64,000 bases of DNA from assembly GCA_002104945.1 (NCBI GenBank), contig MCFH01000009.1, forward strand, positions 372,001 through 436,000. Direction: 5' to 3'. Both the position numbers and the translations under genes were made by a program. Within the stretch, counting starts at the first letter, position 1, and each line of letters begins with the position of its first letter. The notes beneath the pieces were generated by a model, which was not told the origin of the DNA, searched no databases, and worked only from the letters and a program-made list of their open reading frames with translations. This stretch comes from Piromyces finnis finn. Taxonomy: Eukaryota; Fungi; Neocallimastigomycota. Shown here in pieces: positions 1 through 64,000 of the stretch.

Positions 1-551
1 TGTAGATAATGTAATAGAAATTAAATGTATGTAATGCTTATTATCGAATCGGTCGGTTAAAAAGGTGCTTTTAACCTATTTTCTTCTTATCTATTATAAA
101 ATACTTAATGATTATTAAGATAAATGGGAGAAGGGTATAATAATTATCTCTTTATTCATATTATATAACTTTTCTATTATATTATAATATATATATTATA
201 TATAAATATTTTAAACTTGTTACATACAAACTATTTTCTATTCTATAAAAAAAAATTTTTTTTTCAACTATTTTATAATTGAACCATTGATTCCTTTCAA
301 TCTATTATAATACATGTTATGAAGATCTATTAGGTATCCATAAACTTTTTATTTTATAATTACTAAAAAAAACATATTAAAAATGGATGTAAAAATAATA
401 TATAAATTTTATTCATTTATTTTAAAAAGTTAAGCTTTTTTTTGTTATTAATAGGAATCTATTAAATTTTAATTATTAATAAAAAAAAAGTTTATTATTT
501 ATATGTATTATTATAAATACTAGGGAGAATGAAATATTATTTTAAGGTGAA

Positions 552-820
552 AATGAATAATGAATAATGAATAATGAATAATGAATAATGAATAATGAAT
601 AATGAATAATGAATAATGAATAATGAATAATGAATAATGAATAATGAATAATGAATAATGAATAATGAATAATGAATAATGAATAATGAATAATGAATAA
701 TGAATAATGAATAATGAATAATGAATAATGAATAATGAATAATGAATAATGAATAATGAATAATGAATAATGAATAATGAATAATGAATAATGAATAATG
801 AATAATGAATAATGAATAAT
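552..820. repeat. Perfect heptamer tandem repeat (TGAATAA)n, about 38 copies
   Basis: Uninterrupted aatgaataatgaataatga... array read directly. Confidence 0.95.
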
Positions 821-1391
821 TGTATATTTATTGGGATGATAAATCCTTTATATGTTCTATATCAATGGTTTGTTGATGATGGACATGCTTGTATTATAAG
901 TAAGAAAAATGATTTTTTTTTTTAAAAAAAATTTATTAATTTTTTACTTTTTTAAATTAATAAAATAAATTTATTATAATATACTACAATATACTGTAAT
1001 ATATATTACAATATATAATTTTATAAATTTAAATTTTTAATTAAAAAAGTGGTTTAACCACACCATGCCATAGATGAAAAAAAAAAAAAAAAAAAAAAAG
1101 AGGGAACAATACCATCAATCACTAAGAAATAAAGGCATGTGAAAATATATTATATATATGTATATTTTATAGGAAATCTCTAAACACTTTTTTTTTTTTT
1201 TGGTTTAATCGCTTAATGATACTTTAAGTCACTTTTATAATTAAAAACACCTAATTTTTGTTTTAATTTTTTTTTTTTTATTTTTATTATTATTATTGCT
1301 TTTTTTTTTTAATAAAAAAAATCGTCAGATAGTTTAAAAAAAAAAAGAAAAAGAAAAAATCAAAATACTAAAAAAAGGAAAATTCATATTT

Positions 1392-1427
<36 letters not shown>

Positions 1428-1754
1428 TAAGAAAAATAAAAAAAAAAAAGACAAATTAATTAATTGAAATAAAACATAAATTTCTATTATCTATATAACA
1501 TCCCATATAAATTAATTATCTTTTTTTTTTTCAAAAATTTTTTTTTTGTTCAGTATATAGATTGACATAATAGTAGGTATAATAATGTATTTGTTTTGAT
1601 AGTCCTGATACAAAATTAACATCGTCTTAATACTTTGCCAAATTATAATGATTTAATAAATTATTGATTTTTTTTTTTTTTTTGATATTGATATTATTGT
1701 TTTTTTTTATACTTTTTATAATAATTTATTTTTTTGTGATTTAATAAAAGAAAT

Positions 1755-2724
1755 TTATTCGTTCTTCTTTTCTTCTTCTTGCTTTTCTTCAGCATCATTT
1801 TCAGCCTTATCATCAACTAATGGTTGAGTTTCTTCTGGCTTAGATTCAACTGGGGCAGCAGCACCCTTACGCTTTTCAATTAAACTCTTAACAGTGGTAA
1901 CAGACTTGGTGTAACCAGTCTTACTGTATTCAACAGTCTTACCGTAGTAGGTCTTACATAATTCAACGTATTCCTTAGCAGATTCAGTTAAAGTAGAAAT
2001 AACCTTGTCAACAGTAATCTTTTCAGAACCTCTAGCCTTGTTCTTAGAATCAGTTAACTTCATAACAGTCTTGACAACAATAGTAATAATGGTGACAGTA
2101 AGGAAGACCTTTAATAAGAAGAAGGAAGCAGCAATTAAGAAAGTAATGATAGCGATAGCTAATAAATTATAAAATAAAAAATAATAAAATAATTATTAAT
2201 TTGTTCTTATTTGACTATTTTTTTTCACTTTTAAAAAAAAAAGAGAATTAATCTTATTTTTTAATTCCTTGTCAATTCATAATACTAAAATTACTTTATA
2301 TATAATAATAAAAATTATATATATTATTTTTAAGATAGTTACTTAAAACAACTAAGAACCATGGAACAAGAATTGGTGATAAAACAAGGAAGATAACTAA
2401 ACAAATAAATAATGGAATAGCGAAAACAGCAGCTAAGATACCAAAAACTGGAGCAGATAAAACAAAAGCACTGAATTTTTGAATTAAGTTTTGAAGGTAT
2501 TGAAGACCAATCTTTAAGTAGTCAACAGTCTTTCCAGTAACAGACTTTACCTTTTCTTCATTAACCTTACCATTGAAACTTAAATTCATACCGTTAATCT
2601 TTCCATTTAAAGCATCTAATTTAACAGATGCAACATCATTAAAGGATTTAACCTTTTCGTTAACAATATCGTTAACCTTGGTAAGATTTAACTTTTCACT
2701 AACAGTTCTGTTTAAGTTTTCCAT
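1755..2724 (-). CDS. Oleosin/promethin-like hydrophobic-hairpin protein, 2 exons (2724-2343, 2158-1755), 261 aa
   Basis: ORFs 2296-2724 and 1755-2063 join through a GT(aac)..(t)AG intron at 2342-2159; exons 382+404 nt = 262 codons. The central 73-aa hydrophobic stretch has one Lys and contains SPILVP. Codon usage rich in AAG/TTC/TAC, like the highly expressed genes here. Gene model solid; family call tentative. Confidence 0.8.
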
Positions 2725-3847
2725 TGTGTTTATTATTAATATTTAATTTAATATAAATACTTCTTTTATTTTAAGTTTTTTTTTTTAAAAAAAAAGCTTT
2801 ATTTCTGGTTTGTTTTTTTTTTGTTGGTTTGTTTTTGTTTTAGTTTTTTATTTTATATAAATATATATAAAATTAATTATATTTTTTTAAAGTAAGAAAA
2901 TAAAAATGATAAATAAAAAAAAAAAAAAATTATTTATTTTGAATTTATATATAAATTTTTTTAGTATTAATAGTATCATTACATTTGAATTAAATATAAA
3001 ATTTCAATTTCAATTCAATTATATGACTATTCAAATATATTGTATTATACGCAATAATATATATAAATTAATTAATTTATTCATAAAAAATTTTTTCCAC
3101 AAATAAAATTTTATAATTAATTATAATTAATAATAAATTGAAAGTCAATTTATTTTTTTAATAATACTAAAAAAAAACCTAGATGGATGAATGACGATCA
3201 TTCAGAGTGGTATTTTTATAATAATACTACATTGATATCAATGTAGTAGTATAAATGTTATAAATGCATCTATTCTTGTAGTATTTATAATTCTTGCATT
3301 ATTACTATTCATTGAATGATTGTATTATTTATTCGTTATTGTATTTATAATAATTTTTGTAATGGCTTAATTGTATTTATTATGGTTTGTATCTATATTT
3401 TGTAATGGATTGTTTTAAGCATTAAGGATAGCCAATAAAAATTTGACTTTTGGTATTATTTATTAATAAAAAAAAAAGGCTATGAACCAAGTGAAATAGA
3501 ATGATGGCTAAAAAATATAAAAAAGAAAAAAAGAATCATTAAAATATTCTCTTTTTTTTTCAATCCTTTTTCATTAGTACTAAAGAATAGATCAATATTA
3601 TGTATCCTAAAGAAAAAATAGGAATGTAAAAAGTGGGAAAAAAAAAAAAAAAACAGTGGTATAATTGTATAGTATTCTATCAAATCCTAAATTTATTTCC
3701 TAATTCATATAAATTAATTATTTATAAAAACATTAGAATATAAGTAATCTTGCCAATGAAACTTTTAATCAAAATTTATAAAAATTATTACAACTATCAT
3801 TATTGTTGTGCTTGTGTTGTTGTTGTTGTTGTGTTGTTGTTGTTATA

Positions 3848-3905
<58 letters not shown>
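3848..3905. repeat. (TTA)n microsatellite, preceded by a (GTT)n-like run
   Basis: Direct reading. Confidence 0.9.
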
Positions 3906-3907
<2 letters not shown>

Positions 3908-4974
3908 AGTTTATTAGAGATAAGAATTTTTTCTTTAATTACTCTGTTTTTTTTCTACATATAATTTAATAATAATATTTTTTTTTATTTAACCACTAGA
4001 TAAAATAATAATTAATATTTTTTTTAAGAATTATTATCTTAGTATTTTTATTCATAATAAAAGAGGTTTTATAACAAAGTCAGCTTTTTATTATTATTTT
4101 TTTTTTGTCATTAATTATTTTTAATATTCAAATAAGGAATGTAAACTATTTTATATTGCATTTATACTTTTTTTTATATATAAATTATATACGCTTTTCA
4201 TTAGTCTAGTTTTATTTTATAATTCTTTTTTTATCATCTTGTTTTTGAATTGATAATAATAAGAAAAAAACTATTTTATAAGAAATCACTATCCTTATCC
4301 AGCAGTTTAACTTTTTTTTTTTAACCTTAAAGGTATTTTTCCACCTTCCTTTTTGAGAAAGAATTATGATTATATAAAAGAAAAAAGATCCATTATTTTA
4401 ACGTATAGGTTAGATTTTTCATTTCATAGTAATATTATTTTTTTTTTTCATATCCTTTACACTAATTTTTATTTTTTACAAGATATTAAAAATCGTTATG
4501 TCTAATTACAACAAAATAATAAAAGAATACACCAACGCATACCACACACATACACACATATACCACACTACAATTCCTATTCATCCACAACTATTATGAC
4601 CTTGAAAAGTAGTTTCTTTTTTTCTTTTTTGCTTTAAATTTTTTTTATCATATGAAGAATTAAAAAAAAAATATTTTACTAGATATAGAAAATTAATATA
4701 TTACAATAGATTAACCATTTTAAATTTAATCTATTTAATATACTGAATGTATTACACAAAATTACAAAATTGTTTTTTTAATTAATAATGTTACAAAAAC
4801 AAATTAATCCTAATCAGGTAAAATGTATACATTAATGTGATTAAATTAAAATGTAATATATAAAAAAAATTGATCATCCATCCTAAACTATAAAGTAATG
4901 GCATCATTCTAATAAATGCAACAATAGTGTAATAACAGTAGAGGTACTACTACTACTAAGAGTAATAATAAACA

Positions 4975-5360
<386 letters not shown>

Positions 5361-6145
5361 ATGCTTTATAAAGATTATAACTATTGTTATTGCTATTATT
5401 ATTGTCATTATAGGTTGTATTAATCTACTCATCATTATTTATGTTGATTATCTATTATTCTATTATCTTTTATCAATGATTATATATTGTGAAATACTAA
5501 TATTTCCTTTTTTTATTAATTTTAATCTATGATGATTTTTTTTTTTACACTTTTTGATATGTACATTTTTAAAATTTTCGATATCTCTCTATGGAAATAG
5601 TATTACATTATAATCAAATTATTATTGATATTTATTTATTGTTATCATATATATTATAAATATTATAGTTTTAATTCTTTATTTGGTTAATCAATTTAAC
5701 TTGTTATTCTTATCCTACCTGTTTTATTGTTTCTTAATTCATTATTTCAAATGAATATCACATCATTAATTATTAATAGTCATAATGCTTTAATTACCTA
5801 TATTATAATTAATTTATTTAGTTTTCATCATTCATTTGAATAAAGTCACTTTTTTTTTTTAAATTAATTTTTTATTATTAAATATAGGTCATGAACTAAT
5901 AAAAATTTTAAAAATAATTATTTTTTAAATTTGATCTTTTTTTTTAATAATAATAAAATTTAAAATTTAATATTAAAATTTTAAAAATTAAATAAATTAA
6001 TTATTTATTTTCAAAAATAAAACTTTTTTTTTTTGACTTTGTTTTCCTTTCCTTTTCTTTTTTTTTTTTTAAAAAAAAAACAACAGCCTTTCTACATATA
6101 AAATATACAAAATATTGTTTATTTAATACTAAAATCACATATAAA

Positions 6146-8766
6146 ATGGAAACTTCAAATATTATTGTACAAAAATTTAGTGGCGTAACCGTTGGTTCTG
6201 CCAAAAGAATGAGAAAAGTTTTACAATTAATAAAGTATTAAATTAATATATTTATATATTTTCAAATTCATAAATATATTCATTGAAATTAAAAAAAAAA
6301 AGAAATTTAAATATAATAAATTTATTAACTCTTTAACACTTTTATTTATTCTTTATTATATATATATTGTCATTTCATTAAATATTATTTACAAAAATTT
6401 TTAAAAATGAAAATTATAATTGTACTCATTCAATTCAAATTAGAAATTCAAGTCAACAAAATAATGTCATTGTTGTCATGTCAGCTATAAGTCCAAAAAA
6501 GAAGATTCATGGAACTACCAGCAAGTAAATATAATACAATAATTTTTTTTTTCATATTTTGAATAATATCTTCAACTTACCCTTTTTTTTTTCAACCTCA
6601 TTTTAATTGTAAAATTCAATAATACCATTCATATATAAACATTTATCTTTAAAGATTAATTCAAGCTACTAGAGACTTATTAGTTAAAAAAGCAACTCAT
6701 TCATTCGAAATTTTAAATGAAATTGAAGAGAATCATATCAATATTTTAAATAAATTAATTACTGAAAATGAAGAATTAAGATTAAAAACAGAAAAGGAAA
6801 TAAGGGCTGAATGTGATGCTTTAAGAAAATTTTTAAAAGCTTTAGAAGTAATTTTATAGTCCAACACTTACACATATCTATAACAAAAAAAAAAAAGTTA
6901 TAAATTACTAAAAAAAATTTATTATTATTATTATTATTTTAAATTATATATCTATGCTATGGGTTATATATAATATATTTATATATTTATGATATAATGA
7001 ATATAATATAATGTAGATTATAAAAGAAATTACCCCAAAATCTAATGATACTATTCTTAGTACTGGTGAAAAATTAGCTGGTATTATTTTCACAGCATTC
7101 ATGAAAAATGAAGTAAATATTTTATGGTTTTTCTTTTTCTTATTTTTTTTTTAATGGTTATCTTTAATAGTTTATTCCATTAATAATTCATACTATGAAA
7201 TATAAAATCAAAATTTATAATACAGTTTTTAAAAATATTTTCTATAAATAATATATAATAGGGACTTGATACTGAATTAATTGATTTTGAAAAACTTGTT
7301 ACTGATGTCAGCGACGATTCTCTTATTGATTCAAACTTTTATATAAAAACTCTTGTTCCAAAAATTACAGAAACATTATCTAATTGCAAGGCAAAAATTC
7401 CATTAATTACTGGTAATTTTTTAAAAGAAAAGAAAACCAAATAAAAAAAAATAATAAATAAGATTAAAATATTTTCATTAGCATTTAAATTACTAATAAA
7501 AAAAAAAAAAAAAAAAAGAAAAAGAAAATTATATTAATTATTATTAAAATTTAATATTGACTAATTAACAATATTTATATTATTATGATTGATATTAATA
7601 GGTTTCATTGGTTCATTCCCATCAGGTATTATTGAAACTATTGGTAGAGGTTATTCAGACTTTACTGCTTCTCTTGTTGCTTTAGCTGTTAATGCTAAGG
7701 AAGTTGAAATATACAAACAAATTTCAGGTATTTATTCAGCTGATCCATTAATTGTCCCAGAAGCTTACGTTTTACCATACATTACACCAGAAGAAGCTTC
7801 TGAATTAGTATTTTACGGTTTAAAAACTATTAATCCATTATGTATGGATATTGCTCGTAATCAAAAAATTAGAATTAAGAGTATTGATAATCCAGAACAT
7901 CCTGGTACTTTAATTGGTCCATATAGTGAAGAATATAAAGACATGAAATCAACTGTTGTATTAATTAAAAAAGATGTCCTTATTTATAATATTCATTGTA
8001 GAAAGGGTTCTGTTGCTCATGGTACAATGAAAAAGGTTTTCGAAACATTTAATAAATTTGGTATTCAACTTGACTTGGTGGCCACAAGTCAAATGAATTT
8101 ATCCATTGCGTTAAGTAGTGATTACGATAAATTAGACTATGTTACTGCTGAATTAAAGCATATAGGAAAGGTAAATACATAATAATAATAATAACAATAA
8201 TAATAATAATAATAATAATAAGAATAAGAATAAGAATAAGAATAAGAATAAGAATAAGAATAAGAATAAGAATAAGAATAAGAATAAGAATAAGAATAAG
8301 AATAAGAATAAGAATAAGAATAAGAATAAGAATAAGAATAAGAATAAGAATAAGAATAAGAATAAGAATAAGAATAAGAATAAGAATAAGAATAAGAATA
8401 AGAATAAGAATAAGAAGAATAATATTAAAATGCTTATCTTAGATAAAAATTCCATCTAAACTATAATGTTTTTTTTTTCTATACCTTTTTAATTAATTTA
8501 AAATTAATATAATAAAAAATAAAAAGGTTTCCATTCGTCCACATATGGCTATTTTATCTGTTGTCGGAAGAAGATTAAAGAATCAAGTTGGTTTTGCTGG
8601 AAAACTTTTTACCTCTTTAGCCGAAAATAATATTAATATTCATATGATTTCTCAAGGAAGAAGTGAAATTAATATTTCATGTGTTATTAATCAAGAAGCA
8701 AAGGCTACAGCATTAAAGAGTGCTTATGATTTAATATATGATGGAAAGATTAAAATTAATAATTAA
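6146..8766 (+). CDS. HOM3: Aspartokinase-family protein (fungal HOM3-like, two ACT domains), 7 exons, divergent ATP-binding motifs
   Basis: Spliced translation METSNIIVQKFSGVTVGS..VIVVMSA..GTTSK..STGEKL..GFIG..GRGYSD..YKQISGIYSADP..ITPEEASELVFYG..MAILSVVG..MISQGRSEINISCV matches HOM3 collinearly. GT-AG introns stay in phase. Orthology versus paralogy uncertain. Confidence 0.88.
8180..8415. repeat. Intronic (AAT)n run grading into a perfect (AAGAAT)n hexamer array
   Basis: Direct reading; lies in the last intron of the aspartokinase-like gene. Confidence 0.95.
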
Positions 8767-9209
8767 ATTTAAAAAAAAAAAAAGAAACATGAAAATTTCA
8801 TTTCTTAAATTAAAATATCATTAGAAGAAATATTATAGTTTTATAAATTATTTATTCAATATAATATAAAAAAAAAATAATTATATTCAATATTTGCAAA
8901 TTATTTAGATGAAACTTGAATTCAAGTAAAAGAAAAAAGTTTGTATTTTATAAAGAAAAATTTGAAATATCTATAAAATATCATTGTATATATTTATTTA
9001 AAAGTAATAATAAAAAATATTAAAGATATTTTCATTTATAATTTCAAAATTTATTTTATTTTATTATCTTGTATCCAAAATATTTAATAATTTAAATTAA
9101 TTTATAAAATGTGTTTAATTTAAATGAAAAAAAAAAAAAAATTACATTAAAATATAATTTTTAAACTTCGGAGTTATGCAAAATTAAAATAAATAATAAC
9201 AAGTTTACA

Positions 9210-9253
<44 letters not shown>

Positions 9254-9336
9254 ATAATATATAAAAAATATTATTTTATATTTATATTATTTATTTTTTT
9301 TATATACAAAATTATTAAAATTAAGAAAAAAATGAA

Positions 9337-15251
<5,915 letters not shown>

Positions 15252-16104
15252 AAAAAAGTCATTAGAAATAATATTAATATTTATTAGTAGAATAGAATAG
15301 ACAATACCCTCTATATATAAAAAAAAAAAATTAGTAAACTATGAAGTATTTTTAAAAAAAAAAAAAATAATAATTTTTATTTTTTATATATAATTAAATT
15401 AGAGTTTATATATATATATTTTTTTTAATACTATTATATCCAATTTTTTAATAATAAAAAATTTTATAAATAAAGCCTTCTTTCCCTTTACTTTAAAAAA
15501 TAATATGAAAAATAATTACGATGAATAGATAAATATACTTTTTTTTTCTAAAAGAACTAGTTAACTAGTTCTATAATGGATATAATATGATAATAAAAAT
15601 TGGCGTTGAGCAAATATTAAAATTTTTTAAAAACAAAATAATAATCATTAAAGTTTGAATTTATATTAAATCAAATTCTATATATTTCTATAGATCTATA
15701 CAAAAATAATTTAAATTAATATGTGAATTATATATATTGTAATATAAAATCTCAAAAAAAAAAATCATTCAATAAAATACAGACTAAATAAAATAAAAAA
15801 AAAATTTTTATATATTCAAGAAAGACTTTTTTCTTTATATATTAAATATTAAATAATAAATAAAAAAAACATTGATTTATTTAAAATTTTAGTTCATTTT
15901 ATATTAGAAAATAATGAAGCTTTATTTAATAATATAATAAAAAGAATATTTTTTTTTGTAGTAATATTCCTTTTTATTTATACAAAAAATATATATTTCT
16001 AAAAAAAAGAAAAGGAAAATTATAGAAAACACTTATAACCTAAAATAATACAATATCAAATAATAATAATAATAATAATAAAGCTAAATCATTAATATAC
16101 AATC

Positions 16105-18777
<2,673 letters not shown>

Positions 18778-18842
18778 AAAATATATATATATATATTATA
18801 AATCCATAATTCAAAAATAAATTATAAAAAAAAAAAAAAAAG

Positions 18843-18873
<31 letters not shown>

Positions 18874-20238
18874 AATCTTTTTTTTTTCTCCAATATCAAC
18901 TCTATTATTACAATTGTTCAAAATATTATTTTCGTTACGTTAATATTATTATTTTAATTTTAATATTACATAATTATTATTAATCTAGATAATCTTAAGT
19001 ATTTTATTATGCTTTAAAAAAAAAATAAATAAATAAATAAAATATATATGTATGTATATAATTTATAAAATATACAATATAATAATCAATTACATAAAGA
19101 AAAAAAAAATAAGATTTCCACTTTCGAGATTCCGTGTAATACATCGAAAGGAAAATGTATTTTCTAAAGTACTGTATAAAAAGGCAAAGTTTTTGATTAG
19201 AGTAAATAATTTGAGTGGTAGTAGTTATACTATTTCTTTCTCATATCTGCAACTAATTTTTTGATTTTAGTTGTTTTTTGTCACTTTATGACATAATATT
19301 AAATTTAAAATATTAATATTGAATTTGTAGTGTTCAATCTTATTTTTCATGAATAAATTTGATTTTATTTTTATTTGTACTTTGCTTATGGTATGGAAGA
19401 TATTTGTTAATCAAATTAAATCTTATTTTAGTTCTTTCATTCCTTTTTATTTATTATTTATATTTAATTAACTAGATAAGGTTTTTTTTTTCAGTTTAGT
19501 GATTTTTACATGAAATCTTGAGATGCTTCGTCATACATTATTTTTTATCATATTTAACATATTTAATCCATTTCTATTTTTTGTTATTTTGAGGGATGCA
19601 GCTTTTTTTTTTTTTTTTTTTTTTTTTGTTTTGTTTTGTTTTGTTTTTTTAATTATGGTTTTATATGATACTAATAGTGTTTTTTTTTTTATTATTATAT
19701 TAGATTTTTTGGTAACCTTTTTACTGCTAATATTCTTTTTTATACTTTATCTGTTTTTATATATTTATAAATATGTATAATTTTATTAGGTTTATTATGG
19801 ACTCTCAAGATGATAAGTATTCACTCTTTTTTTCCCTATTAGCATTTTGTCATTATTTAAATCCTGGAAAATTGAATACTCTCTTTTATGTCATAAATAC
19901 TACTCTTGCTTCAGCATTATATAGAAATTTATTATTTTTACCCAAGTTTCAAATTTTTACCTATTTTAATATGATATATTAACCTCTCACTCTTTTATTC
20001 CACTAACCTTCTCATATAAATTAAAACCTATTGAATATTAAAACCCGACAATTAAAATTAATATAACACAATATTCATCGAACAATTAATATCAATTTCA
20101 AAATAAATCCGTTTAAAAGTTTATTTATATATATATAGTTAGTTCCTAAAATAGCATAATTAAATATATTATATAATAATTTTAAAATTAAATAATTCAA
20201 GTTAAAAATTTAATTATAAAATTCTATTATTAATTTAC

Positions 20239-20430
20239 CATAATAGCGTTAATAATATCTTTAATGTTGTTCTTTTTTATCCCTTAACAACCTCGCTAGG
20301 GGTAACATTAGCTCTTTGTATAACTAATTCAATGTCCTTAGAATCAAGACCAATTTCTTCAACAATCTCGTTATTATTTTCTTTTGTAATTGTACTACTT
20401 GTATCTGTAGTAGTGGTTGTTGACATATGT
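20239..20430 (-). pseudogene. Fragment of a NAC-alpha (EGD2/NACA) C-terminal UBA-like exon, frameshifted
   Basis: Translates EEIGLDSKDIELVIQRANVTPSEVVKG*, then in a shifted frame KNNIKDIINAIM. NAC-alpha consensus as recalled is ETGV..KDIELVM.QANVSR.KAV.ALK.N..DIVNAIM. No N-terminal NAC domain seen. Confidence 0.75.
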
Positions 20431-20523
20431 AGAAAATTAGAAAATATTAGATCAAGAGAAATATGTTCCAGAGGGGCCAAAATCCGATCCCTCCAAGAAA
20501 GATACGCATCTTTTCTAGATTAT

Positions 20524-20925
20524 ATGTTCATTATTTGACTCTTATATATTAATTTTTTCCTTTTTTTTTCATTACATATTTCTCATCAGAATATTTGGTA
20601 TATTTTTTAATTTTTTCATCATAGAATTCGTCTTCTAAACATTTTTTATAATATTTTTTATTTGGAGAGAATGCAAACTCTTTTTTACATTTTGTACATT
20701 TTTTATACAGATATCACATTTTTTTTTACATAGCATTACTTTTCAATAGAATGATCAAAGTGAAGTACTTTGTTTATATAGAATAAATAATCACATTTTA
20801 AAATATTATTTCTTTTTGTATTTGCTTATAAAATTCACCTTTATAATCAATATAAAATTTTAGTATTAGAGAAATTAATATTTAAAAATTAATGAAAATC
20901 GTTCTTTTTATACTTAAATCTAAAC
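20524..20925 (-). repeat. Degenerate inverted copy of 25445-25893 (upstream region plus 5' part of the Cys-rich gene)
   Basis: The reverse complement shares blocks such as aagtacttcactttg, aaatgtacaaaatgtaaa, tctctccaaataaaaaa and aaatgtttagaagacgaattctatga with 25640-25800, and aagtataaaaa.gaa.gattttcattaa with about 25458-25485. Confidence 0.9.
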
Positions 20926-21619
20926 TAACGGGAAAACATTAATAAGGATGAACAATTAATACATTAATAATTTTTTTTAGTTATGAGTCTTTGTATAAAA
21001 AATTAAAAAAAAATTATATTTTATCCATAATTAAAATTATAATATTAATAAGGTATTAATGCATTAAAAGCTTTTTCTTTTTTATACATAAAATTATTAA
21101 TTAATAATCATTCTTTTAATTTTTATATAAAAAAATGAAAATGATCAATTATTGAAAATTTATACTCTTTTAATTAAAACTTGAATTATATGAAGAAGTA
21201 CATGATTAAATATAAACATTATTATATTAATAAATCAAACTTTGGTATTTTAAAATTATTATTTTATTTAAAATTTGAATTTAAAATATCTGTTAAATTT
21301 TAGATTTCTAATGATTTATTTACATTTAATTATAAAAACTTTATTTAAATAATATTTTAATTATTATTTTTTATTTATTTAAAATTTTTGGTTTGTAATA
21401 AAAGTAAACCATGGAACGTTTTATAATAACCTATTTAACTAAAATATAAAAAGATATTTTAGTAAAGTAGGAGAAAAATAAAACTCTAAATACAAAAAGA
21501 ATAAAATATTTATAATATATATAAAAGTATTAACATTATGAATATGAAATTATATTTAATAATATAATTAATTTTTTTTTTATTTTATAGTAAAATATAT
21601 AATCCTAATACTTGAAAAT

Positions 21620-21845
21620 GTATTATAATAAAAATTTTGAATAATGCTCTGATATGTAAAAGGGTTACTATGGAAAATTTTAAGCATTTTGCATTCCCAA
21701 TAAAGGATGTTATTTATAAATATGGTAAAAAGAAATAATACATTCTAACACCAATTATTGTAGTGAAAATGGTTAATGTGGTAAAACTAGTTCTTTCTAT
21801 TCATCTAAATGTGAATATCAAAATGAAGTTGGAGGATGTAAAAAT
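21620..21845 (+). pseudogene. Degenerate chitin-binding CBM18 (hevein-like) repeat relic
   Basis: One frame gives SNTNYCSENG*CGKTSSFYSSKCEYQNEVGGCK, resembling C-C-S-x-x-G-W/Y-C-G-x-T..C..Q..FG.C; several stops. A second decayed unit (AFCIPNKGC) lies just upstream. Confidence 0.5.
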
Positions 21846-23043
21846 GTTAAAATATAAACTAGCAATATATAAATATAATAGCATATAAAATGAATATAAA
21901 AACATAAATAAAATAAGAAATAAAAATTAATTTATTTAAGGGATTCCTCATAATTTAGATATACTAACTATCTATTATCTTTTATATGGATCTGGGATTT
22001 TTGTAATTTTATATTTAAGGTTTATATTTTATCTCAAAATAACAAAGGCGACTATTCATCAATTTGGTATTTTTTTCTTGGTAAAAAGCATCCAATAAAT
22101 TTTTAAAATCAGTAAATTTTAATTAATATAAATTAATATATAAGCTTTATTCAAAATCTAATAATTGTTTATAATCTTCTTCACCACTATTAAAAATAAA
22201 TGCCATGTTTAAATTTAATAATAATCTTTTTTGTTTTTTCATTTATTTAATTTTATTTTATTGTTTATATAAAGTCCAAATTAATTTTAAAAAAAAAATA
22301 AATAAAAAATAAAAATAAAAAATAATAATATTAAAAAAAAAAAGGAAAAAAAGAAAATGAAAAAAAAAAAAAAAAAATTTTTTTAATTATTTTTAATTTT
22401 TTTTTTTTTTTTTTTAAAATATTAATTAAATTATATTTATTAGTGGAGTTCAGTTATAAAATTTTATTTATAAACGTTTTAAAGAGGAATTTTAATTTAG
22501 TTTTATTGATAAATAAATTCAGAGCTGTTTTCCTTATTAATTTTTCAATATTTTCACTTCTTACGGTAGTAATGATGGAATATGGTGTATATGTATTTAA
22601 ACTTAATATATATGATAACCTTTATACTAATGCTTTGCATTATTAATTCTTTAATGTAATTGTTTTGACTACATCACCATCATTAATAAGATGAAAATTG
22701 AAGTAAATCTTGATTCTATCTATATCTATATTTTATTTAACTGGTTAATTTATTAAAGAAATTAAATAATTTTTATTTTTATTTATATTAATATTTTTTG
22801 TTATTATTTCTTCATAGCCTAAATAAAAAACAAATACAAATACAAATACAAACACAAATACAAAAATTTCAAGAATAATAATAAATTGAAATATTTTAAT
22901 TTACATTTTTATTAATTATAATTTATTAATTATTAAAATATAATTAATAAGAATTATTAGAAATAATATTTTAGTTATAAAAAAAATAAAGATAAAAAGT
23001 AAGATAATAAAGGAATGTTTGGTTATAATTTTTAATTTCAATA

Positions 23044-24798
23044 TTAGGTTTTTTTCTTTTCTATTTCTTCTATTATACAACTATGATGTTTATATCCTGG
23101 ACAATTAGATTTAATTTCTTTATTGTAATTGATACAGACTAATAAAATTTTACCATAATATTTTTCAAGTCTTTTTGGATATCCTCTATTCTTTATTTGT
23201 TGGATTCCACTTTCTGCTGTTTTGTTATATTTCAATTCTACAATAAATGGAGGATAATCACGTTTAATACCTTCCTCTGTTGGAAAATAAACAATATCAG
23301 CAAATCCTTTTCCTGAATCAACTTCTAAGGATTTAATATAATAATCTTCAGCTTTATAATATGCTAATTGTATTGCATAACTTAAAGTAGCTTCATTGTT
23401 ATATGTATTGTTACTTCCATCATCATGAGCATCTTCTAAATATTTAGCTACTATTTCAGCATCACCTTTTAATGTTGCCTTTAAAAGGTTTTCAGATTGT
23501 ACTAATTTATTCATAGTAAATTTCCAATTAGCGTTTGACATCATAATCAATTCAAATTGCTCTTTTATTTCTTTATTTGGAATAAATACTTCTTTATTTT
23601 CTTTATCATAACCTAAATATCCAGTATGAACAAGCAGAGTAAAAATATCATCTTTAGAGTTAATTGATGTAAAATCATTTTGAAAACTTTTAACATCGAT
23701 TTTTATTTTCTTATTTTTTATTAAAAAACCTATATCTTCCTTTAATCTTTCGTAATTCATATTTATATAATTAGAGAGAAATTTTATGGTTTCAGTTTTA
23801 TTCCAATAATTTCTTATTTCACGATAATATAATGCATTTATAATCGAATATGGTGTATATATTTCATATTTTAAATTATTTTCATCTATTAGTTTATAAC
23901 CATCATACCACTTTTTCATTCTATTTTTAAAATTTCTTGATAAACCTTTTTTTTCATATCTATCATACAAATCATCAACTTCTTTTTCAGTGAATTCAAT
24001 AAATTTTGCCATCCAGGAAGGATTTATCATTGTATATTCACTAAAATTATTAAGACCAGAATTTATTCCAACTTGTTTAAGAGGTAGAATTCCAGTCATA
24101 TAAACTAAAACTACACTTGTCTCATGTTTATCTTTAAATAGACCAATTAAAAAATTTAAATACTTTTTAATAGTATCTTCATCTTCCTTTTTTCGTACAA
24201 TTAAATCATATTTATCTATAATTACAATATTTTCTCTATCTGTTAATTCATTTAAATCTTTTAAAATCATTTTTAAATCATTTTTATCTTGAAATTTGAA
24301 ATTTGGAATACGTCTTTTAATTTCTTTACATAATTCCATAGAAATTATTTTTTTGCCATCTTCAAAGTCATGTTCTAAAAAATAATTTATCATATTTAAA
24401 TGAATTACATTAAATTCATCAAGATATTTATCCCAATTTTCAGTTTTTGAAATTTTTTTGTATTTAAAAAATGGTATTTCAGATTCTGTATAACTATAAT
24501 AAGCAACAAGCATATTAGCAGTTATTGTTTTTCCAAAACGTCTTGGTCTTGAATCACATATAAATGATTTTTCATCTTTTACTTTTTCAATCAATTCATT
24601 AAAATGAAGTATTAATTCTGTTTTATCAATATATGTATCAGGATTTATAGAATCATTTATTTTATAACATCCAGGATTAAAAAATATATTTTTTTTATTT
24701 AATTCTTTCCATTGATCGGAATTGATTAAAGTTTCAAACATCTGTTTTATATCTCTATTTGGAGTAAATAATTCATCTGTATTATGATTATAGTTCAA
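23044..24798 (-). CDS. AAA-ATPase-like plus C-terminal PD-(D/E)XK nuclease protein (PF09820/PF08011-type), single long ORF
   Basis: FNPG..YIDKTELI, Walker A SRPRRFGKT, Walker B-position IIDKYD, YMTGILP, WYDGY, YWNKT, and nuclease motif KGFADIV..IVELKYN. The ORF track start is TTG; first ATG at 24741; an upstream exon cannot be excluded. Confidence 0.92.
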   Translation of the reverse strand: MNYNHNTDELFTPNRDIKQMFETLINSDQWKELNKKNIFFNPGCYKINDSINPDTYIDKTELILHFNELIEKVKDEKSFICDSRPRRFGKTITANMLVAYYSYTESEIPFFKYKKISKTENWDKYLDEFNVIHLNMINYFLEHDFEDGKKIISMELCKEIKRRIPNFKFQDKNDLKMILKDLNELTDRENIVIIDKYDLIVRKKEDEDTIKKYLNFLIGLFKDKHETSVVLVYMTGILPLKQVGINSGLNNFSEYTMINPSWMAKFIEFTEKEVDDLYDRYEKKGLSRNFKNRMKKWYDGYKLIDENNLKYEIYTPYSIINALYYREIRNYWNKTETIKFLSNYINMNYERLKEDIGFLIKNKKIKIDVKSFQNDFTSINSKDDIFTLLVHTGYLGYDKENKEVFIPNKEIKEQFELIMMSNANWKFTMNKLVQSENLLKATLKGDAEIVAKYLEDAHDDGSNNTYNNEATLSYAIQLAYYKAEDYYIKSLEVDSGKGFADIVYFPTEEGIKRDYPPFIVELKYNKTAESGIQQIKNRGYPKRLEKYYGKILLVCINYNKEIKSNCPGYKHHSCIIEEIEKKKT

Positions 24799-25589
24799 AT
24801 AACCTAAATGAACAAGAGTTTATAGAGCTTTACATCTATTAGCAATTTTCAGATAATAATATTTTAGAATCTGCTAATGAAATCATATTATATTTTAGTT
24901 TTTCAAATTACGGCAAAATTAGATTTATGAAAAAATTAAATAATAAATATTATAAATATATTATAATGAATTATGCTATTTATAATTTAATTTCTTATTT
25001 TAAAGTAATAAGTATTATATTGGTAATTACACTAAAAAAAAAGGTTTTTATCATAATAAAATTTTTTTAAATATCATTCGATATAGAATTCTAATATATT
25101 AAATTATTTTAATCACATCACATTATATTACTACATCTTTTTATTTTTATAATAAAGTGTATTAAAATGTGATGATCAGTATAAATTGTTTTTTTATCAG
25201 TTTTCGGGATTGTTTTTCGCTAGAGAAATACACATTTTCACATTTTTATATAAATTAGTATAAAGTTATACTTATCATTCTACCCATTTGATATATTAAT
25301 GAGTAAAGAGAATAAAATAGATAATAGAAATATCAAAAAAAATATAATAATTTAATTATAAATAATATTTAATGAAAAATAGTTTTTATTAATTACAACA
25401 TTAACGGAGGCAGAGATTAAAAAATTATTGTAAAATTAAAAGTTTAAATTTCAGTTAAAGTATAAAAAAGAATGATTTTCATTAACTTTTAAATATCAAT
25501 TTCCTTAATATCAAAGTTTTATATTATTGATTATAAAGGAGAATTAAGGAGAATTTTAAAAAGCAATTATAAAAAAGAATATTTTTAAA

Positions 25590-26340
25590 ATGAGACTATT
25601 TAAATTCATTAGGTATTGTTCTATCATTATCAAGTACTTCACTTTGTCGTTCTATTGAAAATGAATGCTATTTAAAAAATTGGGATACCTGCGTTCATAA
25701 TAACTATAAGAAATGTACAAAATGTAAAGAAGATTTTGCACTCTCTCCAAATAAAAAATCTTGTATAAAATGTTTAGAAGACGAATTCTATGACAAAAAA
25801 AATAAAAAATATACCAAATGTTCTGATAATAATTATAAATGTAATGAAGAAGAGGAAGAAATTAATAAAGAAGAAGAGCCAAATCATGAAAATGCAGATG
25901 TTATTAAGATATATGATGTTGGTTGTAAGCAAATTAATTGTGAACTTTCTGCAATTAAAATTAAAATTGATTATGATGACAGAAATCTATAGTTGTAAAG
26001 ATAACAAGTGAGTGCCGGCTGGATAATGTAATGATTATGTTAAAGATGGTGAAAATTATAAATGTGATAAAGAAGGTAAAGAACTAGAAAAACAAAAATC
26101 AACAACTACTGCTAAAAAAAATAAACGTGATGATTACGAAATACTTTAGGAAGAAAGAATTTTTAAAATGGATGATGGATCATACGCCAAATGTGGAAAG
26201 GATAATAATGATGAAGTTGTTTGTCATTATATAGAAGAAAAGGGCGTTTACACAACAAACAATAAAGACATATCTTAATCAAGTAAAATACTTCTTTTCT
26301 TAGTTCCTTTATTCCATTTTATATATTATTTATGTTTGAC
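25590..26340 (+). pseudogene. Pseudogenised secreted Cys-rich surface protein (signal peptide, CxxC repeats, hydrophobic GPI-like tail)
   Basis: ATG 25590 MRLFKF, then frameshift into LGIVLSLSSTSLCRSIENECYLKNWDTC..KKCTKCKEDFALSPNKKSCIKCLEDEFYD..KCSD..KC. Several in-frame stops follow; it ends KILLFLVPLFHFIYYLCL. Confidence 0.7.
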
Positions 26341-26559
26341 TAGCCATTAAATTAAAACTTAATAAATGTTAAATTCAACAATTAAAATCAATATAACACA
26401 ATATTCATCCATTAAATAGTATCAATTTTAAAGCAAATAAAACACAGAAATTTACAATGATTAATAATCTAAATTTATTTTCCATATAAAAATTTCAATA
26501 AATTTTATAACTAAATTCTTAATATTCTATATAGTTATATAAATTAGGTATTATCAGCA

Positions 26560-27110
26560 AATGTTTTGATTTTCTCAATAATCTATACTACGTGTACATT
26601 TCATGGATATGTTTTCTAATGAATTCCCTATCAACTTTAGTGTAAGGTAAGGATGCCCTCTTTCTCCTATACTATTCAATTTTTTTATCAGGGATGATTT
26701 AAATAAGTATGAAAAAACTAATGTTAGTATAGGAAGTTGACGTTTTTTTATTACGACCTCTTTGCTGATGACATCATTCTGATTGCGTCTAGTAAAAAGA
26801 ACTTTCAAAAATGGTCAATTTGGTTCTTGATTAGAAAAATTAAAAATGAAATACCTTTTGGGATAAATAAATGTGTAATCATTGTTGTTAAACCTATCAA
26901 CTTTAATAGATCCTCTAGTTATATAGACCCAACCTTTTTCACCAGTATTTACTCAATTCCAAAGGTTTCTTGCTACATTTTCCTTGGAATTTCCTATGAC
27001 GAATATATTCCTTTTACACTATTTTATCAAATATGTACAAAAAAAAAGTTCAAAAATATTTATTCAACAGCTTTCTTACTAACAATTGTGTTCCTATTAG
27101 TTTGAAAGGA
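26560..27110 (+). mobile_element. Degenerate non-LTR (LINE-like) reverse transcriptase relic
   Basis: FSVR*GCPLSPILFNFFI and, after a frameshift, DLFADDIILIA..FGINKC match RT motifs GVRQGCPLSP, FADD and INKC; stops and frameshifts present. Confidence 0.85.
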
Positions 27111-27790
27111 ATTAAAGACATTAGAGAACATTATTAGAAACCCCTTTTACCTTTATTAGTAATTAATTATTTTTATTCAACTTTATTTATTATTTATTTT
27201 TACAAATTAATATGTAATGTCAATCTAATGTATTTACATATAAAAAATTAAATAAATAAGAATTTTTGAAACATAGGTCTAGTATAAAATACATTTTAAT
27301 TATTTTAGTTGATTTTACTACTGAATGAAAATGAAATGAAAAAAAAAAATAATAAAACTTTTAAATAATTATAACAATTTATTTTAATAAATAAGAAAAG
27401 TAAACTAAATATACAATATTAAGCTATAATGATATATATATATTTTTTTTTTGAAATATAAAAAAAACTTGGAATAACTTTTCTTTTTTTCATATTTGTG
27501 GTTGTATTATATGGATATATTTGTCTTTGTTTTTTGTTTTTGTTTTTGTTTTTTATGTATATAAAAAAAGATCTATGATTGACTATTTATATAATAATAT
27601 ATTAATAATGTATTATGATGATGATAATGATATTTATGGTTGTGGTGATTTACTATACATCTATATCTATTATTTTTTGTTTTTGCTTTTTTGTTTGTTT
27701 GTTTGTTTTTTAAAGAAATATTAATAATATATTTTTATATATTTCTAATAATTGAATATGGGTTTAAATAATGACAATATATTATATCTT

Positions 27791-30700
27791 TTAATTAGCA
27801 ACATTCTTTCTTCTTTCATACTTCCATACACGTTCAAATGAGAATGGATAATATTTATATCCAGAACCAGCATAAAATTTACCATTCTATGATATTAAAA
27901 AATTAAATAGTTTAAAAAAATTATTAATATAATGTTTGAAGATATAAAATAAAACAATAACATTTTTTAATACGGATTATGCTTTAAAAATAAATGATTT
28001 AACATACAAATTCGACCCTGTTAGATTTTAATGATGCATATATTTTTTTTAATTTTTCAAAAGTATATAAAAATATATAAAAAAATAGTAATTAATTTTT
28101 AATCAGTTATATCAAAATAAAAATGGAGATTTTCAAAATTTAAAAAAAAAAATTACCAGTGTAAACGTAAAGCATGAAGGAAAGCAGATAAACCTTCCAT
28201 AATCAACATAATGAAAATGGTTAACGTAAACCAGACTGCAAATAATGCGAAAATAATAACGCCATTCACTACAGGATTAATATCGATATTAAATGCTAAA
28301 GTATCCAAAAGCATATTATAAAGGACATGAGATAACTCTATTATATAAAAAAAATTATAAATATTAATAATTTTTTTTTTACATTTAATAATATGGATAT
28401 AACAATAAAGATATTTTTAATTGCTTATTGATCTAAAAATTTAATGATTTTTTTTAAGAAAAAAAGAATATATATAATTACGTGAGTGAGCAAGAGACAA
28501 AGCCCAAAGACGTAAATATGAAGCAGTGTTTGAAATACAATTTAATGTAAATTCAATAGCATGAACGGCTTGATTAATTAAAGTATCAGCCATAGAGAAT
28601 TTCTATTAAGATTTTAAAAATAATAGTTCATATATATTTTGTTTAATGATTTTATATAAAAATAGATTAATATCAGTTTTAATATTTTAATTCATTTAAT
28701 GTAAAAAAATTTTTTATTTACAGCTGGTTCATTTTCTGGAATAAAAACATCTGGGGCAACATTAACAATACTATCTCTATTAGTATTATTTTCTTTTTCT
28801 TCATCAGTAGCTTTTAATTCCTTTTCTCTCTTTTTAGCTCTACTTCTTAAAACCAATGGTTTTGCTAACAATAACCATGGAATGGTAATAACAAAGATTA
28901 AAAGTAAAACAATTTGAACTTTATCCTAATATATTAATAATAATTAATAATAATAATAATAAATATATTTAATAATATTAATATATATTTATATATATGA
29001 TAAAAAAAGTTAAAAAAGTAATTTTATAAATAAAAAGTAAATATAACAATAACAAAATATTTTTTGGTTATAATATAAATATATATATATATTTACTTGT
29101 CCATGATATAATAGTTCATCTTCTTTTATGCTACCAGGACTCATGAATAAATAAATAAGCATATTTAATAAACTTGGTGGTTGACCAATAGCATCTGGTT
29201 TAAACCAATTATAGCACCATTTGTACATGATAGTAAAACATAAATAACCGAAAACAGAACCTAACATAAGAAATTCTGGAACGAATTTACAAATAATTAA
29301 ATAATATTCTTTGTAATAGATGTGATTACATAAGTTTACTAAAACACCACAAAGCATCTATTTATTTCATTTAAAAAAATTTTTTAAGAAATATTAATAT
29401 TATTTAATATTTTTTTTTTCAATGTTATAATTATTATTGGTAATTATAAAGCTCTACATACATGAATAACACCAAGAATAATAGATAATTTCATTTTGTA
29501 AGAATTTAAGAAAATTAATGAATTTTCAGAATCAATCCATGCCTACGTTTATTCAATATTTCAGAAAAAAAAAATTTAAATATAAATTAAAATTTAAATA
29601 GATACTAATAAGAATTTACAATAATAATGTTAAAATCAACTTACAGGGTCAATACCAAAACTATATGGTCTATAATTAGGATCTTTATCACGAAGTAAAC
29701 CTTCAACATTTTTCATACCTTCTTCAGAACTTTGTGTATTTTTATCTACCATTTTAAATCTAGAAAGAGGGTATACAAAGGTTTTGGAGAAGAAATCATT
29801 ATAAATTAAACCTGTATATATTGAAAATATACCCATAAGAAGTATAACATATCTACCGGTAAATGCCATAGCAAAAATCTATAATTAAAAAAAAGAAATG
29901 GATTGTTAAAAACAATAATTAAATAAATTATAATAATCTTTTAATATACTAAATTTTAATTCCATTTTTTTTCTAAATAAAAAAAAGTTATCATCTTTTT
30001 TTTTTTTAATTACAATTATTGTTATTGTTTTATATACTAATTTATAAAAATAATGAATACATACTTCATTTAGATTTTTTTTACTTAATAAAAGCTTTTC
30101 ATAATATATCATTACAAAGGCAGCTAATGCCATTAATATACCATGACCTGAATCACCAAACATAACAGCAAATAAGAATGGGAAGGTAATAATAGTAAAG
30201 ATACCTGGATTAACTTCTTTATACTTGGCTACACCATATGCATCTACAATATTTTGGAAACATTGAGTGACTTTATTGGTTAATTGATGTGTAGGTGGTT
30301 CTCTATTTGTCGGTACTATTTCAAATATAGGTTCTGTTTCTGTATTCGAGATTTTCTTTTTTTTTTATAAAAAAAAAGAATAATAATAATACATATATTT
30401 AATTTAAGAATTTTAAGTATTTCTATATTAATATATAATATTTTTCATTTTTTTTATAATATTCATAATAAAATACATACATGAACTTCTTTGAATGTAT
30501 CTCTAATATCTCTTAATTTTTGAGATGGACACCAACCTTCACCAATCATAAATCTATTATTAACATTAACATTTAACATATTCATAATTTCATAAACATT
30601 AATTTCTTCAGCGATGGCTGCTTGCCATGTTTCAATATCATTACTAATTACTCTTAAATCATTAATGATAGAATTATTTGTTGCTTGATGAACCTAAAAA

Positions 30701-32959
30701 AATAATTAGTATTTAATCAAAATTATTATTAAATATTTTATTTATGGATCCTTTTTAAAAAAATAATAACAAATATATATTATAGAAAGAATAATAGAGT
30801 ATGATATATATGTATGGTTTTATCAATTTACCTTGTGAATTTCTTCAATTTTTGAGAAAATTTTTAATGAATTTTCTCTTCTGACTTCTTGATCAACATC
30901 AAGATCATAAAGATTAGCTCCCATGAGTTCAGAAATTCTTTTAATTTTTTGAATCATGGCATCACCATGAGCAAAAATAATGAAAACATTCTTTTCGATT
31001 TTTTGATCTGTTTCTGGATCTTGTAATGGTTCTTCAATTTCAGAATGATTCATACATAGATTACCTCTAAGAATTCTCCATAAAATTCTTTCAAATACAG
31101 GCATAGTTTTTCTTGGTATAACACCAGCAATATATCTTTAAAAAAAAAAAAAGAAAAGAAAGAAAATAATAAATAATAAATAGAATCATTAATATAAATT
31201 ATATGTATTTTTTGTTATGATTATTTAAAAAAAATTTAATTATATAATTCTCTATAAAATCTTGATTATAAATATGTATATATATATATATATATATATA
31301 TTTATAAAACCTACTTTAAATTTGATCTATTCATTACTTCACCATCTGAATTATCCAAATTATTCTCTGGATTATTTTCTTTATTTAATTTTCCATCTGA
31401 ATTCAATGAACTACTTTTATTTGCATTATCGGAAGAACTTGATCCTGATTTATTTGTTAATTCATTTAAATTTAAATTATTATGAATAACTTTATTCTTA
31501 TTTTCATCTTCTAAATCAACATTTCTAGAGTCAATCTTTTTAAATATATTTAAAAAAAAGAGATTTAATAAAAGGTATTTTAAATATTATTTTATATTTG
31601 AATTTTCTTTACTATTTGTATTTGTATTAATAATTTATTAAAATATTAAGATATTTACTTCTTCAAAGAAATAGTTAGATTCGGTAATAACATATTTCTC
31701 TTCTATTAAAAGTAATAATTGGGATCTTAAATTTTTTCTTGATTCATACATATTATCTAACTTTTCTCTTAAATCACTTATTTTTTTTGCCAATTCATCT
31801 ATATCATTTTTACTCATTAAAGGTAAATCATTTACATTATCTAAATCTTTTACAGTAATATCTTCGGCAACAATCTGTTTCTTTAAATATTCTATATAAA
31901 TATTTTAAAAATAAAATAATTTATAAATATTATTATTTAATGACATATATTATAAAATAATATAAATGATTGATTTTTTTATTATTTATTTATTTATTTA
32001 TTTATAACAATTCTACTTTTAACTATTTACGTTGAAAAAAGTATTATAGTTTATACTATTTTTTATGATGTTGTATTTTATATTGTAACATTATGATATG
32101 ATAATGCATGAAATTGTGTGGATTTCATATTTAATTTTTTTATTATCTGTTTTTTCAATAATATATTGATTTCATTTATTTTAATTTATTTAATTTTTAT
32201 TGGTATTCTTTCAAAATTTATATTAAACAAATTAAAAAAAAAATACTATATTTTTGAAGTGTTTTTTAACATTATCCATTATCATTATCAATACTTGTTA
32301 TTTAATAATAAAAGAGGAAATTTTTTAATAAACCTTGTATTCCATATTTAATAATAATTAGCTTTATTTACATTATAAAAAAAAAGGAAATATATATATT
32401 TTTTTTCTTCATTTATATGTATTGGTTATTAATTGACAAAGCAAAACGATTAAAAAATAAAAAAAAAAAAAAACAATAGCATATAATCCAGCAATCATTT
32501 ATGTTCATAGAAAAAGAGTTTTTTTTTTGTAATATATAAAGTAATATTTTAATAATATATATATTTACGAATATTATTGTATATGGTTTGTAACTTTCGA
32601 ATATCATCAACATAAGTTCTCTGAAAGGCATTTATATCTCTATTCAACTATGCATAACATTTATAATATAAACATTTATATTACATATTAATTTATAAAA
32701 TAAATTGTTTATTTATATATTTAATATATAATAATAAAAAACAATAATAACCATAGTATAAATAAATAAAATATAATAATAAAATACTAACATCATTAAA
32801 TTGAATAACACCTAATTGACCTAATTTTCTAATTGTTAAATGACCAATTTCTGAAGGTATGTAAAAATGTAATAATGATATATCTTCTGAACGAAATAGA
32901 CTTTGCTGGCCTAACTTTTGTTCTATTTCTTCAATTTCCTCATCTATTGTTTTTGACAT
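27791..32959 (-). CDS. VPH1: V-type H+-ATPase V0 subunit a (Vph1/Stv1 family), multi-exon
   Basis: [96 protein letters not shown] (essential Arg present)..[22 protein letters not shown]; stop at 27791. Confidence 0.95.
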
Positions 32960-34555
32960 TTTTTTTTTTTTTTACTCCTTAAAAATTAATTCTAATTTAT
33001 TTCTTTTATTCCAATATCTACTTTTTTATATTTTTCCAATTTTAACTCTCTATATTAAATATAAATAAATAAATTGTTATTATACACTATAAAATTAAAA
33101 TGTATAGATATATAATATTTATCATCTTTCATATTATCATTATCATTATTTTAAAAGTATACTCTATAAATTATTTTAATTATTAATGATATATGTTTTA
33201 AATGGATAATACATTACTGTTAAATCATTAAAACAAAATGTTAAAAATAGATAATGGAAATATTTCCAGAATTGAAAATATAAGAAAAAAAATAATACTA
33301 TATAGTATACTATTAAATGGGATTCAATAAATATTTCTATATTTTAATTTAACAGTATATGAAAAAAGAGTTTTTTTTTTTTTTTACAGAAACTAAAAAA
33401 TTAAATATTAACTATTCTATATAATAATTAGAATAGATAGTTAATAAAAGATTAAAATAAATAAAATAATTATATGTGTTTTTTCATAAAATTATTATTT
33501 TTACTATTATTATTATCATTATTTACAAATTATTATAATTACTTTATTGTTGTTATTATTTTACTAAAACCATAATCATTAGTATTTTTAATAATAATAG
33601 ATTAAGAATAATAAACTTTTTAAATTTTATTTTAAATAAAATTAGGATTGAAAGATATATAATCTCTTATTCATTTATTTTAAGAAAAAAATATTGACAT
33701 AATAACTATATAACTATATATAAAAAGAATATATACAATGCTATAAATATTTGTATATTATTTATACAAATACATTTTATAGAATAATTTAAAAAAAATA
33801 AAAAATTTAAATATATTGAATATTAATCATATATATAAAAGAAATCTGTCATTTAAACATTTAACCTTTTCATTAAATCTTAATTAAATCTAAGAAAGAA
33901 AAAAAAGAATAATTGTATATTAGATAAAATTAAATATATAATATGCATATTTTATACATATATAACATTTAACTAATTAAGGTGACATTTTTGAATAATA
34001 TTTTAAAAGTTTTACCTAAAAAAAAATTTAAAGTTTATAAATGTTTATTAGAAAAAAAATTTTTTTTTCTATATTTGTTTATACTTTTTTTTATTTTTTT
34101 TATTTTACTTAATCACTTTTATTTCTTTTATTATTTTTTATTATAATTTACTATCCATTATTCTATATTTTATAGTATTAATTTATTATAATCCAAAAAA
34201 TAATATATAAAAATATATTTTTTTAATAATTATTTTTAATTTGAATTTGAATGCCATATTATAAAAATAATTAATTCCATATGTTATTAAATTAGCTAAA
34301 TAAAATATAAAACTAATAGTAATGGAAAATAAAGAAATTATAATTTATGGACTATTTAAGAGTAAATTTAAGAGTAAAAATCATAAATTATTTCTATTAC
34401 TTTATTAAATTTTTAAAACCTAACCATTATTTTTAAAACTAAAATTTTAAATTAAAATGGAAAAAAGGGAAAATATATAAAAGAAATAAAATCTCAAAAT
34501 AAAATTGTATAATAGTAAAAAGCAATTAAGGATATTATCAAGATAAAAATAATTG

Positions 34556-34657
<102 letters not shown>

Positions 34658-35939
34658 ACTATCATCATTATTAAATATATCTTAAATATAGTCTTATTAA
34701 TAAAAAAATATGAAATACTTTTTTTATTTTTATTCTTTGTATTTTTATTTTAATTATTTTTTTCTTGTATTAATAGAATTAAAAATATATATTATTTTAA
34801 ATGGTTATGTAAATAATTTTGAATAATATTAATAGAAGTTTTAATTATCAATATTGATACATTTAATTTTTAATAAAATTCAAAATTTATCAGTAAATAG
34901 AGTTTTTTTGATTTTTCTTTTGTGGTCTTTAACAATTAATTTACTTTTATTATTTCATCAATATAACTATTTTTATATATTTTAAATTTATTAATAGTTT
35001 ATAACAATGTTCATTTACTAGAAGGTACAATTTTATTCTTGAAGATATTAATGGCTAATAAAGATACTAATATTAAGTATGTACATTTTTTTTTCTTGTT
35101 AGAATTCTTTTTATCTTTTAACAAGAAAAAAAAAACTAGATACTTTTTTGAATCATAAGATTATTTTTATATAAGCGTTCATTAAACTATGAATCTAAAT
35201 TTTTATCATCATTTTATTCCTGGTTTTTATTACTATTTCAATTTATTATTATTATTATTATTATTATTACTAATGATTAGGATTCTAGGCCATTGAAATA
35301 TTCTTTGCAAATATTAAAATTTATTAATCATGTATCAATTCACTATATTATTTTGACCATATTACTACTCCAATGGTATAAGCAGCAATAAAATTACCTA
35401 GATCTAACAAATATACCTAAATTTACCAACTTTTACATCCAATTTTATTTATTCTAACACTTTAAATAATTTCTTCATATTCATAACTAACCAAAAAAAA
35501 AAAAAAAAAAAAAAAAAATAAAATAAAATACCTACTTTTAAATATTACACCATTTTTATTTCAACAATGTTAACATAGTCATTATTTATATCTATTAAAT
35601 ACCTTTCTTATTTATAATAACCTTAATTTTATCAATTCCTGTTAAATAAAAATATACACAATTGCAACTCATTTTTTTTTAATAATTATACCAAAATTAT
35701 TTATAGTTTTTTATATTTGTTATTTTTATTTATTTTTTATTTGTTTGTTTGTTCTTTGTATACTGAATTAAAACATCTATACTTATTAAACAACATTTGT
35801 TTGCTAATAATTATAGATATTTCTTAAATAAAAAATATTCGGATATATTAATTATGAATGTGATATTTAGTTCACATTTATATTATTTTATGATGTATAT
35901 TACTGTTATTATTATGTTTTTAATTTATATTCTAAGATT

Positions 35940-37047
<1,108 letters not shown>

Positions 37048-39820
37048 TTTTTATTATAAATAAAGTTTTTTTTATTTACTTTATAAAAAACAAAAAGTAA
37101 AAAAGAAAAAAAAAAAGAAAAATTCTTTTTAGCTATAAATTTTTACTTATATACATCTTTTTTTTTTTTTTTTATTTATATCAAAATATTTCGTCAAATA
37201 ATAAAAATACTATAATTACATAATAAATATATTGTATAATATATAATATTATTTATTTTATATTTATAATTTACAATCCATATATAAACTAAATTAAATA
37301 ATATAAGAAATTTAAATATATAATAAAAATTAATATAAATGTATTTTACATAATAAAAATCATTAAAATTATTTAAGCAATTGATTTAATATATTAATAT
37401 ATTATATATTATCCAATTTTATATAAATTATATTTATGATATAATAAATGATTTTTTTCCAAAATATATTCAATAGAATAAAATGGTAAAAAATTTAATT
37501 TGAATTTGATGGAATGTGTATATTGATCTATTTATTAAAAGTATACTAATTATTGATTAATATATATTATCTTTTTTAAATCATTATATATATTATATTA
37601 TATTTAATATATAATAAATAATTCTCATTACGAATTGATTATGTAATATATATAATATAATAAAAATTTATTAAATATATTTTAAATAAAATAAAAAAAG
37701 TTCAAATTAAAAAAAAATAAAACTGAATAAATTTTAATATAGCCTCAAAAAAACAAAACATAAAAACACAAATTGATACCTACCACCACCTATCATTACT
37801 CATTACTACTTTAAAGAGCAGTAGACACTCGTAGTTACTATTTAATATTTATCAATAAAAACTACTAATGTAGAATAATTATAAATAATTACTAAGAATA
37901 TAGTAAAAATTATGTAATTCATAATAAAACCCAAAAAATTAGTTCAATTATATGGCTTGAATGAAAATTTTTTCTTATTTTTTTTTTACAAAATAAATAT
38001 ATATTGATATCAAATAATAATAATATTCTAATAGCATAGTTTATTATTAGTAAAAAAAACAATAAAATAACTAATAATAGTGATTAATTTTCAAATACCA
38101 TCAAATGGCCTAATAATTTAAAAATAAAATAAAACTTACCATAATAATTAGTTTCCACCAATAAAGTTAAAATATATTATCTTTCACAAGCCACTAATGA
38201 TGAAAATATGATAAATATTTATTAAAAACGGAAATAAAAATGGACATTTTTAGTGAGTGAATTTATACAATGGTAAGGTGTGTGCTAATTATTGTGTAAT
38301 AGTGGTGGTGACTTTGAAAGTAAAATAGAAATTGTAATTATGGAATAACTCAAAAAAAAAAAAAAAAAAAAAAAAGAAATGCAACCTTTCTTTTATATAA
38401 AAAATATAAATAAACCAATTTTATTTTTTTATTAATAAAAATAACTTTAATTCTTCCATAATAATAAAAAAGGAAAGTAATGACCAAAACAGCTTTTGTA
38501 TCCAACCAACAATAAACATTTATATTTATATACTAAAAAAAAAAAACATAAATGAAGATATTTTTCATAAATAATAACAAATGAATGAATTTTCTGTTTG
38601 TTTTCTCATCATCTATAAAAAACTTTATATTTGAACAATTCTTATTCTCCTTGTATATATTTAAGACATAACTTTCTAATTTATATTAAAAATAAAAAGT
38701 AAGGTGTAGTTTATGAGTTGCTTTAAAACATATATTATGTTTATGCATTAATTTAAATATAATCTAGTGATTGCTGCTTATATTTTTTTTAATGAATATT
38801 AAATGTAGTTTTGAGGTTTTTTACATTGACAGTAACTGATATTATATCAATAATAATAGTTATTTGTTAAATTCCATTTAATAAAATCATTTAAAAATCA
38901 ATATTTTTTTTGACGTTCCTTTTAATTTGTTCATTTATAAATGGATAAGCATTAATAATATTATTTCAAAAAAAATATTTATATTGTAATTATTATACAT
39001 CTCTGTTATTAAAAACAATATTACAGTATTATTTAAGAATGCCTAAATTGATACTATTATTGAATTTCTTTTAAAAAAGTTTAAAAAAGATATTGAGTAC
39101 TAATACTATTAATACTATTTTATTTGAAATATATAAAATTTAAATATTGTTTATTAAATAAATGATTAATTTTTATTGTGTTAATATTTATAGTACATGG
39201 ATTGTTTAAAAATAAAAGAAAATACATTTCAACGATAATAAAATATAAAATAATTATAATATAAAAAAATATATTGATGGATAATTTATAATTATTTAAA
39301 TAAATAAATAAATAAGTAGATAAATAAATAATAGATTTATATACTTTATTACATTTTAATACAAAAATTAATTACAATTAAAATATTATGTAATTAAACA
39401 AATAATAAACTATTAATAAATAATTAAAAATTTTTAGTATTAAGTATAATTTAATATAAACTTAAAAAAATTAATTATATTTCATATTATTAAAATTAAA
39501 AAAAAATTACAAAAAATGTATATTTAGATTTTTAAATAATTTTTAATATTATTTTTTAAAAATAAAATTGTATTAATATTAATAATAATAAAAATAAAAA
39601 AAGATCATAAAAATAATATTGAATCATTGAAGTTAGTACAATTAAAATTAAAGGTATACAATCATTATCAATATAACTGAATAAGTAAAAAACAATTAAC
39701 AAAATAATACAAATAATTATTTGTAATACATCAATAAAGTCAACTCAACTATAATTGTATATATATTATCAAACTATTATTATTAATGTATACACCTATT
39801 TATTTAATTAAAATATTAGA

Positions 39821-40267
39821 ATGGATGCAAATAAGGAAATAAAGGATGTTGAAATGGAAGTTGTTAAAACTCCAGAAGAAGAACAAAAGGAATTATTAAA
39901 TTTATTATTAGCAGGTATATTTAATAAAATTTATAATAATATATATAAGTGATTCATTAAATGGAGCAATCATTTAATCAATTAATATTTTTTTGTTAAT
40001 AAAATTAATGAAAAAAAGATTACTTTATTATTAATTATATAAGCATATTTAAATGTTAATAAATATATATTTATTAATATATATTTATAATATTATCGAT
40101 AGTTTTTTTTCTTACTCTTATAGTATTATAGTATTATTGTATTTAAGTTTGATTTTTTAAAAAAATGTGAATGATTATTATCCATTCATGAATTATAATG
40201 GTAATTATACCATTATAGATACACTTGTTTTTCAATAACTTATTAAAATTAAATTTCAAATAAATTT

Positions 40268-40306
<39 letters not shown>

Positions 40307-42359
40307 TTAAATGAAAAAAAATAATTTAATTTTAATATTTATAATATATTCTTAATATATATATATTGAATAATGTAGATATTAAGCAAAATATCTTAAA
40401 TTTGGAAAAGGCTGTAAACAATATTGAAACTCGTTTTATTACTAGAGTTTTAAGAACTTTCCCAAGTGTTAGAAGAAGAATAACTGATGTTGCTTTAGCT
40501 AAAGTTATTAATATACATGTTCCACAAGGTATAAAATTTGAAAATATATATTTTATACTTTAAAAAAAATAGTTTATAAATATGATAAAATATTTAATAT
40601 TTGAAATTTCATTATAATTATTAACATTAATGTATAATATTTTAATGAAAAGATGAACAAGTTAAATCCGTTTTATTAAAATATATTGGAAAAGTAAATT
40701 CATAATGCTAAAACCATAAAATATATAAATTAAACGTAATATATATAAATATTTACTAATCTTGAAATTTTATAATATAATATTACCTTGTTATATATAA
40801 AATCAAAAATGAAAAAATTTATTACCATATCAAACAATAATATTTCAAAAATAAAATAATTTTAAATTTATTATTTCAAATTTTAATTGGAAATTAAAAA
40901 AGGAATCTGAAACAATGGAAGTTGATCAAGACTCTAACGAAACAACCCAATTAAAAGAATTCCTTCCAGAAGTTGAAACTTATTTATATTTATTAGTTTT
41001 AATCTATCTTCATGATAAGAAGGAATATGAAAAGGTAGATATAACTTGAAGAATAAATTTTAAATGGATTTCATATATAAGATTTTTATTAGTATATTTG
41101 AATACGCATTTTTAAATATTTAATAATTTTTTAAACATTTAATTAAATAATCAAAATAAATATTTATTTAATAGTAACAACAATAATTTCATAATACTAA
41201 TACTAATACTAATACTAATACTAATACTAATACTAATACTAATACTAATACTAATACTAATACTAATACTAATACTAATACAAATTAATAAATAAATAAA
41301 ATCGATATATTTAAAAAGGGTGCTGAATTAGCTGGAAGCTTTGTTCAAAGAGTTCTTTCTTTCAACAGACGTACTATGGATATGTTAGCAGCAAAATTCT
41401 ATTTCTACTATTCAAGATTCTTTGAATTAACTAACCGTTTATCTTCCATTAGAACGTAAATATGAATTCATAAGAAAATTTATGTATAAATAATTTTTAT
41501 AGTTAATGGTCATTATTAAAATTATTATAATATTAGTACTCTTCTTGCTGTTCAAAGAACCACAGCTTTAAGACATGATAATGAATCTCAAGTAAGTAAT
41601 CTACCTTTTTTTTTATATGATAAGAGATTATTAATGAAAAACCTAATTTGTATTTTTATTAATTATTTTTAGGCTACCGTTTTAAATCTTTTATTAAGAA
41701 ATTACTTACATTACAATTTAGTTGAACAAGCTGATAAACTTGTACTTAAGACTACTTTCCCTGAAGAAGCTAGCAATAATCAATTTGCTCGTTATATGTT
41801 ATATTTAGGTCGTATTAAGGCTATTCAACTTGATTACACTTCTGCTAATCGTTACTTATTACAAGCTATAAGAAAAGCTCCACAAACAACTAAGACCGTT
41901 GGTTTTCTTCAAGCTGTAAATTTCATTTATTTTATCTACTATTATAATAAAGTGATTTATTCTGATTATTAAAATGTAAATTCATTCATTAAATATTGAA
42001 TATTGCTTTGTACATGTTATACCATAGGCCAATAAATTATCTATTATTGTTCAAATTTTAATGGGAGAAATTCCAGCAAAGTCTGTTTTCAAACAACCAG
42101 AATTAAAGAAATCTCTTGAACCATATTTCCATATTACTCAAGGTAATAATAATTAATATAAACTTGAACTTGAATATAAATATAATAATATAATAATAAC
42201 AAAATAATAAAACCAGTAATAGTTGTAATAATAATAATAATAATAATAAACATAATAAACATAATAATAATAATAATAATAATAATAAACATAATAATAA
42301 TAATAATAATAAACATAATAATAATAATAATAATAAACATAATAATAATAATAATAAAC

Positions 42360-42407
<48 letters not shown>

Positions 42408-43300
42408 GTAACAACAACAAAAATAATAGTAAAAATAGTAATAATAATAAAATAGCAAGGATGAAAATTATTTATTCTTTTTTTTTTTTTATATGTTATT
42501 ATCTATTTAATAATCATATCATTTATATAAAAATACATTAATATATTTGCGAATTAGCTGTACGTGTTGGTGATTTAACAAAGTTTAAGGAAACATTAAA
42601 TAAATACACTCCAGTTTTCCGTGCTGATAACACATACACTTTAATTTTAAGGTAAAGATTTATATATTTAAGAAAAATCTTTTTTCATTATAAAATTGAA
42701 TATTTAATGTATTTTTTTTTTTAAATTTTAATAAATTTGTTGTTGCTAGATTACGTCATAATGTTATTAAGACCGGTATTCGTATGATTAGTTTATCCTA
42801 CTCTAGAATATCGTTATGCGATATTTGTCTTAAATTACAATTAGATAGCGAAGAAGATGCTGAATATATTATTGCCAAGGCTATTCGTGATGGTGTTATT
42901 GATGCTACTATTAATCACGAAGAAGGTTATATGAAGTCAAAGGAAATTGTTGATATATATTCTACCAATGAACCACAAGAAGCTTTCAATGAATGCATTA
43001 CTTTCTGTTTGAACCTTCGTAATGAATCTGTTAAGGTATTATATTATTCATGATGATGATGATGCGATATCATACATTAAATATAATTTCTGTTATAGTT
43101 TTGAATTTTTTGAAAAATGAATAACAGATTAATTTAATTTTTATTTTAATTTTTATTTTCACTAGGCCATGCGTTTCCCATCTAATTCTTATAGAAAGGA
43201 ATTAGCATCTGCCAAGGAAATAGATGATGAAGAACGTAAATTAGCAAAGGAAATTGAAGATGGTGAATTAGATGATGATAGTATGGATGATGACTATTAA
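39821..43300 (+). CDS. RPN3: 26S proteasome lid subunit Rpn3/PSMD3, multi-exon
   Basis: [118 protein letters not shown]; stop at 43300. Confidence 0.96.
41211..41280. repeat. Intronic (ACTAAT)n hexamer array
   Basis: Direct reading; RPN3 intron. Confidence 0.9.
42225..42410. repeat. Intronic compound (AAT)n with periodic AAACAT interruptions
   Basis: Direct reading; RPN3 intron; source of three spurious ORFs. Confidence 0.9.
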
Positions 43301-43693
43301 GAAGAAAATAAATCCATGCAATTAAATATCTATTTCATAGTCAACTTAATCAATGCATCCTATTTAATATTCTATTTCAATGTATAAAAGATTTTTAATA
43401 GATAAACCATTGATGTTTGCCTAAAAAATAATTATTAAATCATCCTCATCCTCATTTATTTTCTTTATTCTTTATTTTTTTATAATTATAAATAAAAAAA
43501 TAACATAAAATAAAAAATATAATAATAATAATAATAAAATAAATTAATAAAAAATCAAAATAAAAAATAAAGCAAATATTAAATTAATATTCCATGACAT
43601 ATATTTTTCATCCAAAATAAAAAAAAAATACATACTAACACAAAAACAAAAAAATATATATAAAAAAAAAACAAAAAACAAAAACAAAAATAA

Positions 43694-43728
<35 letters not shown>

Positions 43729-45912
43729 TACACAAATATTCAGTATTGAAAAAAGGTCCGTTTTCTTTAATGAAGTAAATTATTAAAATAAATAAATAAA
43801 AATAAATATTAAAAAAATTAAGTATTGAAAAGTCAATTAAGTAATATTAATATTGATAAAGAAAGCAACGGTTATGTAATGATTTTCAACTAATAATTAA
43901 TAGTTTAACTTTTTTTTTTTAATTGAATTATATCATGGTTTTTGACAGATCTGCTTTTTTTTTTTTGTAGAGTATGTATAGTATTAAGAATATGGTAATA
44001 ATCATTATTATTTTTAATAATCTATTACACACATATGCCTACACATTCCCTCTCATACATACTTTACTTGCATTTTATAAAAAATTCAATTAAAAAAATC
44101 AATTAAAAATTTTTAATTTTTTTTATATTATTATTATTAATTAATATATCACACACCAAAATTAGAATTATAAAAATTAATTAGAGGTATAAATATTTAT
44201 TATATTAAAATAGAATTATTTTAATAATGATATATTTTTATATATTAAATAATAGTATTAATAAATTAATTTTTAAAAGACTTTTTTTAATAACTTTAAA
44301 AATTATTTCTATATATTAACAAATATATAGGATTAAATTGAATTTAATTAAAATATTCAATTAATATATTAATAATATATATTTTAATTGATTATATTGA
44401 AATTAAATAAATGGAATATCCATTTTGACTTTAGATTAAATTATTATATCAATTATATATATTAAAGAATATATTTATATAAATTCGAAAGTTTAATTAT
44501 TTATTCAATGTATTAAACATTCTAAAATATGATTCGTTGAAAAACTACGTAGAACGTAATTCCTTTAATTAATTAATATCTTTTCATTTATAATAAATAT
44601 TAGAAAATAACCAAATAAATAAATAATTTAATATTATTGTTGGTGTTATTGTTGCGGTAGTGGTAGTAGTAGCAGTGGTGGTTATGTTCATTAAATATCG
44701 TTTTATTTAAAAAACAACAGAACAGAGAAATAAATGGTTCTAAAGTTGTACTAATCAAAGTTATTGTTATTTCTCTGCTTATAAAGTTTGGCTTTATATT
44801 TATTAAAAATTTATTAATAAAAACCTATTAATGATTATTAAATAATTAAAGCTGGTGTTTTTTTTTTTTTTTTTTTTTAATAAGTCTAAATTATAAATAT
44901 ATTTTAATATATTATTTAGTATAATATATTAATTCATTTATATTATTCTTTTTTAGAATTACTATTTTATTATAAAAATAAAAATTATTTATTATAAAAA
45001 TTATATAATATTTTTTTTAATAATTTATTATTATTAGTGAGGTAAATTTAAAAAAGATTAATAATTTTTTATTATAAAAATTATTTATTTATTTTTTTTT
45101 TATTTTAAATAATTTTTTTTTATTATTATTATTCATAGTTTAAAAAATAAAAAAAAAAAAAGAAAATTATTATTTTTACAAAACAAAGAAATCAATCAAA
45201 CAAAATAAAAGAAATAATAAAAAAAAAAAGAGAAACTCTATAAGAATAACAAAATATTTCATTTTTTTTTGTATAATAATTAGAATCTTTAAAGTATTAC
45301 AAATAATTTAAAAAGACAAATCATATTGAAAAAATAAAAACGAAACAAACTATATTAGATTTAATTTTTATAAGATTATTTTATAAGTACTTATTCCTAT
45401 TTTTATTATTTTATTACATATATATTTTTTAATATACGTTATTATTATTATTATTATTATTTTAAAAATGTGTTAAAAAGAAAAATAAATTGAAATATTG
45501 TTTAGAGGCATAACAATGAAAATTTTTAAAAATAAATAGTGAAAAGTAAACTAGTAAATAAAAAAAAAATAAATAATATTGAAAGAATTAAAACTATATT
45601 TTATTTTGTTTATATTTTGTTGCTATTTTACAGTAAAAAAAAATAATATAGGGTTTATTTATTGAATGAAATAAATAAGATAAAACATAGTAGTAATGTT
45701 TATTTGATAGAGAAATTTAAATTTTTTTTTTTTTATTGAAAACGTATAGAAATTTCAATAATTGATAAAACATTAAATATCTTTAATGTATTTTACTTTT
45801 CTTTATTATACACACCTTTTATTCTCAAATACAATAAATAAAAATAATGATAGTAGTAAAAATTATATTTTATGTAAGAAATTAAAAAACCCACACTAAA
45901 TTAACAACAATA

Positions 45913-45953
<41 letters not shown>

Positions 45954-46140
45954 TATAAATTCCTTTATGTCAATTAACCATAATAATAAATGGTTTTATA
46001 TATTTTGAAAATGATATATTAAAAATATTTATAATATTTATATATTATTTAAAATGAAAAAAAAAATAATAAATTTATTAATTATTTTTTTATTTTTATA
46101 TTCCCCCAAAAATATAAAGCGCACATATACATAAATCATA

Positions 46141-48135
46141 ATGTCAGTAAACATAAACGCTTTGAGTCAACAACTTCAAAACACTACTATAAGGTAATTA
46201 AAATTACAAAACATAATTGTTTTAATTACAAAAGTAATATTATTTGATCAAAGACCCATTCAATGCAAAAAGTAAATGAAATATTTAAAAAAATAGTAAT
46301 TTCAATTTATGAACGTTATAATTGATCAAAACAAAAAATGAATCAACCATTTATATAAAGTTATAACTTTCAACAATAATTTTATAGTCATGATAAATTA
46401 GTTTTTTTTAAATATGAAGAAAGTACTTGCGTACCATTAATAAATAATTCTAATTATGTTAAAAAAATAGAGAGTTATAAAGAAACAACATGAAACAATA
46501 TATTAATTAAATATTTTTTTTATTATTCATAAAGTGATTCTGATAAGTCATGGAAGAGTCAATTAAAATTACCACCAAAGGATTTACGTCCAAAAACTGA
46601 AGATGTTACTGCTACTAAGGGTAATGAATTTGAAGATTACTATTTAAAACGTAAGCTTTTAATGGGAATTTTTGAAGCCGGTTTTGAAAAACCATCCCCA
46701 ATTCAAGAAGAATCTATACCAATTGCTTTAGCTGGAAGAGATATTCTTGCTAGAGCTAAGAATGGTACTGGTAAAACTGCTGCTTTTGTTATACCCGCTT
46801 TGGAAAAGGTTGACAATAAGAAGGACTATATTCAAGGTAATAATTAATTTATATCATTAGAAATGAAAAAAAGTTACCTTTTTAGTGTTGTATTTTAAAG
46901 ATTTATAATACTTTTTTTTTGTTTATAGCTGCTGTTCTTGTTCCAACTAGAGAACTCGCTTTACAAACTTCTCAAGTTTTTAAGACTCTCGGAAAGCACC
47001 TCAATGTTAAGATTATGGTTACTACTGGTGGTACTACCTTAAAGGATGATATTCTTCGTTTAGGAGAAACTGGTATGTATATTATATAGATACAATAGAT
47101 TCATGGTCATTGTTGATTCTAGCGATTTACTAATATATTAATATTTTTATAGTTCACATTCTTGTTGGTACACCAGGTCGTATGCTCGATCTTGCTGGTA
47201 AGGGTGTAGCTAATCTTTCCCAATGTGGAGTTTTAATTATGGATGAAGCTGATAAGTTACTTTCACCAGAATTCCAACCAATTGTTGAACAATTAATTTC
47301 CCACTTCCCAGAAAATAGACAAATTTTATTATATTCTGCTACCTTCCCAATTATTGTCAAGAATTTCAAAGATAAATTCCTTAAGGAACCTTATGAAATT
47401 AATCTTATGGACGAACTTACTCTTAGAGGTGTCACTCAATACTATGCTTATGTCGAAGAAAGACAAAAGGTTCACTGCTTAAATACATTATTCTCCAAGG
47501 TATGTCATAGTATTCTAAATATTGTCATTTAATGATTTTTATATTGAGATCGTATAACTTATTTTATTTTTATATTTGATATAAAAAGTTACAAATCAAC
47601 CAATCTATCATTTTCTGTAATTCTACTAGTCGTGTCGAATTACTTGCTAAGAAAATTACTGAACTCGGTTACTCTTGTTTCTACATTCATGCTAAGATGT
47701 TACAATCCCACCGTAACAGAGTTTTCCACGATTTCAGAAATGGAAAGTGCCGTAATCTTGTTTGTTCTGGTAAGCAAGAAAAATATAATATATTTTTTTC
47801 TTTATATATATATAAAGGATGAACCATTCTCCAATATTTTTTTTTCATTTTATATTAACCTTTTTTTTTATTTTATAATTAAAGATCTTTTAACCAGAGG
47901 TATTGATATTCAAGCTGTTAATGTTGTTATTAACTTTGATTTCCCAAAGAACGCTGAAACCTATCTTCACAGAATTGGTCGTTCAGGTCGTTTTGGTCAC
48001 TTAGGTTTAGCTATTAACCTTATTACTTATGATGATCGTTTCAATTTATACAGAATTGAACAAGAATTAGGTACTGAAATCCAATCCATACCACCAGTTA
48101 TCGACAAAAACTTATACGTTGCTCCAAGTGTTTAA
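46141..48135 (+). CDS. DHH1: DEAD-box RNA helicase Dhh1/DDX6
   Basis: [72 protein letters not shown]; stop at 48135. Confidence 0.97.
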
Positions 48136-49788
48136 ATTTAATTTTTTATCACTTTAAAAATAAATTATTAATATAAATTATAATTTTTAATTTTAATTTA
48201 AATTATTATTATTATTTTTCTTTCATTTTTGTTAGCTCTTTTATTTTTATTTAATTAATTTATATCACATTATATCATCATTAATATTACATCTTATAGA
48301 TAGTTGTTTGATTATTATAATTTGAATTATACTTTTTTATTTTTTTTTTTTTTGATTTTGTTAAAATTTAATTTTAATAAAAATAAAAGAAAGTTAATAA
48401 GAGTTATAGTAAGAAAAAGGGATAAATAAAAATAAAAAGAATAGATAATAAGAAAAATAGAAGAAAAAGAAAATGATAATGTTAATCTTTAAAAAAAAGA
48501 AAAAAAAAATTACATATTAAAAATTACAAAACTTTGATGATGTCATCTAATTACTTTTTTAAGGTACTTTTATAAAAGCAACAACAAAGAAATGTCAAAA
48601 AAAAAATATTAATTAAAAAAAAAAAGACGAAACCTATATAAATCTATAAAAAAAAGTTAAAAAAAAAAAAAAAGAAAAAATCCATCTACGCTATAAAATA
48701 ATAATAAAATGTTAAAAAAATGCAAAAAAAGAAAGAAAAAAAAAAAAAATCCCCTTTCAATATTTTATTATTAATAATTATAAAGTTCGTTTTTAATTAT
48801 TATTTATTGGTAAAGTAGATTTTTTATTTTTTTTTTTAAGGAAGAATTGTTGAAAGTATTTTTTTTTAAAAGGGTTATTAAAAGATAGGTTTAAACACCT
48901 TTTTTTTTTTTTTTAGTATTATAAGAGAAGGTATAAATGATCTTTAATTAAATTGGTATAATAATATTTAATAATATATATATATTAAAGTATTATAAAA
49001 AAAAAAGAAGGGTAAAATTAGTCATATATGTATATTTTAATAAAAATAAAACAACAAAAAAAAAAAAAGTGTGATTATTATATAAAAAGGTTTAATTATT
49101 CATCTATTTTATTATATTTTTTATAATCCAATTTTTAATACTATCCTTTTTTTTTTTTAATGTAGTAAAAGGAAATGCTTTTTTTTTTAAGGTAGCACAA
49201 TTATCTTTTTTCTTTTTATTTTAGTATTAATATAAAAATGAAAATAAGAAGAATTTTAAGTAATAATAATAATGCTATTATTTTTTAATTTAATATTATT
49301 AATAATTTTTTTAATATAAATTAATTTTTCAATTATTTTAAACTTTTTTTTTTTTTTAGTTTTAAAATAATAATTAAATTTTTATTGTGTTAATATATTT
49401 TTATTTTTTTATTTTATATGTAAACCTACTCTATTCTATTATCGATAAATAGTATAATATCATTGACTACTTATTCTTCTTTTTTTTTTTTTTTTATAGT
49501 TTTTATAAAAAAGTAATGAAATACTAATTAAAAGATAAATGGGTAGAATTGAAAATAATATATAATAATTTTAAAAAAAAGTAGTTTCAAAAATCTATAT
49601 ACACAAATATTTAAACTTTTAATATTAAAAAAAGAAATAATAACTGCTAACCAACATCCACATTTAATTTAATAGATAAAAAGAAAAGAAATTAAAGATT
49701 AATTATAAAATAATTCAATACTATTATAAAATTTTAAAAAAGTAAATCGTCCATTTTTTATTTTTATAAAAAAATATATTAAAAGAAA

Positions 49789-51894
49789 ATGAGTTCAAAA
49801 GAACAAAACAAATTTTCAGTCATTGAGGATTACCTTGATTGTAAGTAAAATTATAAATTAAACAAAATAGTTGAAAAGGAGTAATATATAAATGTAAAAA
49901 ATATTATTATTAATTTCAAATAATAATAAACATTTCCCTTTTCTTTCTTTCTATATTCAATTCTATTATCAATGAAATAATAATAATAATAATATATATA
50001 AAAGGTATTGATTCTTTACCAATTGACTTATCTAGAATGCTTACAGATATAAGAGAGCAAGATTGTCTTACAAAAGATAATGTTAAAAAAATGGAAAATT
50101 TATCCGATGAACTTCATAACTCTATTTTAAATAATACAGAAAATGATAGAATAAATATATGTAATAATTTATTGTCTGTTTTAGAAGAAAATTTATTAAT
50201 AGGAGAAAAAAAAGTAAAACTTGCTCAAAAAACTTATGAAATGGTATTTTTTTTTTCTTTTCTTTTATATTAAATAGTTTATATTTTCAAAAAGTCAAAA
50301 AAAAGAAAAAAAAGTTTATTATTAATATATATATATTATATAACCTATTCTAATTATTTTTATCCTAATAAATATCAATATATTTAAAATTCAAAAAACA
50401 TTGAATGATAAATTAACTAAAAAAAAAAAAAAAAAAAAATTATATTTTTAAATAATGAATATGAAATTTCAAATTTTCTTATATATTATCACTATTATTA
50501 ATTTCCATCCAAATATAATATTAACACATCCAAAATCATATTATTTATTAATTAATTGAAAATAATAATAATAATAATAATAATAATTATATGTTCAATT
50601 TAAATATTATAATTAAATAAACAAAATATAAAAGGTTAGTGCTCGTATTAAGCGTATTGATGAAGATGCAGCAATAATTGAAGAAGAAGAATTTACATCA
50701 ACAAAAGCTCAACGTACCTATACTAATGATCTTAATGCCATTATTCCAAGTAGTGAATATAAAACTATTAAATTAAGTTCAATTAATACAAGTGATAATG
50801 ATGAAAATATGGATAATACAAGTAACTTAAACATTTCCACGTCAAATAATTCCAATAATAATACCAATAGTGCTACTAATAATAATAATAATAACAACAA
50901 CAATAATAATAACAATAACAATAATACTAATCTATCACATAATAAAATGGATAAAAAGTTTACAACTGATTCAGCATTATCAAAAAGTAATTATAATTAT
51001 ACTATTATTTCAATTAATATATATATGTATATAAATTTATTATTATTTTAAATTTAAAATCATCATTTTAATTTGTCTATTATTTTTTTATTAACTTTTA
51101 ATATTATTTAAAAAAATATAAATGTATATATGAATTGTTAATTAAAATTTACTAAAATAATTGGGTTTAAAAGGAAAGAGACAAAGAGAAAAGGATAAGG
51201 ATAAAGAAAAAGATAAAGAAAAGGATAAAGAAAAGGATAAAGACAAGAATGATAAGGATATGAATGATACAAAGTCCCCAACACCAATTAAAAAAGAATC
51301 AAAACATAAAAATTCACTTACAAATACAAAGAATTCAACCAAAACTCGTAAACAGTTTAGTATTTTTTTTTTTTTTCTTTTTCAATTTTATTATTAATAA
51401 ATATAATATATATTATATTATAATATATATAAATCATTATTAAACTCTATTTCTTTTCAATATTTATTTTTATTCCTATCCCAATAGTAGTGACATTAAA
51501 CATTTAAAGAATAATGAGAAATCTGTACCTATAGCTTCAGATATTGATATTGATCCAGATGAACCTACCTATTGTACATGTCATCAAGTTTCTTATGGTG
51601 AAATGATTGCCTGTGATAATGAAGATGTAAGTTTTTTTTAACTATGTTATTATTATTATATTTTAAATAGTTTTATTGTAGAATATATATATATATTAAT
51701 GGATTAAACATTTCTTTTTTTTTTTTTAAAAAATATAAATTAAACCAATTATTATAATACTATTTTATATATAATTATAGTGTGCTATTGAATGGTTCCA
51801 CTGTGCTTGTGTTGGTTTAGATAGTCCACCTAAAGGAAAATGGTATTGTAAAGATTGTACTGCACTTATGGCAAAGAAAAATAAGAAGAAATAA
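49789..51894 (+). CDS. ING-family PHD-finger chromatin reader (Yng2/Pho23/ING4-like)
   Basis: N-terminal [32 protein letters not shown] coiled coil; C-terminal [46 protein letters not shown]; linker with poly-Asn and (KDKE)n. Confidence 0.93.
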
Positions 51895-52258
51895 AACAAA
51901 AACAACAGCAGCAACAACCCTCCCTTTTTTTTTTATTTTCATATTTTGTTTTTTAAAGCATTTTAAACCAAAGTACTTTTCATATATAATATAGTTATAA
52001 TTTTTAAATTTGATATTCAATTTATATATTTATAAATGATAAAAAAAATATATATATTTTTTTTCATATATTTATTTTTCATTTCTATTCACATTTTCTA
52101 TTATAATCATTTCTTTTTTTTATTTTCTATTCATTACCGATACAATTTTAATATATATATAATTTTTTTTCCCATAATTTAAATAATATAGTACTTTTAT
52201 AACACAAAGTATTTTAAAAAGATGTATAATAACAAATAATTAATAATTAATAATTAAT

Positions 52259-52290
<32 letters not shown>

Positions 52291-52432
52291 AATCTCTATA
52301 TACCATATTACCATTCTCTCTCTCTTTATATATTGATATACTCAATTCATAGTCATATTTTTTTTTATTTTTTTATTTTTTATTTTTTATTTTTTATTTT
52401 TTATTTTTTATGAAAACTGTTAAAAAAGTATA

Positions 52433-52469
<37 letters not shown>

Positions 52470-52601
52470 GATATATGATCTATTCATTCTTAATGTAATA
52501 TTAATATTATAATAATGTGAAAGAAAAAAAAAAAGAGAAAAGAAAAATTAAATTGTAATATAATTGAAAAAAAAAAAAAGAAAGAAATTAAAAAAGGAAA
52601 A

Positions 52602-57337
<4,736 letters not shown>

Positions 57338-58239
57338 AATGATTTTATTCTATTATTTTATTTTTTGTTAGTAGTAATATTATTAATATTTCTTTTAATA
57401 ATTTATATTAATTAAAAAAATTAAAATTATATTTTATTTCTTTTTTATTTATTTACTCTTATTATTATTTATTATATATAATTAAAAAAAGAAAAAGAGA
57501 AATAACTATGGTTTTGGTTAAATGAAAAAAAAAAAAAAGTTTTCTTTTTTAATTTAATTAAAAAATAAACTCAGATAGAATAAGAAATGTTTTTTTTTTT
57601 TTTTTTAAATTTTTAAATTTTATAATTTAATAATTCATCCACTTTTCAATAATTAAATTAAAATTTTTTTTAATTTTTCTTCTGGAATAAAGCCACAATT
57701 CTTTTTATAATATTCGCTTTTTTTTTTTTTTTTTTTTTAAACTATAAAAAGTAGTACAAATTTTATTAAATTTTTACAAAAGTTTTTTTTATATAATGAA
57801 TTCTTAAAATTTGAAAAATATCTAATTAAATAGTTTTATTATTTATTTTAGGTTATCTTTTTTTTTTTTTCTTTTTAAATGGGAATAAATTTTAAATACC
57901 TTTTTTTTTTGTTTTTTATTAAAGAAAAATAAAATAAAATAGAGATATTTAAAATAAAAATTTTAAAAAAAAAAAAGGTTGATTCACCATTTAAATAAAG
58001 ATAAATTTAACCCATTCATTTATAATAATACTAGGGAACAATATATGAAAACACTTAACAAAAGTAACCTAACCTAAACAATTTTTTTTTTTTTTTAACG
58101 GCATCAAATATTTTTAAACTTTATTATTAATTTAATTAAAATTATAATACATGTAATATAAAAATTAAAAATAAAAATAAAAAAAAATATGTTTAAACAC
58201 AAATGAATAAAAATTGGGTATAATGTATTCTAGTAATTT

Positions 58240-59580
58240 TAATTAAAGTAAGAAAGCCACTATCATACTAAAGTATAATAATTGTATTTGACTTCCAATG
58301 GGACACCGAGTCAACGATCAAAATTTTATCATGGAACAAAATTATGATCTCCATTGGTTACGCTGGCCCTCCTGGCCTGTCTTACTGTTTCTTCAGCATT
58401 GACGCTCTTGGATGTTGCTTCAAACCTTTCGAACATTGACCATTGCTGGCCAATAGCAAAAGGCATGATTTTAGTTAGAAGTTCCGCTGTTACCGTCAAG
58501 AATGGTGTTCCTTCGTAAGTGCCAGATTGAATCTGACACTTGCAAAGTTCTTTCCATTCCCTTGAATTGTAATTGATATTGTTAAAACTTCTTCCCCCAA
58601 GAAGGAATTTAAATATTTTACTGCACACACTAGAATAATCATACACATTAATATTCACCGGATTATTAGAACTATTACTATTATTAACTAAATTACTATC
58701 TAAATTAGAATTATTATCTTCACTATTGCTATCATTACTAATATTATCACTATTATTATTATTACTATTTCTACTACTACTATTGTTATTATTATTATTG
58801 TTACTATTACTATTGTTACTATTAATATAATTGCTGTCTCTACTATTATTAATATTTTCAATATTATTGATAGGACTGTTGGAATTACGTTGACTGAAAA
58901 AATTTAATAGCTGGACTATGGAATCATAACGTTTAATACAGATATTTCTAAATGTTGGACAATCTAACAACCAATACTTAATACTTTGAACACCACACTT
59001 GCAACATGGACAGTAGTTAGGACAAACTGGATCAACAATTTTAGCAGCTTTTGCAACTCTAGCATCCAACTTCTATCCGCTTCTTGCTTTCAATAGCCAG
59101 TAGAAGCCATAGCCAAACTCTGGGTATTCATAATATAATTTGATAAAATCCTTAGTTTCAAAAAATTTATTATCATCATAATATTGCGCTTTGATTGAAT
59201 TCCCTTTGAGATCTTTCCAATAAAAGTTTTTAACTGTTTTAACATCTCCATGCTTCTTCAATTTTTTATCAAGTGTCCTACTTGATTTGCACCACGTGTA
59301 TTTTCTAAATTTAGGAATGTAATTGACAAGGTATGAGATAATACAATTTGAGTTTTTCCATTTGTTAAAACATCTAACCTGAGCTAATGCACATTTGGCT
59401 GACGATGGAGGAATATTCAAATCTTTTGAGATAGAGTATAAAGATATAAACGATACAGCTTTATGAACTCCGGCAACCCATCATATTCCTTTGTTAACAT
59501 GCTTCTGAGCAATCCCAGACCTAGCTTTGTTGGATCCAAGTATTAACAAGAGTAACCTAAACAAAGAGTAGTAAGAAGAA
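58240..59580 (-). mobile_element. 5'-truncated non-LTR retrotransposon (post-RT C-terminal region with Cys knuckle), nonsense-disrupted
   Basis: One continuous frame (..NKGI*WVAG..DLNIPPSSAKCALAQVRCFNKW..WLLKARSG*KLDARVAKAAKIVDPVCPNYCPCCK..SIKYWLLDCPTF..) broken only by single stops. GC content above flanks; no introns. The CxxC..C knuckle is typical of LINE ORF2 C-termini. Ends approximate. Confidence 0.75.
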
Positions 59581-60122
59581 TGCTTGAGCTATAATAAATA
59601 AACATTTTTAATTGATAAGTACTATTAAAATAAATTGTACTTTGCTTTTAATTCAACACTAATTAAAAATAATAATAAAAATTTTAGATTTATTTTTTTA
59701 TATTTGGTTTAATTTTTATTAATAATAATAAATTGACTATTTATGATATAAATAATTAAAATAAATAAATATAAATGTTTACTTTTATATATAAAAATAA
59801 ACAGAATAAATAAAAAATATATATTATACTGACGTTTATTAAGAGATAAATAAAAAATCAAAATTTCTTTCTACTTTTTATAAAAAGAAATAGTGTATAG
59901 ATATATTAATAATATTTATAATAATATTATTACTATTATTATATTTAAAATTTTTTTTTATTTTTTTATAGGTGTAGTTAAAAAGTAGGTGTAATTAAAT
60001 AATAGTTGAAAATAATAAATAATTTTTATGGTACAATAAAATTTTCCGATAAATAAAAAAGGGTGATATAACGATTTATAGAATATTTATAAAATCTATA
60101 AATCTTTTAGAGTCTACTTCGT

Positions 60123-62010
60123 TTAATTGTAACGAAGATATAATAAAATAGTAGATATAAGGAATAAAGTAGTCATGGCAGATGGTAGAAGGATTTTAGC
60201 ACTACTTTCGAATACATTTCCTACAGATCCCTTACTATAATCACAAGTGGTTTGTAATTGGTATTGATCGACAACAACTTGAGATCTCATTCTGACATAG
60301 GCATAAAGAGAGGTTGAATCACCACTACAAGTGTAGGATTCCAGATCAGTAAAAGCAGTACAAATTTGATCATAGGTATAGGTGATATCTTCACCATTAA
60401 GAACATCATAAATTTGTGCTGGTGGATGAACAAGAGTATCCCAGTTCATATCAGCCTTAAGGAATTCTTGGAAGTAAGCAATACGTGGGTTCATGGATTG
60501 TGAATTAAATACTTCACTAACGGTAGTCTTTAAAATTTCAACAAATCTATTTCTGAATTTTTCGTGAGATAAGACACCTTCAACTAATGGGTTTCTATTT
60601 AAGGTATCAGAGTAAGAAGCTGGAATATTTTGGTATTCATCCCATGGTGTATTGACTGGGTAGAGGGCAAATTTATCAAAAGTGGCATCAAAATCAAAAG
60701 ACCAAACATTAAATTTACCATTAGATTTGTAAATGTAATAATTGTTACCAGCGATAAAAAAACCGTCTCTGTGATCGATCAAATATTCAACTACAATATC
60801 CTTTAATAATAAATCGACATTAATGAAATTTTCAATTTCACTATCAGAAGCGGTTGGTAAAGTGTTTGCAATCCAATCAATTAATTCAGTAATTTCACCG
60901 TATGGATTATCTTTTTTATCATCTGGTATAAAGGCGATGTCGTAAATTTCTGAGTAAATGTCTGGATTTTGAACTAAATAGTTTCTAGTAATACCTTGGT
61001 AAGTTTTAGCTTTGTAAAGAACTCCATATTTTGGTTTATCTTCCTTGAAGTGGAAGTTATTCTTTATTAACTTCTTCTTGAAAACATCGGCCATATCGTA
61101 TAAACCAAAGGCATAGTTATTAAGATAAAATCTAGCTGGTGTAGCTTGACCAGCTGGTAAACCTAATGAAGTGGAAAGATCAATAGCTAATTTATTTTTA
61201 ATGTAAGTACAATCAAAAACGCAGTTTCTTAATTTGAATTTATCACGACCGTGAATTTTTTGGTTATTTTTATCGGCAGAATCACTATCTAACTTTATTT
61301 TAAATGGACGCTTTGGATATCCACGAGAACCTTGACCACTTAATTCAATGGTAACATTAGTAAATCTTTTATCTGAACCTGAAGAAATAATAGAAAGATC
61401 ACAACCAGTGATAGAAATATCAATATTATCACCTCTATTATTTAATAAAGCATTGACTTGATTTTCATCTGGACAGTAAGCTCTAACATTTTGAACTTCA
61501 CCTTCTTGGAAAAGTTCAGAGAATTTTTTATAACCATCTAATGGATCAAAGGCTCTTGGAATTGGTCTTAAAAGATCACCTGCCTTTGAGTATGGACGTC
61601 CATAGACATCATTAAGATCACCATTATCACCACGGATAAAAGCGAATTCTTGGTTATTTGTACCATCAATTTGGGTACCTTGATTTTCTGAAGCAATAAT
61701 ATTATTTTCAGAATCAGTAATGACATAGTAATAATTATTGGTTGGGTCGTTACCCTTTCCAACCCAAAAATATCCATTTTGAGTTGGTTCAAGTTGGATA
61801 CTTGTACCATCATCAATGACAACAGCAACAAAAGAACCTCCATATTCTGAAGGTACTGCAACAACTCTGTATTCCTTTGCATAACAAAGTCCTACCAGTG
61901 CTAAAACTATTCACAAAAAAAAATTATATATTTTAGTTTTTTTTAAAAAATTTTTGTACAATATTAATAGATGAATTACCTTCTGTAATATATTTAAATA
62001 ATCTTGCCAT
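60123..62010 (-). CDS. CotH-family secreted protein kinase with a hydrophobic GPI-like C-terminus, 2 exons (62010-61980, 61906-60123), 604 aa
   Basis: The frame is open from 61906 to 60123 but has no ATG until 61094. A 73-nt GT-AG intron links a signal-peptide exon (MARLFKYITEVLALVGLCYA). CotH motifs SGQGSRGYPKRPFKIKL, KFKLR, DHRDG..GNNYYIY, SFDFDATF. Tail SSAKILLPSAMTTLFLISTILLYL. Confidence 0.9.
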
Positions 62011-64000
62011 CTTTTATATATTTGAATAAATATATTATATATATTTATTTTTTAAAAAAATATTTTATCTAATAAAAATGATAATAAAAGTTAGTGTCTG
62101 CATTTAATATTTTTAATATTTAATATTGGCTGAAAAGAAAATAAAAATTATATTTGTTAAAAGTGTTTTTTTTAAGGAATTTAAAGTGTTAAATACAAAA
62201 TTTAAATTTTTATGTCACAATAATTTTTATTATGCTATAATATATTTATAAATTCAAATATTATATATTGGGTGAACCATTTCTTTTTTTTTTTTTTTGA
62301 ATTTCTTATTCCTTAAATATTAATTTTTTTTTTTCTTTTCATATTTATTTTTTTAAAAAATTATATTACATACTTTATAAAATTCAATAAGATGTTTATT
62401 AATATTTTTTCTAATTTATTTTCTTTTTTCAACTATTTTATTTTTTAAAATTGTTAATTAAAAAAAAGTACAAATTAAAAAAAAAAAAAAAAAAAGGAAA
62501 AAAGTCGCTATTTATTTAAAAAAAATTTTTTTATTACTTTTTTTTTTTCTTTAATAATATATTAATTATTAGTAATTATAATTATAATTAAAATAAAAAT
62601 GAAATTTAAAAAAAAAAATGATAATATTTTATTTTTTTATTCCATAATTTTTCTTTATTTTTTAAAATTGATAAAATTTACCATCAATTTAAAATAATAT
62701 ATGGTTTTAATATAAATTAATATATATCTAAATGAATTGTCCTTTTATTATTTTAATTATTCAATTTATTTTAATATATGATATTGTATATATCTTTTAA
62801 AAAGCATTAAATTTCATAATATTAAGATTATTTTAATTTAATATATTTACATTTTAATTATATGGTTTAAAGAAATAATTAATTGATTCTTATATATTAT
62901 TAATATATTAATTTCTTATGATGTAAGTATTACAAAACATGAATTATATAATTAATATATGATAAAATATAAACATAAACTATAAATCCAATATATTTTA
63001 ATTGAATTGTGCTATATATTAAACTCTACTTGAAATTTCTTAATAAAATAACTAATAAATAATAATAAATAATATTTTATATTTAATAATTAATAATAAA
63101 AAGATGATTAATAAAAGAGGCCTTTTTATTATGAATTTGAATATCAAGGCATAGAAATTATAAAAAAATAAAAAAAATGTTTATCTTCATTACTATCACT
63201 ATTATTATTAATAATATCAAGCATCATAATTAATACTATACTATTTACTTTGTCATTGCCAATGTTTATCAATAGCAAAAGATGCATTTTTTATAATATT
63301 TTAATAATTAATAAAGTTCTTTAATTCCCAATAGGATTAATATTATTTGTTAATAGTTACATTTCAATAGAAAAAAAAATAATCATAGAATTTAATTATT
63401 AATAGTATTATTAATGCTATTAATACTATTAATAATAATGATACTATTAATGCTATTAGTATTTATACGATTAGTTTTATTATCAAGTATCTGCTAATAA
63501 TTTATTATTATTTAGTATTCTCACATTCTCACTTTTTATTTAATAGACTTTAAAGTTTATTATAAAATTATAAAATTTTATTATAAAAATTTTAGCCATT
63601 TTTTATAATATATTATTTAATATTACTAATATATTATAATATATTGTTTTATATAATAAATAAAAACAAATAAAAATCTTTGCTTTAGAGAAGAAAGAAA
63701 AGAAAATAGGCATAACGACAACATGATAATACTAAATAGTCATTAAAGAATGATTGAATACTTTTTTCACAATAGGATGATAATAACAATAATACTAAAT
63801 ACTAAATGGAATACTAATAATACCAACAAATATTATTAAAAGTATCTATTGATTATGATCATTATATTTTAAAGTAAGACCTAAGCCTATACCTATCATC
63901 TAGAGTGAAAAAAGTTAAAATTTTTTTTTATTATTATTAGTATTCGTATTATTTAAATTGTATCAAAAGTTAAAAGTAATTTTTATTCAATTTCGAAGGA

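Follow-up and report, generated by a model that had tools for sequence, protein, structure and literature searches.

A Gut-Fungal Membrane Protein with an Oleosin-Like SPxLVP Turn: A Candidate Hairpin Protein of the Endoplasmic Reticulum and Lipid Droplets

Introduction

Oleosins are considered a green-lineage hallmark. They are recognized by a proline knot, PX5SPX3P, with four invariant residues, and by a hydrophobic domain of about 72 residues that carries the turn at its centre (PMC4126676). The hairpin is supported by AlphaFold2, and the fungal counterparts that reviews list are caleosins, oil-body lipases and steroleosin-type dehydrogenases, not oleosins (PMC13247531). In stramenopiles, the proline-rich hairpin proteins LDSP and StLDP are found on lipid droplets and are regarded as functional analogues of the oleosins (PMC8100218).

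Gut fungi are of biotechnological interest, and their lipid storage is almost unstudied. No literature that links oleosin with any gut-fungal genus was found. The window analysed here is a stretch of 64,000 nucleotides from the genome of Piromyces finnis. An earlier note on this DNA had picked out a short gene and proposed that its product coats lipid droplets, either as a divergent oleosin, as a relative of promethin or as a convergent form, and that it possibly stabilises the lipid globules of zoospores. Such a product would be the first candidate droplet coat protein in gut fungi.

The Gene and Its Transcript

The gene lies on the minus strand, has two exons and encodes the public 261-aa protein BCR36DRAFT_347027 (P0013) of P. 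finnis, which carries no annotation beyond hypothetical protein and on which no paper was found. The coordinates first assigned to it were correct, and the translation of both exons agrees with the public protein. The features of the gene are as follows:

1711..2760, minus strand: transcribed region, intron removed, from RNA contigs of runs X1-X4 (one record each)
2343..2724, minus strand: exon 1, from Met1 to the first base of codon 128; translation identical to residues 1-127 of the public protein
2159..2342, minus strand: intron of 184 nt, phase 1, GT..AG, spliced out in contigs of four runs
1755..2158, minus strand: exon 2; translation identical to residues 129-261 of the public protein
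1755-1757, minus strand: stop codon, at the end of exon 2

The N-terminal amphipathic domain is encoded by exon 1, as are the first hairpin arm and the turn SPILVP; exon 2 adds the second arm together with a C-terminal amphipathic and acidic domain. The intron interrupts the reading frame after codon 127, six codons beyond the turn. Removal of 2342-2159, as the earlier note had proposed, is the sole excision of a single intron that gives the 261-aa protein. The same junction, 2158/2343, was found exactly in P. finnis contigs that are probably RNA and come from four runs of three studies: they join 1711-2158 straight to 2343-2760. The mRNA thus has a 5' UTR of 36 nt and a 3' UTR of 44 nt. Word depth over the gene in these contigs was 570-1317, which is a poor measure of expression.

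The codon bias that had been remarked on is real and lies far above that of the other long ORFs in the window. AAG makes up 91% of AAG+AAA for Lys (3-42% in the other ORFs), TAC 100% of TAC+TAT for Tyr (7-49%) and TTC 69% of TTC+TTT for Phe (0-39%). The gene is present as one copy in the 56-Mb genome, and it is real, spliced and strongly transcribed. The window around it is extremely AT-rich, with an intergenic GC of 3-20%; at 4951-5400, between the gene and an aspartokinase gene, G+C drops to just 3-4%.

Distribution and Conservation of the Family

Word-index searches returned 18 full-length or nearly full-length relatives, together with four shorter sequences that are either fragments or ORFs reading through the intron. 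Their sources were Piromyces, Anaeromyces robustus, Neocallimastix and contigs of rumen transcripts or metagenomes. The alignment used below (A1) comprises 19 sequences with 61-81% identity to the P. finnis protein. S116, P117, L119, V120 and P121 of the turn are invariant in it, as are A91-P92-V93, P104-L105-F106, K144 and the final KKNE; the SPxxxP pattern (S116, P117, P121) is therefore kept in 19/19.

Spliced mRNAs of other species are represented by contigs of about 1 kb with uninterrupted ORFs (L001, L044). In Anaeromyces and in two Neocallimastix assemblies the gene has a single intron of 350, 260 and 258 nt, respectively, at the same codon and in the same phase as in P. finnis. A divergently oriented aspartokinase gene with AA_kinase and ACT domains lies upstream in Piromyces, Anaeromyces and Neocallimastix, a micro-synteny that is conserved over three genera. 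Its positions are:

7589-8179, plus strand: AA_kinase exon of the aspartokinase neighbour in the P. finnis window
L043 1-1185, L045 1-1704 and L046 1-1659: aspartokinase gene in the loci of the relatives

When the A1 profile was searched against 1.84 billion representative proteins, no relative beyond the gut fungi was found save one bacterial protein, P0023, which is discussed below. A word-index protein search with the hairpin region alone returned gut-fungal orthologs only, under an E ceiling of 10 that is too strict for remote relatives. The shared intron, the aspartokinase synteny and the profile matches within the family indicate that the family is old within the gut fungi and vertically inherited. 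As judged by these searches, it is known only from anaerobic gut fungi (Neocallimastigomycota), and other fungi have no member that is detectable at the stringency of the profile search.

Architecture and Predicted Structure of the Protein

Residues 84-156 form a hydrophobic segment of 73 residues that contains a single Lys, the invariant K144, in agreement with the earlier description. Residues 84-143 are a run of 60 without a charged or amide residue; K144 follows, and another 12 hydrophobic residues lead up to V156. The SPILVP turn, encoded at 2379-2362, had been placed at the centre of the segment and is indeed central, with 32 residues of the segment before it and 35 after it. Phe, Ile, Leu and Val predominate in the arms. 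The flanks measure 83 residues on the N-terminal and 105 on the C-terminal side, both contain Lys/Arg, and the hydrophobic moment (muH) of 0.53 at residues 67-84 and of 0.41 at residues 151-168 and 175-192 bears out the amphipathic character claimed for both of them. It had also been observed that SPX3P is exact while the Pro upstream is displaced. That Pro, the nearest one before the turn, is P104; 11 residues separate it from S116. The features of the protein map to the DNA as follows:

2343..2475, minus strand: first part of the hydrophobic segment, residues 84-127, from hydropathy and residue runs, with the invariant P92 and P104
2362..2379, minus strand: SPILVP turn, S116-P121, aligned with Pfam Oleosin profile positions 42-47, which hold the SPx3P core of the proline knot
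2073..2158, minus strand: second part of the hydrophobic segment, residues 128-156, from hydropathy and residue runs, with the invariant K144
1758..1769, minus strand: C-terminal KKNE, a di-lysine motif of the KKXX type, invariant in the 19 orthologs of A1
2518-2535 and 1899-1916, minus strand: copies of GKTV[DE]Y in the N- and C-terminal flanks

The motif GKTV[DE]Y was seen in both flanks, at residues 64-69 and 209-214 (local alignment score 46). Its recurrence hints at an internal duplication or at a common surface-binding element on either side of the hairpin.

An AlphaFold2 model built with A1 had a mean pLDDT of 55, which is low confidence. Residues 92-164 were modelled as one unbroken helix (pLDDT 75-87), and further helices at 14-45, 56-90 and 177-226 all had low pLDDT. 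In a model of a real oleosin built with an alignment of 16 plant oleosins (A2), also at low confidence, the helix is interrupted at residue 74, directly ahead of the knot's Ser-Pro, in accord with the published support of AlphaFold2 for the oleosin hairpin (PMC13247531); mean pLDDT for the two models was 55-58. The unbroken helix suggests, if only weakly, that the predictor does not take the fungal segment for an oleosin-like one. A straight hydrophobic helix of 73 residues in a membrane is, however, physically implausible. Searches of the ESM Atlas yielded no feature match that could be used, and the structural neighbours that they returned were meaningless.

A Probable Hairpin Protein of the ER and Its Possible Route to Lipid Droplets

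KKXX signals return proteins to the ER through COPI and have to lie on the cytosolic side. The invariant KKNE, which the earlier note did not contain and which is new here, suggests that the protein is directed to the ER. The 73-residue segment would most likely fold back at the SPxLVP turn, flanked by helical and partly amphipathic N- and C-terminal domains. Such an oleosin-like hairpin is probably inserted into the ER membrane with both of its ends in the cytosol, and the KKNE signal would then keep it in the ER system. From the ER, it may partition onto nascent lipid droplets and coat them as a class I (ER-to-droplet) protein. The best reading of the gene, which is held tentatively but regarded as quite possible, is that of a hairpin protein that inserts into the ER, reaches droplets and functions in the manner of an oleosin, of which it would be an analogue and not a proven homologue.

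In the P. finnis genome, a DGAT2-type acyltransferase was matched with 69 and 34 bits on two exons and seipin with 73 and 43 bits, and neutral-lipid droplets can therefore be made. Perilipin and caleosin gave no match in this genome, which is not evidence of their absence.

The droplet-coat reading is opposed by several features. A protein resident in the ER would explain the KKXX motif, which plant oleosins do not carry, no less well than a droplet coat would. With K144 in place, residues 93-115 and 122-143 form two stretches of about 22-23 residues, the usual length of helices that span a bilayer. The unbroken helix of the low-confidence AlphaFold2 model and the absence of the first Pro of the knot also count against this reading.

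An alternative that is somewhat unlikely, though a serious rival because of KKNE and the spacing of about 22-23 residues from P92 to the turn and on to K144, is that the protein resides in the ER as a two-pass or wedge-type membrane protein with no special link to droplets, for example in ER shaping or scaffolding. SPxLVP would then be a tight luminal turn. KKNE is a canonical KKXX and invariant, P92 and K144 bracket the two stretches on either side of the turn, and the Lys/Arg in both flanks fit an N-in/C-in topology. Weak matches to Pex24p, a reticulon-like peroxin, occur in 10 of the 19 members (best E 0.15), and an unrelated bacterial two-pass protein, P0023, aligns over 98 columns. The same explanation has to account for 73 hydrophobic residues without a polar loop, among them 12 strongly hydrophobic ones after K144, and for a turn of Ser, Pro and aliphatic residues that is poorly suited to exposure in the lumen. 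Moreover, no match to reticulon, REEP or another ER-shaping family was found in Pfam.

Comparison with Plant Oleosins

Of the 19 orthologs, 18 have Pfam Oleosin (PF01277) as their best family. The highest of them scores 25.2 bits (E 1.5e-5) and another 24.6 bits; the P. finnis protein itself, at 19.1 bits (E 0.0012), stays below the gathering cut-off of 25 bits. The match spans positions 20-112 of the 113 in the profile. The separate exon pieces gave 8.1 bits (E=3) or nothing against PF01277, and exon-by-exon searches of Pfam and of PDB sequences gave noise only. A six-frame PF01277 search of the P. finnis genome found no match, which is no control, since the intron splits the domain. A match to Syntaxin_2 in two of the 19 members (E 0.0004-0.002) was taken as compositional, as were Glycophorin, Pex24p and other weak Pfam matches.

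Reference oleosins were obtained by scanning metagenome contigs with a degenerate knot pattern, which recovers genes of plant hosts; ten of the recovered oleosins were scanned with PF01277 and reached 112-162 bits, and the alignment A2 was made from 16. The scan brought up about 30 bona fide plant oleosin genes in environmental metagenome contigs (L004-L042), one of which, L041, carries two oleosin genes in tandem. The assemblies that hold them contain substantial plant host DNA.

S116, P117 and P121 of the fungal protein fall on profile positions 42, 43 and 47, as S75, P76 and P80 do in a real oleosin. The two registers are directly comparable, since neither match has a gap near the turn. V110 stands where the knot has its first Pro (profile 36). 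The P. finnis protein has the central hydrophobic domain of about 72 residues (73 here) and the amphipathic flanking domains of an oleosin, and it lacks both the full PX5SPX3P knot and a score at the Pfam cut-off. An hhalign comparison of A1 with the 16 oleosins of A2 gave 91.7% probability (E 7.6e-7, score 49, 68 columns). This alignment begins at the turn, pairs SPILVP with SPvLVP and extends into the C-terminal flank. None of the other invariant oleosin positions checked (T60, T68, P69, A81, G91, S95, W108 and Y112 of A2) was matched.

How much of this similarity depends on the order of the residues was seen from shuffled controls. Reversed profiles scored 24-29. With all A2 hairpin columns shuffled, the score was 24.4 ± 4.6, and 0/100 replicates reached the real 48.4. 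When the six motif columns were kept and the other hairpin columns shuffled, the score rose to 40.4 ± 6.1, and 10/100 replicates reached the real one. With the motif removed, the N side gave 1.5% probability, no better than shuffles, and the C side gave 3% with a score of 16.9 (shuffles 11.1 ± 2.4) over just 15 columns of polar flank. An HMM of A2 gave the P. finnis protein -4.4 bits at a composition bias of about 22 bits, not above the level of shuffles; for the best orthologs, about 10% of the motif-preserving shuffles scored as high. These controls indicate that all the detectable similarity to oleosins is that of a six-residue turn in a block of hydrophobic composition; the arms by themselves gave no signal. 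By this measure, the turn and the hydrophobic block are enough to explain the Pfam scores, and they neither prove nor disprove common descent.

Since no sequence signal survives outside the six-residue turn, analogy or a very remote kinship is the most fitting description of how the protein relates to plant oleosins. It seems improbable that the protein is a true, highly diverged homologue from the green lineage, which entered a gut-fungal ancestor by horizontal transfer from plant or algal material or persists as an older relic, and in which AT-driven drift of the amino acids left only the functional core of the knot. Such an origin would agree with the rank of PF01277 among the Pfam families and the scores of the two best orthologs, with the identity of five of the six turn residues to the S-P-x-L-V-P core in exact register, and with a hydrophobic length of 73 against 72 and a central turn (PMC4126676). 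The C-terminal flank also lies slightly above its shuffles once the knot is removed, and gut fungi live on plant tissue and are described as known recipients of transferred genes in PMC6712302. It is opposed by the tenth of replicates, in both hhalign and HMMER, that reach the real score when only the motif is kept, by the 1.5-3% probability of the arms alone, by the lack of a match at the invariant oleosin positions checked apart from S, P, L, V and P, and by the shuffle-level score on the HMM of the 16 angiosperm oleosins. In addition, no oleosin is among the proteins that the family profile picks out of 1.84 billion at E<=1e-3, and the intron position is unlike that of the plant intron, which follows a WIYK-type end of the hairpin. 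A true oleosin would also require a large early burst of change, as the orthologs are 60-80% identical across genera.

Of the divergent oleosin homologue suggested in the earlier note, the architecture, the register of the SPx3P core and the rank of the Pfam family stand; the Pfam cut-off, the first Pro of the knot and the arms speak against it. Because the tests of the full knot and of the cut-off failed and similarity in the arms is absent, the protein is not filed as an oleosin on its sequence. The data are compatible with either convergence or remote homology with the plant proteins, and a convergent form, for which LDSP and StLDP of stramenopiles are precedents (PMC8100218), is quite possible. 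SPxLVP in a fungal protein of this overall design would mark either a clean convergence on anchoring in a monolayer by a proline knot or a very old or transferred oleosin, and both bear on the targeting of hairpin proteins to droplets. If it were a true oleosin that coats droplets, it would be the first outside the green lineage; a transferred one would represent the passage of a structural organelle protein from plant to fungus. The gene is short, has abundant transcripts and lends itself readily to tests in a heterologous host.

The Bacterial Protein P0023 and Other Candidate Relatives

The single non-fungal match of the profile search, P0023, is a bacterial two-pass protein of 130 aa (E 5.3e-4, 35.9 bits). 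Its gene adjoins a YtxH gene on a bacterial contig (L047), where 3604-4670 encodes a trio of YtxH, P0023 and a 95-aa protein that resembles the yqjD-yqjE-yqjK arrangement of E. coli. In hhalign, P0023 and the fungal family gave 82% probability over 98 columns, which cover the helix before the hairpin, both arms and the Lys after arm 2. The score of 37.9 compares with shuffle means of 19.2 and, with polar positions fixed, 23.0, and 0/60 replicates of either kind reached it. The resemblance is specific for the order of the residues and could not be explained away.

That the family descends from a bacterial inner-membrane protein of the YqjE/holin-X type, acquired from gut bacteria and later given eukaryotic flanks, is nevertheless highly improbable. 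Its sole standing among non-fungal proteins, the YtxH neighbour and a score above every shuffle would favour such descent, yet P0023 is one sequence only, and no close kin of it was found in 185,579 species genomes. Its own match to Pfam Holin-X (PF07332) is weak (E 0.0015), the P. finnis protein has no match to Holin-X/YqjE at E<=10, and the turn of P0023 has no prolines and one Glu. It appears that the match mainly calibrates how high a generic combination of an amphipathic helix and a two-helix hairpin can score. Kinship with promethin/LDAF1, the remaining suggestion of the earlier note, fell away, as PF16015 is outside the five families that the P. finnis protein matches at E<=10 and also missing among the 25 Pfam families listed for the orthologs.

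Comparison with Known Systems

The YqjE/Holin-X-like P0023 shares with the gut-fungal protein an amphipathic helix, two hydrophobic helices with a short turn between them, a Lys after the second helix and an acidic tail. It differs in being half as long, in its charged and proline-free turn and in the bacterial operon context with YtxH.

ER membrane proteins with a KKXX signal carry K-K-x-x at the extreme C-terminus, as do all members of the gut-fungal family. In the classic examples, which are type I proteins, the cytosolic tail is short, whereas the gut-fungal protein has a tail of about 105 residues behind the hairpin.

The oleosins of plants and green algae (PF01277) are likewise small proteins with a hydrophobic segment of about 72 residues, an S-P-x-L-V-P core and amphipathic flanks, and they are also abundant at the transcript level. 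The first Pro of their knot is replaced by Val in the gut-fungal protein, in which P104 stands 12 residues before the Ser. The arms of oleosins are rich in Ala, Gly, Thr and Ser, whereas those of the gut-fungal protein abound in Phe, Ile, Leu and Val, with no order-specific similarity between the two. Unlike oleosins, the gut-fungal protein has an invariant Lys within the segment, longer flanks (83 and 105 residues), a KKNE C-terminus and a fungal host. The intron follows the WIYK-type end of the hairpin in oleosins and lies just past the turn in the gut-fungal gene.

The hairpin proteins of stramenopiles, compared here by description only, contain proline-rich regions that have been likened to the oleosin knot and are not an exact SPxLVP. 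LDSP of Nannochloropsis and StLDP of Phaeodactylum are class I droplet proteins outside the green lineage, as the gut-fungal protein is proposed to be.
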